Translations under genes and position numbers: made by a program
The notes under the pieces: generated by a model
The model's input: the letters and a program-made list of their open reading frames with translations, nothing else
Told to the model about the DNA's origin: nothing
Database searches by the model: none
Shown here: piece after piece, positions 1 through 64,000 of the stretch
How the letters are laid out: each line of letters opens with the position of its first letter
How positions within the stretch are numbered: the stretch's first letter is position 1
Origin: a virus
Length of the DNA: 64,000 nucleotides
Virus record (IMG/VR): IMGVR_UViG_3300037760_000114
Span: 1-64,000 of that record
Reading direction: 5' to 3' (one strand)

Positions 1-9
1 AAGCTGATC

Positions 10-234
10 GTGGCCGTGCACGAGGGCAACCAGGGGCCGGCCCGGTACCGCAAGGTGTACGTCCCCGCCGCTGCGATCGAGCGGCAGCTTCGGGCGACCG
101 GCCAGCACCCGGCGCAGCGTCAGCCGGTCATCCGGTGGGACTACTGCGGGGACTGCGGCAAGGTCCTCGGCTCCGGCCGCATCGGCCACCTGGACGGCAG
201 CGTCGTCCCCGGCCTCTGCTTCAACTGCGCCTGA
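10..234 (+). CDS. Zn-ribbon hypothetical protein, probably 5'-truncated by the window edge
   Basis: CGDC...CFNC cysteine pairs; frame open to the window start; followed by RBS of the next gene. Confidence 0.6.
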   Translation: MAVHEGNQGPARYRKVYVPAAAIERQLRATGQHPAQRQPVIRWDYCGDCGKVLGSGRIGHLDGSVVPGLCFNCA

Positions 235-246
235 AAGGAAGAGGGC

Positions 247-666
247 ATGAACATCAACCAGAGCCTCACCCTCGCCGAGGTCAATGCCGCGCTCGGCACT
301 CTCGCGAACTGGGAGCACGACGGCCGGGTCCTGGCGAGCATGGGCGACGACGGCCACCCCCGGCTGATCCTCGGGGTGGACCCGGCCGCCGACTACTCCC
401 TCCGGGAGGATCGCCGGGTCGCCGAGCAGGTTGCGGAGCGGCTGACAACGGCCGGCATGCGGGTGGACGCGGACGCGCTCGGCAACGGCCTGTCCGTCCG
501 GGTATCCCGCCGCCCCGGCCGCCCTGCGGAGGGTGTGGAGGTCACCGCGCGGCTACCGCAGCCATTGCTGCACCAGGTGCAGGCGTGGGCGGATCAGCGG
601 CAGGTCAGCCGCGCGGAGGCTGTCCGGCAGCTGGTGGCTCGCGGGCTGACCGTCAACGGAAGGTAG
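247..666 (+). CDS. Protein with C-terminal ribbon-helix-helix (CopG-like) DNA-binding domain
   Basis: RBS GGAAGAGG; C-terminus VEVTARLPQPLLHQVQAWADQRQVSRAEAVRQLVARGL fits RHH. Confidence 0.75.
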   Translation: MNINQSLTLAEVNAALGTLANWEHDGRVLASMGDDGHPRLILGVDPAADYSLREDRRVAEQVAERLTTAGMRVDADALGNGLSVRVSRRPGRPAEGVEVTARLPQPLLHQVQAWADQRQVSRAEAVRQLVARGLTVNGR

Positions 667-673
667 GTGCGGC

Positions 674-1357
674 ATGAACCAGATCATCCGAGACGACGCC
701 GCCGCGCGCGCGCGCCACGACACCGCACCGATCCATCGAGACAGCGGCGGGCAGCTGGTGTGCGCGGTGGACGGCCACTACATCGCGCTCCGCGACCCCA
801 TCGCGCCCACCACCGGGCCGTACCAGCCGGTGGGCGACGTGACCGCGCTGGACGTGTGGACGCTGGTGGACGGCGTGCCCCGTTGGGCGGGGCACGCCGA
901 ACAGATGGAGTGGGACGCGCCGGATGATCCGGCCGCGGACCCGGTGCCGGATGCCGCCTACGAGCTACACGGCCGGCTCACCGGCGCCGCGGCGATCCTG
1001 CGGGCGCTGCTGGAATTGGACCAGCAGCTCGACCACGACCCGACATCCACGGGCAACCCGGAGCTGTGGGCGGCCCGCAACGGGCTGGTGGTCCAGTTGG
1101 TGCGTGACGCCGCCGGGCAGCCGTGGCCGGCCGGCTACCAGTGGGACGCCAACGGCCAGGACGGCTACCGGTGGACGGCCTACGTGGACCTGCCGACCGG
1201 GCAGGTGTCCTGGCATCTGCCGGAGGACGGCGGTCGGGTGGGATGGGAGCTGGACAGCTACCACGCCCGCCGCTACACCCGGCCGTGGGACGGCCACAGC
1301 CGGGCCGACAAGGCGGCCCGCATCGCCGCCTACCTGAACACAGGAGGCAACACGTGA
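674..1357 (+). CDS. Phage protein with WDGH-motif domain
   Basis: AYVDLPTGQVSWHLP...PWDGHS motif typical of a widespread phage family. Confidence 0.7.
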   Translation: MNQIIRDDAAARARHDTAPIHRDSGGQLVCAVDGHYIALRDPIAPTTGPYQPVGDVTALDVWTLVDGVPRWAGHAEQMEWDAPDDPAADPVPDAAYELHGRLTGAAAILRALLELDQQLDHDPTSTGNPELWAARNGLVVQLVRDAAGQPWPAGYQWDANGQDGYRWTAYVDLPTGQVSWHLPEDGGRVGWELDSYHARRYTRPWDGHSRADKAARIAAYLNTGGNT

Positions 1358-1665
1358 TCGTCAACCTGACCCCCCACGCCATCACCATCGCTGGACGCAC
1401 GTTCCCCCCGGACGGGCGTATCCCGCGAGTCGCCGAGCAGGTCACCGACGCCGGGGCGGTCGACGGCATCCCCGTAGTCCAGATCAACCTCGGGGACGTC
1501 ACCGGGCTCCCCGAGCCACAGCCCGGCACCTGGTATGTGGTGTCGCGGATGACCGCCGAGGCCGCGCCCGGGCGGCACGACCTGCTCATCCCGGGCAAGC
1601 AGATCCGGAACGACCTAGGCCAGATCATCGGCGCCGAGTCGCTGGCCCGGCTACCGAAGCGCTGA
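1354..1665 (+). CDS. Conserved phage hypothetical protein (NLTPH family)
   Basis: GGAGG RBS, GTGA overlap with upstream stop; VIVNLTPHAITI...GLPEPQPGTWYVVS pattern. Confidence 0.75.
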   Translation: MIVNLTPHAITIAGRTFPPDGRIPRVAEQVTDAGAVDGIPVVQINLGDVTGLPEPQPGTWYVVSRMTAEAAPGRHDLLIPGKQIRNDLGQIIGAESLARLPKR

Positions 1666-1701
1666 CCCCCGGTCCGGGACTCTCCCCCCGGCCGGGGGTC
1701 A
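1663..1701. terminator. GC-rich hairpin between convergent genes (probable bidirectional terminator)
   Basis: TGACCCCCGG...CCGGGGGTCA inverted repeat joining two convergent stop codons. Confidence 0.65.
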
Positions 1702-1938
1702 GTTGTCTCCGGGCTCACCAGCGCGGCGGAGCCGTCGCCGCTCATCCAGCGCCGCACGCACATCCTGCGGATGACACCGCCGGTGCCCGCCGGGTGTCTC
1801 GGTGTACCGGATCTTGCCGCTGGCGAGCATGGCGTGCACCGTGGTCCGGCCGACCCGCAGCAGCACCGCCACCTCGCCAGGGCTCAGCTCATCCCCGGCG
1901 TTGAGGCGCCGCTCCAGCTCCTCCGGCTCGTCGACCAC
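1699..1938 (-). CDS. BldC/excisionase-like MerR-type HTH protein
   Basis: LSPGEVAVLLRVGRTTVHAMLASGKIRYTETPGGHRRC matches the BldC/HTH_17 pattern (TxGGHRR); GTG start with GGGAGA RBS. Confidence 0.85.
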   Translation of the reverse strand: MVDEPEELERRLNAGDELSPGEVAVLLRVGRTTVHAMLASGKIRYTETPGGHRRCHPQDVRAALDERRRLRRAGEPGDN

Positions 1939-1971
1939 ACCATCTCCCTGCCCGCTCGCGTGTTGCACGGA

Positions 1972-2056
1972 TCGTACCGGTCGTTCAGGCGGTTCGCGGC
2001 ATCACTCCCACGCTCGTTCATCGTGTTCCTGCTGTTCGGATCGTTCGGAATGTGCC
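1972..2056. promoter_or_regulatory. Array of 9-bp-phased GTTC direct repeats in a divergent promoter region
   Basis: GTTC at 1983, 1992, 2016, 2025, 2034, 2043 (plus GTAC 1974, GTGC 2052), 9-bp spacing within each block. Confidence 0.7.
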
Positions 2057-2068
2057 ACACTGGCCGAC

Positions 2069-3286
2069 GTGACTGACCCCCTGGACGCGGCCACCCCCCC
2101 AGCGGCTACCCCCGACCACCCCCAGCGGCCACCCCTCGTGTCTAGCCGCGTAGCCGACCGGCTCGCCGCAGCCGTCTACATCGCCGTAGCTGTCATCGCA
2201 CTGATCGGCCAGTCCCTGGCCGCCGTCCACTGGCTCGGCTGGCCGCTCGTCGCAGCCCTACCCGCTGTGGCCGGTGTCGAGCTAACCGCCGTCGCCCTGG
2301 CCGCCCGCGCCGACTACCGCCGCCGCAAAGGTGAAGCGGCCATAGCCGCCCGGCTGCTGTCCGCCACCGTGGCCGCGTTCATGACCACGGTCAACTTCGT
2401 CGGCCACTGGTCGCTGGGTCAGCAGGTGGCCGCCTGGTTCTTCGCCGGGGCCACCGCCCTCGGCTACCTGGTGTGGCTGCTCAACAGTGCCGACCGGCGC
2501 CGGGACCAGATGCTCGCCGAGGGGAAGGTGCGGCTAGCCGCACCCGACTACGGCGTGTGGCAGTGGGTGATGCGTCCACGGGTGACCGCCCACGCGCGGC
2601 AGCTGGCGCTACGCGATCCGGAGCTGGGCCTGTACGGCTCCCTGGACGCTGCCGTGGCCGAGTTGCAGCGTGAGCGGCGCAACCGTGCGGTGGCCCGCGC
2701 CCTGCGGCGGCTGGCCCGGGGTAACGCAGGCCGCTCCGATGCGCGGCTAGCCCAGCAGGTGTACGACATGGACGCCGCCGCCGCGATCTTGATGGGCCAG
2801 GCGGACATGGACGGCCTGGCCGCGTTGCTGGCCGAGCGGCTGGCCCCCGAGGTGCTGGCCGGCCACCGCCCGCCGCCCACCCCGACACCGAGGCCGAAGG
2901 TCATCGACGGCGAGGTAGCCGAGCCGTCGGCGCCGACCACCCCCGATGTTGCCGAGCCGGCCACCGAACGCGGCCACGACGCGCAGGTGGTCCAGCTGCG
3001 GCCAGCGGCCACCCGGCCACGCCGTACACCGGCTACCCGCCGACCGTCGACCGCGGCCACCCCGCCGGTGGACGAACTAGTGGACGCCTTGTGCCGCGTC
3101 CACTGCCAGGAGCGGCCAGAGCCGGTGGGCGCCCCGAAGGCGATGCGGACGCTGAAGCGGCTATACGGCTCCTGCTCGACTGGCCGCGCTCGTGCGGCGA
3201 AGAACGGCCACAACGTGCGGCACGGGTTCGCAGATGGCGGCCAGGTGGACGCAGGCGACGACGACCAGGAGGGGGAAGCGGCGTGA
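2069..3286 (+). CDS. Multi-TM membrane protein, DUF2637/SpdB-like transfer-accessory protein of actinomycete elements
   Basis: Four N-terminal hydrophobic segments, Pro/Thr-rich linker, small C-terminal domain; directly upstream of an FtsK-like gene. Confidence 0.6.
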   Translation: MTDPLDAATPPAATPDHPQRPPLVSSRVADRLAAAVYIAVAVIALIGQSLAAVHWLGWPLVAALPAVAGVELTAVALAARADYRRRKGEAAIAARLLSATVAAFMTTVNFVGHWSLGQQVAAWFFAGATALGYLVWLLNSADRRRDQMLAEGKVRLAAPDYGVWQWVMRPRVTAHARQLALRDPELGLYGSLDAAVAELQRERRNRAVARALRRLARGNAGRSDARLAQQVYDMDAAAAILMGQADMDGLAALLAERLAPEVLAGHRPPPTPTPRPKVIDGEVAEPSAPTTPDVAEPATERGHDAQVVQLRPAATRPRRTPATRRPSTAATPPVDELVDALCRVHCQERPEPVGAPKAMRTLKRLYGSCSTGRARAAKNGHNVRHGFADGGQVDAGDDDQEGEAA

Positions 3287-4755
3287 GGCGGGCACTGGGG
3301 TGGCTCGGTTTGCCGACCCGGCCGGGCAAGCCACGTACGGCACAGCCTGCGCGGGCGGGCGGGCGGCTGCGCAGGGCTGGCCGCTGGCTTGCGGTGCGGG
3401 GGTTGGCGTCTGCGGCGTTCCGGCCTGGCCGGTGGGGTGTGGGGGTGGCGGTGGTGATGCTCGCGGCGCCTGGCCCGTGGTGGCTCGCATCGATAGGCGT
3501 GATGCCAAAGGTGATCTCGGGATTGTTGATCTTGGCTAGTCGCCAGAGACTCAACAATTTGATCCTATCCGACGTGTCAAGTCGGGTGCATTCACTCCGG
3601 CTCCGGCAGCGGCTTCTACGTGACTGGACCGGCGTCATGGGCCAGCTTGGACTCAGCCGCGAAACCCGCGACGGGCACAAGCAGGTACTCGGGCACGGGC
3701 CGATCCGACTCACCGACCACGGCATCACCACCACCGTCGACCTCTCCCCCCTCGGGCTGACCATCCGGAAACACCTCCGACCCCAGCGGGAGGCGATGGA
3801 GTCCAGTTTCAGGGTCCAGCAGGTGCAGATCACCCGGCGCGCGGTCCCGGGGTTGGCGCAGGTCGACATGCGGCACACAGACCCGCTGGAGAAGCCGGTC
3901 GCTGTCGACCGATTGCCGGCGGCCCACTCCCGCACCGGCGTGGTGACATCTGTCGATGAATCGGGCCGGGGGGTGGAGCTGGACACTGCGCTGTCGCATC
4001 TAGTCATCGGCGCGCCGGGGGCCGGTAAGTCGACTGTCGCCTGGGCGCTGCTGTGGGTGTTGAAGTGGGCCGGTGTGCCCGTACGGGTACGTATGTTCGA
4101 CCCCAAGAAGCAGGAGTTCGCCGCGCTCCGCGATGCCGCCTACGCCTACGAGTCCAGCTTGGCCCGCTGGCCGGCCATGCTCGGCCACGCCGTGTCCGCG
4201 TTGCAGGCCCGCCAGGGCGTACTGGCCAAGCGGGGCTGGCAGAAGTTGACCGGCTACAGCGACGAGAACCCGCTCGACCTGCTGATCGTCGACGAGCTGC
4301 TGGCGGTCACGAAGGTCCGCAGCGCGGAGGTGACGGTAGGGCGGGTCACGATGCGGGCCGACGACGCCCTGGAGTTGCTGGCGTCGCAGGGCCGCGCGGC
4401 CGGGTTCACCGTGCTCGGCCTGGCGCAGCTGGCGCAGAAGGATGTCCTCGGCCAGGTGCGGGACCTGTTCGGCTACGCGACATGTCTGCGGGTTCCGCCG
4501 CAGGCACACGAGATGGTCAACGTGGTCCTGGGCGACGGGGCAGCGGAGCACTACCCGGCGCACGAGATCCAGGCTGGGCCACGTACGGCCGGCATGGGCT
4601 ACACCCGCACCGAGTCAGGGCTGATCGTGCGCACCCGCGGCGCGGTGCTTACGGCCCAGCAGCAGCAGCAGGTAGTGGCGCAGATCGCGGCGGACACGGC
4701 CCGGTGGGCAGCGGTCAAGCAGGAGCGGCGGGAGAGGGCGGGGGCGGCGGCATGA
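3283..4755 (+). CDS. FtsK/SpoIIIE-family ATPase (TraB-like DNA translocase)
   Basis: Walker A GAPGAGKS, FDPKKQE, Walker B LLIVDE, GRAAG motif; N-terminal hydrophobic segment. Confidence 0.88.
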   Translation: MRRALGWLGLPTRPGKPRTAQPARAGGRLRRAGRWLAVRGLASAAFRPGRWGVGVAVVMLAAPGPWWLASIGVMPKVISGLLILASRQRLNNLILSDVSSRVHSLRLRQRLLRDWTGVMGQLGLSRETRDGHKQVLGHGPIRLTDHGITTTVDLSPLGLTIRKHLRPQREAMESSFRVQQVQITRRAVPGLAQVDMRHTDPLEKPVAVDRLPAAHSRTGVVTSVDESGRGVELDTALSHLVIGAPGAGKSTVAWALLWVLKWAGVPVRVRMFDPKKQEFAALRDAAYAYESSLARWPAMLGHAVSALQARQGVLAKRGWQKLTGYSDENPLDLLIVDELLAVTKVRSAEVTVGRVTMRADDALELLASQGRAAGFTVLGLAQLAQKDVLGQVRDLFGYATCLRVPPQAHEMVNVVLGDGAAEHYPAHEIQAGPRTAGMGYTRTESGLIVRTRGAVLTAQQQQQVVAQIAADTARWAAVKQERRERAGAAA

Positions 4756-5594
4756 GCGAGTCGGCAGAGCAGGTCGAGGATGTGCGGCCACGGGTGCCAG
4801 CACTAGCGGGGGTGGGCGACGTGGATCTTGCCCCGCTGGGTGCGCTTACGCGGGCCGAGGTGAAGGAGCTGGTGCTGGACGACACCGGTCGAGTTGAGCT
4901 GGCTGGGGAATGCTGGGTCGGCACCGGTTCGCGTCACGTCACTGCGTGGGTCGTGTTCACCCGGCATCGGCTTACGTGCCCTGCCGGTGTGGAGCCGAGG
5001 CTTTGCGGGTGCGGGATCCAGCCCGACCAGTTCCACGCCTACCTCGCCGAACCTGACACGGACGGCGCCATGCCGGTACGGCCGGACGAGCCGCTTCCCC
5101 CACGACAGTGCGTGGACTGCCCGCCGAAAAGGGCTAAGCCCATCTCGAAGCGGGGACGATGTGTGACGCACTACCGCCAGTGGAACAAGCGGCGGTCCAC
5201 GAGGCAGTACGAGCGCGCCGTCACGAAGTACGGAATCACCATCGATGACTATCACCGAATCCACGAGGCGCAGGGTGGCCGGTGCGCGATCTGCCGTATC
5301 GCCACCGGTGCCGCGCGGCGGCTATCGGTCGACCATGATCACGGGTCGGGTGAGGTTCGAGGCTTGCTCTGCCAGCCGTGCAACTACTACCTGGCCCGGA
5401 TCAAGAATGATCCTGAGGCTTTCGCCCGCGGACTGGTGTATCTGATCGACCCACCGGCGCGTGCTGTCCTGCCTCCGAACCCGGAGGTAGACGGGCCGCC
5501 GCTGTCGGATGAGGAACGCGGCCGGGCTGCGGCTCGGGTTGCCGAGCAGATTGGGCGCCAGGCTCGGGGCAACGGTCCGGGGGCGAGCGCATGA
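4752..5594 (+). CDS. Endonuclease VII (His-Me finger) domain protein
   Basis: KYGITIDDY...QGGRCAIC...LSVDHDH...VRGLLCQPCN. Confidence 0.9.
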   Translation: MSESAEQVEDVRPRVPALAGVGDVDLAPLGALTRAEVKELVLDDTGRVELAGECWVGTGSRHVTAWVVFTRHRLTCPAGVEPRLCGCGIQPDQFHAYLAEPDTDGAMPVRPDEPLPPRQCVDCPPKRAKPISKRGRCVTHYRQWNKRRSTRQYERAVTKYGITIDDYHRIHEAQGGRCAICRIATGAARRLSVDHDHGSGEVRGLLCQPCNYYLARIKNDPEAFARGLVYLIDPPARAVLPPNPEVDGPPLSDEERGRAAARVAEQIGRQARGNGPGASA

Positions 5595-6040
5595 GTCGGC
5601 AGCGGATCGTCGGCACCGAGCAGCAGGTGCGGCACACCCTGACTGTGCTGGCCCGAGCCGGCCGGGTGCGGTGGATGTCCCCACCCCGGCAGACCGGCGG
5701 GGGGCGGCTGGTGGTGGAGGTGCTGCTCGCGGACCCGACCCGGGTGTTGACCGCGGCGCCGCCGCGTGCCCGGTGGCCGGAGTGGCTGCCCCGGGTCGAC
5801 GGGGCCTGGACCGGCGTGGCGCTGGTGGGGCTCGCCGTGGTGGCCGGAGTGGGGTGGCTGCTGTGGCAGGCCGTCACCTCCACCGCCCGATGGGCCACCG
5901 ACAACGCCGGGGGGCTGATCCTGCTCGGCTGCGCTGCCGCGTTCGCCGGGTTGTGGTGGGTGACCCGCCGCTTCCGGCGTACGGGCTGCGCGGGGGTGGC
6001 GCACTGCAACGGATGCACACACCACAGAGAGAGGGGGTGA
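5591..6040 (+). CDS. Membrane protein (2 TM), spread-protein-like
   Basis: ATGA overlap; two hydrophobic helices; C-terminal CxGxxHCxGC. Confidence 0.65.
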   Translation: MSRQRIVGTEQQVRHTLTVLARAGRVRWMSPPRQTGGGRLVVEVLLADPTRVLTAAPPRARWPEWLPRVDGAWTGVALVGLAVVAGVGWLLWQAVTSTARWATDNAGGLILLGCAAAFAGLWWVTRRFRRTGCAGVAHCNGCTHHRERG

Positions 6041-6210
6041 TGGCATTGAAGCTCATGAGGTTCTTAGCTGTGTGGGCGCTGTGTTCGGTCGGCATCTACG
6101 CCACGATTTCGGCGCGGGTCGGGATCAAGCCAGAGGACACGCTGGTGATGGCCGTCGGGTCGGCCGCGTTCGCGTTGCTGCCGTCGATCGGCATCGCAAG
6201 CAAGCTCTAG
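6040..6210 (+). CDS. Small membrane protein
   Basis: Starts at the upstream stop; two hydrophobic segments MALKLMRFLAVWAL... Confidence 0.5.
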   Translation: MALKLMRFLAVWALCSVGIYATISARVGIKPEDTLVMAVGSAAFALLPSIGIASKL

Positions 6211-6372
6211 CGGAAGGTTGTAGCGGGTGGATTGTGGCTGGCTGGTGTTGATGATGTGGGGCCTGTCCGTCGGCGGCACGGCGGTGATGGTGGCGGTGGC
6301 GGCGTTCGCGTGGGCGGTGCTGCGGCGCCAGCACCGGGACCGCACCCAGGCACCGGACGACGGGGGGCAGCG

Positions 6373-6540
6373 GTGAAGACGCTGGCCGGCCTGACCCTGG
6401 CCGGGGTGGCGGTGGTGGTCGTGCTGGCGGCCAAGGGCAGCGTGTGGGCGCAGGGGATGCTACCCAGCAGCATCATCGCGGCGATCGTGGCCGTGGGGCT
6501 GATCGCGTTCGTGCGCGCTGTGGAGAAGCGCAGCCGGTGA
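6373..6540 (+). CDS. Small membrane protein
   Basis: VKTLAGLTLAGVAVVVVLAA...IIAAIVAVGLIAFV. Confidence 0.5.
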   Translation: MKTLAGLTLAGVAVVVVLAAKGSVWAQGMLPSSIIAAIVAVGLIAFVRAVEKRSR

Positions 6541-6731
6541 ACTTCACCCCGGTCCGCCCTCGTACGGCTCGCAGGACCCGGCTGCGGGTGTGGGCCGGGG
6601 TGCTGCTGTGGCTTGCCGGCACCATCGGATGTGCGGTGTGGTGGGGGTGGTCCACCGTGTGGTGGCACGGGCTTGTGGTGGCCCCCGCCTACGGGACGCT
6701 GCTCGCCGCTGCGCTGGTGCGCCGGAGTTAG
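6537..6731 (+). CDS. Small membrane protein
   Basis: GTGA overlap; Trp-rich hydrophobic segments. Confidence 0.5.
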   Translation: MNFTPVRPRTARRTRLRVWAGVLLWLAGTIGCAVWWGWSTVWWHGLVVAPAYGTLLAAALVRRS

Positions 6732-6732
6732 G

Positions 6733-6775
6733 TGCAACCCATGACTTGACAACGCAAGCCATGGGTTGCATAATA
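6733..6775 (+). promoter_or_regulatory. Housekeeping-sigma promoter embedded in an inverted-repeat operator; probably leaderless
   Basis: TTGACA (6746-6751), 17 bp, CATAAT (6769-6774), ATG at 6781; 11-bp perfect IR TGCAACCCATG/CATGGGTTGCA (6733-6743/6760-6770). Confidence 0.85.
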
Positions 6776-6780
6776 GAGGC

Positions 6781-7224
6781 ATGACACAGACCATCACCCG
6801 GGTCGGCAGCGCCAGCGTCGCGGCAGCGATCGCCGAGTACCACCACGGCACGGCTGACTGGCTGCCGGGCGGCGTCGACCACCTCGCCACCGGCTCGCAG
6901 CGGACCGTCTACGTCGACTACGACGCCGAGATCGTCTACAAGCTGGGCATCGACGGCGCCAACCGGCAAGAGGTCTCGACCCTCTCGGCGCTACGCGCAA
7001 GCGGTGTCGGTCACGCACCGGCCGCCGACCTGCACGAAGTGACCGTCGCAGACCTGGACGGCGACACCATCACCGCCACGGTGGTTGCGATGCCGTACCT
7101 GCCTGACGACGGCAGCGTCACTGGCCCGTACCCGATCCTGGACGGTGCCGCTGACCTCAACCCGGCCGGCAACGTGGTCGCTAACGGTGGCCAGCTGTGG
7201 CTGATCGACGCGGGTGGCCTGTGA
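6781..7224 (+). CDS. Minimal protein-kinase-like fold protein (147 aa)
   Basis: G-loop-like LATGSQRTVY, IVYK lysine, helix-C-like E (NRQE), catalytic-loop-like DLNPAGNV, DFG-like LWLIDAG. Confidence 0.65.
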   Translation: MTQTITRVGSASVAAAIAEYHHGTADWLPGGVDHLATGSQRTVYVDYDAEIVYKLGIDGANRQEVSTLSALRASGVGHAPAADLHEVTVADLDGDTITATVVAMPYLPDDGSVTGPYPILDGAADLNPAGNVVANGGQLWLIDAGGL

Positions 7225-8087
7225 GCACGCCCCCGCATCTCGACCCGGCAGTACGCCACGACGTGGTGATCATGTTCGACGCCACCGACTGCAACCCCAA
7301 CGGCGACCCGGACCAGAACAACCAGCCCCGCACCGATGACGAGTCCGGCCACGGGCTGGTCACCGATGTGGCGATCAAGCGGAAGGTCCGCGACACGGTG
7401 GCGCTGCTGCACGGCGACGACCGCCGGTACGGCATCTTCGTGGAGGCCGGGCACGCGCTGAACACCCGTTGGGCCGACGCTCGCGAGAACACCCCCGGTG
7501 CCGCCGACCCGCTGGCCACGCTGTGTGGCATGTACTGGGACGTGCGGATGTTCGGGCAGGTCCTGACCGGCGGCAAGGGTGGACAGTCCTCCTCGGTCCG
7601 GGGTCCGGTACAGCTCACCTTCGGCCGCAGCATCGACCCAGTGCTGCCCACCGACCACACCATCACCCGGGTCACCCAGACCCGGCAGGAAGACATCGAC
7701 AAGGGCGAGAGCACCGAGATCGGCTCGAAGTGGACCGTGCCGTACGGGCTGTACCGCACCCACCTGTACTACTCGCCGGGGCGTGCCGCCAAGACCGGGA
7801 TCACCAGCGACGACCTCGACACGCTGTGGCGGGCGATCGCGGCCATGTTCGAGCACGACCGGTCCAGCAACCGTGGCGGAATGGACATCGCCGGACTGTG
7901 GGTGTTCAGCCACCCGGACGCGCTCGGCGTGGCGCCGTCACGGGCGGTCCTGCGCCGCATCCAGGTCACGGCCGCCGATCCGGGCCGGGCGCCACGCGGC
8001 TACGCCGACTACCGCCGGCAGATCGACCGCGCCGGCATGCCCGCCGGCATCGAGCTGGCCACCATCGTCGACATCTGGGAGGACTGA
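7221..8087 (+). CDS. cas7: Solitary type I-C CRISPR backbone protein Cas7/Csd2 (288 aa)
   Basis: NPNGDP...NQPR...GLVTDVAIKRKVRD, WDVRMFGQV, VRGPVQLTF..SIDP, ITR, KWTVPYGLY, AAKTGIT..DL, MFEHDRS, H...LG: end-to-end Csd2 signature. Confidence 0.95.
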   Translation: MSTPPHLDPAVRHDVVIMFDATDCNPNGDPDQNNQPRTDDESGHGLVTDVAIKRKVRDTVALLHGDDRRYGIFVEAGHALNTRWADARENTPGAADPLATLCGMYWDVRMFGQVLTGGKGGQSSSVRGPVQLTFGRSIDPVLPTDHTITRVTQTRQEDIDKGESTEIGSKWTVPYGLYRTHLYYSPGRAAKTGITSDDLDTLWRAIAAMFEHDRSSNRGGMDIAGLWVFSHPDALGVAPSRAVLRRIQVTAADPGRAPRGYADYRRQIDRAGMPAGIELATIVDIWED

Positions 8088-8092
8088 GAACC

Positions 8093-8371
8093 GTGAGCAC
8101 CATCGGATACGAGATCGAGCGGCACGAGGTGGAGGCGCTGCGGGACAACCTGCTGGGCGATCTACTCGCCGAGCAGGATGACCTGATCGCCTACCAGCGG
8201 CTGACCCGGGAGCAGGCGCTGTGCGACGCGCTCGTGTCGGAGATCAAACGGCTACGCGGCGAGCGGCTGCGGCGGCTGGCTGAGGGGCGGACCGCCGAGC
8301 AGGTGGCCGACCTGACGGGGCTGGGGACGCGGCAGCGGGTGCAGCAACTGATGGCCGTCGGGCTATCCTGA
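8093..8371 (+). CDS. Small HTH protein (Aca-like regulator candidate)
   Basis: GGAGG RBS; C-terminal GRTAEQVADLTGLGTRQRVQQLM helix-turn-helix. Confidence 0.75.
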   Translation: MSTIGYEIERHEVEALRDNLLGDLLAEQDDLIAYQRLTREQALCDALVSEIKRLRGERLRRLAEGRTAEQVADLTGLGTRQRVQQLMAVGLS

Positions 8372-8441
8372 CCGGTATCGGCGGACGGCCGGGGTAGTGG
8401 CCCGGCTGTTCCGCCGCCCAGCCACTACCTGGGAGCATCCG

Positions 8442-9701
8442 ATGCACAGCGACTTCGGTGCCCGCCTACGGGCGCTACGGCTCGACCGGGGACTGTCCCT
8501 GCGCGGCCTCGCCGAACTGGTGCACTACTCACACACTCACATCTATGACCTTGAACGTGGCAGTAAGCCCGCGTCACCCGCGCTGGCCGGCCGGTTGGAC
8601 GCGGCGCTAGACGCAGGCGGTCAACTCGCCGCAGCCCTGACCCCTGCCTCGGGGTGCCACCCGTGGCAACCCGGCCGGGCCCATTTCGGGTCGGTCGACG
8701 CCGCTGATCTGGCTCGCACGCTGACGCAGGTGCCCGGCGAGGCTGATCCACTGCGGCTTGCCCACGAGTGGATGGTCACCGAGCCGCCGCAGCTGCACCA
8801 CCTGCGTGCGGGCCGCCGGATCGGCGAAGAGACGGTGGCTGCGGTTGAGCAGCGGGTGCACCAGCTGCGGCTGATGGACGATCACATGGGAGGGCAGGAG
8901 TCCTACCGCCTCGTCGCTGACGAGCTGGCCGCTACCGGGACGTTGCTGCGGGAGGCGTCGTGTCCGCAGCCGCTGGCGCGGCGGCTACTGGCGGCGGTGG
9001 GGGAACTGGCGCAGCTGGCGGGGTGGGTCGCGTCCGACGCCGGTATGCACGATCGGGCCGAACACCACTACCTGACCGGGGCGTGGGCGGCGTCAGCGGC
9101 CGGTGCGGTGGCGGTCGCGGCCAACAACCTGTCCTGCCTGGCCTACCAGATGGCCGGCCAAGGCCGCCGGGCCGAGGCTGTGGTGTTGGCCCGCACAGCC
9201 GCCGCCCGCGCCGAACGCGAGACATCCCCTGCGGTACGGGCGCTGTTGGGCGAGCGGGTCGCGTGGACGCACGCCCGCGTTGGGGAGCCTGAGGCATGCG
9301 GGCGGGCGCTGGACCGGGTGGACGACATCTACGAGCCCGGCGACGATCCGCCGTGGCTGTACTGGCTCGACCGAGGCGAGATCGAGGTCATGGCGGGCCG
9401 CTGCTGGACTGAACTCGCCCGACCGCTGAGGGCGGTCCCGACCCTCCAGGCTGCGATCGCCAGCTACCCGGCCGACCGGGAACGGGAGACCGCGCTGTAC
9501 CTGTCGTGGCTGGCGGAGTCCCTGATCCAGGCCCATGAGGTGGAGGAAGCGGCGGCGACCGCGCTGCGGGTGGCCGAGCTGGCGACCCGTGCGGGTTCGG
9601 TGCGTGCCAACCAGCGTGTGCGGCTGCTGTCGGACCGGCTGGAGCCCTGGAGTAGTCACCCGGTAGTGGGCGAGTTCCGCCATGCCGCTGGTGTCAGCTA
9701 A
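8442..9701 (+). CDS. XRE-family HTH regulator with C-terminal helical/TPR-like domain (actinomycete type)
   Basis: FGARLRALRLDRGLSLRGLAELVHYSHTHIYDLERG; LRLMDDHMGG and QLAGWVASDAG motifs. Confidence 0.85.
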   Translation: MHSDFGARLRALRLDRGLSLRGLAELVHYSHTHIYDLERGSKPASPALAGRLDAALDAGGQLAAALTPASGCHPWQPGRAHFGSVDAADLARTLTQVPGEADPLRLAHEWMVTEPPQLHHLRAGRRIGEETVAAVEQRVHQLRLMDDHMGGQESYRLVADELAATGTLLREASCPQPLARRLLAAVGELAQLAGWVASDAGMHDRAEHHYLTGAWAASAAGAVAVAANNLSCLAYQMAGQGRRAEAVVLARTAAARAERETSPAVRALLGERVAWTHARVGEPEACGRALDRVDDIYEPGDDPPWLYWLDRGEIEVMAGRCWTELARPLRAVPTLQAAIASYPADRERETALYLSWLAESLIQAHEVEEAAATALRVAELATRAGSVRANQRVRLLSDRLEPWSSHPVVGEFRHAAGVS

Positions 9702-9947
9702 CACGGCACGGGTGTTAGCTGACAGCTGACCCCTTCCGATCATGCATCGTCGCGGGTGACGCTCTGGGGGCAGCGGGTGACGGGCGTCAAGCAAACCCGT
9801 CCGGCGTCCGGCATCCACTGCCCACCCCCTTCCGGTGGTGGAATCCCCCGGGGGGATGCGGTAGCTGGGTCACACGCCCGGTCTACCGCATCCCTCTGAA
9901 TCCGGAGGGGGTGGACGCCAAGGGATGACGAGCCCACCCCCTCCGGA
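9692..9947 (+). promoter_or_regulatory. 13-bp perfect inverted repeat followed by a multi-hairpin leader
   Basis: TGTCAGCTAACAC/GTGTTAGCTGACA (9692-9724); hairpins GGGATGCGGTAG/CTACCGCATCCC and TCCGGAGGGGGTGG/CCACCCCCTCCGGA. Confidence 0.55.
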
Positions 9948-9967
9948 CCTATCGGGAGGTGTGCGCG

Positions 9968-10150
9968 ATGCTCCGGTTCCGGATCTGGCCCCGCCGACAC
10001 CCGGCCGTAGACGCCGGCGATCACGGCCGTGACCCGTCCGGGCGGCTCTACGACGGAGACACAGTGCGCCGGGTCGGTACCGAGCGGTGGGCCGACCTAC
10101 TGCGCGTGAACGAGATCACCGAACGGCGGGGTCGCGATGCACTCCGATGA
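9968..10150 (+). CDS. Small hypothetical protein
   Basis: GGGAGG RBS upstream of ATG. Confidence 0.45.
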   Translation: MLRFRIWPRRHPAVDAGDHGRDPSGRLYDGDTVRRVGTERWADLLRVNEITERRGRDALR

Positions 10151-10343
10151 CGTGGAGCTGTGGACCGCCGCGCGTACGGTCGCTATGCACGTCGCCGGTG
10201 ACGGCTGCGGCCAGTGCCCGCCGGTAGGACCGTGCGGCCTGTACCGGTGGGCGGACGTGCGGCTGCGGCAGTGGGAGACCGAACGCGGCGAGCCGTACCC
10301 GGTACAGGCGCCCGGCTGGTCCGGCGTAGGAGCCAGCACCTAA
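10137..10343 (+). CDS. Small Cys/His-containing hypothetical protein
   Basis: Overlaps upstream gene; H..GDGCGQC....C. Confidence 0.5.
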   Translation: MHSDDVELWTAARTVAMHVAGDGCGQCPPVGPCGLYRWADVRLRQWETERGEPYPVQAPGWSGVGAST

Positions 10344-10370
10344 CGTCCGATCGGGAAGGTAGTGCCCCCC

Positions 10371-10514
10371 ATGGCGAGCAGCGCCGACTACGACGCGGAA
10401 GAGGCCCGCATGCTGCGGGAGCTGCACGAGGCCGACCAGCAGCGCAAGCTCGCCGAGTGGCTGAAGGCTGAGGAAATCCGTGAGGCTGCCGAGCGGCAGC
10501 GACGCGACGGATGA
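10371..10514 (+). CDS. Small charged helical protein (47 aa, not in the ORF track)
   Basis: MASSADYDAEEARMLRELHEADQQRKLAEWLKAEEIREAAERQRRDG, GC3-rich codons. Confidence 0.5.
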   Translation: MASSADYDAEEARMLRELHEADQQRKLAEWLKAEEIREAAERQRRDG

Positions 10515-10736
10515 TCAGGCCGGCCGGTCTGCCACGAACACACCCCGGCCCTGATGACCCCGGATCAGGCCAGCGAACCGAAGCAGCCGCTGCGCTTCCT
10601 TGATCGTGGTCTGACTGGTGCCGTACTCCTCAGCCAACGCCACGATCGACGGCAACACCTGACCCGGCTTCAGCTGCCCGGACTCGATGCGGGCCTTGAT
10701 CGCCTCGTACACGCGCTCATACTCCGGCGTTCCCAT
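10515..10736 (-). CDS. GntR-family winged-helix regulator (KorA/KorSA-like, DNA-binding domain only)
   Basis: YERVYEAIKARIESGQLKPGQVLPSIVALAEEYGTSQTTIKEA...GRGVFV. Confidence 0.9.
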   Translation of the reverse strand: MGTPEYERVYEAIKARIESGQLKPGQVLPSIVALAEEYGTSQTTIKEAQRLLRFAGLIRGHQGRGVFVADRPA

Positions 10737-10792
10737 GATGGTCGTTCTCCCTGCTTGGCGGCATGAGAATTCGACCATGGGCGGGACCTCCT

Positions 10793-10841
10793 CGGCAACC
10801 TAGCCGCCCGCGTTGACTACGGCGACCTAGCCGCCTATCCT
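10793..10841 (+). promoter_or_regulatory. Promoter with twin 16-bp direct-repeat operator
   Basis: CGGC(A/G)ACCTAGCCGCC at 10793-10808 and 10820-10835; TTGACT (10813-10818), 17 bp, TATCCT (10836-10841). Confidence 0.75.
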
Positions 10842-10878
10842 ACGCGGGCGGGCGCCCCTGCTTGGCGGCAGCGGCACC

Positions 10879-11244
10879 GTGGGCCCCGACCCCCCCGGTT
10901 TGGGCTCGTCCGGGTCCGGCGGGCGCGGAAACGCACACCCTGCCCGCCGGACCTGGACTATCTCCTCAGCGGAGGCGACGCGCGTGGATCACTGGCCCCG
11001 GCCGGCCGACATCGGCACCGAGCCGTGGCCCACGCTGGCCGAGGCGGTCGAGGCGGCGAAGGCTTTGCGGGGACAGGGGTGGACAGTGCGTATGTACGCG
11101 GCGGGAGACCTGGCGTCACATCCGCGGCGAGTCGACGACTCCCGCATCCTGGCCACGGTGCACCATCCAGACGGGGCTCAGGCCGGTGAGGTGTGCTACT
11201 GGCCGGCTCCGGAGCCGGACGACCACGGGGACCCGGGCGAGTGA
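10879..11244 (+). CDS. Hypothetical protein (start may be ~10984)
   Basis: ORF downstream of promoter; GGAGG before GTG at ~10984. Confidence 0.5.
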   Translation: MGPDPPGLGSSGSGGRGNAHPARRTWTISSAEATRVDHWPRPADIGTEPWPTLAEAVEAAKALRGQGWTVRMYAAGDLASHPRRVDDSRILATVHHPDGAQAGEVCYWPAPEPDDHGDPGE

Positions 11245-11387
11245 GACTCCCCGGCCGTCGCACACCACAGTCCTCGGGGACTGTGTGCGGGTTGCAACGC
11301 AAGACGCGGCGGCCGGGGCAACAAACAGCGGGGGCAGGAACCTGACCGGGACAGTCCCGGGGGGGCACAAACAGATGGGAAGTACGG

Positions 11388-12044
11388 ATGGGGATCGCAA
11401 AACTGGGTGCGGTGGCGGTCGCGGGGATCGCCGCTGGCGCTCTGGCGTTCGGTGGCTCAGCCGCCGCACACCACAACATCCCGGAGGCCAGCGTCTCCGG
11501 TGACGACTGCACCATCACCGGCACCAGCATGTGGGCGGAGCCGGAGGGCACCCACCTGGTGGCCAACACCACGCTGGTGGTGCTCGTCGGCGGCGAGGTT
11601 CACCACGCCCTGATCGGCGAGCCGCTGACCGTGGAGGATCTGCCGGACGGCACCACCGAGGCGCAGTGGCGGATCTGGGGCGGCGGCGAGCGGGACTACG
11701 ACAGCCCGCCGTTGGCCGACCTAGACGCGCTGGTGACGTACCTCGCAGCCGACCCGGCTAACTCGCCGCTGGACGCAGACGCGCCCGGCATCGACTGGTA
11801 CGACATCAAGGTGTACGGCTGCCCCGACCCGGAGCCGACGCCGGAGCCGACGACCGAGCCGACGGTGGAACCCACCGTCGAGCCGACCGAGCCAGCCGGT
11901 GAGGGTGGCGAGGATGACCCGGGTGAGCTGGCGCAGACCGGCACCCGGACCACACTGCTGGCCGGTGGCGCGGTGGGGCTGCTGACGCTCGGCGGGGGCC
12001 TGTTCTGGCTGGCCCGCAACCGGCGGGTCAGCTTTACCGCCTGA
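11388..12044 (+). CDS. Secreted, sortase-anchored (LAxTG) surface protein
   Basis: Signal peptide ending AAA-H; (EPT)n linker; LAQTG + TM + basic tail RNRR. Confidence 0.85.
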   Translation: MGIAKLGAVAVAGIAAGALAFGGSAAAHHNIPEASVSGDDCTITGTSMWAEPEGTHLVANTTLVVLVGGEVHHALIGEPLTVEDLPDGTTEAQWRIWGGGERDYDSPPLADLDALVTYLAADPANSPLDADAPGIDWYDIKVYGCPDPEPTPEPTTEPTVEPTVEPTEPAGEGGEDDPGELAQTGTRTTLLAGGAVGLLTLGGGLFWLARNRRVSFTA

Positions 12045-12050
12045 CCCTGG

Positions 12051-12113
12051 GCGCACGAAGGCGCCCCGGCTCTCCCGCAACCATCGGGGAGAAGCCGGGG
12101 CGCCTTCGTGCGC
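12051..12113 (+). terminator. Long hairpin terminator
   Basis: GCGCACGAAGGCGCCCCGGCT...AGCCGGGGCGCCTTCGTGCGC. Confidence 0.75.
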
Positions 12114-12145
12114 GCGCGATAGCCGTTCGGGTGATGCCTAGCCCA

Positions 12146-12174
12146 TTGCGCGATTAAACGCCGTAGTTTAAACT
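12146..12174 (+). promoter_or_regulatory. Housekeeping-sigma promoter with TAAAC/GTTTA repeats
   Basis: TTGCGC (12146-12151), 17 bp, TAAACT (12169-12174); AT-rich island. Confidence 0.65.
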
Positions 12175-12215
12175 GGTAGCATGCCGCACGGAGCGGCCCA
12201 AGCGAAGGAGACATC

Positions 12216-12695
12216 GTGAGCAACACCCCGATGAGCAAGAAGCAGGAAGCCCTGATCCTGAGCCTTGCCCGCCAGCTCGACGGCGGCAGCTACCGCTTCA
12301 TCTCGCAGTGCGAGCACCTGCTGCCGGTGTCCCGCAGCGCTGCTCGCGGCCTGAGCACCACCGACGCCAGCCTGTGCATCGACCACCTGCAGGCCGAGGT
12401 GGACAAGGCCGAGCTGGCAAAGCAGGCCGCCGAGCGCGGCGAGACCGCTCCCACCCCGGAGCCGACTCCGGAGCCGGAGGGCGGCCCCACCGCCGACCAA
12501 CTGCTCGCGATGCTCGGCAAGAAGATCACGGTCACCTGGGTCAACCGGGACGGCGAGACCGTGACCTGGGATGGCACCTGCCGCTGGGTGCAGGCCAGCG
12601 ACAAGGACGGCACCCCTGAGATCAACATCATGACCGCTCGGGGCATGAAGGCCATGCGGACCCACCGGCTCACCTCCTGGGTCACCCACATATGA
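12216..12695 (+). CDS. Two-domain hypothetical protein (anti-defence candidate)
   Basis: AAGGAG RBS; helical N-domain (SKKQ...LSTTDASLCIDHL), PTPEPTPEPE linker, beta-rich C-domain. Confidence 0.75.
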   Translation: MSNTPMSKKQEALILSLARQLDGGSYRFISQCEHLLPVSRSAARGLSTTDASLCIDHLQAEVDKAELAKQAAERGETAPTPEPTPEPEGGPTADQLLAMLGKKITVTWVNRDGETVTWDGTCRWVQASDKDGTPEINIMTARGMKAMRTHRLTSWVTHI

Positions 12696-12892
12696 GCGAC
12701 ACCCGCCCACGCGGGCGCCCGACCAAAGGTGACCGGGTCGAGACCCGGCTAGAGCCCGATGTCCGGGCAGCCCTCGCCGAGTGGGCTTCCGACCGACCCG
12801 ATGTGGACCGCCGCGACGGCGAGCCGGTGGAAGCGGACGCCATCCGGGTGATCGTGGCCGAGAGGCTTGACGCGGATGGCTACCTGCCGTAG
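12692..12892 (+). CDS. Small RHH-like DNA-binding protein
   Basis: ATGA overlap; RGRPTKGDRVETRLEPDVRAALAEWA...EADAIRVIVAERL. Confidence 0.65.
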   Translation: MSDTRPRGRPTKGDRVETRLEPDVRAALAEWASDRPDVDRRDGEPVEADAIRVIVAERLDADGYLP

Positions 12893-12902
12893 CGTCGGCG
12901 CC

Positions 12903-13006
12903 GTTGCGGCCGGTCCGCCGGCCGCCCTTCATTAAGGGGTGGACTGGCTGAAGGTCCGTCGCCCTGGCACCTTTGTCGCGGGCCACCGCCCGCCCTTCAC
13001 TGAGAC
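12903..13006 (+). CRISPR. CRISPR mini-array: repeat - 36-nt spacer - degenerate repeat
   Basis: R1 12903-12938 GTTGCGGCCGGTCCGCCGGCCGCCCTTCATTAAGGG (8-bp stem); spacer 12939-12974; R2 12975-13006 GTCGCGGGCCACCGCCCGCCCTTCACTGAGAC (6-bp stem); shared GTYGCGG...CCGCCCTTCAYTRAG. Confidence 0.75.
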
Positions 13007-13101
13007 GCCCCCGGCCCACAGTCGGGGGCGTTCTGCTGACCCCGGACACGACGAAGCGCCCCGCGCCCACCCCGTAACAGGGGGAAGGACGCGGGGCGCT
13101 C
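13005..13101. terminator. Two hairpins closing the mini-array transcript and the convergent late operon
   Basis: ACGCCCCCG..CGGGGGCGT (13005-13031) and AGCGCCCCGCG...CGCGGGGCGCT (~13055-13100). Confidence 0.6.
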
Positions 13102-13138
13102 GACGGGCGGTGCGGATAGCGGCGGGACACCGCCCGGC

Positions 13139-13498
13139 TTAGCGGCTGGTGATCGCCGTGTCCTTCGGCGCCACCTGATGGCGTGTGATCAAGGCGAACA
13201 CGGCCATGACGGTGGCGGAGATCGTGGCGACCGTCGCGTCCGGCGCATTCAGCCCGTACTCGACCAGCAGAGCCGCCCCTGCGGTCACCACGCCGGTGAC
13301 CATCGCCGGTGCGATCGGCCTGGTTGTGGCGACCAGGATCAGCGCGGCCACCAGAGCGGTGACAGCGGCGGCCTGCCCGGCGGACAGGAACGGGACGCCG
13401 AGCGCGGCCAGGGCCACCAGTGCGGCACCAACTGTGGCGATCCACGCGGACGGTTCGCGCCCGAGGATCTTGATCGTGCCGGTTTGAGTTGCCATCAT
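13139..13498 (-). CDS. Holin-like membrane protein
   Basis: ILGREP motif and four TM segments, end of the late operon. Confidence 0.7.
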   Translation of the reverse strand: MMATQTGTIKILGREPSAWIATVGAALVALAALGVPFLSAGQAAAVTALVAALILVATTRPIAPAMVTGVVTAGAALLVEYGLNAPDATVATISATVMAVFALITRHQVAPKDTAITSR

Positions 13499-13577
13499 GC
13501 CCCTCCTCAGAGGCTTGGCCCGACCACCGGATGGTGGTCGGCACGTTGTTGTCGGACCCCGGCGCTACGGTGAGGGG

Positions 13578-13853
13578 ATGGTCCGGCTGATCCCGGTCGA
13601 CGGTCGCGGCGTGAACCGTGGCCGGATCGTGTGGATCTACGACGCGCCGGATGTGTGCCCCCGTCGGCATCCCGGGCCGCGCAAACTGTGGGCGCCGTGC
13701 CCCGGCTGCGGCGAACACGTACTCCAGTGGGTGTGCCAGCGACCCGACTGCGGCGCGGCGGACGTGGACGACGAACACACCTGCGTCAGCGTTGACGGAC
13801 CACCAGCGTCAGCGTCTGATCCGCCGAGTACGGGGGACCCGCCGACAGGGTGA
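13578..13853 (+). CDS. Small Cys-rich (Zn-finger-like) protein, antisense to the late operon
   Basis: GAGGGG RBS; C..H, CPGC, C...C, H.C. Confidence 0.45.
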   Translation: MVRLIPVDGRGVNRGRIVWIYDAPDVCPRRHPGPRKLWAPCPGCGEHVLQWVCQRPDCGAADVDDEHTCVSVDGPPASASDPPSTGDPPTG

Positions 13854-14070
13854 TCCGGAACAGGATCGGGTACTCGGTGCCGACCTCCCCGCCGGTGATG
13901 ACCGCCGTGGTGGTGGTGTCGGTGTGGTCGCTGTCGCTGATGGTGATGCCGTCCGGGCCGGTGACCGTGACCGCCGCGATGGTGGTCGTGGTGGGGAACC
14001 CGGCCAGCCAGTCACCCCAGTCCAGCGTGTACGGCAGCACGTCGTTCGGATCATGCAGGGCACGGATCAC
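13786..14070 (-). CDS. Fibre-tail adaptor-like virion protein
   Basis: HDPNDVLPYTLDWGDWL motif, Ig-like beta content; GGAGG RBS. Confidence 0.7.
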   Translation of the reverse strand: MIRALHDPNDVLPYTLDWGDWLAGFPTTTTIAAVTVTGPDGITISDSDHTDTTTTAVITGGEVGTEYPILFRITLSAGPPYSADQTLTLVVRQR

Positions 14071-16514
14071 AGTTCGACCTCCCACACTCTGCGTTGACCC
14101 GCCACCGCCAGGACGCGGGGTTGGGGTGTCGGACTCCACCGGCGCCGATCGGCGGGAACCGTCACCTGCCGGGGCTGCGCCGCAACGGCGTGGACCGTGC
14201 GGCGCGGCGGGACCCGGAACGTCTGCGCCGCCGACGGCACCGGCGGCACCGCCGAGTCCTCCACCGTGGCGTGGGACAACATCCGGGTGGCGTGCGAACC
14301 CGCCGACCGCACACCGGCCCCGGTACGGCCCGCGGTGGTGGTGACCCGGCCGGTGTGGCTGCTGACCGCCCGGGCTGCGGTGGTGTCCACCGACGCGGCG
14401 GACACCACCGGCCCCGTGGTGGACACCGCCAGCCGGCTACCGGCACCGGCCCGTGCGCCAGATGAGCCGGCAGTACGGCCGGTGCTGGACACGTCACGGA
14501 TGCTGCTGCCGCTGCGGGTCGCGGTAGAAACCATCTGTCGGGCGTGGCTGACGACGGCCCGCCCGACAGCATGCCAGGCTGCGGCCGACACGATCCTCGC
14601 CGAAAACGACGCGGCCCGGCGGCTCCCGGTCCCGCCGCGCACGACGGTGGACGCGGCGGCACCGGTGCTGCTGGACACGCCGCGGGCGGTGGTACCGGTT
14701 CGGGCAGCGCGGGAAACGGCCGTGGCCGTGGCCGAGACTGCCCGCCGCACCCCGGTGGCCACCCGGCCGGCTGCCGCAGCCACCGCGGCGACGCTGGACA
14801 CGGCGGTGCGCGAACCCGCACCCGCCCGGGTCGCACGGGAAGCCACGGCAGCAGACCAGCTTGTGCTGACCCGGGCAACCGCCCCGGTCGAGTCTGCCGC
14901 ACTCGCCGCTCGGACGGAGTGGGACCCGCTGTCGCGTTGACCTGCGCCAGCCCGAGCAGCCGCCGTGGCGGCACGCCCTGTGGCTGACGACGCGAGCCGG
15001 ACCGCGGTCCCGGCGCGCCCGGCAGTCGAGAACGCCTGCCGGGTGTGGCTGACAACTGCCCGGCCGAAGTCAGTCCACAACGCCGACGACACGACGAGAC
15101 CCGAGAAGGACGCCGCCCGCCGGCCGCCGGTCCCGGCCCGGGACGTGGCCGATCCGGCCGTCTCGCTGGTGCTGGACGCACCGCGGGTGTTGCTGCCGGC
15201 CCGGACCGCTGCCGAGGCCGCGCCCGCCGAACTCGAAGCCACCGACCGGGCCGCGGCGCCGGATCGGGTGGCCGTGGATGCGCCGCCGTCCGTGATACTC
15301 GCGGCGGTCCGCTCACCGGAGCCGGTGCGGGCGGCCTGCGAAGCCGCCGCGGCGGTGTGCGAGACAACATCCCGCTCGCCAGGCTCCGCAGTCCCGGCAC
15401 CGACCAACGCCACCGTGCACGACCTGGGGGCGAAACTCGACCCGGCCGAGAACGACCACACGCCGGTACCCGTCGCGCCGGCGGCTTCCCGCGCCACCCC
15501 GGCGAACGCCGCCAGCGACCCACCCTCGTTGCTGTCGACGGAGGCGTTCTGGACGAAGTGCTGCGCCCCGTCGCTGGTACCCGACGGGTAGACCGCCACC
15601 GGCGCCGCATGGTTCCAGGCGTTGTTGGTCATCACCCGGCAGACGCGGGTGGGTACGGTCGTGTTGACCGAGGCGCTGGTGAGGTTGGTGGAGAACGCCG
15701 CGGACACGTCCACGGTGGTGGCCTGGTCGAACCCGATCACCAGCACGCTCGCCGAGCGGGTGTTGCTGGGGGCGGTCCACGACGTACCCGGCGTGGCCTC
15801 GCCGGAGTGGTAGACCGCGGCGGCGTTGTCGACATCGCCGGAGTTGGACTGCAGCAGCGTCCACCCGGACGGGGGTGTGATCAGCGCCCCACCGCCGGAC
15901 GACCGCCGGCACGAAGCGATCGCCAGCCACGACACACCCGCCGGCAGCGCGACCGTGAACACCCCGGCACTGCTGCGGCCACCGCCGGTTGAGCCGGCAA
16001 CCCCAGGGATATCCCCGACTTCGGGAGGCTCTCCCTCGGGCACGGTCGCGTCGACGTGGGAGTTGGTGTTGTTGACGTTCAGGGTGATGGTCTTGCTGCC
16101 ACCGCCAGATGATCGGCGAATCTCGACAGAGACAGCGAGCCGGTCGCCGCTGCCCCAGGTAGTGGACAGCGTCAGCGTCTCGGTTTTGGTACCCGTTGTG
16201 GACTGCGTGCCCGCGTACGACGATGACGCCTGTACGGTCCCGCTGGAATCTATCCGCTGCACCCGCCACCGGTACTCGGTGTTGGACGACAGCGAGGAAA
16301 CGCTCAGCGAGGTGGGGAAGCTGGTTCCTTCTATGCCCTCCCCGACGGTCCGCTGAAAGCGGATGACCTCAGTGAATGTGGTGGAGTTGAGGCTGGAACT
16401 GGCCAGAGTGGTGGAGCTGCCCTCAGTGGTGGACAGGTCGTAAACGGAGCTACCACTGCTGGTTCCCGGCTCGGTGGTGGCGTCCCGAAAAAAGCTTGTT
16501 TCGACCGCCACCAC
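14067..16514 (-). CDS. Tail fibre/appendage protein with ~21-aa Ala/Ser/Thr/Arg repeats
   Basis: Beta-rich N-terminal domains (ITPPSGWTLL); tandem R-x3-S-x6-S units in the C-terminal half. Confidence 0.7.
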   Translation of the reverse strand: MVAVETSFFRDATTEPGTSSGSSVYDLSTTEGSSTTLASSSLNSTTFTEVIRFQRTVGEGIEGTSFPTSLSVSSLSSNTEYRWRVQRIDSSGTVQASSSYAGTQSTTGTKTETLTLSTTWGSGDRLAVSVEIRRSSGGGSKTITLNVNNTNSHVDATVPEGEPPEVGDIPGVAGSTGGGRSSAGVFTVALPAGVSWLAIASCRRSSGGGALITPPSGWTLLQSNSGDVDNAAAVYHSGEATPGTSWTAPSNTRSASVLVIGFDQATTVDVSAAFSTNLTSASVNTTVPTRVCRVMTNNAWNHAAPVAVYPSGTSDGAQHFVQNASVDSNEGGSLAAFAGVAREAAGATGTGVWSFSAGSSFAPRSCTVALVGAGTAEPGERDVVSHTAAAASQAARTGSGERTAASITDGGASTATRSGAAARSVASSSAGAASAAVRAGSNTRGASSTSETAGSATSRAGTGGRRAASFSGLVVSSALWTDFGRAVVSHTRQAFSTAGRAGTAVRLASSATGRAATAAARAGAGQRDSGSHSVRAASAADSTGAVARVSTSWSAAVASRATRAGAGSRTAVSSVAAVAAAAGRVATGVRRAVSATATAVSRAARTGTTARGVSSSTGAAASTVVRGGTGSRRAASFSARIVSAAAWHAVGRAVVSHARQMVSTATRSGSSIRDVSSTGRTAGSSGARAGAGSRLAVSTTGPVVSAASVDTTAARAVSSHTGRVTTTAGRTGAGVRSAGSHATRMLSHATVEDSAVPPVPSAAQTFRVPPRRTVHAVAAQPRQVTVPADRRRWSPTPQPRVLAVAGQRRVWEVEL

Positions 16515-16552
16515 TCACCTCCTCGCCCAGGCCCTTATAGCCACGCCAGCGG

Positions 16553-16945
16553 TCAAGCCTGCTGGGGGACCTCTACCGCGTGCGAGATCGTGGCGGTGTC
16601 CTCCTCGGCGGAGAACACGAACGGGTCGAACGCCTCGACCGCGGTCAGCGCGTCACCACCCGACACGGCCGCGTAGAGCACGCTGCCCTCGATCGTCACC
16701 GGCGAACCGGGGGACGCGCCCACGTCGGATGAGGTCAGCTCCAGCGCGAACGTGATCGTCTGCGTGCCAGCGTTGTCCGTCACGGTCAGCCGACCGTCGG
16801 ACGACGACAGCCGGTTGACGGTCCCCTCGGCGAGGTCATCGAGCGGCACCGGCTGGTTGCTGTCGTCGCGCAGCTCCACAAACCACGCGTTCACCGGACT
16901 CCCGGTGCGCAGCTCCAGATAGCCTGCCGTCTCCAGTTCAGCCAA
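16553..16945 (-). CDS. Virion structural (fibre-associated) protein
   Basis: Acidic beta-rich protein upstream of the fibre gene; LYAAVSGG motif. Confidence 0.6.
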   Translation of the reverse strand: MAELETAGYLELRTGSPVNAWFVELRDDSNQPVPLDDLAEGTVNRLSSSDGRLTVTDNAGTQTITFALELTSSDVGASPGSPVTIEGSVLYAAVSGGDALTAVEAFDPFVFSAEEDTATISHAVEVPQQA

Positions 16946-16981
16946 GACTCTGCCCTCTTTCCATGGCTAGCTCAGGGTTCT

Positions 16982-17341
16982 TCATTGCTGTGACAGGTAC
17001 AGGCCGACGATCGCGGCCACCGCCGCCAACGCCCCGAGGAACGCGAACAGCTTCGCGATCGGCGACCATGACCGTTCCTCTTGGGCGCGGCGGGCTTCGT
17101 CCGCGTCTTTGAGCGCGGCTGCGGTCGTCGCCGCGGTGGCGTCGCGGGCCACAGCCTGGTCGGCGAGGCGCTGCAAAGCTAAGGCCATGAGGTGCATCTC
17201 GTCGGCGTATCTGGCCTGCTGTTCGACGAACTTCTCCAGCGAGCCATTGATGGCCGCGAAGTGTTTGTCGTGCCCGGCTAGCCGTTCCTCGATCCCGCCC
17301 GCGGCACGGCCCCGCTCGTACTCGCCCTCGACCTGGGTCAC
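16982..17341 (-). CDS. Coiled-coil protein with C-terminal TM (lysis cassette)
   Basis: Heptad-like region then FAFLGALAAVAAIVGLYL. Confidence 0.65.
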   Translation of the reverse strand: MTQVEGEYERGRAAGGIEERLAGHDKHFAAINGSLEKFVEQQARYADEMHLMALALQRLADQAVARDATAATTAAALKDADEARRAQEERSWSPIAKLFAFLGALAAVAAIVGLYLSQQ

Positions 17342-17649
17342 GGCTGCTCACGCACGCGCCGGGCGCGGATCAGCAGCACCAGCCACCGGACCATCACCGC
17401 AGCCGTGGCGGCATACACAGCGGCCAGCACCCACCACATGGCCGGCGACCACAGCCCGAGCCCGACTAGCAGCAGCACTAGCAGCAGCGCGCCCGCCTCC
17501 AGCGCCACCACCACCGCCATCGCCAGTAGTTGCCGCCACGTGGCCCGTTCCTGCGGGCTGGCCGGTGGGCGACGCCGGAGGTGGATGGCCGCGAACGCTG
17601 CCGCGCACACCAGCACCACCGCCAACTCGACGACAACCACCCACCGCAT
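17338..17649 (-). CDS. Putative holin/3-TM membrane protein
   Basis: Three hydrophobic helices downstream of the lysin. Confidence 0.65.
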   Translation of the reverse strand: MRWVVVVELAVVLVCAAAFAAIHLRRRPPASPQERATWRQLLAMAVVVALEAGALLLVLLLVGLGLWSPAMWWVLAAVYAATAAVMVRWLVLLIRARRVREQP

Positions 17650-17822
17650 CAGGCACCCCCCCGCAGCGCTTGGTCCACCCAGGCGGCCAGCTCGGCGCGG
17701 GCCTCCCGCACCTGAGGCCACTGCTGGCGGGTTTCCCGCAGTCGCCGCTCAGCCTCCCGCTTCGCGGCCTCGGCGCACTCCCCGTTGCCTGAGATGCGCC
17801 ACCGGCGCCACCAGCGGCTCAT
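17649..17822 (-). CDS. Small lysis-cassette protein
   Basis: Short helical ORF coupled to its neighbours. Confidence 0.55.
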   Translation of the reverse strand: MSRWWRRWRISGNGECAEAAKREAERRLRETRQQWPQVREARAELAAWVDQALRGGA

Positions 17823-18091
17823 GGCGAGCCGGTCTCGCACGGCTCCGACACCCGCGAAAGCGCGCCCATCAGCCGATCGGCGTCCTTGCTGGCGACCGCG
17901 GCGAGAACGTGCATAAGCTGCCGGCCCCTCTCGTCGGCACGCTTCTGATGCAGGTCAGACGATGCGTGCCAGTCGTCGGCGCGCTGCTGATGCGCGCGGA
18001 TCGCGGACCGGTGCAGCATCACCCCCACCCACGCCAGAATGGCCACGACGCCGCCCTGCGCCAGCCACGGCACCAGGTCGGCGATGCTCAT
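17819..18091 (-). CDS. Single-TM lysis-cassette protein
   Basis: N-terminal TM then coiled coil. Confidence 0.65.
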   Translation of the reverse strand: MSIADLVPWLAQGGVVAILAWVGVMLHRSAIRAHQQRADDWHASSDLHQKRADERGRQLMHVLAAVASKDADRLMGALSRVSEPCETGSP

Positions 18092-18200
18092 GGCGCACCG
18101 CGCGGGTGGTGTGAGAACTGCCCCGGGGTCTGGGGGGCGAACTCCACCGGAATCTCCTCAGTCGGTTGCTACCGCCCGGGTTGGGGGGCGGCCGTACACA

Positions 18201-19172
18201 TCAGCTGTCGTCCGCGTCGCTGCCGGCAGCGCGCCGGGCCAGCCGCTGCCCGATCAGCGTCACGATCTCGTCGGCGGGCCGCTCACCACTGGACACCTGC
18301 CCGATCAGGTCGGCGATGTCGGCCAGCCGGGCCTCCTGCTCTTCGGCGACCTGCTCCCGATGCTGGCGAGCCTGCGCGGCGTGGTTCTCGATCGCGGCCA
18401 GCACATCCTGCCCCGTGCTCGCGGCCAGGATCGCCGCGTTCTGCTCGGCGATCCGATCCAGGTCCGCGAGGAACCCGACCCGGGCGCCGGGAACCTGCGA
18501 CCGGTCCGGGCGTACCGCGTTGAACACCTGCCGCGCCATCGTCCCGTACTGCACACCCAGCGTCGGGTTCACCCGCTGCTGGCCGCAGTTGTCCCGCAGC
18601 CACTTCTTGTCCGCGTCACTGAGCGGCATGTCGTCTCCCTCTTTGATCAGCCGCGCCACCTGGGCGCGGAAGCTGGTCATGTTGATGCCCAACGGGTCTG
18701 ACTTGCCGACCTGGTGCTCGGCGTGCGCAACCACCCGGTCAGCCGTCCAGCCCATGCGGCGGCAGATCGCGGCCACACCACGCTGGTAGCTGTCGAGCAT
18801 CGCGGCCGACCAGGGTTCGCCCCGGTTGTCGTTCTGGGCCTCCACGCCGATGCACTGCGAGTTGCCGTACCCCTTCAGGGCGCCCTTGGTGCCGACCAGG
18901 ACGTGGTTGCAGCGCCCCGACGCACCCACCGTCCACTGCCCGGAGCGGGACAGGTAGCACTGCGAAATCGGCGCCGGAGCCGAGGTGGAGCCGGTGACCC
19001 ACAGCGTGCGGGTTTCCCCGGCGTCGGTGGACTGCCGGCCGCCGGCGGTGGCGTGGCACACCACACCCCGCAGCGCCCCCCATTCGGCGGCTCCACGAGT
19101 CCTCCACCCGGGGTATTCGTGCACGGTCAACCCGGCATCCCGCAGCACCTCAGCCAGCCACAGCAAACGCAT
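18201..19172 (-). CDS. Endolysin, N-acetylmuramoyl-L-alanine amidase (Amidase_2)
   Basis: WLAEVLRDAGL..YPGWRTRG, VVCHAT, GRCNH, GNSQCIGVE, AHAEH..GKSDP. Confidence 0.92.
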   Translation of the reverse strand: MRLLWLAEVLRDAGLTVHEYPGWRTRGAAEWGALRGVVCHATAGGRQSTDAGETRTLWVTGSTSAPAPISQCYLSRSGQWTVGASGRCNHVLVGTKGALKGYGNSQCIGVEAQNDNRGEPWSAAMLDSYQRGVAAICRRMGWTADRVVAHAEHQVGKSDPLGINMTSFRAQVARLIKEGDDMPLSDADKKWLRDNCGQQRVNPTLGVQYGTMARQVFNAVRPDRSQVPGARVGFLADLDRIAEQNAAILAASTGQDVLAAIENHAAQARQHREQVAEEQEARLADIADLIGQVSSGERPADEIVTLIGQRLARRAAGSDADDS

Positions 19173-19289
19173 AGGCACCTCCACATAGGCGGGCAGGGAC
19201 CGGATGATCGGTCGGATAGGCGACAGTCGGGGTGACAATGGGCCGTGGCGGGCAGCACGTCACGGGCAGTCGCCGGTAGCCTGCGGCGG

Positions 19290-20381
19290 ATGGACTATCC
19301 CGACCCGGCCACAACGCCGTACGGCACGCACTACGAGCTGTCGACACACCTGCTCGCCAACGCTCTGGCCGAGCGTGGCCACACCGACCTGTTATGGCTG
19401 CGGCCAGCGCTGTTCGTGGCCAGCATCAACGGGCACGTGTACGGCTGGAACCAGACCAAATGCTCGATCACCAGCACTGTCGTTGAGGAGTTGACCACCC
19501 GCAAGGACTACGCCCGGCAGCTGCTTCGCCGCGCCGGTGTGGCCGTGGCTGCGGGTGGTTCGTGGCGGCCGGAGGAACGGGAACAGGCGGTGGCGCACGC
19601 CGAACGGGTCGGGTGGCCGGTGGTTGTGAAACCGGCGAGGCTCAGCAAAGGGCGGGGTGTCACCGTCGGCATCGCAGACAAGAACGACTTCCTCACGGCC
19701 TGGGATGCCGCCGCTGCGTTGACCCGGGGTCGGATCGTCATCGAGCGGCAGATGGACGGAGACGAGGCGCGGATCGTGGTGGTCGGCGGCCGGGCCATCG
19801 CGGCGTGCGGCCGACGCCGGCCCAACGTCATAGGCGACGGCCAGTCGCGCATCGCCGAGCTGGTGGCGGCGAAGGCCGCCGGGAGGCGCGGAAACCCACA
19901 CCTGACAGACAAGCCGCTGGAGCTGACCGCCGCACGGGCAGGCTATCTGTCGCAGGCTGGGTTGGGCGCCGAGTCGGTGCCCGCAGCGGGACATCGGGTG
20001 TGGCTGGAGGATCGTGCCGGCATCGCAGGTGCACCCTCGACGTGGACCTACGGCGCGGACTCGGTGGACTGGACCGACAGCGTGCACCCGTCCTACCTGC
20101 GTGAGGCGGAACGCGCCGCGCTGGCGTTCGGCGACCCGGGGGTACTCGGCGTGGACATGATCGCCCAGGACTGGCAGCAGCCCGCCGCGGTGGGCAGTCA
20201 CATCGTGGTGGAGGTCAACTGCCGGCCGGCCATCGGATGCCACCACTTCCCGTGGGAGGGTCCAGCCCGCGATGTGGCCGGAGCCATCATCGACGCCTGC
20301 CTGGATGCCGAACCGGGCGACGATGCCGGCACCGACGGAGACGACCCCGACGGGTGGATGGCCGAGCTGCCTGTTGGCTAG
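19290..20381 (+). CDS. Stand-alone ATP-grasp ligase (CphA/GshF-type ATP-grasp domain)
   Basis: K..ARQLLRRAGV, GWPVVVKP....GRGVTVGI, IVIERQ..G.EARIVVVGG, VIGDG..RIAELV, LGVDMI, VEVNCRP...HHFP. Confidence 0.85.
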   Translation: MDYPDPATTPYGTHYELSTHLLANALAERGHTDLLWLRPALFVASINGHVYGWNQTKCSITSTVVEELTTRKDYARQLLRRAGVAVAAGGSWRPEEREQAVAHAERVGWPVVVKPARLSKGRGVTVGIADKNDFLTAWDAAAALTRGRIVIERQMDGDEARIVVVGGRAIAACGRRRPNVIGDGQSRIAELVAAKAAGRRGNPHLTDKPLELTAARAGYLSQAGLGAESVPAAGHRVWLEDRAGIAGAPSTWTYGADSVDWTDSVHPSYLREAERAALAFGDPGVLGVDMIAQDWQQPAAVGSHIVVEVNCRPAIGCHHFPWEGPARDVAGAIIDACLDAEPGDDAGTDGDDPDGWMAELPVG

Positions 20382-21160
20382 AACGCGAACACGGTGATGT
20401 TGCGGTTGAAAAACGTAGTGTCCACGCTGTTGGCGTCGCGGGTGCGGTAGCGGGCCGTGAACGTGTGCAGCCCTGGGTTCAGCCCCTCCACCAGTGTCAG
20501 CGAGCTACTGCGGTTCCACGCGGCGTCGAACGCATCCGCGGACCCGCTACCTTTGGCGCCGCCGGATGACACCGCGAGGAAGTCGCCCGGGGCAACGGAT
20601 GTGGCCCCGGTGACCTGGAACGACATCACGCCGCCGTGGGTGCTCTCCGTGTCGCCGATCGCGGCACTGTTGATATGCGCGGTGGTAAGCACGATCGCTT
20701 TGCCGGTGGCTGTGATCTCGATGTCCGACAGCTCCGGCCCGCCGGTGAGCGCGACAAAGCTGGTTGACGCTGTTGACACCGAGCCTGCCTCGTCGGCGGA
20801 CAGGATGCCCTCCGCGAACACCGAGCGGGAGATGGCCTTACCCAGACTCGTGGTCATGAACGCGACCGCCTGCTCGGCCGCACCGGTTCCGGGGGTGATG
20901 ATCCGGCCGCGTATCCACGCGGTGCCCAGCCCCAGCTCCCCCTTCTTGCCACCCGGGAACCACTTTTCGATCAGGACAACCTGGCCCGGCGCGTAGGTCA
21001 GCGCCTCCACACCCGAGGCCACCGGCACGTTCTCAAACCGTTGCCCGTCGATATCGATGATGTTCTCAAACGTGTCGGGATTCCACGCCACGATGGTGCC
21101 TTGGACCACCATCAGGTCTTCACCCGGTGGTGTGACCAGATGCCGGGCTAGCCGGCTCAC
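20378..21160 (-). CDS. Minor tail protein
   Basis: QGTIVAWNPDTFEN N-terminus; C-terminal beta domain (GLNPGLHTFTARYR). Confidence 0.75.
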   Translation of the reverse strand: MSRLARHLVTPPGEDLMVVQGTIVAWNPDTFENIIDIDGQRFENVPVASGVEALTYAPGQVVLIEKWFPGGKKGELGLGTAWIRGRIITPGTGAAEQAVAFMTTSLGKAISRSVFAEGILSADEAGSVSTASTSFVALTGGPELSDIEITATGKAIVLTTAHINSAAIGDTESTHGGVMSFQVTGATSVAPGDFLAVSSGGAKGSGSADAFDAAWNRSSSLTLVEGLNPGLHTFTARYRTRDANSVDTTFFNRNITVFAF

Positions 21161-21357
21161 GGCGCCACCACCCGGCCGGCGATGAACGGCGACCCCTCGA
21201 TCCACCCGACCATCACCCGGTCACCGACCCGAAGGACCAGCGCCGTCACGGAGTCCACCACCGGACAGTTCCGCAAATTCTGTCCGTCCGGCAGCCGCAC
21301 CACGTTGGCGAACGTGTCGCGGTCCCACTCCGCGAGCGTGCCCAATGCTGGCCTCAT
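21157..21357 (-). CDS. Small tail-tip protein, paralogous to the N-terminus of the next gene
   Basis: GTLAEWDRDTFANVV resembles GTIVAWNPDTFENII. Confidence 0.6.
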   Translation of the reverse strand: MRPALGTLAEWDRDTFANVVRLPDGQNLRNCPVVDSVTALVLRVGDRVMVGWIEGSPFIAGRVVAP

Positions 21358-24170
21358 ACATTCACGACCCTGACTCGGCTGTGCCTTTGCTCGCGGGTGG
21401 CGATCGGCATCGTTGCCCGCGTCACCAGCGGTATGGTCAACCGCTCCGCCACGTGCCGCTCCCTCGTGCCGTCCTTCAGCGTCACGCGGAACGGGTCGCC
21501 CGGGGTCAGCGCGGGGTTGGGCACCGCCGTGGCCTGCACCCGGTACGGCAGCCCGGAGCGGCGTAGCAGGATCGCCTCAGCAGCGGCGGCGAGCTGAACC
21601 CCGGTCGAGTCGGCTGGCACGGTCACGAACTCCGGCACCTCACCGAACCGGCCGCCGAACCTCGTGATCGACTGCGGCCCGTCGTCGATGGCGACCGCCC
21701 GAGCCGGTGCGAGTTCATCCCCGCCCTGCGAGCGCACCACCACCGCGTTGACGACATCGCTACGGGTCACTTCCCGCTGCGCCGTGGACAACACCCCACC
21801 CCGACCGGCCTTCACTTCCCAGATCGGCGTGGACGGGTCGGGTGCCGACCTGACCTGCAACAGCCCGGCGCCGTCCCAGAAGAGAACCTTCCCGCGCCCG
21901 TTGGCCAGCGTCCTGAGCGGCTCGTACCGTGACTGCTCCACGATCAGCAGCCGGCCGATCCGCTCAGACTCCAGATCATCGTCGAACTCGATCGCCGCCG
22001 TCGGGTACACGTCCCCCACCAGCGACGCGAACACATCCCCAAACGTCGCCGAGGCCCGGAACTGGCGCGGCGACAACAGCCGGCTATCAATGATGGACTT
22101 CATGCGGTCGTAGCCCACCAGCCGGATCTCGCTGTCGGGTGCGTCCGGTTGGCCGGCAGTCTCGATCCTGTAGTAGCCCAGCGGCACCCACAGGATCGTG
22201 CTGCCGATGTCGATGCCGCGTCGGACGAAAATCTCCGTCCTGTCCGGGATCAACACGTCGCCCTTGCGGCGGGGGAACAACCTGTGCCCCTGAACCGTGA
22301 GGTCCAGGGAGCCGCGAATGTCGGCGGTGCCGTCGAGGGTCACCGACCCGGTCACGATCTGGAGCTCCACTCCGCCGGCCGGGTCTGTGCCGGTGGTGAA
22401 GTCCGCGAGCGCCCGAGCCTCGAAGGTCGGGAAGTGGCTGCCGGCAACGATCGGCGCCAACTCCTGCACCGTCGCAGGAGCAACCGGCTGCGTCAGGTCG
22501 AACAGCCGCACCCCGGACAGGGTGCCGGTCGGCGACTCCTCATCCAGCAGGTAGGGGATCAACGGCTGCCCGAACTGCGCCATCGACACGATCGCGCCGA
22601 CGTGGGTGATGCCGAGCAGGTCCAGGGTCGTGCCCGGTATCACCCCGGTCAGCCGGTAGCCCAGCGGCGGCGGGTCAATCTGCGTCACCCGCAACTCAAA
22701 CGGGGTCACCCCCGCCGCACCTTCGGCGATCTTCGCCGCTACGGCGGTGTCCTGCACCGCAAGCGTGTCGTTGGCGATCACATAGTCCAGCGACTCTTCC
22801 GCCATGGCCACGTGCTGGGCGATGCGGTCCGCCTCCGGCTGTGCGTCGCCACCGAGGCCGGTCACCTCCACCAGCACCGCGCTCGCGTGCCGTAGCCCGC
22901 CGTGCTGCGACAGCCGGTCCTCCACCCCGGACGCGTCCCGGTCCGCCGTCGACCACGACTCGGAGGCCGCCCTGGTCTTCATGTCGGCGATCAGATCCTC
23001 AGCCTGCGTCGCCACATCGGCGTGCGCGGCCGGGTTGGCGGTCGGGGCGAAGGCCAGATCCCCGCCCTCGTTGAGGCTGAGCGTCGACTCGTGGTGGTCG
23101 ACGATGACCGCCGGCCGCGCTAGGGTGATCACCGACGTGAGCGCCCGCACCTCCGGCTGTACCAGCGACATCCAGTCCCGGTTCAGGTCCACCCCGGCGC
23201 CGTTGCCCCGCGTGCCCGCCGCGAGCCCGTCCGGGTTGGCCGTCGGCACCACCAACACCCCACGCGCGGCGAGGAAGCTGGCGACGCCGGAGTCGACGAT
23301 CGCCACCACCGTGGCGTTGCCCTGCGGCGTCCACGTGTTCCCCAGCGCATCGGCGAACGGGCTCGTGCCCGCTGCGGCCGAGGTGAAGTCGGGGTCGGCT
23401 GCCACACCCTCGTCGCCGGAGATCCGCACCCGGTAGATGTGCCCGTTGGCTGCGCTGGACCCGTCGCCGAGGGCGCCAACCGCCAGCGGCGCGGTCGAGG
23501 CGAACAGCCCCGGGGTGCCGAGCGTCCCGGACGCCTGCGAGCCAAGCACCGTCCACGGTCCGTCGACCGTCGGGCCGTGGAAGAAATCCACCGTCCAGTC
23601 GCCGCTGTCGGGGTCGATGTCGAGCAGCCAACGTAGGGTGATCCGCACCCCGTCACCCACCGGCACAGTAGCCCCGCTGCCGGCGGTCGAGAAGCCGCTG
23701 CCGTTGCTGGATATCAGCATCTGCACCTCATCGGTGCTGCTGACCCGGCACGCCCACGACCGCTGATTACCGGTCGTGATGTACTTCGATGCCAGGTAGG
23801 TTAACGCGGCCGGGGTCCAGTCCGTCAGTGCCGCATCGGCCCGCACGTCCAGGCGATGCAGGGCCTGCAACGCGGGCGCGTGCGGGGTGGTGACGTAGTC
23901 GCCGGTGCCGTCCAGTGCCAGCCGGCGGAACGAGGTCAGCTCGTACAGCCACCGCAGCAAACCCTCACGCGCGGCCGGTTCGTTGCCGTGCTGCGACCCG
24001 ATCGACAGCAACGCCGCACGGGCGTCGGCGGCCGGTGGCGGATTGCCCACCCGCAGCAGCCGCACCGGCCGACCCTGCACACTGATGCCGATCTCATCCA
24101 CGGCCACCAGACCGGTACCGGCCAACGTGTCCAGCAGCGCCGACTCCTCATCCAGAGAGAAGAACGGCAT
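21354..24170 (-). CDS. Tail-tip protein: M14 Zn-carboxypeptidase with LamG-like insertion, fused to a DUF5047/Tal-like hub domain
   Basis: QHGNEPAARE, NPDG, RGNGAGVDLNRDW, VDHHE; C-terminal GSVTLDGTADIRGSLDL, VPLGYYRIE, VVNAVVV, VPNPALTPGD. Confidence 0.8.
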   Translation of the reverse strand: MPFFSLDEESALLDTLAGTGLVAVDEIGISVQGRPVRLLRVGNPPPAADARAALLSIGSQHGNEPAAREGLLRWLYELTSFRRLALDGTGDYVTTPHAPALQALHRLDVRADAALTDWTPAALTYLASKYITTGNQRSWACRVSSTDEVQMLISSNGSGFSTAGSGATVPVGDGVRITLRWLLDIDPDSGDWTVDFFHGPTVDGPWTVLGSQASGTLGTPGLFASTAPLAVGALGDGSSAANGHIYRVRISGDEGVAADPDFTSAAAGTSPFADALGNTWTPQGNATVVAIVDSGVASFLAARGVLVVPTANPDGLAAGTRGNGAGVDLNRDWMSLVQPEVRALTSVITLARPAVIVDHHESTLSLNEGGDLAFAPTANPAAHADVATQAEDLIADMKTRAASESWSTADRDASGVEDRLSQHGGLRHASAVLVEVTGLGGDAQPEADRIAQHVAMAEESLDYVIANDTLAVQDTAVAAKIAEGAAGVTPFELRVTQIDPPPLGYRLTGVIPGTTLDLLGITHVGAIVSMAQFGQPLIPYLLDEESPTGTLSGVRLFDLTQPVAPATVQELAPIVAGSHFPTFEARALADFTTGTDPAGGVELQIVTGSVTLDGTADIRGSLDLTVQGHRLFPRRKGDVLIPDRTEIFVRRGIDIGSTILWVPLGYYRIETAGQPDAPDSEIRLVGYDRMKSIIDSRLLSPRQFRASATFGDVFASLVGDVYPTAAIEFDDDLESERIGRLLIVEQSRYEPLRTLANGRGKVLFWDGAGLLQVRSAPDPSTPIWEVKAGRGGVLSTAQREVTRSDVVNAVVVRSQGGDELAPARAVAIDDGPQSITRFGGRFGEVPEFVTVPADSTGVQLAAAAEAILLRRSGLPYRVQATAVPNPALTPGDPFRVTLKDGTRERHVAERLTIPLVTRATMPIATREQRHSRVRVVNV

Positions 24171-24886
24171 TACAGGTGACCCCAGAGTGTGGCGTGCGAA
24201 CCCGACGCCCAGTTGTCATTGATGTTCGACGTTCGGATGTTGAACGTCACCGGCACCGCCGCAGCAGACGGATTCCACCTGCCGCCGGTTTTCCACACGT
24301 GGTTGTTGGCTGAGGTAGCGCCCCGGTGAATCCACCCGTTTCCGTGCCACACCAAACTGGACGTGACACCGAGGGTGATCGGCACGAAAGTGACTTCGGC
24401 GATCGAGGTCACCAGCGCCCCGACGTAGCCTGCCCGGGGCAGGCTACCGGCCAGCTCAGCCTCGGTGGTGCCCGCACTACCGTCCGATGTGGTCCACGTC
24501 ACGCCGTTGTAGCGGTAGTTGTCGCCACTGTCCCCGTTGATCCTGACCACCAGCGGACGCGGCTGCGTCCCGCCACCGTCAGCACCAGCCAACACGCTGA
24601 GGGTGTAGCGCCAGAACAGCCCTTGCACCGCCCCGGGCACCGTCAACGCGGTGCCGCCCGAGGTGGCCTGCCCCGACAGCTCCTGATGATCCAGCAGCAG
24701 CACCCGCGCCTGTAGCGTGTCCACGGCATCCTGCACATCGGCTACGTCGGAGTCGACGCGCTCGATCTCGTCGGCGATCTGCTCCGGCGTGATAGTCGAG
24801 CCTGAGTCGCCCCCGTCGCGCAGCGAATGACCCGGCTGCTCGCCGTTCGCCTCATACCAGAAGCCGTACTTCGGTTCCTGCGGCAC
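24170..24886 (-). CDS. Minor tail protein
   Basis: Position; VRINGDSGDNY and ASGSHATLWG motifs. Confidence 0.7.
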   Translation of the reverse strand: MPQEPKYGFWYEANGEQPGHSLRDGGDSGSTITPEQIADEIERVDSDVADVQDAVDTLQARVLLLDHQELSGQATSGGTALTVPGAVQGLFWRYTLSVLAGADGGGTQPRPLVVRINGDSGDNYRYNGVTWTTSDGSAGTTEAELAGSLPRAGYVGALVTSIAEVTFVPITLGVTSSLVWHGNGWIHRGATSANNHVWKTGGRWNPSAAAVPVTFNIRTSNINDNWASGSHATLWGHL

Positions 24887-25039
24887 CGAGTCACCCCACT
24901 CTCTGCTAGCATTCGTGGCCTTGGGCTACCTGCCGGCGCCCGGGAGTTGAGCACCCGGTGCGGGACCGGTGGGCATGCCCCGGCCAGGAACAGGCGGATG
25001 CCCGGCGCTGTCGCTCGCGGCGCCCCTGGTCGGGGTGAC

Positions 25040-25867
25040 TCAGATCGCCACCAAGTCGTCGGGGTCGCCAACCGTCGCCAGCAGAGACGCCCACGTCGGA
25101 TGCGCCGCCAGCAGCGCCGTCCACGACCCGTAGAGGCGTTCCACCGTCCCCCACGTCAGCGTTGATCCCACGATCTGCGGCGGCGGTGGATTGGCCACAG
25201 TGCACGGCAGGGTGAACACCCACCGCTCCCGGTCGTTGGCCCGCGCCTGTTCGGTGGTGTGGATGTGCACATACCCGCCCGGCACCTGCGGCTTATCCGC
25301 CGGCACATGGATAAACATGGTCTGGCCGGCGCCGGCTACAGCCAGCACCAGATCCAGCGCCGCCGCCTCCGCCTCGTCAGCAACCTGCACCGCGATCGAG
25401 AACCGGCGCGACCCCGCACGCTCACCAAGGGAGGTAGGCGCTGACCGGCCGGCGATCTCCACCAACGCACCCCGGTCCGGTCGCCGCAGGTCCCCACCCC
25501 GGTCGAGGATGCGGAACAGCGGCCGGTTGAGGAACGGATACCGGGGCGACTTCAGCCACACCCGGCCGGCCAGGCTGGCCGTGATGGAGGTGGTGAACTG
25601 CTGCTGCTGCACGTCGGAGGCGTCGAAGGACGTGACCCGGTAGTGCGTCGGCACATCCGGGAAAAACTCGGCGTCTTTCAGCTCCGCCTCCTGCGAAGCC
25701 ACCGGCAACGCCTCCCCGCCCCGCACCACGCCTTGAGCCCACAGCGCGTCGGTAGCCGCCGCATTCAGACTGCGCTCCACGACCGCGTAGGTCGCCGAGG
25801 CGCCGAGCGAGTCGGCTGTCAACTCCACACGCGACAGGGTGTTGTCGTACACCGCGCTGAGACTCAC
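25040..25867 (-). CDS. Distal tail (Dit-like) protein
   Basis: Immediately after tape measure; VRGG, DAEF, VWLKSP..PFLN, IAGRSAP. Confidence 0.75.
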   Translation of the reverse strand: MSLSAVYDNTLSRVELTADSLGASATYAVVERSLNAAATDALWAQGVVRGGEALPVASQEAELKDAEFFPDVPTHYRVTSFDASDVQQQQFTTSITASLAGRVWLKSPRYPFLNRPLFRILDRGGDLRRPDRGALVEIAGRSAPTSLGERAGSRRFSIAVQVADEAEAAALDLVLAVAGAGQTMFIHVPADKPQVPGGYVHIHTTEQARANDRERWVFTLPCTVANPPPPQIVGSTLTWGTVERLYGSWTALLAAHPTWASLLATVGDPDDLVAI

Positions 25868-28743
25868 CGGGCCGCCCCCGTCCCCTGTGTCACCATGCGG
25901 TCAAGGTCGGCGTCATGCCGCTCAACCACCTGACTCACCACACCACTGACGACACCCAGGAACTCACCTGTCGACAGCCGCAGGTCGCCGGTCAGATGCC
26001 AGCTACCGCCGCCACCACCTGCCACCTCGCCGCCGCGCTGGAACCCGGACACACCCACCGGCCCGCCGGTGGCGAACCGGGTAGCGCCCGCGAGCACCGC
26101 CGCCCGCAGCGCCTCCACCGCCTGATGACCCCCGGCCGCGTCGACCTCCCGCGCCGTCCACACATGCTCGCCCCGGGTCAGCAGCGCCGGAACCCGGTCA
26201 ACCCCGTGCTGCCCCCAGTCGATCGGGCCGCCGTGCTGCTGGCCCGGGATACGCACCCCGTCGACCGGCGCGAAGCCGCGCGTCTCAAACGAAATCGTGA
26301 CCGTGCGGTCGATAGCGGCCAGCCGCTGCCGTACTAGCTCGATCCTGGCGAGGGTGTTGTCGACACCGTTGGCGATCAACCTTGCGGCGTAGTCACCCTC
26401 GTAGTCCTCGCCAGCCTCAGCGGCACCCCGCATCGCCTCCTCAACGGCGTCGATCTGCTCCTCGGTCAGGTTCGCGGCCTCCAGGGTGGCGCGGAACGCG
26501 GGAGTAAGCTCACCACCGAACGCCCCGGCGGCCTCACCGACGGCACCCTGTAGCCCGAGCGACGCTTCCGCCAGCGCGATCGACGCCGCCTCCACATCGG
26601 ACTGGCTGGATTCGGAGTCGTCCAGCACCTCGTTGTAGTGCGCCTGAGCCTCGTCAAGTTCCTGCAACGCCTTGAACAGCGCGAAAATCGGGTCGACCTG
26701 GGCGCGTAGCGCGTCGTGCTGCTCCCGCAGCGCCTCCGTGGCCCGGGTGACCTCCTGGGCGAACCCACCCTGCTCCTCGGCGGCATCGTCGGTGGCGACC
26801 TTGTGCCGCTCCAGCTGCCTGGCGTACTCCGGGAACAGCGCCAGCAGATCCTCATGCGAAATGCCGGCCGCCTCAGCCATCTCACCGAGCTGGATAAACG
26901 CGGCAGCGGCAGCCTCGACATCGCCGGCGGCGACCATGTCCCCCAGCGCCTGATCAACAGACGAGAACCGGTCGGCGAACTCGGCCAGCACCTCGCTGGT
27001 TTCCCGGATGCGGGGGGTTTCCTCCTGCCACGGCGGGGCAGGCATCCAATCCGGGGGGATGTCAGCCAGCCGACGTTGGATCTCCTCGAAGGCGTTCAGG
27101 TCGTCGTGTGCGTTGCCGAGTTCGGCAGCGAAATCGCGGAACGCCCCTTCGGCCTGCTTCAGGTCACCGGCGAGTTCCCCGGTGCGGCCAAGCCGCTCCA
27201 GATCCTCCGCCGTCTCGGCGATGGTGGAACGCCACACCCGCAGGTTGGACTCGTTCTCCCCGAAGATCATGCCGAGGGTTTCGACAGCGGCGCCGAGAGT
27301 CGCAACCGCCGCGAGGGCCACCCCGACGGGGCCGCCGAACCGCAGCGCGATCGCGAACCCGGCCACCGCCAGGGTGGCCTGCTGCACCGGACCCGGCAGC
27401 AGCATGAACACATCCAGCAGGATGTCGAGAACTTCGACCAGCGGCGACACCAGCGCCGTCAGCTCGCCGACGCCGGAGCTGAGCGCAACCGCCAGAGTCT
27501 CGGCCAGTTGCAGCAGGTTCGGTACCAGCGGCGCCACCGCCTCCAGCAGGTCCACAAGCACCTGCCGAAGTTCCGGCGACGCCACAGCCGCGGCGGCGAG
27601 AGCGGCACCGAGTGGGGAGATCACCCCGGCGAGGGAGCCGAGACCCACCGCAGACAGAGCCGCCGACGACCCGGCAGCGGTCAGCGCCGCACCCATACCA
27701 GCCAGCACCGGCGCCGCCCGCTGCATCCGGTCCAGCAACTGCTCCAGGTCGATCTCGTCGATAGCCGCCGCCAGTTGCAGCAGCCGATCGGCGACCGCGG
27801 CAAAGGTAGGGTCTGCCGACGACCGGAAGATCCCGACCAGCGCCTCAACCTGACGCTGCAGCGCGTACAGCACCTCGGCCAGGTTCTGCGCCCACACCAC
27901 AGCGGCGCCGCCGCCCAGCGGATCAATGAACGGCGACACCGCCACCGAGCCGATGTCCCGCAGCGCGGCGGTCACCAGCCCGGCGGCCCCGACCCACGTG
28001 TTGGAGATCAACGCGGCTGCCCCGGCGAACCGGCTCTCCATCGCATTGACCAGCAGGTCGATGGCCTCCCGGCCGTCGAGGGCGCCGGAGCTGATCGACT
28101 CCCGGATCTCGTTTTCGGTCTTACCCATCGCGGCGCCGATGAGCTGCGCGGCGTTGATACCCCGCCTGCCCAGCTCGTTGAGGTTGCCGGCGGTGATCTG
28201 GCTGGTCGACTGCATTTCGGCCAGGATCGACACGACCTCGCGGAAAGTCTGGGCTGATCCGCCGGTGGCCGCGACCGCCTGCTGCACCGCATCCAGGGTC
28301 GGAATGACCGACTCGGCGGCGAACCCGAAGGCGAGCAGCTGCTGCTGGCCTTCGATGAAAACTTCACGTGGGAACAGTGCGGTCCGCACGAACTCCCGCA
28401 GCTTGTTCATCTGGTCTGTGGCCGCTTCGGCGCCACCCATTAGGGTGGTCAGGGCCGCCCTAGTGTTCTGTTCCAGGCTGTTGTAGGAGATGCCGGTGGC
28501 GACGGTGGCTGCGGCCAGCGCGACCATGCCACCGACGGCCACGGTGGTGACAGCGGCCATGGTGCGGCCGACCCCACGTGCCGCCTCACCCAGCCGTTGC
28601 ATGGCGGTCCGCTCGCTGCCAGCCTTCGCCGCCGCCTCACCGACCGCCCCGGTCGCCTGGGCCGCCTGGCCCATGTCCCGCCGGAACTGATCAACTTCGG
28701 CGCGGAGCCGAACAGTCACACTGCGATCCGCCAAAGGGGTCAC
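25864..28743 (-). CDS. Tape measure protein
   Basis: 959 aa, Ala-rich helical; ADRSVTVRLRAEV start; QQLLAFGF core; DRVPALLTRGEHV C-terminus. Confidence 0.93.
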   Translation of the reverse strand: MTPLADRSVTVRLRAEVDQFRRDMGQAAQATGAVGEAAAKAGSERTAMQRLGEAARGVGRTMAAVTTVAVGGMVALAAATVATGISYNSLEQNTRAALTTLMGGAEAATDQMNKLREFVRTALFPREVFIEGQQQLLAFGFAAESVIPTLDAVQQAVAATGGSAQTFREVVSILAEMQSTSQITAGNLNELGRRGINAAQLIGAAMGKTENEIRESISSGALDGREAIDLLVNAMESRFAGAAALISNTWVGAAGLVTAALRDIGSVAVSPFIDPLGGGAAVVWAQNLAEVLYALQRQVEALVGIFRSSADPTFAAVADRLLQLAAAIDEIDLEQLLDRMQRAAPVLAGMGAALTAAGSSAALSAVGLGSLAGVISPLGAALAAAAVASPELRQVLVDLLEAVAPLVPNLLQLAETLAVALSSGVGELTALVSPLVEVLDILLDVFMLLPGPVQQATLAVAGFAIALRFGGPVGVALAAVATLGAAVETLGMIFGENESNLRVWRSTIAETAEDLERLGRTGELAGDLKQAEGAFRDFAAELGNAHDDLNAFEEIQRRLADIPPDWMPAPPWQEETPRIRETSEVLAEFADRFSSVDQALGDMVAAGDVEAAAAAFIQLGEMAEAAGISHEDLLALFPEYARQLERHKVATDDAAEEQGGFAQEVTRATEALREQHDALRAQVDPIFALFKALQELDEAQAHYNEVLDDSESSQSDVEAASIALAEASLGLQGAVGEAAGAFGGELTPAFRATLEAANLTEEQIDAVEEAMRGAAEAGEDYEGDYAARLIANGVDNTLARIELVRQRLAAIDRTVTISFETRGFAPVDGVRIPGQQHGGPIDWGQHGVDRVPALLTRGEHVWTAREVDAAGGHQAVEALRAAVLAGATRFATGGPVGVSGFQRGGEVAGGGGGSWHLTGDLRLSTGEFLGVVSGVVSQVVERHDADLDRMVTQGTGAAR

Positions 28744-28782
28744 CCCCTTGGCCTCAGGTCGTCAACCGGTCACAATCGGGCG

Positions 28783-29014
28783 CATGGACTCGACGGACAC
28801 CACATCGACCGGAACCGGCCTACGGCGACACCACCGCGCCAACCCGTGGCTGGTGTGGATGGGCTGCATAGCCGGGCTGCCGCTGTTCGTCGGCGTCCTG
28901 CTGCTCCTCACCCGAGACGTGGCGGTCGGCGTCGGGCTGCTCGCCACCGGCGGGGTGATCGCGCCGCTGTGGCTTGCCGCCGGGGCCATCTGCTGGCAGA
29001 TCCAGCGGCGCTAG
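28783..29014 (+). CDS. Small 2-TM membrane protein on the opposite strand (moron-like)
   Basis: Two hydrophobic helices; inserted between chaperone and tape measure genes. Confidence 0.55.
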
Positions 29015-29394
29015 TTCGGGATCTGCCAGGGTTTCAGCTCGACCTCCAGCGGCCGGGTATCCACCACCCACCGCTTCCGCTCCGGATGATGCTTGCGGTC
29101 ACCGTCAGCGGCCCGCTCCAACGCGGCACAGCCGTTGCACATCGCTTCACGATGCTCATACCAGCCGTCCGAGTCGGGATTCCAGCTCTCGTGCTTGGGC
29201 TGCCCGCAGCCGGAGCAGCGCAGCTGGTCGGCTATCACCAAAGCGACCGCCAACACCCGATCGGCGTGACTCCACTCGCCCGGGTCGGTGCCGCGCAGGA
29301 TCACCCGAGGTGGCACCTTCCACTCACGGGCGGTGCGCACCGCCACCTCTACATGCGTCCACCGCGCATGGAGGAGGAGCTGTGCGACAAAGGG
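29011..29394 (-). CDS. Tail assembly chaperone, -1 frameshift extension (gpGT-like)
   Basis: Open -1 frame entered at slippery C CCT TTG (29388-29394); CSGCG...CNGC. Confidence 0.75.
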   Translation of the reverse strand, partial: PFVAQLLLHARWTHVEVAVRTAREWKVPPRVILRGTDPGEWSHADRVLAVALVIADQLRCSGCGQPKHESWNPDSDGWYEHREAMCNGCAALERAADGDRKHHPERKRWVVDTRPLEVELKPWQIPN

Positions 29395-29933
29395 GCCGAC
29401 ACAGCCGGCGCCTTGCTGATCACCTCCGTGAACACGCGGTTGAGGTCCAGCAGGGCGGCGTCGCCGCACCTGTCGCCGATCGCCCTCAGCTTCGCCGGTG
29501 GGAACCCGTCCTCACCGAGTTCGATGATCCGGCCGTCGGCGGTCTCCACCTTCACGATCGCGTCGGCCACGAGGTGCAGCCAGGTATCCGACACGCCGAC
29601 GCCCTGCTTCTTCAGCCGATCGTTGATCTTCTTCCGGCGGGCCTCGGTCCGGTCCTGCACGTGCACGAACAGGCAAGATTCCCAAACTTCTTGGTAGACG
29701 CCGTCGATCTCGTCCTGGATTTCCTCTGGGCCGCGGTCACCTACGCCGCGCTGCTCAGCGGGGATCTTCCTTGCCAGCTCCAGCTCATGCACCAGCCGGT
29801 CCCGCTTGGCCAGAAGATCTCCCTTCTGGATGATCTTCGCTATGCCGGTGATGCCGGTGGTGCCGTCGATCCACTGATCCAGGTCGAAGTCGGCCAGCTT
29901 CACCTCAGCCTGGCCGTTGTCCGGTGCGGTCAC
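29349..29933 (-). CDS. Tail assembly chaperone (gpG-like)
   Basis: Between tail tube and tape measure; GGGAGG RBS. Confidence 0.8.
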   Translation of the reverse strand: MTAPDNGQAEVKLADFDLDQWIDGTTGITGIAKIIQKGDLLAKRDRLVHELELARKIPAEQRGVGDRGPEEIQDEIDGVYQEVWESCLFVHVQDRTEARRKKINDRLKKQGVGVSDTWLHLVADAIVKVETADGRIIELGEDGFPPAKLRAIGDRCGDAALLDLNRVFTEVISKAPAVSAPLSHSSSSMRGGRM

Positions 29934-30019
29934 AGTTACCTCCCAGGTGTTGCCAGGTGTGAGATAGCTGCCGCGCCGGATGACACCTGGTAGAACATCC
30001 GGCGCGGCAGGTACGTGGG

Positions 30020-30541
30020 TCAGGACTCGGCGCCGCCGATGATGGCGCGCACGTCGAAGTTGCCCTGCTGGTGCAGCGGGATCGTGGCCTTCAGGTAGCC
30101 CTGCCCGGTGCCGCCCTGAACCTGCGGCGTGTCCGACATGAACTTGTAGGTTTCGATCTGCTGACCGTCCGCCAACGCGGTCGCGTGCGGGAGAGCCAGC
30201 CGTCGCACGAACCAACCCAGATGCCCCCACACGAACGTCGCCAGCGCGTCGTCCATCGTGAACTCCTGCGTCTCGTCGTCGAAGTCCCGGAACAGGACCA
30301 GGTCGCCCATGTAGTTCTGGATCGTCGGCGTCACCACGTTGGCGGTCTCGCACACCGCCCGCTCGTTGGTGGTGTCGGACGTGTCCGCCCGCACCTCGTA
30401 CGTGGTCACCATCAGGCAGGTGAGATCCAACACGCCGGCGGCGTTCAGCTCCGCCAGCTGCGGCGCCGACTTGTCGGCGATGCCGGCCTCACCCGGCACC
30501 CACAGCAGCTTCGTCACACCCAGGTCGACTTTTCGGGCCAT
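30020..30541 (-). CDS. Major tail tube protein
   Basis: LLWVP..IADKSAPQLAELNA...DLTC, GWFVRR, GQQIETY. Confidence 0.85.
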   Translation of the reverse strand: MARKVDLGVTKLLWVPGEAGIADKSAPQLAELNAAGVLDLTCLMVTTYEVRADTSDTTNERAVCETANVVTPTIQNYMGDLVLFRDFDDETQEFTMDDALATFVWGHLGWFVRRLALPHATALADGQQIETYKFMSDTPQVQGGTGQGYLKATIPLHQQGNFDVRAIIGGAES

Positions 30542-30645
30542 CGGTCACTCCATCTCATGCGGTGGCCCGGAGGCCAAACTGGTTACGGGACAGCCCAGGT
30601 GTCGACGCCGCACCACCCGAAGGCGCGGGAAGTTGTTGGCAGGGT

Positions 30646-31101
30646 TCAGGATTCGGCGGGTTCGGCGATGCGCTCGGCCAACAGGCGGAACTGGTCGACG
30701 GCGAACACGGTCGGCCGCTCCAGCACCAGCTCATCCGGCCTCGGCAGCTGGCTGAACGTGTGCTCGATCAGGCCGGGCGACCAACCGGCCGCGACGGGCC
30801 GGGCGTCGACCAGGGCGTCCTTGACCCGCCCGGCGAGCCAGCCCGCCATCTGCCGATCCGGCGCCACACAGGTGGTCTGCCACCGGTGCGTCACCGACGT
30901 GGACTGGTGCGCCACCGACTCGGCGTCGTCGCGGGTGCCGTCGTCGATGTACACCGCCACGTAGCGGCGGGGCGGGGTCGGGGGCACGATCCCGTCGAAC
31001 ACCACCAGATCGTCCTGGTTCGGCACGCTGGCGTTGTGGCTGTCCCACAGGTAGGCGCCCGGCAGCGCGGCCACGATCATCACCAGGATCGTGTCGGGCA
31101 T
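30646..31101 (-). CDS. Tail terminator protein
   Basis: VFDGIVP....RYVAVY, WQTTCVA; position. Confidence 0.7.
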   Translation of the reverse strand: MPDTILVMIVAALPGAYLWDSHNASVPNQDDLVVFDGIVPPTPPRRYVAVYIDDGTRDDAESVAHQSTSVTHRWQTTCVAPDRQMAGWLAGRVKDALVDARPVAAGWSPGLIEHTFSQLPRPDELVLERPTVFAVDQFRLLAERIAEPAES

Positions 31102-31102
31102 G

Positions 31103-31501
31103 CTAGCCACCGGCGAGGCTCCGTCCGGCAGCCGCCAGAGCCTGAGCCACAAACCGTGGCTCCTCCTCGTCCAACGCCGGGAACATGTGCGGGATCGGGG
31201 CGGTGTTGCTGGAGCCGACCTCGACACCACGGCCCATGCCGCCCTGCGGCTTGTCGACTTCCGGGCCGATGTCGGCCTGCACCCAGTCGTTGCCGCGCTC
31301 CATCTCGTAGGTGATGGCGCGGCCGTAGTGCGGCAGGTAGACGCCGGTGATCGCCGACCGCAGCAGCTCCTGGGCACCTCGGCGCACGTTGAGCGCACCC
31401 TTTTCCACTACCGGCTCCACCTCGGCCATCAGCCGGTCGGGTGCCCCGATCAGATCGGCTGCCAGGGTCACCAGTTCGGAGCCGTCCACCTCGTAGCGCA
31501 C
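31103..31501 (-). CDS. HK97 gp10-like tail completion protein
   Basis: VVEKGALNV, ADIGP, EVGSSNTAPIPHMFPA. Confidence 0.75.
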   Translation of the reverse strand: MRYEVDGSELVTLAADLIGAPDRLMAEVEPVVEKGALNVRRGAQELLRSAITGVYLPHYGRAITYEMERGNDWVQADIGPEVDKPQGGMGRGVEVGSSNTAPIPHMFPALDEEEPRFVAQALAAAGRSLAGG

Positions 31502-31510
31502 AATGACCCC

Positions 31511-31936
31511 CTAGGCGGTGACTTCGTCGATCAGCAGCCGCTGCGCCGTGGCGAGGCTCTTGTGGTGCAGCCCCGAAACGCGGTAGGTGCGACCCACCAG
31601 CTGCGGCCCCTCCGCGCTGGTCACGATCTCCACCCGGTCATCGACCTGGAACGGGCCGGCGCCGATCGGCACGTGCAGGTGGTACCGCTGCACCGTGAAG
31701 ACATGCTGGCCGGACTCCGGCTTGGACTCGTGCGGCTCGAACGTCTGCACCTTGCACCTGCCCTTGAACGGCGACAGGTCGGGGCCGTAGACGACCTGAA
31801 CCGCAGCGGCCGGGCGCAGGCCGGTCTCCGGGTTCATCGGCCCGATGTCGCCGACGCTGCGGCGCACGATGCAACTGTCGATCATCAGCGACTCGGCCCA
31901 GCGCCGCCCGGCACGGATCGCTCCAATGGCCGGCAT
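31511..31936 (-). CDS. Head-to-tail stopper (DUF6093-like)
   Basis: GRRWAESLMIDSCIVRR, GRCKVQ, KSLATAQR. Confidence 0.85.
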   Translation of the reverse strand: MPAIGAIRAGRRWAESLMIDSCIVRRSVGDIGPMNPETGLRPAAAVQVVYGPDLSPFKGRCKVQTFEPHESKPESGQHVFTVQRYHLHVPIGAGPFQVDDRVEIVTSAEGPQLVGRTYRVSGLHHKSLATAQRLLIDEVTA

Positions 31937-31938
31937 CC

Positions 31939-32526
31939 TCAGCCCCCGGTCCGGACGAGCCCGGCGCGGCGGCCGTACTGGCGACTCAACGCCTCGTGAA
32001 GATATTCGCTAGCTTCCATCGCGGCGGCAAACTTGCCGTAGGAGGCGCTGTAGTCGTCGATGCGCACGGCGATCGCCCCCTCCGGGTTGCCGTACACGCC
32101 ACGGATCAGGGACAGTACCGCCGAGCGGCCAAGCTGGATACCCTGCTCCTGCGACGTGTAGCCGTGGCTATAGACCACCTCCACCATCGACGGTTCCCAC
32201 CGGTGCCGCTGCCAGCCGCACGCCCGCCACAGCCGAGCACCGAACCGCCTATAGCCGCTGCCCTCGGCCAGCTGGTCCCCGTCGAGCGCCACCGAGGTCA
32301 CCGACCGGGCCGGGTATTGCGGCAGCTGCAGCCAGGACTCGATCCCGCCCAGGATCTGGTACGTGGCGTCCTCGACCAGCAGGATCCGCTGCGGCGGCCG
32401 GCCGGTGGCCTCCTGCACAACAGCGGTGGCGGCCTCGACCAGCAGGATCGCCTTGTTCAGGTCGAAGTCGTCGCCCAACTCCAGCAGCCTGCCGATGTCC
32501 AGCGGGTCCGCCAGCCGGTCAGCCAT
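31939..32526 (-). CDS. Head-to-tail adaptor
   Basis: LQLPQYPARSVTSV, VEVVYSHGY, NPEG...RIDDYS. Confidence 0.8.
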   Translation of the reverse strand: MADRLADPLDIGRLLELGDDFDLNKAILLVEAATAVVQEATGRPPQRILLVEDATYQILGGIESWLQLPQYPARSVTSVALDGDQLAEGSGYRRFGARLWRACGWQRHRWEPSMVEVVYSHGYTSQEQGIQLGRSAVLSLIRGVYGNPEGAIAVRIDDYSASYGKFAAAMEASEYLHEALSRQYGRRAGLVRTGG

Positions 32527-32535
32527 CGCAGCGGC

Positions 32536-34020
32536 CTAGCCTGCGACCTTGGTCAGGGTGGAGACCAGCGTGGAGCGTGGCTTGTCGCGGGCCTGTTCCG
32601 CGTCCAGCGCCCGCCGCGCCCGGTCGGGGTCGTCGCCGACCCAGCCCAGGATTTCCTTGGCGCCGCCGGCGGGAACCTCCGACCCGTCGGCCAGGTCCTT
32701 CGGCGCCGGGTCGTCCGCGGCGGAATCGTCGCCGCCTTCGTCGCTGCCGTCGGCCGGGTCATCCTCCGGATCACCCAAGTCGGCACCCGTCGGCTGCGGC
32801 TCCCGCGCTCCCTCGGCAGGGGCAGATTCGGCCAGCCCTCCGGCCGGCTCTACCGTCTCCGGCGCGGCGACGACGCCGAGATCCCGATACTGGGACTTCA
32901 ACAGCTCGGCGATCGCATCCGGGTTACGGGTCACCACCACCCCATCACGGAACCGGACACGCGCACGGGGCACCTGCAGCTGGGGATACTTCGGGCTGAA
33001 AAACTTCATCGCAGGTCCGTTCCATACACGTCGGGGCCGAGGAATCGGCCGGGTCGACTTCTCCAGATCCAGCAGGAATTCGGCGTGCAACTTGCCGCCG
33101 TGGCCACGCACAGCAGTAGGTAGCACCTGCTCTGCGAACTCGATCTCTTGATCGGTCATGCCGTGCTCGGCCGCCGCCTGCACCTGTTCGGCCAGTTCCT
33201 CGGGCCGGTCAGCGTGCCAGCCGATCCGCTCCCGGTAGACCCTGGCCTCCTGCGTGGTGCCGCCCGCGCGGGTCAGGTTCCGCTCACCGACCAGCCACCG
33301 GGGCAGCGCCACGGGAATGCCGCAGCACCACGCTTCGTAGATGGTCGATCCGCCGTCCGCTATGCACACATCGGCGCCCACGTACTGCGGCAGCGTCGCC
33401 CGACGACCCTTGGAGTGGCGCGGATGCGGCGCCTCCACAATGAGGAACCGGTCCGGGTCGAGCAGAGCCAGCAGATCGTCGCGGTGCCACCAGCTGGTCG
33501 CCTTCGCCCCGGGCGCGTTGGGGTTGCCGTCGCGATGCCGCTCAGACCCGCCGCCGTGCGTCGGCGCCCACAGCACCCGGATGCGGCCGTCCCGCTCCGG
33601 CCACGGCGACTCAATCCGACCGTTGTGGATCGGGTCCAGCTTCGGGTAGCCGAGCTGATGCACCCGCTCCTTCGGCACCCGGGACCGCAGCACTTCCTCA
33701 TACAGACTCGGCCCAGGCACGGTCACGTGGGAGAAAGCCAGCGCCCGGGCGCCGTTTCGGTAGCCTTTCGAAGCGATCCCGTGTGAGATCAGAACCGACG
33801 CCCGCTCACCCCGCCACGAATCTTCCCGGTAGGTGGCACGGTGGTTCATATAGACATTGACGTACGGCCCGGGAATCGGGTGACGCCGGATCTGCGCCAG
33901 CTCACCCGGGAGGGCGGCGAGGATTGGCCCCAGATACCTGTCCGCCTGCCCGCCTGCGATCAGCTGGTCGCGCCGGTCGTCCCACGACGTTTCATTGGCC
34001 AGTAGGTGGATGGGGGTCAC
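32536..34020 (-). CDS. CDP-glycerol glycerophosphotransferase (TagF-like) fused to a C-terminal virion-associated domain
   Basis: ISHG, GYPKLD, LWAPTH, PHP, ADVCIADGGSTIYE; tail EILGWVGDDPDRARRALDAE..KPRSTL. Confidence 0.8.
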   Translation of the reverse strand: MTPIHLLANETSWDDRRDQLIAGGQADRYLGPILAALPGELAQIRRHPIPGPYVNVYMNHRATYREDSWRGERASVLISHGIASKGYRNGARALAFSHVTVPGPSLYEEVLRSRVPKERVHQLGYPKLDPIHNGRIESPWPERDGRIRVLWAPTHGGGSERHRDGNPNAPGAKATSWWHRDDLLALLDPDRFLIVEAPHPRHSKGRRATLPQYVGADVCIADGGSTIYEAWCCGIPVALPRWLVGERNLTRAGGTTQEARVYRERIGWHADRPEELAEQVQAAAEHGMTDQEIEFAEQVLPTAVRGHGGKLHAEFLLDLEKSTRPIPRPRRVWNGPAMKFFSPKYPQLQVPRARVRFRDGVVVTRNPDAIAELLKSQYRDLGVVAAPETVEPAGGLAESAPAEGAREPQPTGADLGDPEDDPADGSDEGGDDSAADDPAPKDLADGSEVPAGGAKEILGWVGDDPDRARRALDAEQARDKPRSTLVSTLTKVAG

Positions 34021-34814
34021 CGCAACTCCGTGTCTATCCGGCGCCGTAGCCGCCTGGCCTCGGCGGCAACCTGGGCAGCAACAGCGGGTGGTACCGCTTG
34101 GCGCAGCAGCTTCGCGGCGGCATCGGCGGTGGGCTGTTGCCGCATCGCCCGCCACAGTCGCCGCTGCCTACGGCGCACCTTGCGGCGGTAGGCGGTGCCC
34201 TGCCCGTAAACGGAGGAGGTCAGCAACGACCCGGACCGCTCAACCCGGTGATACGACGGGTCATCGACCACTGTCACGTTGCCGTGGATCCATGCGGCGG
34301 TCGTCATGATCTGGTCCCACGCCACCCGCTGCCCGGGATGGCACCACCGGCGAGCGTGCCCGGTGCGCCACAGCGACGACAGGTGGCCGGTCACCCGGAT
34401 TCCCGGCACTGTGCCGGGCGGTCGCACCGGCCGGACCGTGGCCTGGGCGCCGCGGTGGTTGGCCCACGGCGTGACCACGATGTCCGTCTGCTCGTCGACG
34501 ACGGCCAGCAACGCGGCCAGCCGGTGCGGCTCGATCCAGTCGTCGGCGTCGACCGGCATCCACCACCGGTACGGGTTGGCGGTCAGGGCAACAGAATCCG
34601 TGAAGTAGCGGCCCCGGTTGGCGGTCAGGTCGTGGCGGATCAGCCTGGGGTCGTCGATGTCGGCCAGCGTGCGCCACGGCGGGGTGGTGGTGTCGCCGTC
34701 GTTGAGCACCACCAATACGAAGTCGCGGTAGGTCTGTGTGAGGATCGAGTCGACCGCGCGGCGGATCGTCCCGGGCGATCGCCAGTAGGGGATGGAGATC
34801 AGGACCTCAGCCAC
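34017..34814 (-). CDS. Glycosyltransferase family 2
   Basis: ISIPYW...IRRAVDSILTQTYRDFVLVVLNDGD, NRG, DADD. Confidence 0.9.
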   Translation of the reverse strand: MAEVLISIPYWRSPGTIRRAVDSILTQTYRDFVLVVLNDGDTTTPPWRTLADIDDPRLIRHDLTANRGRYFTDSVALTANPYRWWMPVDADDWIEPHRLAALLAVVDEQTDIVVTPWANHRGAQATVRPVRPPGTVPGIRVTGHLSSLWRTGHARRWCHPGQRVAWDQIMTTAAWIHGNVTVVDDPSYHRVERSGSLLTSSVYGQGTAYRRKVRRRQRRLWRAMRQQPTADAAAKLLRQAVPPAVAAQVAAEARRLRRRIDTELR

Positions 34815-35581
34815 GCCGCCCCCATCCTGCGGTCCCACTCCGGCACGTGTCGGGTTCGGCCCCACGTCGGCACCGGGGTCTGCTCCGCGAACAGAAGCCC
34901 CTGACTGTCCTCGTAGAAGTCCACACGCATGTATGCCGTGCCGACGGCGGCGAGGTAGCGGCGGGCCGCGGCGATCATCGCCTCGCCGTTCACGGGCCGG
35001 GGCAAGCTGGTATCAACGGCGGCCTTCGTGCGGGCCCACGGATGCACCTGCCGCCACAGGTCGCGGGGGTCCCAGGCGTTGACCCGTTTGTCCCCGCCCA
35101 CAACGGCGGGGTTGTGCCCGGCGGTCACCAACTCCACCCCGCGCCGGAAGGTGTGCAGCCGGTACGAGATCGGTGGCGAGCCGTCGGGGGTAGCCGATGC
35201 CTCGACGAACCAGGGCCCGTGGATCTGGTCGTGCACGCGTCGCCGCTCGTTGCCGTCCGCCGCCTGCCGGGCCAGGTCCAGCACCTCGGGCCAGGTGCGC
35301 ACCGTCCCGTCGGGCAGGGCGTAGCCGCCCACGACCGGGCGCAGCAGCAGCACCGCCCGCCCAGTCGAGCCCGCGTCCGGCTTGAGCACCGCCGAGCGGC
35401 CCGGGTCTGGCGGGTCTAGGCGGGCGAGGAAGCTAGGGCCGGACAACAGCGTCGGGACCCGGATACCCAGCCGTCCGGCGAGCGCCCTGCCGGCGAGCTT
35501 GCGGTCATGGGTCCAGGCGGGATGGTCAGCGGGCCACCTACGGGCCTGCCGCAGCAACCGATCGAACGACGGTGCGCTCAC
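34799..35581 (-). CDS. ATP-grasp protein (TupA-like)
   Basis: DRK..R.LAGRLGIRVP, VLKPDAGS, MRVDFY....LFAEQTPVP. Confidence 0.75.
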   Translation of the reverse strand: MSAPSFDRLLRQARRWPADHPAWTHDRKLAGRALAGRLGIRVPTLLSGPSFLARLDPPDPGRSAVLKPDAGSTGRAVLLLRPVVGGYALPDGTVRTWPEVLDLARQAADGNERRRVHDQIHGPWFVEASATPDGSPPISYRLHTFRRGVELVTAGHNPAVVGGDKRVNAWDPRDLWRQVHPWARTKAAVDTSLPRPVNGEAMIAAARRYLAAVGTAYMRVDFYEDSQGLLFAEQTPVPTWGRTRHVPEWDRRMGAAWLRS

Positions 35582-36156
35582 CGGTAGCCGTACTCCTGCG
35601 CCATCGAGATCAGGCCGGGGATGTGTTCCACCTGCTGCCACGTCAACTCCGGCCCGGCCGCCGGACGGCTACCCACCGGCGGTGGCAGAGCCACAGGCTG
35701 ACCCACCCGGCCAGTGACGGTCACCAACCGGGACACCGTGTCCGGGGTGATGTCCTCCAGCCGCAGCAGCTCAGCAGCACCCGCGACGAGCCGGTTCCAC
35801 GCCACCCAGTGCAGCGCCGCCCGCTCCAGCTCCGTGCGGCCCTCGCGGACCTCCGGCACCTGCCGGTACATCCACGCCGCCAGCTTCGGATAGGTGGGAC
35901 GGTCCGCGAACAACCCACCGGACATCCGGGAGCGGATGACCGCCAACGGATGCCTGACCAGATGCACCACGTACGCGTCGGGAACCGGCGTGTACGGCGC
36001 GGCCGGCCAGGATGCTTCCGCCAGCCAGTTCCCGTCACCGTGGCGGCGACGGGTCCAATGCCGCTCGTGCGTGCACGGCAACCCTGCCTGTGTGAGCGCG
36101 GCGGCGATCCACTGCGTACCGCAGCGCCCAGTACCGGTGACCAGCAGCAGCCTCAC
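35578..36156 (-). CDS. Sulfotransferase-fold protein
   Basis: LLVTGTGRCGTQWIA (PAPS-binding loop), HE, HLVRHPLAVIRS. Confidence 0.75.
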   Translation of the reverse strand: MRLLLVTGTGRCGTQWIAAALTQAGLPCTHERHWTRRRHGDGNWLAEASWPAAPYTPVPDAYVVHLVRHPLAVIRSRMSGGLFADRPTYPKLAAWMYRQVPEVREGRTELERAALHWVAWNRLVAGAAELLRLEDITPDTVSRLVTVTGRVGQPVALPPPVGSRPAAGPELTWQQVEHIPGLISMAQEYGYR

Positions 36157-36794
36157 AGGGTCCGCCGCACGATGAGCACGCCCCGCCGCTGTGGTCGCCG
36201 CTGCCACCGGATCAGCTGGCCGGGCCAGTCCCAGCCGGCGGCGTCTAGGACCCGCCGGGCGCCCTCGACCACGCCGTAGGTGGGCCGGGCGGCGTCGTGC
36301 AGCACCACCACCGCGCTTGGCGACAGATGCGGCAGCCACGCCCGCAGATCCGCCTCCACCTCGGCGGAGCCGTGGCCGGCGTCGTGCCACAGCAGCCCAA
36401 CCGGCGGCCCCGCCCACTGCTGCGCTGCCGAGGTGGCCAACTCACGCCGTACGGTCAGCACCGCGTCAGTGGCGCCGATCGCAGCCATGTGCGCCTGGAA
36501 TTCGGCCTCGGCACCCGCAGCGGCGCGGACCCGACCCGTGTAGGCACCACTGCGGGTGCCCCACGGATCCACCGTGGTGACGTGCGCCCCGTGGCCGTCC
36601 TGAGCACCCAGCAGCAGCCAACCAGTAGACCGCCCTTGATAGGCGCCCAACTCCACGACTGCTTGATCGGCTGGAACTTCGGCCGCCAGCCGTCGAAGCA
36701 GTTGGCACGCCCCGAGTTCCACCTTGCCGGGGGCACGGTGACCCGGACGCCAGTCAGTGACGACCGACTCCCGGATCACCGCGCCCTCAACCAC
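36153..36794 (-). CDS. Class I SAM-dependent methyltransferase (Methyltransf_24-like)
   Basis: VVELGAYQGRST, TVDPW, LLWHDAGH, VVLHD. Confidence 0.9.
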   Translation of the reverse strand: MVEGAVIRESVVTDWRPGHRAPGKVELGACQLLRRLAAEVPADQAVVELGAYQGRSTGWLLLGAQDGHGAHVTTVDPWGTRSGAYTGRVRAAAGAEAEFQAHMAAIGATDAVLTVRRELATSAAQQWAGPPVGLLWHDAGHGSAEVEADLRAWLPHLSPSAVVVLHDAARPTYGVVEGARRVLDAAGWDWPGQLIRWQRRPQRRGVLIVRRTL

Positions 36795-36796
36795 GG

Positions 36797-37786
36797 TCAG
36801 GACTCCTCGCCGTCAGCCAGGCCGGTGATCTTCCCGTGGGTCTTCTCGTTGCCGTACTTCAGCCCGATCTCGCCGTAGATCTGCCGGGTGTCGGAAGCGC
36901 CCACCTTCGCCAGCGGCTCCTCGAACAGGAACCCCTTGCCGGGGATCTCCAGGAACACCGGTGCGCACTGCTCCAGGCTGACCACCTGAAGCGCATCGGT
37001 CGGCATGTGCCGGTTCAACATGACGTTCAGGTCACCGAAGTCGGTGCTGATGGTCATGACCCGAACCCCGGCCACGGTACGGGACTGCTCCTGGTAGTTC
37101 TTGTCCGTGATGAAAATCTTCGTCAGGGCACGCTTCTGGTGCCCGTTGACCATCACCGCGGCGGTGTCGGCCATGGAGATGCCGCCGTTTTCCCACACGG
37201 ACTGGAGCAGGTCCAGCACCATGGCTTCGGTGAGTGCCCCACCCCCAGCGGCGACCACATTGGTGACGGTCGCCTCCAGGATGCCGCGGGTGCGGCGCGG
37301 CTCACCGTTGGTGGACGGGTTGTTGTGGGTGCCGGAGATGAAGCTGCGCTCCACGTCGCGGGCGATCTGCACCAGGTGCTGCTGCAGCTGCCACGCCGTC
37401 TCATCCCCAACCGGGTTCACACCCGAGATCCCGACCGATCCCGGGTGGTTGGAGCCGGTGGAGTTGTACTGGCCGGTCGCGGCCTGCTTGGTGTAGGAGA
37501 TCTCCACGAACTCCTGGTGGATCTCCACCACGTTCGCCACGTTGAACCGGACCCGCGCCTCCTTGTCGCCGCTCTGCGCCGCATAGCCCTCGACCCGCTG
37601 CCGGGTCGCGGAGGCGTCACGCAGGTCGAAACCCTGCCACTGGAACAGCGTCGAATCGGTCCGCTCCCCGCCAGTCAGGCCACCGATCGCCGAAAGGAAC
37701 GGCGTGTCGGTCGGGGTGACTGCAAACAGAGCCCCCACAAAGTTCGGAAGGTTGAAAGTGGTTCCCTGCCCGGTAATACCCGCCAT
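36797..37786 (-). CDS. Major capsid protein (SU10/DUF5309 type)
   Basis: GQGTTFNLPNFVGALF, TPFLSAIGGL, NVVEIHQE, QIYGEIGLKYGNE..HGKI. Confidence 0.9.
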   Translation of the reverse strand: MAGITGQGTTFNLPNFVGALFAVTPTDTPFLSAIGGLTGGERTDSTLFQWQGFDLRDASATRQRVEGYAAQSGDKEARVRFNVANVVEIHQEFVEISYTKQAATGQYNSTGSNHPGSVGISGVNPVGDETAWQLQQHLVQIARDVERSFISGTHNNPSTNGEPRRTRGILEATVTNVVAAGGGALTEAMVLDLLQSVWENGGISMADTAAVMVNGHQKRALTKIFITDKNYQEQSRTVAGVRVMTISTDFGDLNVMLNRHMPTDALQVVSLEQCAPVFLEIPGKGFLFEEPLAKVGASDTRQIYGEIGLKYGNEKTHGKITGLADGEES

Positions 37787-37838
37787 GGGGTTCTACCTCC
37801 TCATCTGTCGGGCACAGCCGGGCCGGCCTGCCCTCGGT

Positions 37839-38657
37839 TTACTTGGGTTGCGCCTGGGCGGCGCGTTGCCGCTCTAGCGCGATGTGCGTCTTGATGTCGC
37901 CCTTGGCCAGGGCTTCCTGGATCTGGGCGTTGATGTCGACGGGGCCGCGTGCCCCCTGCGACGGGTCCGGCTTCGGTACTTGCGATGCGGGTGGGGCAGG
38001 CTGCCCGTTAGGCGCCGGCTCAGCCGGTTCAGGGGCAACCGCAGGCGCCTTGGGGAACAGCGCCAGCAACGCCTCGGCGTCGGCCGCCAGATCCTCGCGG
38101 GTCTTGCCGACCAGCCGTGCCGCCTGCTCCCGGGTAAGGCCCTTCTCTGCCGCGACTTCGGCCCGGAACCGTTCCATGCGTTCGGTTTCGGCGGTCAGCC
38201 GCAGCTGAGCCATCTCTTCCTGGAGCCGTTCGGTGTCGGACTTCTCCTCTTCGGGGACAGCGGCCTTGCGGATCTGGGCGAAGATCTCCGCCGCTGGCTG
38301 CAACGCCTCCAGCTGCTTCTTGAGATCCGCCATCTGCTGCTCGGTTTCCTTGCGGCGTTCCCGTTCGGCCGCGAGTGCCTTCTTGCCGCCCTCGCCGAGG
38401 GGTTCGTCAGCTAGCTTCGGCTCAGGCTCCGGCTGGCCCGTCGCGGGCTGGCCGGATGGCACGAACCCGGGCGGGGTTGGCGGAGCTGGAGCGGGCGGTG
38501 GGGTTGGCGTCGGCTCCGGTGTGGGTGCCGGCTGGTTGGTGGGTTCAGGTTGCGGTGTGGTGCCGTCGCCTCCCATGACCGGCCAGATCGGTCGGCCGTC
38601 GCGGCGCAACCCGATCGCGTGCATTCTGGTTCGTGGATGGACAGGGAGCCGGGTCAT
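37839..38657 (-). CDS. Capsid scaffolding protein
   Basis: GLRRDGRPIWPVMGG, LGEGGKKALAAER, RLVGKTREDLAADA, KPDPSQG. Confidence 0.85.
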   Translation of the reverse strand: MTRLPVHPRTRMHAIGLRRDGRPIWPVMGGDGTTPQPEPTNQPAPTPEPTPTPPPAPAPPTPPGFVPSGQPATGQPEPEPKLADEPLGEGGKKALAAERERRKETEQQMADLKKQLEALQPAAEIFAQIRKAAVPEEEKSDTERLQEEMAQLRLTAETERMERFRAEVAAEKGLTREQAARLVGKTREDLAADAEALLALFPKAPAVAPEPAEPAPNGQPAPPASQVPKPDPSQGARGPVDINAQIQEALAKGDIKTHIALERQRAAQAQPK

Positions 38658-38763
38658 CGCGACCCTCCCTTGAAGGTTGCGCAGGGCGGCGTCGCGCCAC
38701 CTGCTTGGTTGGTGTTTGACGGGCTGGGCATCGCGCCCAAGCGATCCCCGTAACCGGGGGAGT

Positions 38764-39792
38764 TCAGGTGATGTAGCCGAAGCGGCGCAGCAGACGGATA
38801 GCGGCGTCGCGTCCGGTGGCGTCGGCCAGGATCTGCTCAGGCATCAAACGGGGGATGTTGACCCGCTGCCGGATCACCTGCCGCTCAACGGGACCGCTGC
38901 GGGAGGTCCGGGTAACCGTTTCCGCCTGGATACCCTGCAAGCGGGCACCCTCGGCGATGAGCCGGCTGCCGGCCACTCCCCGGCGGGTGATGCCCTCCAA
39001 GGTGTGCTGAATCTCCCGCCCGAAAACGACCGAGGACTGCATGCCGCGACGGGCGTTGACGACTTGGCTCATGTCGGCGCCGAGGCGGATCGCCTCCGCA
39101 CCGCTGGTGGTGAAGATCCGGTCCTGCTCCTCCGGGGACAGGGAGTCGAAGTAGGCACGCGGGTCCGTAAACAGGTCCCCGGCGCGGTCCTCAGCGGAGG
39201 GAATCCCCACACAGTTGCAGGACGGGTGGCGAAGAAACCCGGCGTCCCACCGGTACCAGCGGCCAGCCAGGATCGCACACCGGGCGCAGGCGCCAGGGCT
39301 GACCATCCGCACATACCCCTGCGCGGCCGGTCGTACGGCTGTCGCCAACTCGTCGGCTACCCGGCCCGCGTCGGCTATCTGCGTCCGGACGATCATGTCC
39401 AGGGTCGCGTAGCCGCCGGCGAGCGCCCGAGCCTCCTGCATACCGGCGCCCAGGGCCGCCAGCGTGGTGAACATGGGCTGCATCAGCAGCGTGTCCAGCG
39501 GCCGGCCGTCGGAGGCGATCCCGGCCAGGGCGCGGGCGTTGACCGCACCCACCGCAGTCGGGTCCAGTCCCTGTTCGGCCAGCACCCGGTCGAGGTAGAG
39601 GGCGGACGAGGCGGCGGACAACAGCTGCGCCCCCGCCACCGCCAGCAGCATCCGGGGTAGTTGCGCCAGCCACGTCGCGTTGACCGCGGCCGGGTTGACC
39701 CGCTGCCACGCCCGCCGCGCCTCCTGACGCACGTTCCCGATGACCCGGTCGCGGGTGGCCGCATGCCGCCGGGCCACAGCCAGCGCCGGCAT
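38764..39792 (-). CDS. MuF-like minor head/maturation protein
   Basis: GIASDGRPL, GYVRMVSPGACARCAILAG, FLRHPSCNC, RLMPEQI. Confidence 0.8.
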   Translation of the reverse strand: MPALAVARRHAATRDRVIGNVRQEARRAWQRVNPAAVNATWLAQLPRMLLAVAGAQLLSAASSALYLDRVLAEQGLDPTAVGAVNARALAGIASDGRPLDTLLMQPMFTTLAALGAGMQEARALAGGYATLDMIVRTQIADAGRVADELATAVRPAAQGYVRMVSPGACARCAILAGRWYRWDAGFLRHPSCNCVGIPSAEDRAGDLFTDPRAYFDSLSPEEQDRIFTTSGAEAIRLGADMSQVVNARRGMQSSVVFGREIQHTLEGITRRGVAGSRLIAEGARLQGIQAETVTRTSRSGPVERQVIRQRVNIPRLMPEQILADATGRDAAIRLLRRFGYIT

Positions 39793-39795
39793 GCT

Positions 39796-41265
39796 CTACC
39801 CGACCGGGACAGGCACAGGCTCGGGCTCCTCCGCCAGTGCGCCGACATCCGCTAGGTCCGGCGCCCGGCCGCCCGCAGCAAGTTTGCGGGCGATCTCAGC
39901 CAACGGATCGTCCAGCGCCGACTGCTGATCCTCGGCCTCCATCCGGCCGATCTGCACATCGGTGTAGCCCAGATCCTCCCGGGCCTGACGCAAGGTGATG
40001 ATCGGACGCGGCGTGGTGGAGAACAGCTTCACGGTGGCGTCGGCCTTCTGCGCCACCGTCGGGGTGGAGGCGTCGCGCCAGCTGACCTCCAGCCGCTTCA
40101 GCCGCACGTCCCACTCGCCGGTCTGGAAGCGGCGCACCAGCCGCATCGTGCGTTCCCACGATCCGCCGAAGTTGCGCTGCTTGCGTTCGGCCCGCTTCAC
40201 CAGTCTGGATTCGGCCGACCGGATCGCGTCCGCGCTGGCCGGGTTGTCGGTGGTGAAGCCCAGATAGTGCGGCGGCAAGCCGGCGACCGCGGCGGTCACC
40301 CGCGCCAAGGTGTTGATCGACTCGTGGAAGTTGCTCAACGACGCGGCCGGGAACTGGAACTCCTTGCCGTCCTTGTTCTTTAGTGTGAACAGCCGGCCCA
40401 TGATGGCCTGCAACGCGGTGAGCTTGTTACCCATCTCGTCTTCGAGATCACCCGGTCCGATACCGAAGAAGCCGCGCAGCGGCAGAGCCTGAAACTCGGC
40501 CCCCAGCATCATGTCCGTGGCGAGCTTGTTCGCCGCATCCGACAGGGGGATGATCGGCGCCAGCTCGCTGGTGCCGTACCGCGGCTGCGTCACCCCGTGG
40601 GCGACACGCTGACCCGCGCGCAGCCGGGGCCGATTCAGCAGCGGTACTACCGGCACCTCGCCGAGGCCATGCTCATCTCGGTCGACCTCTTTCCAGCCGC
40701 CCTGCCACTCGTAGTAGCTGGTGCGGTCGGGCAGGTACAGGGTGGCGTACCGGTGCGTCATGGTCGTGAACGACTCGACCTCGGCGACCCGCCGCAGCGC
40801 CGCCCGCACCCGCCGGGTCCGCGGGTCGATCTCGGCGAAAATCTCCAGCGGAGACTCCACGGTCACCCGCGGCGTGGCAGCGTCGTCCTCGTTGGTACCG
40901 ACACAGACCGCAGCCCGACCCATCGTCAGCGTGTCGACATGCCCCTGCTCGCTCTGCTCGTCGAGGTCGTTGTCCTGCCACACCCGCCACAGGTCCTTGT
41001 CGCCCTCGACCTCATCCGGCAGCCGGAAACCCTCCACGTCGAGGCGTTCCTCCACCGTGTCGACCACCAGCTGCGGCCAGCCGATGATCACCGGTGCGAT
41101 GCGGTCGCCCACCTCCCGCAGAATCTCGGGATGCATGTACGTGAGCGGCTGCTGACCCTCGTAGTACCGGTCATAGGCTTCCAGCCGGGGAATCTCGGCG
41201 TCGTGCATGCGGGCCAGCCGGTTCACCCAGCCGGCGTCGGTGTCAGGAAGCGTCGGCACAGCCAC
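39796..41265 (-). CDS. Portal protein (SPP1 gp6-like)
   Basis: YYEGQQPL, VEERLDVEGF, HGLGEVPVV, NPASADAI. Confidence 0.92.
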   Translation of the reverse strand: MAVPTLPDTDAGWVNRLARMHDAEIPRLEAYDRYYEGQQPLTYMHPEILREVGDRIAPVIIGWPQLVVDTVEERLDVEGFRLPDEVEGDKDLWRVWQDNDLDEQSEQGHVDTLTMGRAAVCVGTNEDDAATPRVTVESPLEIFAEIDPRTRRVRAALRRVAEVESFTTMTHRYATLYLPDRTSYYEWQGGWKEVDRDEHGLGEVPVVPLLNRPRLRAGQRVAHGVTQPRYGTSELAPIIPLSDAANKLATDMMLGAEFQALPLRGFFGIGPGDLEDEMGNKLTALQAIMGRLFTLKNKDGKEFQFPAASLSNFHESINTLARVTAAVAGLPPHYLGFTTDNPASADAIRSAESRLVKRAERKQRNFGGSWERTMRLVRRFQTGEWDVRLKRLEVSWRDASTPTVAQKADATVKLFSTTPRPIITLRQAREDLGYTDVQIGRMEAEDQQSALDDPLAEIARKLAAGGRAPDLADVGALAEEPEPVPVPVG

Positions 41266-41274
41266 CCCCCTGAC

Positions 41275-42921
41275 CTATCTGCGCATCACGACGAGTTTCT
41301 GCACGACTTCCGGCTTGGGCCACAGGTCGGCGGCGGTCACATCGCTGGCAGCCTCGTGCACGATCACCGACGCGACACAGGCGTCGATCTTCTGCGCCCG
41401 GCTCGGCTTTGCCAGCACATACCGCTTCACCGGCCCCGGGCGGGCAGAGCGGCGGGCGTGCCGCATATGCCTAGCGGTCACCGCACAGCCGTCATGCCAC
41501 AGGCCCGTATTCTGCTTCAGCACGTCGATGTGTAGACGTTCGCAGGCGGCGTGCATCTGGATCAGCCGGTAGGTTTCCCACCGCAAAACCCGCTTCTCGC
41601 CGTGCTCTGCCGCCCAGTCGTCGATCTCCGACTTCCAGTCCGGCGGGTCGACATACATCCGGGCCACCCGGTACCGGCGGAACAACTCGGCCACCGCCGC
41701 CCGGACCTCCAGCCGCGGCACCTGACCGTCGAAATCGACCGGGTTCCAGATCGTCGGCTGCCCATCCTCCAGCACCGGAGTAAACTGGAACCCGTCCTCG
41801 GTTTCGGCCCGGATCACCGTCCAGTCGTCGGTGTCCGACCCGTCCATGCCGAGGCAGATCGCCGCACCGTCGGGAACCGGCAGCGGCACCGCCAGGTCAT
41901 CCCACCGGTCCCCGTCCATGTAGGCACCGGAGCCGTACACCAACCGGTTGGCGAAAAACCGCTCCGCCTCCGCCGGGTCCCGCTCGGCGATGTCCGCCGA
42001 CTCCGCCTCGATCGAGTCCAGGTCGACATGGCCACCGTTTTCCCGCAGCACCTCGCCGTAGACAATCCGGTGGATCTGCCGCCGCTCCCGCTTGTTCTGG
42101 TAGCTCAGATGCTTCGGCGGCTGGTCGAACTGGCGGTAGATGTCCTTGGCGTTCGACTCGAACTCGCGCTGCGCGAGGCTGCTCTCCGACGGGTCGAACG
42201 CGTTCGTCGTCAGCGACGACCTGCCGCCCATGCCGGCCAGGCCACGGTACTGGGTACCGGCGACCTTGGTCATCTTGTTGGTGTCGTTCCACAGCCCGAC
42301 CTCGTCCTGCGGCACGAACGTGACCCGCTGCCCGAGCCTCGACTTCGCCGACATCGTGACCACGTCGATGCGGCCGCCGCCCGGCAGACGGATAAACTCC
42401 TCGCCCGTCTTCGGGATCAACTCCGCCAGCGGACCCAGCTCGATCATCGGACGCAACGCGTCGTAGACGTTCTGCGTGTTCTCTTCGGACAGGGCCGTGA
42501 TCTGGATAAGCGGCGTCGCCCACGGCATGCCCATCGGCTCACCGGGCTCGTACTCGTACGTCCAGCCGCAACCGCAGCCGTACACGCGGCAGTCGTAGAC
42601 CTCGCCACCGTCGGCCCAGCCAGCGAACAGGGCCGGCCCGACACCCTCCAGGCACACCTGCGCAGCGACTAGGGGACTCTTCCCTTTTTTCTGGGCGTCG
42701 ATCAGCAGACCACGCCGGTGCACGAACGCCGGCCCCAGCTGCGGGTTGGACGGCACCCACTCCGCCGTCGGCCTGACCAGGTAGAAGTTCGCCAGGTACC
42801 GCAGCTGGTACTCGTAGAGCCGGAACGGGTCGCCGCGGGCGAACCTGTCCGGGACTACACAGTGCGCCTCGATCCAGTCGAGGGCGAGCGCCAGCGTCCG
42901 CGGCTCACGACGCCGCTCCAC
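41275..42921 (-). CDS. Terminase large subunit
   Basis: QKKGKSP Walker A, QDE, CLGMDGS..DDWT, QKIDACVAS. Confidence 0.93.
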   Translation of the reverse strand: MERRREPRTLALALDWIEAHCVVPDRFARGDPFRLYEYQLRYLANFYLVRPTAEWVPSNPQLGPAFVHRRGLLIDAQKKGKSPLVAAQVCLEGVGPALFAGWADGGEVYDCRVYGCGCGWTYEYEPGEPMGMPWATPLIQITALSEENTQNVYDALRPMIELGPLAELIPKTGEEFIRLPGGGRIDVVTMSAKSRLGQRVTFVPQDEVGLWNDTNKMTKVAGTQYRGLAGMGGRSSLTTNAFDPSESSLAQREFESNAKDIYRQFDQPPKHLSYQNKRERRQIHRIVYGEVLRENGGHVDLDSIEAESADIAERDPAEAERFFANRLVYGSGAYMDGDRWDDLAVPLPVPDGAAICLGMDGSDTDDWTVIRAETEDGFQFTPVLEDGQPTIWNPVDFDGQVPRLEVRAAVAELFRRYRVARMYVDPPDWKSEIDDWAAEHGEKRVLRWETYRLIQMHAACERLHIDVLKQNTGLWHDGCAVTARHMRHARRSARPGPVKRYVLAKPSRAQKIDACVASVIVHEAASDVTAADLWPKPEVVQKLVVMRR

Positions 42922-43387
42922 CGTCGATCACTTTCCACCGCTCACGGGCCGACTGAGTCCGCTTACGCGGTGCGCCGCCCGCCGGCGGTGCCGCATGACG
43001 CTCCGGCGAAGCCACGGCCCGGTCGACCTTCCACCTGTTCGCGCGCATCCCAGGTGTCGTCAACCCGAGCGAGTCCGCCTGCTGACGCACCAGCGTCCGC
43101 AGCGCCACCGGCGCCTCGATCAGCTCCGCCAGCGCCAGGTTCCGCACATGCAGCGCCACCTCGATCTGCTGCTGGAGGCGCTGCCACACAACCGCCTGGG
43201 GCAGCCGCCACAGACGCTCCCACAGCTCGACCTCACGCTCCGACTGCCCCAGCAGAGGCCACGCGGGAGGATCGCCCTCCCTGCCCTCCGCAGGCAGTAC
43301 CGTCCACTCGCCCTCGTCCCGCTCACGCCGCAGCGCGTTCGGGTCAGGCGCCGGACCGGACCGTGCGCGAGCACCACCTTTCGGCAT
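42905..43387 (-). CDS. Terminase small subunit
   Basis: MPKGGARARSGPAPDP, LWRLPQA, LGLTTPGMRANRW. Confidence 0.88.
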   Translation of the reverse strand: MPKGGARARSGPAPDPNALRRERDEGEWTVLPAEGREGDPPAWPLLGQSEREVELWERLWRLPQAVVWQRLQQQIEVALHVRNLALAELIEAPVALRTLVRQQADSLGLTTPGMRANRWKVDRAVASPERHAAPPAGGAPRKRTQSARERWKVIDGGAAS

Positions 43388-43996
43388 GCTGCTCTACCTT
43401 CCCGCCGCATCGCGCGACGTGTCGGTGTCTCAAGTGGATAGGAGCATCGCGCTCCCATCGCCTACCCCCGGGGGGGGGGGTAGAAGCTTCTGAACCCGAC
43501 GCAGGGTTTTGGTTCCTCCCCCGCGGTCCCCTCCATGATCCACTAGGGGGGTATGTCCCCACCCTTCGATGGATTCGCCGACGGATGCAGCTGGCCTGCT
43601 GTGTGTCGGCGGTGCCTGTCCGGCCTCGGGGTGGAGCTTGGTTCAAGCGCGGCGGTGTCGAAGGTCCGCGACGTTGACAGCTGACTCGCGACCACAGTGA
43701 ACCGGCATGGGGCACGGGGCTGCGGTGGGGTTGCGCGTTACTCCCGGCTGTTGGCCGTGGCGTCCACCCGCCCCCAAGCACGGCGGCCCGGCACCCCGCA
43801 GGGTCGACGGTAGTGGGTGGGGTGGCGCTGTGCGGTGGCCCGGCCGGGCAGCGGGGAGTGGGAGGGCCGGGTCGTGGATGGCTACCGGCAGCCCAGGTAC
43901 CGGGTGCGGACTGAGGCCCCCCACGGGGGGCGCTGGTGGCCCTGCCGGTAGGGGAGGGGGTAGGGGTAGCCCACTCGGGTACACCACCCACCCCAG

Positions 43997-44383
43997 CTAG
44001 GCGTGGCGCTGGTGCCAGCCGCCCGGACTGGACACGGCGGTCCAGTGGTCATGGCACACCTTGCACAGTCCCCGGCCGTACCGGGGGTTGTTTTCGTCCA
44101 GGCCGAGGCGACGCAGTTCCCGCTTGTCGCGGGGATAGTGGTCGGCAACCGTCGACGGTGCCAGGCATTGGCCGGTGTGGCGGTGGGTGTCGGTGCGGGT
44201 CTGGTCGACGCAGGTACACATCGGTTCCCGGGTCAGGACCGGGTCGCGGAAGCGGCGCTCGTGGCGGGAGTCGTAGCCGCGCTGCCTAGCGGTGCCGCGC
44301 GCCCGTTCGCTGCGGGTGCGGCAGACGGAGCAGCGGCCAGCCTCGGCCAGGTTGGGGCAGCCCGGGGTTGAGCAGACCTTCAA
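43997..44383 (-). CDS. Terminase-associated HNH-like endonuclease
   Basis: CSTPGC, RQRGY, VLTREPMC, STVADH, RGLCKVCH. Confidence 0.85.
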   Translation of the reverse strand: MKVCSTPGCPNLAEAGRCSVCRTRSERARGTARQRGYDSRHERRFRDPVLTREPMCTCVDQTRTDTHRHTGQCLAPSTVADHYPRDKRELRRLGLDENNPRYGRGLCKVCHDHWTAVSSPGGWHQRHA

Positions 44384-44399
44384 CGCCGGCCATCACGGC

Positions 44400-45229
44400 T
44401 CATGACGGGCGCGGCTCGTGCAGCAGCTGACCGCAGGACCGGCACAGCGTGACCAGGTGAGGATCTGCGCAGGCGGTGACACCCACTGAGGTGGGGTGCT
44501 GGCAGGTGGCCGGGTTGTGGTCATGGTCGGCACGTACGCAGCGGAGTCCGCGGCCGGTTCGGGCCAGCAGGCACTCGTCGGGGGCGAGCCGTGTGGGCTT
44601 CGGCTTGCCCAGTTGCACGAGGCCGCCGGGATGCAGGCTCATCGGACGTTCCCCCGTCTCCAGCCCCGGTGGGACCGTTCGGTCAGGTTCGGGCAGTCGG
44701 GGGTGGAGCAGAGCCGTCTAGCGCGCGGCATCGGCTTCAGCGCTAGCCCTTCGGTCCTGCCGCTCTACCGACTCGCCCCTGGGCTTAGCGTCCGACCGGA
44801 TGCGTCGAAGCGCCTCGGTGTAGGGAATGCCCTGCTCCCGAGCTAGACGCTTGGCCAGGTAGTCCCTGCTCATCCCGCGCTCCAACGGTGACCTCGGGTG
44901 CCCAGCTCGGACCACCTGGAGCCGCACGCTCCGCAGTGCCACACCTCGGCACGATCTACGAGGGCGGTTGTGTTGATGGGTGTCGGGTGGTCGCAGACGT
45001 GGATAGCGGTAGCCGAGTCTGCCCGGACGGAGGCGAGGGGGCAGTCCTCGTCGCAGGTGACCTCTTCGCACACAGGGCAGCACATCTCGTCCCGCAGCTG
45101 CCCAACGGTGCTGGCCTCCAGTTGCGTGGCGAGGTCGACCAGGATGCCGTGGTCGTACGCGTCGCCCCACGAGGCCACCTTGCGCAGCGTGGCCGCCGTC
45201 GCCGAGCGAGCCGCATCCAGCGGGGTCAC
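44400..45229 (-). other. Three small hypothetical CDSs (44400-44642, 44718-44873, 44870-45229), two Cys-rich
   Basis: Coupled short ORFs; CxxC motifs. Confidence 0.5.
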
Positions 45230-45432
45230 CGCAGCTTCCGGTTCCGGCGGGCGGCTACCGCCTCGCCGAGCAGGATGCGCACCATCTGGGAGCGGGTGCG
45301 CTGTTCGGCGTTGGCCATGGCGTCGATCTCGTCCCGGCCGGCTTCGCTGAGCCGTACGGCTACTGTGACGCGGCTTGACCTTTGGCGGGTGTCTGTGCTG
45401 GTAGCCACGCCGTCGAGCGTATACGTTGTCAA
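45226..45432 (-). CDS. CopG-like RHH protein
   Basis: VTVAVRLSEAGRDEIDAMANAEQRTRSQMVRILLGEA. Confidence 0.8.
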   Translation of the reverse strand: MTTYTLDGVATSTDTRQRSSRVTVAVRLSEAGRDEIDAMANAEQRTRSQMVRILLGEAVAARRNRKLR

Positions 45433-46013
45433 CGTTCGTTTGCGGCCGCCACCCCGCCAGCGGCCGGCAGCATCTCCATCCAGATCGTGCCGCCGGAGTG
45501 CTTGTCCCGTTCAATCGCCACCGACACCGCGCGGGCCACGACCTGGGAAGGTGGCATGTCCGGGCAGCAGGCCAGCAGCGCATCCATAGCGCCGATGGCG
45601 GGGCCTTCGCCGGAGCCGACCGCGGCTATGCCGTCAGGGTGAGGGATCGCGTAGCAGTGGGTCGCCGACCACAACCTGCCGGCGTAGCCGATGATGAGCA
45701 TGGCATCCATGTGTCCCTGTTCGGACACCCCGCTGGCGACACAGATAGCCGACGCCTTGCGGGTGACCTCGTTGGCCCACCGGTCCAGATCGTCCGGGTG
45801 CGGGTCGATGTCAGCTAGTTGTAGGTCCGCGTCCAGGACTGTGGCGACCGCCCCGTCGCCGGAAATCCCTACCAGCACCTCACTGCCATCGCCAAGCTGA
45901 TAGCGGCGGATCTTTCGCGCGCTTCCCAGCACGGGACGGTCGTAAACCGTGACCATCGAGTCGGCGGCCATGTAGACCGCACCGTCGCGGGCCAGAGCAG
46001 CAACCGTAGTCAC
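45429..46013 (-). CDS. HslV/proteasome-beta-like Ntn hydrolase
   Basis: N-terminal (M)TTVAA...MAADS, RKI, GISG, AVGSG..AIGAM, D..SGG. Confidence 0.85.
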   Translation of the reverse strand: MTTVAALARDGAVYMAADSMVTVYDRPVLGSARKIRRYQLGDGSEVLVGISGDGAVATVLDADLQLADIDPHPDDLDRWANEVTRKASAICVASGVSEQGHMDAMLIIGYAGRLWSATHCYAIPHPDGIAAVGSGEGPAIGAMDALLACCPDMPPSQVVARAVSVAIERDKHSGGTIWMEMLPAAGGVAAANER

Positions 46014-46189
46014 GCCGCAGTCTCCGGCTCGTGCAGCTCGCGCCCGTCCAGCGAATGGTGCACCAGCACCCAGCCGTACGACCCGTCATCCCGCTCCACC
46101 GGCTCGGTACGCGGACCGCACAGGCAGCCGTCGCCATCGGTGTCGTGCTCCACCAGGTCGTCCACCGGAACGACGTGCCAGGTGCTCAC
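46010..46189 (-). CDS. Small conserved actinophage protein
   Basis: HVVPVDDLVEH...CLCGP...HHSLDGRE. Confidence 0.65.
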   Translation of the reverse strand: MSTWHVVPVDDLVEHDTDGDGCLCGPRTEPVERDDGSYGWVLVHHSLDGRELHEPETAA

Positions 46190-46596
46190 GCGGCTACCAG
46201 CGGCCGGTCTGACTGGTTGCAGGTCAGGTACGGGTTGGCGAAGATGACGTGCGCGTGGGTGCGGGTGTGCGTCCGGGCGAGGACCATCGATGCTCCACGG
46301 GTCTGGGATGTGGCGGGATGTTGACAGGGCCGGCCCGGCGCACATCCCGGAAACGCCGGGGCCGGCCCTGGTCGCAGGAGTTACAGGGTGATCGGGTCGC
46401 CGATTACGGCGCCGGACGGCTCCCGGTTCGGCCAGTACACCGCCGGGCGGCCGGCTGCGTCGAGGTAGACGATCCACGAGCTCGCCGGGCTCATCCCACC
46501 CAGCCGAAGGTGCACACACGAAAGCCCCGCACACTGGCGGGGCCCGGGCACACTCCTCTAAGGCGGAACGTTAGCACAGTACCCACCCGGCGACGA

Positions 46597-46995
46597 TCAA
46601 CCTGTGCGTCGTTGCCGGCGGCGTCGGGTAGCGGCTGCGATCTCCAGGATGTCACTGGCGAGGAACAGGGGCCAGCCGCGGTGGTCGCGGCGTTTGAACT
46701 CCAGCCGACGGTGGTGGCCGTGGCGGTCGAGGTAGCCGCGTTTGCGCCACTGCCGGATCGTGCCCTGCCCCACGTTTGCGAGCTGGGCGGCGGCGGACGT
46801 ACCCACCAGATCGTCCGGCTCCACCGTCACCTCGTGTTCGACCAGCCACCAGCCCTCACCGGCGGCTTCCACAGCGTCGTCCAACGCGGCGGCCAGCGGC
46901 GGGTTGGCGGTGCGCAGATGGGTGCGGTAGGCGCGGGCGATGCCGCGGGCGCGTTGCAGATCGGTGTCGCCCAGTTGGGCCATCGGGCGGGGCAT
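46597..46995 (-). CDS. HTH (MerR-like) DNA-binding protein, possible late regulator
   Basis: LVGTSAAAQLANVGQGTIRQWRKRG. Confidence 0.75.
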   Translation of the reverse strand: MPRPMAQLGDTDLQRARGIARAYRTHLRTANPPLAAALDDAVEAAGEGWWLVEHEVTVEPDDLVGTSAAAQLANVGQGTIRQWRKRGYLDRHGHHRRLEFKRRDHRGWPLFLASDILEIAAATRRRRQRRTG

Positions 46996-47795
46996 CAGCG
47001 GCCCTGCCACACGATCAGGCCCATCATCCGTTCGTACTCGTCGTAGGGCCGCCAGGAGCCGCAGTCCTTGCACCACACCGGCGGGTCGTGCTTGAACTGC
47101 CGCGGGTGATGCTGCCGCAGCTTGCCTTCCTCGCCGCACTGGTGACAGAAGCCGGGCAGCTGCCGTACCCGGTCGGACAGGCCGGTCGCCGAGGTGGCGA
47201 GCTGGTGCATGCGGGTCAGGTGGGCGATGCCGTCGGCGCCCGACGGTGCGGTGTGCAGGATGAAGGTCGAGCAGTCGCGGTCGGGCCCCCACACCACCGC
47301 CGACGCGAGGGAGTCGTCGACCGGGGGATAGTCGGCCATGTCCTGCGGGCCCAGATGCGCCAGCCGCGCCAACCGGGGTGCGATGACGGTGGCGGCGTGT
47401 TGCACCGCCCACCCCTCCCGCACCCCGGCGCGCACCTCGCTCGACAGGCCGTCCAGCTCGCGTGCCACCGGCTCCCACGCGGTCAGCAGCCACCAAATGT
47501 GGCGCTGCAGCACCAGCACGTACTCCCGTAGCGGCAGCGGTTGCTCACCCCGGCCGGAGCGGGGCTGCCCATCGGACCACTCCGACAGCGGCCGGGGCAG
47601 CCACTGCTCCAGCGCCACATAGTCGGCCGGGAGGCTGCGAACGTCCCGCTCCGCCACCCGCAGGCAGTCGGGACAGTAGGTGGCCCGGCTCGACTCCAGC
47701 AGCGCCGGATGCTTACGGGTGTGGTTGAAGTCCTTGCACCAGCGGCCGGCGACACAGGTCCGGGCATCAGCAGCAGGCAGGGTAGCGGTCGGCAT
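46995..47795 (-). CDS. Zn-finger-containing phage protein
   Basis: C....C, CPDC, CHQC, CKDC. Confidence 0.7.
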   Translation of the reverse strand: MPTATLPAADARTCVAGRWCKDFNHTRKHPALLESSRATYCPDCLRVAERDVRSLPADYVALEQWLPRPLSEWSDGQPRSGRGEQPLPLREYVLVLQRHIWWLLTAWEPVARELDGLSSEVRAGVREGWAVQHAATVIAPRLARLAHLGPQDMADYPPVDDSLASAVVWGPDRDCSTFILHTAPSGADGIAHLTRMHQLATSATGLSDRVRQLPGFCHQCGEEGKLRQHHPRQFKHDPPVWCKDCGSWRPYDEYERMMGLIVWQGR

Positions 47796-47907
47796 GGCGG
47801 TTCTCCCGGTCTCCGGCGGATAGAATCTGGCGGAGACCGGACAGTCGCGGGGGCGGCCCGGTGAGGTGGCCCTGGACCGACTTAGCGGGAGGTCCAGGGC
47901 CACCGTG

Positions 47908-48899
47908 CTATGCAGCCCCAGGTTTACGCCACGGGCCGGGCTCGTGAGCGGTTGCCGCGCACTGGGGCCGGTCGTTGCAATACCTCACGTTGACGCGGGC
48001 GCCGGGGAACATGTGCTCAAGCCCTCGTAGCGGCCGGTGCGCTACCGAGATCGCCGCGTCGGGCCGCTCGTCGCGGCAGACCATGCAGGTCCAGGTCAGC
48101 GCGTTGATGTCGATCACGCTTGCCTCCAAGCCTCGTCGTGGTCCGGGTCGGGGTCGTCGGGCCACGGCGGGCGCTGACCGTGGGGCATCTCGTAGACGTG
48201 CCCGTACGGCACCGTCGGGTCGACCTGGACAGCGACCCCGCCTTCGTAGCGCCACACCCGGACACCGCACGTGCCGCCCTGCAACGCCATCTCGGTGGCC
48301 TGCTCGATCATTGCGCTCTCGGCGACAGCGAGGCGACTGACGTACGCCGCCATCGCCTGGTCAGCGTCCTCCAGCCACTCGCCGAGGAACGAGCCGCTCA
48401 CGATGTACGGCGTCAAGTCCACCGGACCGTGGTCGGGCACGATCTCACCCTCGCGGGGTGCGGGCCACCACTCGATGCGGTCAGGTTGCATCGGGGCTGC
48501 TGCCTCACTCATCGGCACCCATCACCTTCCGTCCTTCGTCGTCGGTCTCTACCGGCGTGCCAGCGGCGGCCGGGCCGCGTCCTGCTCCCGGATGTACACC
48601 AGGATGTCCCGGGTACAGCGCGGCCCGCCCGTCCAGTCCTCACCGGAGAACCACTCCAGCAGCAGGGCCGCCTGCTCGACGTTGAATCCGTGCCGCTCGG
48701 TGTGGTCGTGGCCGTGGCAGATCACATCCACCACCGGGGTAGGCGATGTCATTTCGGACCGCTCCCGTAGCCACCGCTCGGTCTGCAACTCCCCGGACCG
48801 CGGGCAGCCTTCCCGATGCAGGTACGGCTCGGTGCCGTCGATCCGCCGTGGGCAGCCGCACTCAGCCTTGCGACCGTGGCTGTCGTCGTCAGGTTGCAT
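47908..48899 (-). other. Three small hypothetical CDSs (47908-48117, 48114-48518, 48549-48899)
   Basis: Coupled ORFs with plausible RBS and codon usage. Confidence 0.55.
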
Positions 48900-49380
48900 C
48901 ACGGCTCCACTCGGGTAGGTGGTCAGGATGCTCGGCGTACGGCAGAGCAAGCGCCAGCAGGGTCGGGCACGGCTGCCCGACCTCGTAAAACTCGTCCTCC
49001 CACAGCTCCCACGGCTCGCGGCTCACCGTCGCCTGACCCTCACCGGCAGCGGTAAGGGTGGTGCAGTGGTGCGGCCGGTTGTGCGCGTGCACGATGCGCC
49101 GCTTGGCTTCCACCTCGGCCAGCACAAGGCGCTGCTCCGCGTTGGCGTGGGTCAGTTCGTGAGCAAGAATCGCCCTGGTTACCTCGGGTGCGCGCCACCA
49201 TCCCGCCCCCGAATGATCCGGCACGGTAAGGGTCCAGCCGCAGTCGCCCGTTCCGGATACGCCGTGGCAATTCGGCACCTCCGGCGCCGGACCGTCGATA
49301 CCGACCGTCCGTGGCCGCATCTCCTGACACCGCTCGTCCAGCCGGGCGGTCAGGAACTCCACGATCCCGCCGACGCTCAC
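48889..49380 (-). CDS. DUF6221-family protein
   Basis: IVEFLTARLDE...VLAEVEAKRRIV...CPTLLALALPYAEHPD. Confidence 0.85.
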   Translation of the reverse strand: MSVGGIVEFLTARLDERCQEMRPRTVGIDGPAPEVPNCHGVSGTGDCGWTLTVPDHSGAGWWRAPEVTRAILAHELTHANAEQRLVLAEVEAKRRIVHAHNRPHHCTTLTAAGEGQATVSREPWELWEDEFYEVGQPCPTLLALALPYAEHPDHLPEWSRDAT

Positions 49381-50073
49381 CGACTACGCCTCCCGCCGAG
49401 CCGGGCATCCACAGCGGCGACCAGCCGGATAGCCACGGACATGCCGGCAGCGATCACCACCGCCACAGCGGCGACCCGCAGCGCGGTCGGCTGCCCGGCC
49501 AGCGCTATGCGTACCACCTCCGCAGCGGCCACGATGACGCATGCGCAGATGGCGCTGAACCAGGCCAGCCGTAGCGGCCGTGGCCACCGCGACAGCCAGG
49601 CCGTGAAGCCCGCGGCGCGCAGGAACGGCGACGGCGGGTCGACCCGGGAAGGGCCGTAAGGCGGATGCGACCAACGGCGCCCGTCGGGCAGGGTGCCGCC
49701 GTACTCGCGCGGGTCGCCGTCGCCGAGCTCCGGTATGCGGCGGGTGCCGTCGTTGAGCCAGCGGCTGGCTGCCGCGTTCAGCGCAGGGTCAGGCTGCATG
49801 TGGACCACCACCGGAATGAACTGCACGCGCGGCGCGGATGTCCGGATCAGCGTCGAGCCGGGCCTGAGCCTCGCGGCGGATGTCCACCGGTAGCTCATCG
49901 AACGCCGCCTGATACCGGTGGCCGGTCAGCCTGCGGAGGATGTCCGGCGGGCAAGTGGCGAGCACGGTCGGGTGCAGGCTGCTGGCGATGTCCCGCAAGG
50001 TGACGGCGGCCATCAAAAGCTCGCTGGCCACGTCCACGATCGTGGCCCGATCAGTACCGGGGTCAGGCTGCAT
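49377..50073 (-). other. Two hypothetical CDSs (49377-49799 membrane protein; 49789-50073)
   Basis: Both start MQPD with an 11-nt overlap to the upstream stop. Confidence 0.55.
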
Positions 50074-51154
50074 CGGAACCTCCAGGGGCATTGTCGCGTA
50101 CCGGGCTGAACCGGGCGGCCAGCGTATACGCGCCGTGGCGGTCCAAGCTGTTCCGGCCACGGTCGTAGCGGCGGGTGGTGCGGGGATCGGCGTGACCGGC
50201 GAAGTCCTGCACATCCCGCAGCGGCATTCCAGCATCCAGAAGCTCGGTGATGGCAGTGTGCCGTAGCGAGTGGGGGGAGAGGCGGGCCGCCTCGGCGATG
50301 TGGGTTCGGCGGGCCAGGCGGCGTACGAGACGCCACACGTACGGGCCGGTCATGCGGTGACCGGCGACGAGCAGCAGCGGGCCGCTGGTGGGGTTGCCGC
50401 GTGTGGTCAGCATCTGGTCGATGGGGGCACCGACCATCGGGGTGATGACCACCTCGCGGTGCTTGCCGCCCTTCCATGGCACCCGCAGGGTTCGGTGGCC
50501 ACGGTGGTGACCCAGCCCTTCCACGTTGGCGCCGGTGACCGACCCGCAGCGCAGCCCGTTGACGAGCAGGAGCCGAACCAGCACCGACGAGGACAGTCCG
50601 TCGTTGTCGGCGGCGGCGATCAGCCGGTCGGCTTCGTCGCGGGACAGGGCCACGGTGGTGGAGTCGTCACGGTCGACGTTGGGCCGGCCGTCGACATCGG
50701 CGGGGTTGAATTGCACGATCGGCGCGTCGCCTTTGGTGTTGCGCAGGATGTACCGGTACCACGAGGAGACCGCCGAGACGCGGCGGGCGATACTGGACTC
50801 GGCGGCCGGGTCACCATCGTCGGTGACGCCGTGCTGGCGCTGGTGGGCGATCCAGTCATGGATGTCCATCGGCTTGGCCCCGGTGGGGTCCACGTCGATG
50901 CGGGCGCAGTGGGTGATCCAGTCCTTCAGGTCGCGGCGGTAGCCCGCGACGGTGTGGCCGGAGCGGCGGGACTTCAGCCATGCCTCGGTGATGCGGGCGA
51001 GCCGAGCCAGGTCCTGTGGGTGTAGCGCGACGCCGTGCAGTGGGTGGGTGAGAGGTTCCAACGCCTCCCCTGGCCGAAGATAATCACCATTATCTTGCGC
51101 GCCATTCCCGGGAAGGGACGTTAACGGGAATGAGACCACTTCCTGGCCACTCAC
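50063..51154 (-). CDS. XerC/D-like tyrosine recombinase (start uncertain, may be downstream of ~51070)
   Basis: HTVAGYRRDL, SIARRVSAVSSWY, GLR, KGGK, PHSLRHT, VQDFAGHADPRTTRRY. Confidence 0.93.
   Translation of the reverse strand: MSGQEVVSFPLTSLPGNGAQDNGDYLRPGEALEPLTHPLHGVALHPQDLARLARITEAWLKSRRSGHTVAGYRRDLKDWITHCARIDVDPTGAKPMDIHDWIAHQRQHGVTDDGDPAAESSIARRVSAVSSWYRYILRNTKGDAPIVQFNPADVDGRPNVDRDDSTTVALSRDEADRLIAAADNDGLSSSVLVRLLLVNGLRCGSVTGANVEGLGHHRGHRTLRVPWKGGKHREVVITPMVGAPIDQMLTTRGNPTSGPLLLVAGHRMTGPYVWRLVRRLARRTHIAEAARLSPHSLRHTAITELLDAGMPLRDVQDFAGHADPRTTRRYDRGRNSLDRHGAYTLAARFSPVRDNAPGGSDAA
51073..51100. other. dif-like recombination site
   Basis: GCCGAAGATAA-TCACCA-TTATCTTGCGC (11-6-11, AT-rich palindromic core) at the 5' end of the recombinase gene. 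Confidence 0.65.
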
Positions 51155-51600
51155 GGCTGGCCTCCAGGTCCGTCCGGGCCGGGTCCGTAGCCGCCCGGAT
51201 GCACCACAGCGGTGTCCCGGATGCCCGGCAGCGGTACGACCGCAGGTGGGGCCGATGGACCGTCCACCCTCGGTGGGATGCGGAGCATCTTGCGCGCCAG
51301 GCGATCTGCGGCCAGCCGGTCCCGGGCCTCGCCGATCGCCTTCCGGTGCCGCCAGCGTTGCCGCCGGGTGGCCCGGCGCCAGGTGAACCCGGCTATACAC
51401 TGCCCGACAGCGTGGTGCCGCCCGCCCCGGTCGCACACCGGGCACGCATTGCCGATCCGCCACAGCCGGGTACACACGTCACACACCCACAGGTCGCCCA
51501 GCAGCAGCCACTCGCCGGACTCCTGATAAACGTCCGGCAGGTCGCACGAGTGCGCCGGCTCCGGTCTCGCTGGCTCAGACTGCCTCAGAACCCAGCCCAT
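51151..51600 (-). CDS. Hypothetical Cys-rich protein
   Basis: H.C, CDVC, CPVC; GGGGG RBS. Confidence 0.6.
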   Translation of the reverse strand: MGWVLRQSEPARPEPAHSCDLPDVYQESGEWLLLGDLWVCDVCTRLWRIGNACPVCDRGGRHHAVGQCIAGFTWRRATRRQRWRHRKAIGEARDRLAADRLARKMLRIPPRVDGPSAPPAVVPLPGIRDTAVVHPGGYGPGPDGPGGQP

Positions 51601-52773
51601 CCCCCACTCCCCTCTCGTTGGTCCATTGGCCTCGGTCCCAACGGCCCGCCACGATCTCCTCGGTCATCTCCGCCAGGGTCAGGCCACGCTCACGGGCAGC
51701 ATCGACCGCCTGCCGATACTCGCCGTAGCACCGGCACACCATCCGCAGCTGTGTCCGCTGCTCCTCCACCGTCGCCGCTCGGGCCAGGGTTGATCGAAGT
51801 CCACCGTCGGCAGCCACAGCCGCCTGCCCGATGCTGGCGAAGGCGGACCGGAGCCCGGACATGGCAGCGCCGATCTGCCTACTGGCTGCACGGAACTGGA
51901 GCCGGAACTGCCGCTGGCGGTAGGCCCGGATCGGATGCCGGAGCACCCGCCACCACCGCAGCCGGCGGGGCGGGCGTGGCGGGGTAGCGGCGCCGGTCGG
52001 GAAGAGCGAAGGCCGGTTGACCGCGAACCCGAGCCGGAAGCTCGCCCGGATCGCTGCGGCGTGTCCTCGGCGAAGTACGGCGGGAGCCGGCTCCCCTCGT
52101 CCACGAACATCGCCGCGAGCCTCGGCCCTCGGTCATCCCGATGGTATGCCGCGCTGATCCGCTCCCGCTGGTCGACCAGCGAGTCGGTCAGGTCAACGCC
52201 GCTGTCCAGCTCGGCCATGGTCGGGTTGTCGGGATCAGCTGGCGGGTTCGGCATCCACACCAGCCGGCCGACCTGCTCCAGCCCGGCGGCCAACTCCTCC
52301 GCCGACACGCCCAAGGCAGCCAGCGGCACCGGTGGTCCGTACTCGGGAGTGGGGTCGAGCCGTCGGCAGTCGGACAGCTCCCGCTCCAACCGATCCCACA
52401 TCTGATCGGCGCCCCTAACGGTGTCCGTGTCCGAGTCGGCCAACCACATACCAACCCAGCGGTGGCCGTCGTCCAGCCGGGCGAACAACCTCCCGTCGTC
52501 GCTGCGGTACGTCCGGCACACCAGACCCGCCGCTGAGAAGGCCCGCTCCCAGTCCAGCACCAGCCCGGAGTCGTCGAACGCGGTCACCAGATCCGGGCGC
52601 CACCGCATCCCGGTCGGGCCACCATCACGCCAGGCGTCCGTGTCCGGGCCGACGTGCGACGGGCGGCAGTCTTCCGAGCAGTACGCCGAACCCGGCCGTG
52701 GCTGGGCACCACACGGGCACAGACCAGCCACCGCGTTGTCCACCGCCGTCAGCGTCTTGTCGACCGTCACCAC
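51575..52773 (-). CDS. Hypothetical protein, apparently split by a frameshift near 52060
   Basis: CPC..YCSEDC N-terminus; protein-like sequence continues in the frame of the 51575-51946 ORF. Confidence 0.45.
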
Positions 52774-52818
52774 TGACCTCTCCCCCGTACGGCTAACCAG
52801 CGGCTAGCCGTGACCAAA

Positions 52819-54250
52819 TTAGCCGTGCTCACCGTCGTCGCCCCTCTCGTCCAGCACCCGCCGTGCTGTCTCCGCCAGTCGCTCCCGCTCGTCGGCCCGG
52901 ATCAGCCGCTCCATCGCATCGAACGCGGCCCTCGCGTACGTGTCCACCGGCCGAAGCCCGACCCGGCGGTAGTGCTCCCGCGCGGCCTTGACGCACCGGT
53001 CGCGGAACAGGACCGCGTTGCGTATCCGGGCCAGATCCTCCGAAGTCGCCTCACCCATGCTCTCCCACCTCTGCCTGCCCCAGGATCTGCCGGGCCAGGG
53101 CGATCACCTCGTCGCACGGCACCCGGTTCAGCATCTGCACGTCCAGCCCGCCCAGCCACGCCGCCTGGTGAAAGAGTGCCGCCATGGCGCGACCAACACC
53201 CGGCGACACCGCAGCGGTCCAGTAGTAGGGGCCGGGCACGCCAGCCAGCGACGCATGACTCGCGTGAGAGTCCGCCACCCGGCTCAACAGCTCCCCCGCT
53301 CGCCGCAGCAGCTCCACGTCGGCATCCGTCGCGGGTGTGTGTTTACTCATGGTCGCCTCCGGCCAACTCCAGCGCCCCCATGTCGATGACGTAGATGTGC
53401 CCGTCGGTGAACGCCGACGGCTCGACGGTCCACAGCCCCGGCGCCGGGCTGTGCCGCTGGATCAGCGCCTCAAGATCGGCCACCAGCTCGGGTGGGCAGA
53501 TGATCGTCTTGCGCATCCGGCCGAACTGGGCGAGTGCCTGCTGAATTTCGTCGAGTAGGTCAGCCATGGAGCAACGCCGCCAGAATCATCAAGCCGACCC
53601 CCAGCAACAGCGGCACCGCAAGAGGCCAGATGCTGGGTCCGTCGCTGTCCATCTTGATCCAGCTGTTGTCAGGTGGTGGCCTCATCCGGTCGTGGTCGTG
53701 AGGTAGCCGGTTGCTGCCTCCGGCGGAGCCCGTGCCGTCACGCCCGGCGCTGAAGTCGGCCGGGTCCAGCGGGTGGGTTGCCTCGTAACCGTGGCCTCTA
53801 GGCATGGTCACCTCCGGTGCTGTGCTGGCGGGCGATCTGGGCAGCGCGGAACGGCGGTATGCCAGTGGAGTGCTCGCCACGCTCCTCAAAGTGGCGGGCG
53901 ATCTCCTCGGCGACCCGGGCGCGGGGTGCCCACCGCTTCGGCTGCCAACCGGCGGCGAGCATCCGATCCAGCAGGTCCTCCCGATCGTCCGGGCGTGCGG
54001 CAATCTGTTCGGCGTGCTCCATGTGCTCGCGGGTGAGCCGGATGCAGGATCCGCCACGGTGCCAGCCGGCGGCGGTGAGCGCGTCCAGCATCACCTCGGC
54101 CCAGTGTTCGTCCCAGTCCTCCACCAGGGGTCCGCAAGCGCAGTGGTCCGCGTCCTGCGCCCGGTCGTTGCGGTCAAGGTCGATGTAGTGATGGCGTAGT
54201 GCGTCGGCAACGGTCTCCACGTCGGTGTCGTCGTACAGGCGGTCAGCCAT
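52819..54250 (-). other. Five small hypothetical CDSs (52819-53058, 53051-53350, 53343-53567, 53560-53805, 53798-54250)
   Basis: Overlapping start/stop chain typical of phage early operons. Confidence 0.6.
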
Positions 54251-56894
54251 GCTGCGGCTCCTCTGCGGCGGTGGTGGGGATGGTGATGATGCCGGTGCGG
54301 ACGGCCTGCGCCAGCGTTATCCCCGGGTAGCCGTCGGCGAGTTGGTCCAGTGCGGCCTCCACTGATCCGGGTTGCCCGTGCCAGGTGAGCGCGTCGGCGG
54401 CTGCGTCGCGGGCGATCTCCTGCCGCAGTTCGGGGTCGAGGATCGCGGCGAGCCGCTGCACCTCGGCGCGGGCGGTGGCCAACTCGTCGCGGGCGACCTT
54501 CAACTCTGCGTGCAAGCGCAGCCGATGCATGGCGTTTTCGTCGCCGAGTTCACATTGGTGCTGGAATCGCTGCTGTGCACGCTCAGCCTCGGCCTTCCAC
54601 CGGTCCCGGTCGGCGGTCAGCTCTTGGACCATGCCGGCCCATGCCGCACGGACCGCGCCACCGATCTGCCCAGCCTGCTCAGCGGCGGCGAGCAGGGCAC
54701 GCAGCTGGTCGGCGTCGGCGGCGGTCATCTCGACGCAGACGACGCCATCGGGCCACTCGGCGGGGCTGGCGTCGGACACGATCCGGTCGATGGTGGTGCG
54801 GTCCCAGCCGGGGCCGTCGCCCGGCGTACTGTCCACCCCACTGTCCGCCCCCTTTTGGCCGCTGGGCTGCGGCGTTGCGCCGTCGCCGGTGGTGGTGGTG
54901 TCCGGTGGGTTGTCCGGCCGGCGGGTGCCGCAGTGGGGGCAGATGCTCCACTCGGGGTCCGGTGCAGCGCCGCAGTGGTGGCACCGTGGCGCCGAGCCGG
55001 CGGCCACGGCGCGGGCGGTGTCGAGCACCCACCGTGCGGCCGGGCAGTCCGGGTCGTGGGACTGGGTGTCCTGGCACCGGCAGGTGGCCAGGTCGAGCCC
55101 GCCTGGCGCCAAGTTGGGGGCGGGTTCACTTGGAGCGTCGACCTCACGCTCCAAGTTCCGTTGGCTTGAATCCGCCGGGCCGGGATTCAGGTCTTCCGGG
55201 TGCGGCTTGAATCCGTCCGCGTCGGCGGCGTCCACGGCGGCGCGCTGGCGGCGCAGCAGCTCCCGCATGATGTCAGGCACGTCGACGGGCACGCCTTGCC
55301 GCGTTTCTGCGGCGAGGTCCCGGGCGGTGTCGAGCACCCGCGGCACCCACGCCGCCCGCTCCCGGTCCCCGACGGCAGTCCCGGCCACGATGGCGCGGAT
55401 TTCGTCATCCTGCCGCTGGACCATGCGCCGCAGCTCCCGCACCAGGGCCACCAGCGCCGGCACGTCGGTGCGGGCGTGCGCCACGAACTCGGCGTCAGCG
55501 TGCCCTTCGTCGCTGTCTTCGTCGTACGCGGGCGCGTTCGGCCCGGCGCACACCCATCCGTGGTCGCCGATCGTGACGCAGCCATGCAGCGGGTTGGGGT
55601 CGGTGTGCTCCTTGTGCCACGGTCCGGGGGTGGCTGCGTTGGCGCGGGCCTCGATCGCGTCGAGGTCGAGCCCGCCCGCCCGTGCGCCGCTGTGGGCGTC
55701 CGGGGTGCCCGGGGCCGTGCCCGGGGCCGTGGTGGCGGCAGCGGCAGGCCCAGCCGGTGCGGCGGGCCGATCACAGCCGCATGTCGCCGTACACCGCTCG
55801 CCGTAGCCGTGTTTGCCGTTCGCACCAAGCGGGCGATGCCGGTCGCATTCGTCGACCAGCCGACCGAGCCGGGCGATGTGCTCGTAGCGCCGATTGCCGG
55901 GTGGTAGCTGGCCAAGGGCAGTCTGCGCTACGCACAGGGTTTCCCGGAGCATCTTCGGCGAGTCGGGCACGGTCAGCGTTGTCCCGGATCGCTGTGCGGG
56001 TGCGGCGGGCCGCTGTGGCGTCTCCCGCCACGGGGACAGCCCGCCCACCTCGATGCGGTGCGCGTCGACCACCAACATGGCAGCGTTGGTCCTTGACGCA
56101 TCCGCCTGCCGCAGGTCGCTGCGCTCCCACCGTTCGGCGGCTTCGCTGCACTGGTCGGCTTCCCACCGCAGCGCGGCGACCCACTCGGCGCGGGTGCGGG
56201 CATCCTCCACCCGCTGCGCCTCCGCCTGCATCTCGGCGAACTGGGCTTCCATCACCCAGCCGGCGGAGGTCCGCCAGCCGTCGCCGTCGTGGTCCCACTC
56301 GACCGGCATCACGATGGTGACGCTCTCCGGCTCCGGCTGGTCGGCGGCCCATGGCGGAGCGAAGCGGCCCTCCCATGCGCCGCACGCCGGGCACTGTGCC
56401 TGCCTGTCGTCAGGGCCGAAGGTGAGTTGCCCGTAGCAGCGCTGACCGTCCGGCTCCAGTTCATTGCGGCATGGGCGACTGACGGCGGCCGGGGCGTCCG
56501 CCTGCTGGTCGTCCTGCACCTCCTGCACCTCCTGCACCTCCTGCCGAGCCTTGACCGCGGCCAGCCCGGCGCGCAGCCGTGCCGCGTAGGCGAATGCCGG
56601 CGCGAGAGCTTCCTCGGCGGCGGCCTCGGCTGCTGCGTGCACGTCGGCTGCCGGGGTGTCTGCCGGCGGCTCCTGCCGGACGCTGCGCCACGGCAGGTCC
56701 GTGGTCCCCCCGGCGGTGCTGATCTCACCGGTCGGACCGCAGACGGTACCGCCGGAGCCGTCGGGCACGGCGTGGACACAAGCCGGTCGGATGCCGCCGC
56801 ACCAGCCGTCGGGCCACCCGACGCGGCGGACGCTGTGCGGGTCGTGCGGGTCGGTGTCGCCGCACGGCGCGGTGGTCGGGTCGGGCGCGGTCAT
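54243..56894 (-). CDS. Large mosaic protein containing an Ead/Ea22-like module and Zn ribbons
   Basis: LDLDAIEARANAATPGPW...DAEFVAHARTDVPALV; CPAC, CHHC/CPHC; QEV x3 tandem. Confidence 0.65.
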   Translation of the reverse strand: MTAPDPTTAPCGDTDPHDPHSVRRVGWPDGWCGGIRPACVHAVPDGSGGTVCGPTGEISTAGGTTDLPWRSVRQEPPADTPAADVHAAAEAAAEEALAPAFAYAARLRAGLAAVKARQEVQEVQEVQDDQQADAPAAVSRPCRNELEPDGQRCYGQLTFGPDDRQAQCPACGAWEGRFAPPWAADQPEPESVTIVMPVEWDHDGDGWRTSAGWVMEAQFAEMQAEAQRVEDARTRAEWVAALRWEADQCSEAAERWERSDLRQADASRTNAAMLVVDAHRIEVGGLSPWRETPQRPAAPAQRSGTTLTVPDSPKMLRETLCVAQTALGQLPPGNRRYEHIARLGRLVDECDRHRPLGANGKHGYGERCTATCGCDRPAAPAGPAAAATTAPGTAPGTPDAHSGARAGGLDLDAIEARANAATPGPWHKEHTDPNPLHGCVTIGDHGWVCAGPNAPAYDEDSDEGHADAEFVAHARTDVPALVALVRELRRMVQRQDDEIRAIVAGTAVGDRERAAWVPRVLDTARDLAAETRQGVPVDVPDIMRELLRRQRAAVDAADADGFKPHPEDLNPGPADSSQRNLEREVDAPSEPAPNLAPGGLDLATCRCQDTQSHDPDCPAARWVLDTARAVAAGSAPRCHHCGAAPDPEWSICPHCGTRRPDNPPDTTTTGDGATPQPSGQKGADSGVDSTPGDGPGWDRTTIDRIVSDASPAEWPDGVVCVEMTAADADQLRALLAAAEQAGQIGGAVRAAWAGMVQELTADRDRWKAEAERAQQRFQHQCELGDENAMHRLRLHAELKVARDELATARAEVQRLAAILDPELRQEIARDAAADALTWHGQPGSVEAALDQLADGYPGITLAQAVRTGIITIPTTAAEEPQHG

Positions 56895-58061
56895 CGGGAC
56901 TCTCCCTCGGTGGTGGTGGTTTCGATGTCGCGCATCAAGCGGGCTACGGCGGCGGCGTGCTGCTCGGGGATGCCGTACCGGCGACAAGCGGCCAGCGCCG
57001 CCCGCTGGCTCAGGTCATGCAGCTCGGCGGCTGCATCGGTGGCAGCCCGGTCCGCCGCGACGGCTCCCGGCTTCGGCCAGCCGGGGCAGCCGAACTCGCC
57101 CCACGAGGTGCGCAGAGTGTGGCGGGCGTGTGGCCGCTTGTCCACGCAGGTGCCTAGGTGCGGGTCACGCTGGTAGTGCTGGCTCATCGGGTGCTCCCCT
57201 CGGTGGTGGTAGATCCGCTGCGGCGGTACGGGCGGCGGCCCGTACGCAGCCACTCCAGCAGCGGCTCCGCCAGGTCAATGACGTGGTTGGCGACACCATG
57301 CGGGGTTCCGGACACGTCGCCGATGATGTAGGCGGCGGTGTTCAGCGCCGACTCGCGGAGCTGCTGCTCGCGGGTGGCGTCGTTGTCGGCTTCGGCGATG
57401 GTGCGCAGGGCGCGTTGCTCCTCGATGAGCATTTGGGTTGGACTCAGGCGGTCGGACATGGTCACTCCTCGGTGGTGGTAGTGGCGCCGCATCCGCAGCG
57501 GTGGTACCGGTCGTCATGCGGCGGACGCACACAGGAGTGATCACGCCAGCCAGCGGGGTTGTGGGAGCTGGTCCACTCGTGGCCGCAGTGGCTCATCGGG
57601 TCACTCCGTCCCGATCGCGTCGTGGAACATGGCCGCGGTCGGGATCGCAGCCGCCAGCCACACTGCGCCGACAATCAGCGACGCTGTCTCATGGCCAGCG
57701 ATCACCAGTCCGAGCGCCACCGCCCAACCTGTGACGGCCACCACGACCAGCACTGCGCCAGCCGCCTCGGCAACCCACTGCCGCACTCCCCGGCTCATCG
57801 CCGCACCGCCTGAGCCACGAACCGGATCACAGCTCCAGCGGCCAGGCAGATCAGAACCAGCGGCCAATACCCGACCGGCGGCACCGACGCAGACAGCTCG
57901 TGATGCAGCACCCCCATCGCCAGCATCACCAGCCAGCCCACCAGCAGACTCGACAGCACGGATATCAGGGCAGCCACGACCATCAGGCGGGCGACCTCAA
58001 GCATTGATCCCCCGCTGCTCATCGCTGCCCCTGCTCGGTCGCCTCGTCGGGTAGCCCGCAC
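56891..58061 (-). other. Chain of small hypothetical and membrane CDSs
   Basis: Short coupled ORFs (MSQHY.., MSDRL.., MSHCG.., two 2-TM proteins). Confidence 0.5.
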
Positions 58062-58188
58062 AGGTTCCGGTGATGCTCACGCACCACCCGACGCTCGGCC
58101 GCTGTGAACTCCTGCGTGAACACGGTCTGCGGCCAGCCGACAGGGCAACGGCACTCAACAGCCGGGCTGGTATCCCGACCGGTGGCGG

Positions 58189-58461
58189 TCACCGGGAATC
58201 CCCCACCGGCTCGTACGTCGCCGCGAACACGTCCGGCTTGATCGGATAGAACGTGCCCGGCTTCGAGTCCGGCACCACCCAGTCACCGACCCGGCAGGGC
58301 GCCGGATCGCCGTGCGTGGTGGTCAGGATCAGGTGCTCCGGATTCTTCTCGGTCGGCCCGTAGATGCCGTCCGCGCCGAACGCACCCCAGATCTCGGCCA
58401 CGTTGTCGCCGGTGAACTGGATCGCCTCTACCTCGATTGGCTTCTTGCGGTAGGTCCCCAT
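58189..58461 (-). CDS. Conserved phage protein (YRKKP..VEAIQ...GDW...YP.KPD.F..TYE family)
   Basis: Full family motif present. Confidence 0.8.
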   Translation of the reverse strand: MGTYRKKPIEVEAIQFTGDNVAEIWGAFGADGIYGPTEKNPEHLILTTTHGDPAPCRVGDWVVPDSKPGTFYPIKPDVFAATYEPVGDSR

Positions 58462-58466
58462 GTCCA

Positions 58467-58673
58467 TCACTCCTCGTTGATCTCGTCGTTGTCCAGTCCG
58501 TCCAGCAGGGAGGGCTGCATCGGGTTGCCGACCCGCACCGGCCGCACCGGGCGGGGCTTCCTGGCCCGCACCAACCCCAGCCGCGCCGCGCACGTCCTGC
58601 CGAGCCCGATGGGAACCCATCCCGGATCGGACAACACCCGGCGGCAACGGCGGCAGCGAACGGCGTCGGTCAC
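58467..58673 (-). CDS. DUF6011-like Zn-finger protein
   Basis: CRRCRRVLSDP...GLGRTCA. Confidence 0.75.
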   Translation of the reverse strand: MTDAVRCRRCRRVLSDPGWVPIGLGRTCAARLGLVRARKPRPVRPVRVGNPMQPSLLDGLDNDEINEE

Positions 58674-59103
58674 TCGTCGGTCCGCCAGCCCTCGTCGCAT
58701 CCGTCCGGGCACCCACCCGTACCGCCGCACTCGCCACAGCCGCCCATCTCACTGGCCCATCCGTCACACCCCGGGCAGACACCGCCAGCCATGCAGGTGG
58801 AGCAGCGCCAGCGGCACGGGCCTTGGTGTCCGGTGCCCTCGCTGTCGTCCAAGGCGCAGCAGCCGTGATCCTCCGGCGGATGCAGGGCAGCGGGGCGGGT
58901 CATCCGCTCACTGGCCACGCTGACTCCTCTCGATCTGTTCCCGGATCAGCCGGGCCACCGGCGGGGTGACGAACCCCGAGACGCCAGGTGTGTCCTCGGT
59001 GGCGTCGGGGTCGAACGTCGGGGCGGTGTGGGCGCGTGCCCGTTCCACCGCTGCCGCCCCCGCTGCGGCAGCAGCACGCTCCCCCGCCGTCCGATGCCCG
59101 GAC

Positions 59104-59640
59104 TCAGGCCGCATCGCAGTCCTCCCCGGGCGTACCGGCCATCCGCTCGACCGTCTCCGCCAGCTCCGCGAGAGCATCGCGGCGCGGCTGCGGCTCCAGG
59201 CTCCGCACTCTGCCCAGCGCGGCCCGCGCGGCGGCCACGCCACGGGCGTTGCGCTCCCCCTGACTCGGCCCAGCGGCGAACCTGCCCGGCGGCAACGCCA
59301 GCCGCTGAGACTCCCCCGGCGTGGGTTGCTGGACCCGCCTCAGTGCCTCCAGTACGGCGTACGGATCGTCCGGGTCAACACCCCGCAAGGCTCGCAGCTC
59401 CTGGACCCACTGCCCCCGGGACTCAGCCCGGCGGCGCCGCTTCACCACGGCGATCACGTGCCCCGCCTTCAGGTAGGCGTCCGGACTGGTGGTGTAGTGC
59501 TCCCGCACAGCGGCGGCAGCCTCAGCCAAGCTGATCCCCTCCAGGTCGGCTGCCCACGCCTGAGCGGCGGCCTGACTCGGCGTCCGGTTGTCGTACACGG
59601 CGGCGATCGCCAACAGCTTGATCGCGTCCTGGATGTTCAT
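59104..59640 (-). CDS. Helicase loader/inhibitor-like protein
   Basis: Directly after the replication initiator; LLAIAAVYDNR...AWAADL...AAVREHY. Confidence 0.7.
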   Translation of the reverse strand: MNIQDAIKLLAIAAVYDNRTPSQAAAQAWAADLEGISLAEAAAAVREHYTTSPDAYLKAGHVIAVVKRRRRAESRGQWVQELRALRGVDPDDPYAVLEALRRVQQPTPGESQRLALPPGRFAAGPSQGERNARGVAAARAALGRVRSLEPQPRRDALAELAETVERMAGTPGEDCDAA

Positions 59641-60701
59641 GTCGCCCCCTCTGCGGCGAGCTGGGCGCCGAGATCGAGCCAGCCCTGAACGCGGCTGTCG
59701 GTGGTGGACTGCCGCTGGTCGGGGCGTTTCTGGTGCCGCAGGGCGACCACCGTCCCGGGCTGCTCGGCGTCCGGCACGGCGGTGCTGATCTGGTGGATCA
59801 GCGACGGCAGCACACCGGGTCCGAGGTCGCCGCGTACCTGCCACAGCCGCAGCGCCTCGGCCACATCGGTTTCGGTGGTGCCGACCCGCAGCGCGTCGTG
59901 GACGTGCCGGGCGATCGCGTCTACCACGGCGGGCTGCGCTCTGCCGTTGGGCAGCGACGAGAGCCAGCCGGTGATGATCCGTTCGGCTGGTCCGGCTGGG
60001 TCGCTGTTGGGCGGCTCGCCAAGATCGCGGCCCCTACTACCGTTAGCTACGTACGCAGCTGTACCACCGGGGTTCGGGGAATCGGGGATAGGGGAATCAC
60101 TACTACTACTCCGTACCCTTCCCCTTTCCCCGTGGGCACCACGCGTGCCCTTCCCGGAAGGCACATCGGAACCCTTCCCGGAAGGGTTCCCCGAACGGTT
60201 GTCTTGACGGTTGTCTTGACGGTTGCTCGGTGGGTCTGGGTACCCATCTCCGATGGCTTGCAGCATCTCCGCGACGATCGCGGCGGACCTCTGGGTCATG
60301 TCCCCCGCCTCGGCGATCCGGCGCAGCTCAACGGCGAGTTCACTCAGGATCGGGCGGCTCTCGATCAGCGGCAGATGGTCTCGGGCAGCGCACAGGACGT
60401 TCGGCTGCCGGTACACCTTGTCGCGGCGCATGAACGACCGCACCAGCAACTCCTCGGTGTCTTCGTCGATCACCACGAACCGGCCGGCCACCAACTCCCC
60501 CAGCGCGGCCGTGACCACCTCGGGCGTCAGGTCGCGGGCACGTCGAGCCCAACGCTTGACCCGGAGGGCAATCACACCGGTGTGCGCCATGTCGCGCTGT
60601 GACAGCAGGAACATGAAGACCCGCTGCGCGTCGCCCGTGAGCGCAAGGAAGTCATCGTCGTCCCAGATGTCCACGGTGATCCGGGCCTCGCTACGCGCCA
60701 C
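59637..60701 (-). CDS. Phage replication initiator protein
   Basis: ARITVDIWDDDDFLALT..AQRVFMFLLSQ, DEDTEELLVRSF...QPN; internal repeats. Confidence 0.85.
   Translation of the reverse strand: MARSEARITVDIWDDDDFLALTGDAQRVFMFLLSQRDMAHTGVIALRVKRWARRARDLTPEVVTAALGELVAGRFVVIDEDTEELLVRSFMRRDKVYRQPNVLCAARDHLPLIESRPILSELAVELRRIAEAGDMTQRSAAIVAEMLQAIGDGYPDPPSNRQDNRQDNRSGNPSGKGSDVPSGKGTRGAHGERGRVRSSSSDSPIPDSPNPGGTAAYVANGSRGRDLGEPPNSDPAGPAERIITGWLSSLPNGRAQPAVVDAIARHVHDALRVGTTETDVAEALRLWQVRGDLGPGVLPSLIHQISTAVPDAEQPGTVVALRHQKRPDQRQSTTDSRVQGWLDLGAQLAAEGAT
60097..60225. repeat. Probable replication origin (iterons) inside the initiator gene
   Basis: CCCTTCCCGGAAGG x2 (60148, 60172); ACGGTTGTCTTG x2.5 (60195-60225); adjacent (CTA)n stretch. 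Confidence 0.6.
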
Positions 60702-61326
60702 GGCTACCTCCCGCCACGGCCACAGGCGTCCAGTCGACCCGGTTACCCTTCTGGCGATTGCACGGGGAGCACGACAGGACCAGGTTGTCGGCGATCGTCT
60801 CGCCACCCAAAGACTCTGGGATCAGGTGATCTAGTTCGTGTTCGAAAACCACCCAGTGGGCCGTGGCCCGCTTGATCGGCCAATCGACCCTCCCCAGTAC
60901 CCCACAGTGGTGGCAGGGTACGTAGCAGCTATCACCCGGGCGCGCGCCGTACCTGATCGCCACCTCAAGGCGCACAGACGTGGGGATCTTCGCCTTCCTA
61001 TAGGTGCTTTCCGGCTTCGGGAAAACCGGGCCGTGGTCGCCGGCAACGACCCTGTATCGGGTTCGTTCTGGTGAACCCTGAACAGAGCTAGATCGCAAGC
61101 GGATGATCCATCCCAGGCGCTCAAGGCGGCCGAGCCACCGAGCCACCGTGGCACGACCTAGACCGGTCGCTGTCTTGATCTCGTTCAGCGACAGCGACAG
61201 GGCCGGCGGTTCTGACGCATCGTCCTTCACGAACGACAGGAGCGTCAGCAAGATCAACCGGGCCGGCCATTCCAGCTTGGAACCCAACACGGCCACCTGA
61301 ATCTCCCGCTTGGTCATTGGTGTCAC
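60691..61326 (-). CDS. wHTH + HNH endonuclease
   Basis: SLNEIKTATGLGRATVARWLGRLERLGWI; CHHC...ELDHLIPESLGG....NLVLSCSPCNRQKG. Confidence 0.88.
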   Translation of the reverse strand: MTPMTKREIQVAVLGSKLEWPARLILLTLLSFVKDDASEPPALSLSLNEIKTATGLGRATVARWLGRLERLGWIIRLRSSSVQGSPERTRYRVVAGDHGPVFPKPESTYRKAKIPTSVRLEVAIRYGARPGDSCYVPCHHCGVLGRVDWPIKRATAHWVVFEHELDHLIPESLGGETIADNLVLSCSPCNRQKGNRVDWTPVAVAGGSRGA

Positions 61327-61415
61327 CCCCTGCCCCTCCCGCCGGTCAGTCATCCGTTCGGTCACCCCGCCCTCCCCTGCTTGCATGACCCATCCATATG
61401 CCCTAACCATTGGTG

Positions 61416-61452
61416 TGTGGCTACGGTGGTGGCTACGTACGTGGTTACAATA
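61416..61452 (+). promoter_or_regulatory. Triple GTGGYTAC direct repeat overlapping a -10-like TACAAT
   Basis: GTGGCTAC, GTGGCTAC, GTGGTTAC in the divergent intergenic region. Confidence 0.55.
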
Positions 61453-61544
61453 GCCTGATGACCAGAGCGACAACCACGCCACCCGCCTCGTACTTTCAGA
61501 CGACCCTGTCGCCACCAGAAGGGCCACGCACGTACGCTGACGGC

Positions 61545-61742
61545 GTGGCCACTGATAGCAGCGACATCCGACGCTTCCGCGCCGACGACGAACTGTGGGC
61601 GGCCTACACCGCAGTGGTTGGCGAGCGTCGCCGATCCGCTGATCTCCGGGCCTACATCGAGTGGCGGATTGAGCATCCCGACCAGCCCTTGCCCGGCCGC
61701 TGGCGCGGCCCTGCCGTGCGCAGGCAGAAGACCGGCGAGTAG
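61545..61742 (+). CDS. Small RHH-like protein
   Basis: IRRFRADDELWAAY....RSADLRAYIEW. Confidence 0.65.
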   Translation: MATDSSDIRRFRADDELWAAYTAVVGERRRSADLRAYIEWRIEHPDQPLPGRWRGPAVRRQKTGE

Positions 61743-61745
61743 GTC

Positions 61746-62216
61746 ATGCCGTGGCGACAGGGAGCCGCGCTGTACCGGCTGTACGACGCTGACGGAGGGC
61801 TGCTCTACATCGGCATCGCCGAGAACCCGGACACCAGGTGGAAGCAGCACGCCAAGCAGTCGCACTGGTGGACCAAGGTCGACCCGTCGCGTTCCCGTGT
61901 TGAGTGGTACCCGGGAGGGTACGACGCGGCAGCCGCCGAGAAGGCGGCCATCGCGGCCGAAGATCCGCCGTTCAACGTGGTCGGCTCTCCGCGTCGCACC
62001 TACACGCCGAAGCCGAAGGTGGCGGAGATAGACGGCAGCCGCGCGGTGCCGATCAATGAGCTGAGACCGACCCTCGGCGACCGGGTCGACGCCGCCTACT
62101 TCCTCGGCGAGGACACCGTCGTCACCAAGAAGGGCAAGCCCCGCGCCGTCCTGGTCTCGCACGAGTGGTGGCAGCGCATGTGCGCGCTCGAAGCCGGGCG
62201 CGGCAACGAATCCTGA
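61746..62216 (+). CDS. GIY-YIG nuclease-like domain fused to a Phd/YefM antitoxin-like domain
   Basis: LYRLYDADGGLLYIGI....RWKQH...AEKAAI..E.PPFN; VPINELR..LGDRVD....TVVTKKGKPRAVLVS. Confidence 0.8.
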   Translation: MPWRQGAALYRLYDADGGLLYIGIAENPDTRWKQHAKQSHWWTKVDPSRSRVEWYPGGYDAAAAEKAAIAAEDPPFNVVGSPRRTYTPKPKVAEIDGSRAVPINELRPTLGDRVDAAYFLGEDTVVTKKGKPRAVLVSHEWWQRMCALEAGRGNES

Positions 62217-62246
62217 TCGCTCCCCCGTGAGCATCTGATCCCTCCC

Positions 62247-63077
62247 CTACTCTCTGGACTCCCCTGTGATCCGGTGCGACCACTCGATCGCCTCCGGGTC
62301 GATCGGCTCCACCTGATGCACCGGGTTGGCCTCCGGCAGGGCGCACAGCTCACACCGGCCCCGGTTCCGGTGGTCGCGGCTGCCGTCGTCCTGGTACAGG
62401 TGCCGCCGGACCTGGGTGACCGCGCCCCGCTTCGACACCCTCCGGCGGCCCATCACGCCGCCAGCTGATCCGAAGGCAGGTCCGGCACCGCAGCGGGCCG
62501 GCGGCCGTACTCCAGCCGCTTGCGGTCCATCTCCTCCCGCCGGTAGCCCACCTCGCACGCCACGTCGACCAGCTCGCCACGGGCCACATGCCGCCGGTAG
62601 GCCGGGGCGGTGCCGCACGGTGATCCGCCGTCCAGTTCCATGCGGCGGACCCGGCGCCGGTCCCGCATCGGGAACCGGTCCAGCTGCGTCCACCACACCA
62701 GCTCACTGATCGGCCGGTCCACGTTGATGCAGGCTGCGGCCAGGATCGCCACATCCCGCAGCTCCGTCACGTCCAAGCCGTCCAGCTCCCGCGCGACGGC
62801 GTCGGCCGGTTCGTCCCGCAGCCGCACCGCCAGCTCCATGGCTACCCGCAGTAGCCGCTCGGCCCGCCGGTCGGGGTCCTCATGCGGCGAGGGTGTGCCC
62901 ATCGCTGCTCACCTCCTCTGTGTCGTCGGTCTGGTCCGGGTGGTCCCGGCGGTAGTGGGAGTCGAGGTCTGCCATGGCCACGTCCAGGTCGTCGTACTCG
63001 CCCATCGCGGACACGGGCTGCCAGGCGGCCTGCTCGCAGCCCGGCTCGCCGCAGCGCCACCGGGGCGACCTATCCAC
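62247..63077 (-). other. Three small hypothetical CDSs (62247-62455, 62453-62902, 62880-63077)
   Basis: Coupled ORFs; CELC..H and CGTAPAYRRH..RGE...C motifs. Confidence 0.6.
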
Positions 63078-63702
63078 CGGGACCGGTGATCGCGTCGTAG
63101 AGCCTCAGCGCCCACTTCGCATCCCCCAGCGCGGTATGGCGCTCCTCCTCGTCCGGCGACTCCACCCCGCAGGCAGCGGCAAGGTCGTCGGACTTCCACG
63201 GCAGCCGCGTCAGGATCTCCATCGGCAGGCCGGCGTTGTGTGCGCCGGCCTGCGCGCGGCCGTGGAGCCACCCCAGCGCCAGCGCCTCCACGTCGATCAG
63301 GTGGTAGTGCCAGCCGGGCGTCAGGCCGTGTCGACGCAGCAGCGTCGCCAGTACCTCGGTGTCGAAGTTCGGGACCGCGCCGATGATGTGCGCGCCGTGG
63401 GTGACGCGGGCGACATGGCGAGCGGCCTCACTGGGGGATAGGAGTTCCCCGAGTCGGCGGTTGGTGACGGGCCACGAGAACGGGTGTGGCAGGTCCTTGG
63501 CCAGGTAGCGGCCGTACGGATGGCGGTCGTAGAATCTGCCCACCTTCAGCGCGAACGGGTCAGCGTCGGCCAGGTCTACCTCTACGTAGAACTGCCATCC
63601 AGACTCACCGTTGTCATCGCGGCGGATCATGGCGATGTCCCACGCCTGCCGCTGCGGATGCAGCCCGGTGGTTTCGGTGTCCAGCGCGCAAATCGGTGTC
63701 AT
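63070..63702 (-). CDS. DEDDh 3'-5' exonuclease
   Basis: ALDTETTGL, PNFD, HLIDV, HTALGDA. Confidence 0.9.
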   Translation of the reverse strand: MTPICALDTETTGLHPQRQAWDIAMIRRDDNGESGWQFYVEVDLADADPFALKVGRFYDRHPYGRYLAKDLPHPFSWPVTNRRLGELLSPSEAARHVARVTHGAHIIGAVPNFDTEVLATLLRRHGLTPGWHYHLIDVEALALGWLHGRAQAGAHNAGLPMEILTRLPWKSDDLAAACGVESPDEEERHTALGDAKWALRLYDAITGPGG

Positions 63703-63995
63703 GCCCTCTCCTCAGTTGATCCGTGCTGCTCGCTCTGTCGCTCGTCGCGTTCCCGCTCGTACCGGGCGGTCAGCTCCGCCAGCCGCGCCAACAGTCCCGG
63801 GGTCTCCTGCGCCGGCTTCGGCCCGAGGAACCCGTACAGCTGGCCGCAGACGACGCAGACGAACTCGGCGCCCCGGAACTCGAAGGTGCCCACCAGCGGC
63901 TCGTCATCGAGGTGGCAGGTCGCCACCCTGCGTTCCTTGCCGGTGGCCATGTCCAGCGCCAGCGCCACGTCTACCGGGTCGTGAATCTCAGCCAT
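63699..63995 (-). CDS. Hypothetical Zn-ribbon protein
   Basis: C....EPL...EFVCVVCG. Confidence 0.6.
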   Translation of the reverse strand: MAEIHDPVDVALALDMATGKERRVATCHLDDEPLVGTFEFRGAEFVCVVCGQLYGFLGPKPAQETPGLLARLAELTARYERERDERQSEQHGSTEERA

Positions 63996-64000
63996 CAGCC

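Follow-up and report, generated by a model that had tools for sequence, protein, structure and literature searches.

The window analysed here (positions 1 to 64,000 of the IMG/VR virus record IMGVR_UViG_3300037760_000114) carries, on the plus strand, a cassette of three genes behind a shared promoter. ORF1 (6781..7224) encodes a 147-aa minimal protein-kinase-like protein, as judged from an AF2 model and fold searches; the next gene (7221..8087) encodes a full-length, solitary type I-C Cas7/Csd2 of 288 aa (PF05107, TIGR02589); and ORF3 (8093..8371) encodes a four-helix protein of 92 aa whose C-terminal helices form an HTH-like pair (AF2 model, phrog_686). A first-pass annotation, made from the sequence alone, had described these as three coupled genes, and the coordinates agree: the GTG start codon of cas7 overlaps the ORF1 stop codon as GTGA, and ORF3 starts 5 nt past the cas7 stop codon.

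The sigma-70/HrdB-type promoter of the cassette (6746..6774, plus strand) has the form TTGACA-17-CATAAT, with the -35 hexamer TTGACA at 6746-6751, the -10 hexamer CATAAT at 6769-6774 and a 17-nt spacer, and matches the consensus at 11 of 12 positions. It is the sole site with one mismatch or fewer across the 104-kb genome, and within 5 kb one promoter-grade site was found against 0.2 expected. The -35 hexamer is enclosed by an inverted repeat, the putative operator (6733..6770, plus strand), whose arms of 16 nt each (6733-6748 and 6755-6770) are 94% complementary and separated by a 6-nt gap. The motif occurs only once in the genome and may alternatively be parsed as two tandem near-palindromic GCAAsCCATGrsTTG sites. 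The near-consensus promoter lies inside the repeat as first annotated, but the arms are longer than the 11 bp given then. Because the start codon is only 6 nt past the -10 hexamer, a spacing common to all six Cas7 cassettes, the mRNA is probably leaderless. Acr-aca operons are arranged in this way, with an inverted repeat over the promoter and an HTH gene among their genes, and this promoter-palindrome-HTH design was kept in the six Cas7 cassettes as well as at the related loci L050, L052 and L053.

The complete record of 104,084 bp, which extends beyond the window, is that of a complete tailed phage with terminase, portal, protease, major head protein, tape measure, endolysin and integrase genes, and the element is a temperate actinophage. 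The first-pass annotation had found no further cas genes or array in 64 kb, and this was confirmed when HMM, tblastn and repeat searches were extended to the whole record. HMMs for Cas5d, Csd1 and the Cas3 core gave zero matches in the 104,084 bp, Cas7 was the sole match in the genome in a tblastn search with the full Streptomyces I-C protein set, and neither CRISPR-DR Rfam families nor array-like repeats were found there. The genome does not hold a complete I-C set, that is, cas5c, cas8c and cas3, with or without cas4/1/2, and an array in one element. The first-pass reading had depended on the absence of remaining I-C genes from the element, and the cas HMM run over the full contig turned up none. 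In the relatives, no partner cas genes or array were found within 10 kb of Cas7, and no I-C-type repeat or solitary repeat unit was found in the phage or its relatives. As a virus-borne cas homologue that has neither an array nor a cas operon in its neighbourhood, the phage Cas7 is an orphan viral cas gene. An apparent GGATTGAAAG match at 91.9 kb sits within a tRNA cluster and was rejected as a repeat, and a candidate mini-array at 12903-13032 was rejected as two GC hairpins without the 11-nt I-C handle. At 85.6 kb, a 188-aa gene described as 'RAMP-like' was considered as a further cas gene; its only match was Cas6 at E 0.028, and the verdict of a solitary Cas7 stands.

Cas7 matched PF05107 (E 2e-79) and TIGR02589 Csd2 (241 bits, cut-off 182), spanning 1-283 of the 284 model positions of the latter. 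In PADLOC, Cas7c and Cas7b models matched it and no other kind of model did, and it aligned end to end with the solved I-C Cas7 chains 8G9S_B (E 1e-65, residues 12-271) and 7KHA_B (E 2e-55, residues 10-279). Its identity with Cas7c of the host family, Micromonosporaceae, is about 65%, and identity among six compared loci is 61-80%. In the phylogenetic tree, the solitary Cas7 copies formed, as the first-pass annotation had suggested they might, a single clade (SH-aLRT 97) apart from 110 canonical host Cas7c, with longer branches than the canonical proteins; the clade comprises eight known solitary copies and four whose context is not known (P0064, P0068, P0096 and P0137). The dN/dS values obtained by NG86, which is crude at the present divergence and GC3 bias and is used here solely to set the phage copies against host genes, were 0.20-0.44 for solitary pairs, with medians of 0.28-0.44 for canonical pairs, and these similar ranges indicate that selection on cas7 is not relaxed relative to host Cas7c, in keeping with the first-pass reading. 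The reading frame was intact in all six loci; L008 also carries a second, short Cas7-like fragment. The solitary clade kept 105 of the 139 columns conserved at 95% or more in canonical Cas7c. The GQ directly before VRGP, which Cas7c proteins of Neisseria, Desulfovibrio and Micromonosporaceae share, was lost in nearly all solitary members, and the HDRS..RG..M motif was lost in one solitary subclade. The changes specific to the clade lie at positions 97-124, the lost GQ among them, and 211-224. As read from the alignment, these motif losses would fit an altered or defective Cascade subunit. In the Cas7 of this phage (G000), however, HDRS..RG..M is intact, and since the protein is also full length and most of the conserved residues are retained, it may still do the normal Cas7 job to some other end.

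ORF1 matched no family in Pfam, NCBIfam, PHROG or PADLOC, HipA included. Searches with its AF2 model (pLDDT 85) returned only kinases in the top rows of Foldseek and VIA (TkArkI, OspG, NleH1, HopBF1, MLKL and BMPR2; Z 6.5-7.0), with up to 115 residues aligned. Structure matches in the Atlas were Kdo/WaaP, RIO1, APH and Pkinase, with TM values of 0.66-0.72 to clusters of the Kdo family and 'protein kinase domain' and 0.59 to RIO1. These middling fold scores suggest, with moderate confidence, that ORF1 has the fold of a kinase N-lobe and catalytic loop. Over 23 homologues, G38, K54, E64, D125 and D143 were invariant and N127 and N131 were at least 90% conserved, a pattern by which the Gly-loop, VAIK-type Lys, alpha-C Glu, catalytic Asp/Asn and DFG-type Asp were putatively assigned, and kinase activity may be predicted. 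The protein ends right after its DFG-like IDAGG motif, 4 residues past the DFG-like Asp. The family is rare, with only about 49 clusters among 5.8 billion proteins. The first-pass pairing of the kinase with Cas7 was overstated, as the kinase is also present in related phages lacking Cas7 or the HTH, and in L006, L009, L014 and L016 it has no nearby ORF3 homologue. Cas7-linked and Cas7-free copies were not cleanly separated in the kinase tree, which is too poorly resolved to count Cas7 gains or losses beside the kinase. The kinase is a frequent neighbour of Cas7, not an obligate partner.

The AF2 model of ORF3 (pLDDT 89) has helices at residues 10-25, 30-63, 68-75 and 80-89. ORF3 weakly matched phrog_686, 'HTH DNA binding protein' (E 1.4e-4), and among its neighbours in the Atlas are HTH_23 and Sigma70_r4 clusters (0.88-0.90). 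Among Pfam HTH families none matched below E 0.05 and none came near its cut-off; the ORF3 profile found no solved chain below E 0.17 among PDB sequences, and Foldseek with the model found nothing below E 4 in the PDB. The promoters of L008, L050 and L053, whose ORF3 homologues are the closest, have the same operator type as the phage, and the other ORF3 subfamily has a different palindrome at its promoters. A palindrome changing with the HTH subfamily fits the proposed role of ORF3 as a DNA-binding, Aca-like autorepressor. The ORF3 family also occurs without the kinase and without Cas7, behind other small cargo genes (L050-L053), and in L051 the gene row runs from a DUF1874/AcrIII-1 family gene (E 4.5e-27) through a ParB-like gene to an ORF3 homologue. 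The phage's own cassette has no known acr gene, and its link to the AcrIII-1 family is via this L051 homologue. The acr-aca-like layout noted at first sight was thus supported both by the covariation of palindrome and HTH subfamily and by this gene row. The same covariation fits the suggestion of an Aca-type repressor of the Cas7 operon, though the HTH is not specific to Cas7.

Kinase, Cas7 and HTH genes were found together, with the gene order shuffled and in otherwise unrelated surroundings, in at least five further prophages or plasmids of Micromonosporaceae (L002, L004, L005, L007 and L008). The orders were kinase-(x)-HTH-Cas7 or kinase-Cas7-(x)-HTH, so that the HTH precedes Cas7 in most relatives and comes last in this phage; the intervening ORFs (x) of L002, L007 and L008 were mutually unrelated and had no significant Pfam match. 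The anticipated co-occurrence of solitary Cas7 with kinase and HTH therefore held for the six loci, but not in reverse, the kinase and the HTH each occurring without Cas7. In a search of 301 Micromonosporaceae genomes, 28 Cas7c lay between Cas8c and Cas4/Cas1 and only two were of the solitary type; L022 holds an example of the I-C loci found. The presumed target system thus exists in the host family, as the first-pass reading presupposed. Canonical and solitary Cas7c were found together in none of the 30 Cas7c-positive genomes of this sample. Two lysogens were searched and had no host Cas7c, Cas5c, Cas8c or Cas1, whereas a control genome was positive for Cas5c, Cas8c and Cas1; solitary Cas7 thus has no I-C target inside those two lysogens.

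The action of orphan viral cas genes as anti-CRISPRs has already been published, and a published table already includes close relatives of the present Cas7. The Cas5 homologue AcrIB3 and AcrIB4, which corresponds to the Cas8b C-terminus, assemble into defective Cascade, whereas over-expressed bona fide Cas5 or Cas8b caused no inhibition (Katz et al., bioRxiv 10.1101/2023.06.24.545427), and homology alone is therefore insufficient. Table S3 of the same preprint (10.1101/2023.06.24.545427) contains 358 orphan viral cas genes; its cas7 entries include the Salinispora relatives L004 and L005 (IMGVR_UViG_2519103185_000002 and IMGVR_UViG_2563366533_000005), and the row for IMGVR_UViG_3300037760_000114 gives a cas7 at 7254-7838. 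This span corresponds exactly to residues 12-206 of the phage Cas7 gene, and the entry is probably the same gene. With the concept and the two Salinispora orphan cas7 genes in that source, the high novelty initially accorded to the solitary phage Cas7 was overstated. As in the cases of Katz et al., a Cascade-subunit homologue stands alone on a virus, in a small accessory operon that includes an HTH gene. The validated cases, however, concern single-copy Cas5, Cas8b-CTD or Cas3 of type I-B in Listeria, whereas the candidate Cas7 is a multi-copy backbone subunit of type I-C in Actinomycetota, and identity with the host homologue is about 65% here against 38% there. The kinase neighbour and the covariation of operator and HTH are features of the phage cassette not described by Katz et al.

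We propose that the cassette serves temperate Micromonosporaceae phages as a mobile early operon that represses itself, and that its main cargo, Cas7, is a likely candidate for a Cas7-derived anti-CRISPR, a reading to which we give an even chance. The strong promoter would be fired by host RNA polymerase to yield a leaderless transcript, and an ORF3 dimer would then bind the palindromic sites over the -35 hexamer and spacer and shut the operon down, as Aca does at acr operons. The cassette resembles those operons in the palindrome over a strong promoter, the small HTH gene and the varied upstream cargo including AcrIII-1/DUF1874, and differs from them in that ORF3 matches no solved chain or Pfam HTH family and that the HTH mostly stands before Cas7. 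Cas7c may have been captured once from a Micromonosporaceae-type I-C system and then kept as a lone gene. The canonical Micromonosporaceae locus, cas3-cas5c-cas8c-cas7c-cas4-cas1-cas2 with arrays of a 37-nt repeat, shares with the phage the Cas7 protein family at about 65% identity; unlike the canonical protein, the phage Cas7 is without partner genes or repeat, belongs to a separate clade and has lost the GQ-VRGP signature. In the host cell, Cas7 may enter the seven-subunit Cas7 backbone of the I-C Cascade as a faulty subunit, or it may tie up crRNA or partner subunits. By either route, the host Cascade would stop recognising phage DNA or licensing its cleavage. Present in seven copies, Cas7 could make a potent poison, and one bad copy per complex could suffice. 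The minimal kinase would be a common early phage gene served by the shared promoter, its target probably being a host protein; it might contribute to Cas7 function, but no such contribution is needed. The recurrence of the kinase as a neighbour is left unexplained by the anti-CRISPR reading and was counted against it, as were the absence of an I-C target from the two lysogens, the largely conserved, full-length state of Cas7, the failure of bona fide Cas5 or Cas8b to inhibit and the lack of significant ORF3 matches to solved structures or Pfam HTH families.

The rare kinase adjoins every solitary Cas7 of known context (six loci examined and two inferred), the cassette-carrying lysogens have no CRISPR-Cas to inhibit, and Cas7 is full length and under purifying selection. 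These observations favour a CRISPR-independent exaptation, in which Cas7 would be the RNA-binding or filament module of a prophage-encoded system, for instance one for abortive infection, regulation or superinfection exclusion; here the HTH would silence the module until needed, and the minimal kinase might partner it as an effector or a sensor. OspG-type minimal kinases require a partner protein for activity, and OspG is among the fold matches of ORF1. However, the kinase was found without Cas7 and the HTH without either, the kinase tree fails to split Cas7-linked from Cas7-free copies cleanly, the PADLOC matches are Cas7 models only, and the link of the HTH family to the AcrIII-1 family points to counter-defence, not defence; we regard such an exaptation as rather unlikely, if still of some weight. 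Kinase and Cas7 might also work as one machine, with Cas7 or Cas7-RNA filaments activating the kinase or with the kinase phosphorylating Cascade subunits delivered by the decoy. Such a machine, which we hold to be clearly unlikely, would be an undescribed enzymatic, Cas7-targeted way to switch off, or sense through, I-C complexes.

Retention of most conserved positions in a full-length protein about 65% identical to host Cas7c would also suit the alternative offered by the first-pass annotation, that the phage Cas7 joins the host Cascade to redirect or complement it, by supplying Cas7 or by using host crRNAs for the benefit of the phage. This alternative was weakened by the two lysogens, both without the Cas5c, Cas8c and Cas1 that were all found in the control genome, and with neither the phage nor its relatives having an I-C-type repeat unit and canonical and solitary copies together in 0 of 30 Cas7c-positive genomes, it appears very unlikely. 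HipBA consists of a kinase and an HTH protein under a palindromic operator, and the mobile cassette has the same components, so that the kinase could be a toxin, the HTH its antitoxin and autorepressor, and Cas7 a passenger. The pairing is not strict, though, the kinase being without a nearby ORF3 homologue in L006, L009, L014 and L016 and the HTH being without a kinase in L050-L053; moreover, neither HipA nor any other Pfam family matches the kinase, and Cas7 is conserved and present wherever kinase and HTH co-occur, making a toxin-antitoxin role highly improbable. Phages sometimes carry whole CRISPR-Cas systems, and Cas7 together with the short fragment in L008 could be taken for a decaying, functionless leftover of a phage-borne I-C system. 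We disfavour this as barely credible, given the intact frame in 6 of 6 loci, a dN/dS as low as in host genes, the age of the clade suggested by 61-80% identity among the six compared loci, and the translational coupling of Cas7 under a strong regulated promoter.

If the phage Cas7 does inhibit type I-C, it would be the first anti-CRISPR derived from the backbone subunit, Cas7, and would extend the 'cas gene co-option' route to Acr proteins to Actinomycetota and to a seven-copy subunit, for which a low-dose poison is expected. Genome editing employs type I-C as a compact tool, so a protein off-switch that enters the I-C complex would be of practical use. The ORF3 family with its palindromic operator may offer a new guilt-by-association handle for anti-defence cargo in high-GC actinophages. 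Like the minimal kinases of the OspG/NleH, HopBF1, Bud32/RIO, Kdo/WaaP and T7 gp0.7 types, ORF1 has a predicted N-lobe and catalytic loop as well as a DFG-like motif, while its C-lobe is small or missing, and it conserves their Lys, Glu, Asp, Asn and Asp positions. Unlike them, it has no Pfam match and is shorter than all, and few kinase-like proteins that keep the whole catalytic signature would be smaller than ORF1 with its 147 aa.

The protein encoded at 7221–8087 is unambiguously a type I-C Cas7/Csd2 of full length (TIGR02589, 241 bits, cut-off 182; PF05107, E = 2e-79). Its alignment to the solved chains 8G9S_B and 7KHA_B runs from end to end, and this Cas7 is alone on the phage. In the whole 104,084-bp genome, HMMs for Cas5d, Csd1 and the Cas3 core gave no match, and tblastn with the complete Streptomyces I-C protein set recovered Cas7 only, the remaining hits being noise (E > 0.2). 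Neither an Rfam CRISPR repeat family nor array-like repeats were found in the phage, and the 37-nt Micromonosporaceae I-C repeat, drawn from 18 host arrays, was absent from the phage and from its relatives. The absence of other cas genes and of an array, noted in the first-pass annotation for 64 kb, was thus upheld over the complete genome. Two GC hairpins at 12903–13032, each followed by a CCTTCA-type tail and positioned after a gene stop, are unlike the host-family repeat because the 11-nt handle is missing. Neither these hairpins, as a possible mini-array, nor a gene at 85.6 kb regarded as RAMP-like stands up as a component of an I-C system.

The record is complete, with a G+C content of about 70% and a 127-bp terminal repeat, and the window covers its first 64 kb. 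It represents a real tailed phage encoding a terminase, portal, protease, major head protein, tape measure, tail protein, endolysin and tyrosine integrase. The direct repeat (1–127 and 103958–104084) is exactly 127 bp, a length typical of assembler k-mer overlap, so the assembly may be circular or circularly permuted, without true physical ends. At least 26 tRNA genes are clustered on the minus strand at 91200–95200 of the record, outside the window (Rfam RF00005; 7200–11200 of locus L019).

The layout first described for 6733–8371, a promoter within an inverted repeat followed by three coupled genes, is present, though the repeat arms (6733–6748 and 6755–6770; 94% complementary) are 16 nt long and not 11. 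The promoter, TTGACA-17-CATAAT, matches at 11/12 positions; it was the only one found in 5 kb (0.2 expected) and is unique in the genome. ORF1 (6781–7224) overlaps Cas7 by GTGA at its stop, and ORF3 occupies 8093–8371. Since the start codon lies 6 nt past the -10 hexamer, the transcript is probably leaderless. In all six Cas7 cassettes compared, a palindrome covers the -35 hexamer and the spacer of a -35/-10 pair, and the start codon follows the -10 hexamer at a distance of exactly 6 nt.

All three proteins are encoded by five relatives: NZ_CP107937.1 (L002), a 203-kb circular Micromonospora zamorensis 'plasmid'; two Salinispora prophage contigs from IMG/VR, IMGVR_UViG_2563366533_000005 (L004) and IMGVR_UViG_2519103185_000002 (L005); a Verrucosispora chromosome (L007); and a Plantactinospora contig (L008). 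Their kinase-like protein and Cas7 are 63–66% identical to those of the phage, and their ORF3 39–57%. The trio lies in unrelated surroundings and in shuffled order, as kinase-(x)-HTH-Cas7 or kinase-Cas7-(x)-HTH. The linkage is asymmetrical: every solitary Cas7 of known context has both the kinase and ORF3 as neighbours, and kinases without Cas7 or ORF3 (L006, L009, L014 and L016) and ORF3 homologues without Cas7 or kinase (L050–L053) also occur. The kinase is thus a frequent but separable neighbour of Cas7; its family comprises about 49 clusters, every one from Micromonosporaceae or their phages. The M. zamorensis replicon also encodes a tyrosine integrase 38% identical to that of the phage, its other genes being mostly hypothetical, and could be either a phage-plasmid or a prophage-like element not recognised as such.

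The ORF3 model is a confident four-helix fold (pLDDT 89), the last two short helices of which form an HTH-like pair. Searches against PDB and Pfam gave no match, and sequence support is weak (phrog_686, E = 1.4e-4; Atlas neighbours HTH_23 or Sigma70_r4 at 0.88–0.90). Across the cassettes and ORF3 loci compared, the palindrome type tracks the ORF3 subfamily. CAAsCC-ATG/TAG-GsTTG-type sites are common to the phage, L008, L050 and L053, whose ORF3 proteins are 53–69% identical to that of the phage, and CCCCTCCCCTTG-n-CAAGGGGAGGGG-type palindromes are common to L002, L004, L005 and L007, whose ORF3 proteins share 68–79% identity with one another and about 40% with that of the phage. The strongest evidence that ORF3 would bind the repeat and repress its own operon in an Aca-like manner is this covariation, and ORF3 is likely to be a new Aca-like repressor, predicted to autoregulate the cassette.

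ORF1 had no family match. Its AlphaFold model (pLDDT 85) matched only kinases, namely TkArkI, OspG, NleH1, HopBF1, SRPK1, APH, MLKL and BMPR2 (Foldseek probability 0.95–1.0; VIA Z 6.5–7.0), and the Atlas structure search returned Kdo/WaaP, RIO1 and Pkinase clusters with many small viral proteins. Gly-loop G38, K54, E64, D125 and D143 are invariant in 23 homologues, N127 and N131 are nearly so, and the C-terminus lies four residues past the DFG-like Asp. Fold matches and conserved residues therefore give moderate support to ORF1 as a putative minimal kinase.

In a tree built from the 120 top-scoring database hits and the locus copies, the solitary Cas7 proteins formed one clade (SH-aLRT 97; eight known solitary copies and four of unknown context) with longer branches, apart from 110 canonical actinobacterial Cas7c. 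Among 301 Micromonosporaceae genomes, 30 carried Cas7c, 28 between Cas8c and Cas4/Cas1 and two of the solitary type; none carried both types. Pairwise NG86 dN/dS was 0.20–0.44 for solitary copies and had medians of 0.28–0.44 for canonical pairs at like divergence; selection on cas7 is therefore not relaxed, whereas relaxed selection is what the first-pass annotation would have held against its decoy proposal. The solitary clade retains 105 of the 139 columns conserved in at least 95% of canonical copies, and the losses concentrate at residues 97–124 and 211–224. The GQ before VRGP, common to Neisseria, Desulfovibrio and Micromonosporaceae Cas7c, is absent from nearly all solitary copies, and HDRS..RG..M is replaced by AANLS..GG..R in one solitary subclade, the phage copy excepted. 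The Plantactinospora locus also holds, about 7 kb from its intact solitary Cas7, a short second Cas7-like fragment (L008:3309–3545, minus strand; 67% identity over 27 residues to the phage Cas7).

Considering these results, we propose, at roughly even odds, that the cassette is a self-repressed early anti-defence operon, with Cas7 as a candidate Cas-derived anti-CRISPR directed at host type I-C systems. The main rival, a CRISPR-independent use of Cas7, possibly jointly with the kinase, appears rather unlikely; its main point is that Verrucosispora sp. TAA-831 and Plantactinospora sp. CA-290183, the two lysogens with the cassette among the genomes of the collection, lack a second Cas7c as well as Cas5c, Cas8c and Cas1 (a control genome was positive for the last three), leaving nothing for their solitary Cas7 to poison or re-tool in those cells. 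This target-free state is nevertheless compatible with an anti-CRISPR role in other hosts. A spacer of an I-C array (L057:714–749, genome G121) matches the phage large-terminase gene (42277–42312) at 29/36 positions, weakly suggesting that Micromonosporaceae I-C systems may target this phage lineage. Another (L061:888–926, genome G016) partially matches the conserved VTDVAIKR codons of cas7c (23/25 positions) in other genomes and solitary copies, not in its own host; its source may be a foreign cas7c, perhaps one borne on a mobile element.

The principle of Cas-derived anti-CRISPRs is already published, and relatives of the phage Cas7 are already tabulated. Among 358 orphan viral cas genes in IMG/VR, Table S3 of Katz et al. 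(bioRxiv 10.1101/2023.06.24.545427) lists orphan cas7 in both Salinispora prophages and, for IMGVR_UViG_3300037760_000114, cas7 at 7254–7838, which coincides exactly with residues 12–206 of the Cas7 described here, so that this entry probably refers to the present contig. In that study, viral Cas5 and Cas8b homologues poisoned Cascade; over-expressed bona fide Cas5 and Cas8b caused no inhibition. No paper was found on a validated Cas7-derived Acr or on a kinase-Cas7-HTH unit.

An ORF3 homologue also ends a gene row in the metagenome contig Ga0299914_10001691 (L051:5600–7381), in which two unknown genes come after a promoter with a perfect CATGTGGCTAGCCACATG palindrome, and then a DUF1874/STIV-B116-like gene (6531–6857; E = 4.5e-27), a small ParB-like gene (about 6870–7110) and the ORF3-family HTH (7112–7381). 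DUF1874 corresponds to the AcrIII-1 family of anti-CRISPRs (bioRxiv 10.1101/778746), the role of which in native systems was questioned by a later preprint (10.1101/2023.01.10.523387). As a whole, the row appears to be a candidate anti-defence operon of several genes.

On the 5' side of the phage cassette lie an FtsK/SpoIIIE-like ATPase gene (3439–4755), a recombination endonuclease VII gene ending at 5594 (PF02945, E = 1.4e-23) and then five very small overlapping ORFs (5591–6731), some hydrophobic, which end 2 nt before the operator. GC-rich hairpins (8379–8433; MFE -39.6 kcal/mol, z -2.2) separate the cassette from the next gene (8442–9701), which encodes an XRE-HTH, also matching PADLOC capH, fused to an NsdA-like TPR domain (NF053720, E = 2.5e-74) and may be a second regulator of the cassette region.

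Follow-up and report, generated by a model that had tools for sequence, protein, structure and literature searches.

The accessory arm of virus IMGVR_UViG_3300037760_000114, a temperate phage of the Micromonosporaceae type, carries a lone cas7 gene and a single-guide repeat array; both parts are real, lie on the + strand and are 4.8 kb apart. The complete genome of this actinobacterial phage is 104 kb, and the window analysed here is its first 64 kb. Each part corresponds to a different host CRISPR system and the two show no joint inheritance, and therefore they most likely represent two separate counter-CRISPR devices. We put the probability at about 0.65 that the arm holds two independent modules, with a separate host CRISPR subtype as the target of each. 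No evidence was found for the modules acting together. The sequence-only reading had proposed that the phage Cas7 and the phage guide form a hybrid ribonucleoprotein, with the caveat that they might instead be independent counter-measures against two host systems. The joint system was not supported, whereas the caveat proved to be the reading that best fits the evidence. Host comparisons below refer to sampled Micromonosporaceae genomes; the phage's own host and its CRISPR content may differ.

The solitary Cas7 and its kinase-like partner

The cas7 gene (csd2; positions 7221–8087, + strand; ORF 7197/7221–8087) encodes a protein of 288 amino acids that matches PF05107 (Cas_Cas7) over its full length (E 2.3e-79, profile positions 2–249 of 249). 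It scores 240.8 bits against TIGR02589, the type I-C Cas7/Csd2 family (cutoff 182), which bears out the suspected type I-C assignment. The nearest cellular relatives are Cas7c proteins of Micromonosporaceae, 66–68% identical, and the closest solved structures are the Cas7 chains of type I-C Cascade, 8g9s_B and 7kha_B. No other cas homologues were found in the complete 104-kb genome: Cas5 (PF09704) was not found, tblastx against two complete host I-C operons gave nothing above about 35 bits except cas7, and a Pfam search for Cas8c had no working control. The arm had been described as lacking a nuclease, and no nuclease gene was detected in the phage. In addition, there are no I-C-like repeats anywhere in the phage.

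The protein belongs to a fast-evolving clade of 12, together with all of the other array-less cas7c genes identified (8/8). The clade is monophyletic (SH-aLRT 99, stem 0.29) and has long tips. Its array-less genes, none of which is accompanied by other cas genes, sit on Micromonosporaceae proviruses, a prophage-like locus, a genomic island and a plasmid. A further cas7c is lacking from the lysogen genomes G004 and G005. Twelve clade-specific replacements cluster at residues 84–124 and 211–224.

Immediately upstream is an ORF of 147 amino acids (positions 6781–7224, + strand) whose stop codon overlaps the cas7 start, i.e. the two are translationally coupled; the region originally singled out thus begins with this ORF, not with cas7. 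The ORF has no match in Pfam, PHROG or NCBIfam. It represents a family of 49 clusters with the motifs GxGSxR, VYK, NRxE, AMPYLPxD, D-x5-N and WLIDAGG. The AF2 model (pLDDT 85) has only kinases as its top Foldseek matches, namely TkArkI, OspG, NleH1, SRPK1 and APH (E about 3e-3, prob 0.99), and the protein is here termed a minimal kinase-like protein. Although a frequent partner of Cas7, it has no role in the anti-CRISPR model given below, which counts against that model. On the 3′ side of cas7 is a gene for an HTH_31/NsdA-family HTH-TPR regulator (positions 8397–9701, + strand; PF13560, E 3e-13; NF053720, 251 bits), and a Verrucosispora locus (L022) has an HTH_31 protein at the same position relative to cas7.

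Host spacers indicate type I-C pressure on the phage. In the I-C array of Plantactinospora endophytica (L061), one spacer matches the portal gene at 34 of 35 bases (protospacer at positions 40220–40257, − strand), with a 5′-TTC PAM immediately upstream. I-C spacers with TTC PAMs also match provirus relatives, the Salinispora proviruses. An anti-I-C device would be directly favoured by selection, given that correct-PAM I-C spacers are aimed at exactly this phage group. None of 140 sampled I-G spacers, a thin sample, matches the phage.

In the two-module reading, module 1 (positions 6781–8087) consists of a Cas7 of host origin that diverged long ago and the minimal kinase-like gene to which it is coupled. 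The Cas7 may act as an anti-CRISPR, perhaps by being built into the I-C Cascade of the host as a faulty subunit of the backbone; alternatively, it may titrate crRNA or Cas5c/Cas8c. In this it would resemble the Cas5 and Cas8b homologues AcrIB3 and AcrIB4. The solo Cas7 retains 95 of 139 canonical-invariant positions (68%), and with most conserved residues kept it may be a working rather than a faulty backbone protein.

The repeat mini-array and its RHH cassette

The mini-array (positions 12903–13006, + strand) consists of repeat R1 (36 nt, positions 12903–12938), a 36-nt spacer (positions 12939–12974) and repeat R2 (32 nt, positions 12975–13006). R1 has a 5′ GTTGC, an 8-bp stem, a 4-nt loop and the tail GCCCTTCATTAAGGG; R2 has a 6-bp stem and the tail GCCCTTCACTGAGAC. 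A covariance model trained solely on type I-G repeats of Micromonosporaceae found only R2 (24.6 bits, E 3.1e-5) and R1 (24.0 bits, E 4.6e-5) in the window, the next best score being 9.6 bits, and the suspicion that the repeat ends are I-G-like was thereby confirmed. The R1 match is full length with all pairs standard, and R1 shares its fold of two hairpins with host repeats. Stems vary in sequence among R1, R2, the first unit of viral contig G407 (see below) and three host repeat types, and pairing is perfect in all of them. Host arrays carrying the GCCCTTCATTGAGGC tail adjoin genes for Cas7g/Csb1, Csb2, Cas3g (665–684 bits), Cas4g/Cas1g and Cas2, and are therefore type I-G. Genuine host repeats score 45–63 bits, in comparison with 24–25 bits for R1 and R2. 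Repeats 26 nt in length, of comparable quality and at CRISPR-like spacing, occur at 0.1 per Markov-shuffled genome, which speaks against chance, but the real genome has five such loci; the covariance-model result is the decisive one.

The mini-array is part of a small cassette. Upstream, just past the stop of ORF 11388–12044, is a 65-nt palindrome (positions 12051–12113; 86% inverted self-match by self-BLAST), a putative terminator that by its position separates the cas7 unit from the cassette. The first cassette gene encodes 159 amino acids (positions 12216–12695, + strand), has no family match, and is a candidate anti-CRISPR by position only; its C-terminal half weakly resembles WYL-domain structures (TM 0.4–0.49). 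It is followed by a 66-amino-acid RHH-like ORF (positions 12692–12892, + strand), the conserved anchor of the cassette, for which the sequence pattern alone suggests an RHH fold and an Aca-like role. The mini-array starts 10 nt past the stop of this ORF, and a terminator-like hairpin closes the cassette (positions 13005–13031, + strand; 11-bp stem, −22.5 kcal/mol, z −4.6).

A counterpart is present in the distantly related viral contig G407, where a 69% identical RHH homologue is directly upstream of I-G-like repeats. The order is as in the phage: RHH gene, repeats and terminator-like hairpin. The first-position ORF of G407 is unrelated to the 159-amino-acid ORF, such that the upstream gene is variable, as in acr-aca loci. 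Only one of the three G407 repeat units matches I-G well.

Module 2 (positions 12216–13031) would constitute an operon with a variable ORF, a conserved RHH-like gene, two I-G repeat mimics flanking a 36-nt spacer, and a terminator. Its transcript would be bound, and probably cut, by host Csb2. In the preferred reading the RNA would then sequester Csb2 and Cas7g as an RNA anti-CRISPR; alternatively, it may be loaded as a phage-chosen guide.

Alternative readings of the two parts

A joint system, in which phage Cas7c assembles along the mini-array RNA, alone or together with host subunits, to give a nuclease-free silencing complex, has in its favour the common arm and strand, the 4.8-kb distance and the lack of a detected nuclease gene. 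Cas7 proteins bind RNA as a backbone with little sequence preference, and the 36-nt spacer suits a six-subunit backbone. The subtypes do not agree, however: the protein is I-C, and the I-G arrays that the phage repeats match have Cas7g/Csb1 as cognate backbone and Csb2 as processing enzyme. Cas7c is wholly absent from four of five I-G hosts checked. I-C backbone assembly is nucleated by Cas5c on the I-C 5′ handle (PMC9638904), and this handle (..GAGGATCGCAAC) is unlike the R1 and R2 tails. Cas7 and the mini-array are in separate operons, and the two do not co-occur: five further solo-cas7 elements all lack an I-G-like repeat (as do four viral contigs with the kinase family), and whole-contig tblastx of G407 gave no Cas7c match. 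A joint system is thus highly improbable. That the Cas7c is not an anti-CRISPR but forms, with the mini-kinase, a separate mobile-element module (for superinfection exclusion, regulation or Cascade-unrelated RNA binding) is unlikely, but less so. The mini-kinase adjoins cas7 in all six solo-cas7 loci inspected and is translationally coupled to it in two; G004 and G005 lack a resident I-C system on which the Cas7 could act; and retention of 68% of the canonical-invariant residues also fits. Against this, the kinase family is found without cas7 in four viral contigs, thus the pairing is not obligate, correct-PAM I-C spacers target exactly this phage group, and Cas-homologue anti-CRISPRs that form their own clades have precedent.

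The main competitor for the mini-array, possible but doubtful, is a working guide, i.e. a Csb2-made crRNA that guides host I-G Cascade to a rival mobile element or a gene of the host, comparable to viral mini-arrays in superinfection exclusion. The crRNA would have the 8-nt handle ATTAAGGG, the 36-nt spacer and the R2 hairpin. The repeat-spacer-repeat layout is complete with both hairpins intact, the spacer length is the mode of 140 host I-G spacers, and the spacers of the phage and G407 are wholly different in sequence with length conserved at 34–36 nt. At two positions the phage handles depart from the Micromonosporaceae consensus ATTGAGGC, but the I-G 5′ handle is barely contacted by protein (PMC9638904), and hence mismatches may be tolerated. 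On the other hand, searches of IMG/VR, metagenome contigs, 401 Micromonosporaceae genomes, a phage database and the collected loci yielded no protospacer. R1 and R2 are only about 75–80% alike and both are far from any sampled host repeat, which indicates that the mini-array is not a recent capture; they also fail the SRUFinder mini-array criterion of ≥90% identity between copies (PMC10651486). The small RHH gene, which is conserved and preceded by an ORF that varies, gives the cassette the look of an acr-aca locus. Decay of a host I-G array fragment acquired by the phage, now non-functional, is improbable. Degenerate repeats at the ends of host arrays also score 24–25 bits, R2 is short by 4 nt, and two of three G407 units are degenerate. 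Yet the stems are perfect (8/8 pairs in R1, 6/6 in R2) despite many substitutions, a G-to-A change in the R1 tail strengthens the second hairpin, and the cassette is kept between RHH gene and terminator in two phages that share only about 40–59% identity in terminase and portal proteins.

Relation to known counter-CRISPR elements

Orphan viral cas genes act as anti-CRISPRs: AcrIB3 is a Cas5 homologue, AcrIB4 a Cas8b C-terminal homologue and AcrVIA2 a Cas3 homologue (Katz et al., bioRxiv 10.1101/2023.06.24.545427; Nature 2024). A 2026 review of noncanonical mechanisms describes only these three Cas-homologue anti-CRISPRs (PMC13131331). The phage Cas7 is likewise a Cascade-subunit homologue in a phage without an array or cas operon, and forms its own well-supported clade apart from cognate host Cas proteins. 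Two members of the clade (L003 and L004; IMGVR_UViG_2519103185_000002 and 2563366533_000005) are already in the orphan viral cas list of Table S3 (bioRxiv 10.1101/2023.06.24.545427). The phage protein, a candidate anti-CRISPR, differs in that the subunit is a type I-C Cas7, with 62–68% identity to host Cas7c versus 38% for AcrIB3 and AcrIB4, and in that a minimal kinase-like gene usually accompanies it.

RNA anti-CRISPRs (Racrs) are viral solitary repeat units such as RacrIF1 and RacrIC1, repeat-mimic RNAs found beside acr genes (Camara-Wilpert et al., Nature 2023, PMC10651486). The phage unit similarly mimics a host repeat, lacks nearby cas genes of the subtype concerned, keeps the hairpin recognised by the processing enzyme, and directly follows small genes within a single operon, 10 nt past the stop as compared with 11 nt after acrIC5 for RacrIC1. 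Unlike Racrs, it has two repeats around a spacer of canonical length, is of subtype I-G, which the main text of PMC10651486 does not mention, and is linked to a conserved RHH-like gene; binding of Csb2 and Cas7g is putative. Virus-borne mini-arrays serve inter-virus conflict (background in PMC10651486, refs 4 and 14). These are also repeat-spacer-repeat units in viral genomes that rely on host Cas proteins, but for the phage unit no spacer target was found. Type I-G repeats are 36 nt with a long hairpin and an 8-nt 5′ handle, and mature crRNAs are about 72 nt with Csb2 on the 3′ hairpin (Shangguan et al., NAR 2022, PMC9638904). R1 has the same length and fold, and the product of the phage unit would be about 68 nt; R2 is shorter, and the unit is neither beside cas genes nor in a long array.

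A phage-supplied RAMP protein with guide RNA for nuclease-free silencing, as imagined in the sequence-only reading, has been described in one case, VIPR (Vipr RAMP protein and GGY/NN vrRNAs; bioRxiv 10.64898/2026.04.26.720920). GGYNN-type pentamer tracts are present elsewhere in the phage genome, at 85.1–86.5 kb. However, the Vipr lineage is apart from Cas5, Cas6 and Cas7, whereas the phage Cas7 is a normal Csd2 of type I-C, and the RNA encoded at 12.9 kb belongs with the CRISPR repeats and not with the pentamer tracts. The two modules would each add a further member to a known kind: the Cas7 to the viral cas-derived anti-CRISPRs, and the mini-array to the repeat-mimic RNAs or viral mini-arrays.

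The solitary type I-C cas7 gene

The plus-strand accessory arm of the phage genome (1–12.9 kb), which is convergent with the lysis genes, carries two CRISPR-related modules: a cas7 gene at 7221–8087 (+) and, further downstream, a cassette (12216–13031) that contains a repeat-spacer-repeat unit, here termed the mini-array. The full IMG/VR virus record, of which the window is the first 64 kb, is 104,084 bp in length, has a 127 bp terminal overlap and an estimated completeness of 100%. Terminase, portal, capsid, tape-measure, tail and holin genes lie on the minus strand at ∼13.1–43.4 kb, and an integrase gene is at 50063–51475. There are 34 tRNA genes in the record, mostly in one minus-strand block (81972–95167), an uncommon feature in a phage with an integrase. 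The ORF at 8397–9701 encodes an HTH-TPR regulator of the NsdA family, and that at 11388–12044 a surface protein with an LAETG sortase anchor; both belong to families typical of filamentous actinomycetes. Outside the window, at 85105–86494, there are runs of 6–14 units of the pentamer NNRCC (GGYNN on the minus strand), which have the same pentamer form as VIPR vrRNA arrays. Close relatives by capsid (L071–L073) are fragmentary, and none extends over the accessory region.

The 288-amino-acid product of the 7221–8087 ORF is a complete type I-C Cas7/Csd2. It scores 240.8 bits against TIGR02589 (cutoff 182), over positions 1–283 of the 284 in the profile, and 266.9 bits against PF05107 (E 2.3e-79), and the nearest solved chains are those of I-C Cascade Cas7, 8g9s_B and 7kha_B. 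The gene is not part of an I-C cas operon (cas3-cas5c-cas8c-cas7c-cas4-cas1-cas2) beside an I-C array. Cas5 has no match in the phage genome, cas7 is the only match when two complete host I-C operons are compared with it by tblastx (the Pfam search for Cas8c had no working positive control), and no I-C-like repeat is found in its 104 kb. Top cellular relatives are Micromonosporaceae Cas7c proteins, with 66–68% identity, and nothing closer was found in a collection of 5.8 billion proteins. The canonical cas7c relatives adjoin arrays of 37 nt repeats that end in ..GAGGATCGCAAC.

Eight array-less cas7c copies are known beyond that of the phage; their locations are proviruses, one prophage-like locus, one island and one plasmid. 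A quick IQ-TREE tree of 125 Cas7c sequences has a 12-member clade (SH-aLRT 99, with a stem of 0.29 and long tips) that contains all nine known solitary (solo) genes and lies within the Micromonosporaceae Cas7c. Of the 139 positions conserved at ≥95% in canonical Cas7c, the clade retains 95; at least two thirds of its members carry replacements at 12 canonical-invariant positions, seven of which are at residues 84–124. Neither a second cas7c nor Cas3g is present in the two lysogen genomes checked.

Directly upstream of the phage cas7 is a 147-amino-acid kinase-like ORF (6781–7224). Homologues with 65% identity immediately precede cas7 in precisely the array-less loci: two Salinispora proviruses (L003 and L004), a Verrucosispora prophage-like locus (L022) whose FtsK-like and HTH_31 genes are syntenic with the phage arm, and a Plantactinospora island (L014). 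A Micromonospora zamorensis plasmid likewise has a homologue upstream of its cas7c. At L014 3979–6703, the Plantactinospora island adjoins an IS110 transposase gene and a Gabija-like gene pair, which encodes an OLD-family ATPase-TOPRIM protein and a UvrD-like helicase. The protein family comprises ∼49 clusters of ∼145 amino acids with protein-kinase-like motifs (a Gly-rich loop, VYK, D-x5-N and IDAGG). Structural matches to the AF2 model of the phage protein (pLDDT 85) are kinases only, including the minimal OspG and NleH1 and the RNA kinase TkArkI, with weak E-values. The family is mostly confined to mobile elements of the Micromonosporaceae, often directly upstream of solo cas7c, and is found without cas7 in four viral contigs (L102, L105, L106 and L107). 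Complex prediction for Cas7 with the kinase-like protein gave a score of 0.01, which permits no verdict.

Orphan viral cas genes number 358 in Table S3 of Katz et al. (bioRxiv 10.1101/2023.06.24.545427), which includes both Salinispora provirus genes, and homologues of Cas5 and Cas8b were found in that study to be faulty Cascade subunits. The phage cas7 is likewise on a virus, apart from arrays and cas operons, and the solo cas7 genes likewise have their own clade (the 12 that include all nine known solo genes). A 2026 review of noncanonical Acr mechanisms (PMC13131331) names no Cas7-type example. The solo Cas7c is a candidate protein decoy that would act against type I-C CRISPR systems.

Host spacers bear on this proposal. 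When 1,581 I-C spacers from host loci were compared, a Plantactinospora endophytica spacer was found to fit the portal gene of the phage (40220–40257, minus strand) at 34 of 35 bases, with 5′-TTC, the type I-C PAM, just upstream. Further I-C spacers with TTC match the Salinispora solo-cas7 proviruses. The spacers that match the phage or these proviruses (40220–40257 and loci L138–L141) come from arrays of Plantactinospora, Salinispora and Micromonospora, and the three clearest matches (the phage portal gene, L141 and L138) have TTC or TCC just upstream. Such matches with TTC link the phage group with the Micromonosporaceae as hosts and indicate that it is subject to type I-C immunity, and they lend indirect support to the candidate anti-I-C activity of solo Cas7c.

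The type I-G-like repeat unit and its cassette

The cassette contains a 159-amino-acid ORF, a 66-amino-acid RHH-like ORF, the mini-array and a terminator-like hairpin. The mini-array consists of repeat R1 (12903–12938, 36 nt), a spacer (12939–12974, 36 nt) and repeat R2 (12975–13006, 32 nt); it begins 10 nt after the stop codon of the 66-amino-acid ORF and lies just before a strong hairpin. At first the unit was read as chance or terminator hairpins, because it has no match in Rfam and no likeness to the 37 nt repeats beside canonical cas7c, is not conserved in relatives, where the tail motif is not present, and gave modest statistics and unremarkable hairpin z-scores in the first chance tests. 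In addition, four other loci in the phage genome have repeats equal in quality. This reading was dropped once a search with two copies of the tail pattern exposed real I-G arrays.

Of 401 Micromonosporaceae genomes, 17 were shown by two tail-motif copies at array spacing to have long arrays, whereas a control with the pattern reversed revealed none. Six genomes flagged as unpublished (G113, G072, G145, G205, G220 and G224) are not among these 17, and no conclusion depends on them. The host arrays have 36 nt repeats, e.g. GTCGC followed by an 8 bp stem and GCCCTTCATTGAGGC, and adjoin the type I-G genes for Cas7g/Csb1, Csb2, Cas3g, Cas4g/Cas1g and Cas2. The host repeats (loci L116–L135) form two hairpins, one with the 8 bp stem and one with CCUU/GAGG in the tail. 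A covariance model (model R1) built from 12 distinct host I-G repeats alone matches the phage repeat R2 at 24.6 bits (E 3e-5) and the phage repeat R1 at 24.0 bits (E 5e-5), each at full length and with all pairs standard. These are the only significant matches in the window; the next best scores 9.6 bits.

The phage R1 shares the length and the two-hairpin fold of the host repeats. Its stem differs but is fully compensated, and a single G-to-A change converts the U·G pair of the small hairpin to U-A. The R2 stem is 6 bp. Among 140 host I-G spacers the most frequent length is 36 nt, as in the phage, and this length agrees with the I-G crRNA of Shangguan et al. (PMC9638904), which has an 8 nt handle and Csb2 on the 3′ hairpin. 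Genuine host repeats score 45–63 bits, whereas the phage repeats, at 24–25 bits, are in the range of decayed terminal repeats. Thus, the phage units are distant mimics.

Searches of viral sequences gave several false leads. Three IMG/VR matches to a 19 nt motif are unrelated low-GC terminators, and four viral contigs with the double tail motif have low-GC coding repeats. A 14-mer tail scan of IMG/VR produced mostly chance matches in coding sequence, and only that in contig G407 (L159) is real.

G407 (IMGVR_UViG_3300024430_000001, 58 kb) is a distant relative of the phage, with terminase and portal proteins ∼40–59% identical, and encodes a homologue of the 66-amino-acid RHH-like ORF that is 69% identical. 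In its cassette (L267 9701–10450; G407:21700–22450), the first unit, 13 nt past the RHH-like stop codon, is repeat tail only. An interval of 36 nt leads to an I-G-like unit that matches well (28 bits), and 34 nt further on there is a hairpin unit whose tail is degenerate, followed by a predicted terminator. Upstream of the RHH-like gene, G407 has an ORF with no relationship to the 159-amino-acid ORF of the phage. Since unrelated upstream ORFs stand beside RHH-like genes of 69% identity, the cassette, as judged by sequence comparison, appears to follow the acr-aca locus pattern, with variable cargo beside a conserved small regulator. No further relatives of the RHH-like gene were found in metagenome contigs or the 401 Micromonosporaceae genomes, and the 159-amino-acid ORF has no relative in IMG/VR.

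One system or two, decoy or guide

The sequence-only reading had noted a solo Cas7 and an I-G-like mini-array in one accessory arm, and the TIGR02589 and PF05107 matches and the host-repeat covariance model confirm both. It proposed further that the phage Cas7 and the phage guide could form a joint, nuclease-free complex with host subunits. The data lend this no support: the protein is of type I-C and the RNA of type I-G, the two do not co-occur in the other elements compared, and they belong to separate operons, with a 65 nt palindrome (12051–12113) just upstream of the cassette separating that operon from the cas7 operon. The co-occurrence of cas7c with mini-arrays that was expected from a joint system does not appear, as the I-G-like unit is present in none of five other solo-cas7 elements, two whole proviruses included. 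It is also present in none of the four contigs that carry the kinase-like gene without cas7, and G407 has no Cas7c match. Cas7c is missing from four of the five I-G hosts checked; I-G arrays therefore do not need Cas7c. A phage that supplies both Cas7 and guide is an attractive idea, but it does not hold here. The subtype mismatch and the separate occurrence instead support two independent counter-measures, which the same reading had offered as its alternative. One host genome (G233) carries both I-C and I-G, and thus both can face the same phage.

Perhaps the phage Cas7c, possibly regulated by the kinase-like protein, assembles on a phage-made RNA, be it the I-G-like unit or another, as an autonomous nuclease-free silencing filament and is not a Cascade poison. 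Such a filament would be a CRISPR-derived parallel to VIPR, arising via capture of a host backbone subunit, but this proposal is considered very improbable.

The mini-array RNA may serve as decoy or guide. Like a Racr or solitary repeat unit, it is a repeat mimic in a phage that has no I-G cas genes. Racrs are reported to adjoin acr genes, and RacrIC1 is 11 nt after acrIC5 (PMC10651486); the neighbours of the phage unit are the conserved RHH-like ORF and a variable upstream ORF, and neither the RHH-like ORF nor the 159-amino-acid ORF matches a known Acr or Aca family. The phage unit shares the repeat-spacer-repeat order of viral CRISPR mini-arrays but not the near-identity of their repeats: R1 and R2 are 81% identical over the best 26 nt, with a 4 nt deletion in addition, which is below the 90% mini-array criterion of SRUFinder. 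A protospacer for the phage spacer was not found in the 401 Micromonosporaceae genomes, the phage database, IMG/VR, metagenome contigs or the compared loci, where the IMG/VR and metagenome scans demanded an exact match except at every sixth base. Because the repeats are old and their surroundings resemble an acr-aca locus, a function as decoy is favoured over that of a guide.

Implications for phages of the Micromonosporaceae

Both modules belong to known kinds, but Cas7-type and I-G-type instances were not found characterized in the literature on such devices. The solo Cas7c lineage offers at least 10 natural variants, defined lineage-specific substitutions and matching host spacers with PAMs, and it makes subunit poisoning by a backbone protein directly testable. 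The cassette that joins the RHH-like gene to the I-G mimic occurs in two phages and would add type I-G to the subtypes with repeat-mimic RNAs, and the RHH-like gene is a small conserved marker for finding more such loci. Types I-C and I-G both occur in the Micromonosporaceae. Should the inferred functions prove correct, a single temperate actinophage would carry a protein decoy against I-C together with an RNA decoy, or a hijacking guide, for I-G.

Follow-up and report, generated by a model that had tools for sequence, protein, structure and literature searches.

A putative mini-CRISPR array with repeats of the type I-G family in a large actinophage genome

The genome of a large, high-GC actinophage (virus record IMGVR_UViG_3300037760_000114, 104,084 bp) carries a short repeat-spacer-repeat unit, and comparison with bacterial arrays shows, at the level of primary sequence and predicted pairing, that both of its repeats, R1 and R2, belong to the type I-G CRISPR repeat family of Micromonosporaceae. 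We read this unit, with a probability of roughly 0.45, as a self-contained phage type I-G mini-CRISPR array, consisting of a promoter, a degenerate repeat, a spacer, a second degenerate repeat and a terminator, that would be used in counter-defense. Its transcription, processing, loading and purpose we infer; the sequence suggests that the phage may use host CRISPR proteins for its own ends. The window, that is, the whole stretch of DNA that we analyzed, is the first 64 kb of the record (positions 1-64,000).

Genome setting and layout of the unit

The record, which is rated complete, has a G+C content of 70% and termini that overlap by 127 nt; it includes phage genes for terminase, portal, protease, capsid, tape measure, endolysin and holin. 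Genes are directed rightward up to position 12892 and leftward from ~99 kb down to the holin gene, and the unit lies in the sole convergent junction of the genome (Table 1). Because type I-C spacers match its portal and capsid genes, sequence ties the phage to Micromonosporaceae hosts: the portal-gene protospacer matches a spacer of Plantactinospora endophytica NBRC 110450 (locus L058, 15457-15491) at 34/35 positions, and the capsid-gene protospacer matches a spacer from an uncultured Actinomycetota metagenome-assembled genome (L041) at ~31/36, both with a TTC PAM. The P. endophytica assembly also contains a four-repeat type I-G-type array, and no Csb2 is detectable in it.

The collections searched (GenBank phages, IMG/VR and JGI metagenomes) hold no related phages. 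The genes flanking the unit have no nucleotide or protein match among GenBank phages, and IMG/VR yielded one distant holin relative, with a dissimilar intergenic region; searches of IMG/VR and the JGI metagenomes with double-tail and unit patterns returned only chance matches in coding sequence. Among sequencing runs holding the stretch, only the probable source, a sediment DNA run, was found, and no RNA run was listed. ARAGORN detected no tRNA genes inside the window. Outside it, at ~92.3-94.9 kb, there are stretches that resemble tRNA T-arms and match host tRNA-like sequence, and the sequence ahead of position 94874 resembles the reverse complement of a tRNA 3' end; this part of the genome probably carries phage tRNA genes.

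Table 1. Positions of the unit and of other phage features discussed in the text
Feature	Position	Strand	Details
Three-gene cassette	6766-8371	+	152-aa ORF, type I-C Cas7 (ORF 7197-8087), 95-aa ORF; no other cas genes
Upstream two-gene operon	12216-12892	+	159-aa ORF 12216-12695 and overlapping 66-aa ORF 12692-12892 (ORF list)
Promoter-like site	12867-12895	+	TTGACG (12867-12872), 17 nt, TAGCGT (12890-12895); read from sequence
Sole convergent junction	12893-13138
R1	12903-12938	+	36 nt; stem GCGGCCGG/CCGGCCGC, loop TCCG, end CCTTCATTAAGGG
Spacer	12939-12974	+	36 nt
R2	12975-13006	+	32 nt; stem GCGGGC/GCCCGC, loop CACC, end CCTTCACTGAGAC
Terminator-like hairpin closing the unit	13007-13031	+	GCCCCCGGC...GTCGGGGGC, then GTTCTGCTG
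Stretch shared with phage pMLP1	13035-13071		38 nt
Hairpins with C-rich loops	13051-13139	-	Two hairpins directly after the holin stop codon
Holin gene	13139-13498	-	Last gene of the leftward arm
Capsid-gene protospacer	~37511-37546
Portal-gene protospacer	40220-40254

R1, the 36-nt spacer, R2 and the trailing hairpin, all of which had been proposed in the original prediction, proved correct to the base. R1 has exactly the layout of the host family, namely, GTT, an 8-bp stem around a 4-nt loop and a 13-nt tail (3+8+4+8+13), and its last 8 nt, ATTAAGGG, are the predicted 5' handle of the product, whereas in R2 GTC precedes a stem of 6 bp, which encloses a 4-nt loop and is followed by a tail of 13 nt. 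The direction of the repeats is that of transcription of the rightward arm, as in host arrays relative to cas2. The closing hairpin is present in both the minimum-free-energy and the centroid folds; in the minimum-free-energy fold of the whole intergenic RNA, the 3' arm and tail of R1 pair with the start of the spacer and no R1 hairpin is formed.

The upstream operon ends 10 nt ahead of R1. Neither its 159-aa nor its 66-aa product matches a Pfam or PHROG family, and its link to the array may be one of position only. The promoter-like site overlaps the last codons and the stop codon of the 66-aa ORF and fits the actinobacterial TTGACN/TANNNT form; the pattern TTGACN-(16-18)-TANNNT occurs at 3 sites in the 104-kb genome, all on the rightward arm, and an E. 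coli-type promoter scan did not call the site. As judged from the sequence, it would act as a promoter, with a predicted start ~7 nt downstream, at the first bases of R1.

A repeat search recovered the unit as a 26-nt direct repeat, 81% identical, at an offset of 68. Pairs with at least 21/26 matches at offsets of 40-100 number 8 in the real genome versus 0.25 per dinucleotide-shuffled genome, and, since the real genome has 8 of them, the 26-nt repeat alone is modest evidence. A pattern that requires GTYGC, 6 or more stem pairs counted from position 4 and a loop of 4-5 nt has only 15 sites in 208 kb (both strands); two of these are R1 and R2, each with its tail in register, although the tail is not part of the pattern.

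Two further features lie next to the unit. The two hairpins with C-rich loops behind the holin stop codon weakly resemble the actinobacterial 6C RNA (RF01066; 25.4 bits vs a gathering score of 47, E 0.18) and are probably the leftward terminator. The neighboring 38-nt stretch, made up of TGA and the 5' half of the terminator hairpin, shares 95% identity with a segment of Micromonospora phage pMLP1 (CP058906.1, 8373-8410). In pMLP1, too, the segment immediately follows a stop codon at a convergent junction; the sequences around it showed no further homology between the two phages.

Membership in a Micromonosporaceae repeat family

We screened 301 genomes of Micromonosporaceae (the family to which Micromonospora zhanjiangensis belongs) for pairs of the motif CTTCAYTRAG at a spacing of 45-75 nt and found long regular CRISPR arrays in 16 of them, whereas a reversed control pattern detected no arrays in the same genomes. 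The host repeats are 36 nt long and comprise G(T/C)CGC, an 8-bp stem, a 4-nt loop and the tail CCCTTCATTGAGGC; array periods of 70-77 nt correspond to spacers of 34-41 nt, a range that includes the 36-nt spacer of the phage. The array of one genome (G058) is located directly downstream, on the same strand, of a type I-G operon that encodes Csb1/Cas7g (TIGR02570), Csb2 (TIGR02165), Cas3g (TIGR02621), a Cas3-extension protein, Cas4g/Cas1g (NF049935) and Cas2. Thus, the form of actinobacterial type I-G repeats given in the original prediction (~36 nt, ending CTTCATTGAGG(C/G)) holds for Micromonosporaceae, where arrays adjoin the type I-G operon. Elsewhere in the order, type I-G repeats that were located independently, via Csb2, end in related tails (CCTCATTGCAGC, CTTTCGTTGAGGC and CCTCATTGCGGC).

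A covariance model was built from 9 distinct Micromonosporaceae type I-G repeats and run over both strands of the whole 104-kb phage genome. R2 (26.7 bits, E 8e-6, two stem pairs deleted) and R1 (24.2 bits, E 4.9e-5) each match model positions 1-36, with scores whose tail share is partly circular, because R1 and R2 supplied the family search pattern, and ~20-25 bits are reached with nothing more than an exact 14-nt tail. They are the only matches to the family model in the phage, the third-best hit reaching 9.5 bits, their boundaries are those of the original prediction, and their scores are at the lower end of the range of genuine degenerate repeats, which inside host arrays score 25.6-31.7 bits. 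The type I-G-like identity proposed at the outset is thereby supported end to end for both repeats, and comparison with the arrays of the host group has revealed the similarity to a real CRISPR repeat family on which that proposal depended.

The individual parts of the repeats agree with the family form, which is 36-37 nt long and starts with G(T/C)CGC: R1 has 36 nt and starts with GTTGC, and R2 starts with GTCGC and has 32 nt because two stem pairs are missing. All 8 stem pairs form in R1 and 6 in R2 (8 bp in the family), both with a 4-nt loop. Compared with the repeat of one host genome (G193), R1 is identical at 25/36 positions, with three of the stem differences compensated, and the first 7 nt of R2 are the same. 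Each phage repeat matches 11/13 tail and 6/8 handle positions of a family that was itself found through the tail motif, and the degeneracy of the handles (ATTAAGGG and ACTGAGAC) is judged against the repeats of other species.

Across the family, the helix (positions 4-11/16-23, around a loop of 4-5 nt) shows two-sided changes in 5/8 pairs, and 95.6% of its cells pair, versus 34-51% when the partners are slid. This covariation adds weight to the earlier proposal that the hairpins are compensated, which was drawn from the two phage copies only; both hairpins of the phage indeed pair.

No match to Csb2 or Cas7g was found anywhere in the phage genome; therefore, the unit, which has no type I-G cas genes next to it, is an orphan mini-array rather than a CRISPR-Cas locus and would need host proteins, the reliance on host Cas that had been proposed being the natural reading. 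With one repeat-spacer-repeat, no type I-G cas genes and repeats that are host-like at the family level, it has the layout of a virus-borne mini-array.

The family model also brought out standalone degenerate repeats in host genomes. In G193, a degenerate repeat-spacer-repeat with CATCGAG tails lies outside the main arrays (L089, 2817-2922, minus strand), and, in G058, a single degenerate type I-G repeat is followed by a terminator (L087, 1975-2013, plus strand). These are possible regulatory crRNA-like RNAs of type I-G; no target of either unit was found within 19 kb on either side, and in a partial-match scan of host type I-G loci the spacer of the G193 unit stayed at the level of shuffled controls. 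The G193 mini-array shows that degenerate units exist in the type I-G repeat family of Micromonosporaceae. Such units escape Rfam, and the standalone host repeats surfaced only with the family-specific covariance model.

Proposed counter-defense role and its alternatives

In type I-G of Thioalkalivibrio sulfidiphilus, cleavage of the 36-nt repeat by Csb2 gives a 5' handle of 8 nt, the enzyme remains attached to the 3' hairpin, and TTN serves as the PAM (PMC9638904). We propose that the transcript of the phage unit would be cut in both repeats by host Csb2, the type I-G Cas5-Cas6 fusion; by analogy with T. sulfidiphilus, the product would have ~68 nt, with AUUAAGGG as its 8-nt handle, followed by the spacer of 36 nt and then by 24 nt from R2, the hairpin of which would form its 3' end. 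The original prediction had spoken of 3' handles, a term that we abandon: the conserved repeat ends become the 5' handle of a crRNA. The crRNA-like RNA would then be built into the host Cas7g/Cas8g effector and would occupy or reprogram it, either as a decoy akin to a Racr or as a regulatory guide akin to a Cracr.

The principal competing explanation is that the RNA is a true guide, a crRNA directing host type I-G Cascade and Cas3 at a rival mobile element, be it a phage, a prophage or a plasmid. Its full length, as expected of a real guide, puts the spacer within the host range, and a repeat-spacer-repeat with host-family repeats, its own promoter-like site and a terminator would suit this role. 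Searches for a protospacer came up empty in GenBank phages, plasmids, IMG/VR and JGI metagenomes, in 401 Micromonosporaceae genomes searched with up to 3 mismatches, and in the phage itself, none having been seen by eye within the window earlier either. Given that the phage has no relatives in the collections searched, an unsampled target is plausible. Furthermore, R1 and R2 are strongly diverged, unlike the repeats of an array made by adaptation. We consider a conventional guide unlikely, if a serious contender, and favor counter-defense because of the divergence of R1 and R2, the altered handles and the anti-CRISPR-like neighborhood.

Several observations argue for the counter-defense reading. 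At 2/8 handle positions, R1 and R2 deviate both from the host consensus and from one another; the standalone G193 mini-array displays the same kind of degeneracy; and the phage both carries a lone type I-C Cas7 and is targeted by a type I-C spacer of Plantactinospora. For other CRISPR types, viral repeat RNAs that inhibit or reprogram Cas complexes have been described (PMC10651486; bioRxiv 10.1101/2024.10.29.618823). Against counter-defense stand the full-length spacer, the 6-bp stem of R2 compared with 8 bp in the family, the missing R1 hairpin in the minimum-free-energy fold, and the combination, in the phage-targeting P. endophytica, of type I-G-type repeats with no detectable Csb2. When the spacer was compared with four type I-G loci of hosts, together 152 kb, its partial complementarity was not above that of shuffled controls, and so the Cracr-type variant is without a target.

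Alternatively, the unit could be a relic, that is, a captured piece of a host type I-G array decaying without function. The degeneracy of both repeats, the loss of two stem pairs in R2, the failure to find a target or relatives in the collections searched and the orphan type I-G array without Csb2 in the candidate host would all fit such an origin. A fresh capture, however, should have identical repeats and an old neutral piece should have lost its pairing, whereas here both hairpins pair perfectly despite their different sequences, a rare promoter-like site stands exactly before R1, and a terminator-like hairpin directly follows R2. A relic is, therefore, highly improbable. Finally, that the region is no CRISPR at all but a 3' untranslated or terminator region with a chance hairpin likeness is barely credible: its location between the end of the rightward arm and the holin gene that ends the leftward one, its five GC-rich hairpins, the lack of an Rfam CRISPR-DR match, both at gathering thresholds and with E relaxed to 10, and the empty result of the type I-C repeat model would fit this, but R1 and R2 are full-length, in-register type I-G matches and the only ones in the genome, their 5' architecture is independent of the search pattern, and no U-rich tail follows either hairpin, the terminator candidate being the separate hairpin behind R2. 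A terminator cluster at the convergent junction is largely refuted by the type I-G arrays, the operon next to them, the covariance model and the 5' architecture.

The neighborhood is of further interest for the counter-defense reading, as the mini-array is located ~5 kb from the phage Cas7c gene. This gene encodes a full-length Cas7 of the Csd2 family (PF05107, E 2e-79), the closest cellular relatives of which, in Micromonospora, Salinispora, Plantactinospora and others, are 66% identical. The cassette is also present in two cellular genomes, those of Plantactinospora sp. CA-290183 (L011) and Verrucosispora sp. TAA-831 (L019), where the 152-aa protein is 65-67% identical and, in the former, the 95-aa ORF is conserved as well; neither locus has an adjacent array or a type I-G repeat nearby. 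We regard the cassette as a candidate Cas-derived anti-CRISPR. Type I-C repeats as an identity for R1 and R2 were rejected: the arrays of the Cas7 relatives have 37-nt repeats ending GAGGATCGCAAC, the model of which finds nothing significant in the phage, R1 and R2 scoring 2.6-3.9 bits on their hairpins.

[quoted passage not shown] In such an island, the lone Cas7 cassette would poison or cap type I-C Cascade, while the RNA would turn type I-G Cascade on its own cas operon or on another defense gene and silence it. If this were true, type I-G would have its first Cracr or Racr, and RNA-based and Cas-protein-based mimicry would for the first time be combined in one actinophage.

Relation to known viral repeat units

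Virus-borne mini-CRISPR arrays and solitary repeat units were reportedly described by Faure et al. 2019 and Medvedeva et al. 2019. To our knowledge, the virus-borne repeat units known so far are of types I-B, I-C, I-E, I-F, II, III and V, and type I-G is the least studied type I subtype. The phage unit is of a known kind, that of virus-borne mini-arrays, Racrs and Cracrs, on the evidence of its sequence, and we found no earlier report of a type I-G case. In the literature, viral repeat units serve as guides against rival elements, as Racr decoys (PMC10651486) or as Cracr regulators (bioRxiv 10.1101/2024.10.29.618823), and virus-borne mini-arrays have been reviewed (PMC11656645).

Like the virus-borne mini-arrays, the phage unit is a repeat-spacer-repeat without cas genes that has repeats of the host-group family and its own promoter (here, a promoter-like site). 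Unlike them, it is of type I-G, resides in a high-GC actinophage, and has strongly diverged repeats, and no target was found for it in a related virus. With the Racrs (Camara-Wilpert et al. 2023, PMC10651486), it shares a viral repeat mimic directly after a promoter, or promoter-like site in this case, and, by analogy, it would be expected to bind Cas6-type and Cas7 subunits of the host; Racrs, however, are solitary repeats, whereas the phage unit has two repeats around a full-length spacer, and the main text of the Racr paper does not name type I-G (PMC10651486). As in the Cracrs, a spacer-like segment on a phage is enclosed by degenerate repeats, and candidate protein anti-CRISPRs may lie nearby. 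Cracrs, defined by at least 9 PAM-proximal matches to a host CreA/CreR spacer, whose target may be, for instance, a cas or toxin promoter, have been reported for types V-A, I-F, I-E, I-C and I-B, not I-G (bioRxiv 10.1101/2024.10.29.618823), and the phage spacer, in contrast, has no such match in the four host type I-G loci, which are not those of the phage's own host. In common with the type I-G systems of Micromonosporaceae and T. sulfidiphilus (PMC9638904), the unit has a hairpin-forming repeat of 36 nt, a tail that would end in an 8-nt handle resembling ATTGAGGC, and a spacer length of about 36 nt; unlike the host arrays, it has a single spacer, no leader, no cas genes, degenerate handles and, in R2, a stem of 6 bp.

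As weapons of counter-defense and of conflict between viruses, virus-borne repeat units form an emerging class, which the phage unit would extend to type I-G and to the large high-GC actinophages of the antibiotic-producing Micromonosporaceae. As a 104-nt construct with a 6-bp stem and altered handles, it could probe the repeat requirements of Csb2, and the nearby lone Cas7c, together with the type I-C targeting by hosts, would make the phage a compact system for the study of layered anti-CRISPR strategies.

BLAST searches with type I-G repeats against GenBank phages gave chance matches only, and the exact 14-nt tail in IMG/VR matched mostly by coincidence within coding sequence. In one IMG/VR record of 57% G+C (IMGVR_UViG_3300043932_000107; L171, 3490-3640), a hairpin is followed by CCCTTCATTGAGGC, then by a ~38-nt spacer and a degenerate second repeat that ends CCCTTCATTGAAAAT, with terminator-like hairpins on the flanks; the arrangement suggests a second viral unit of repeat, spacer and repeat in which the repeat is type I-G-like.
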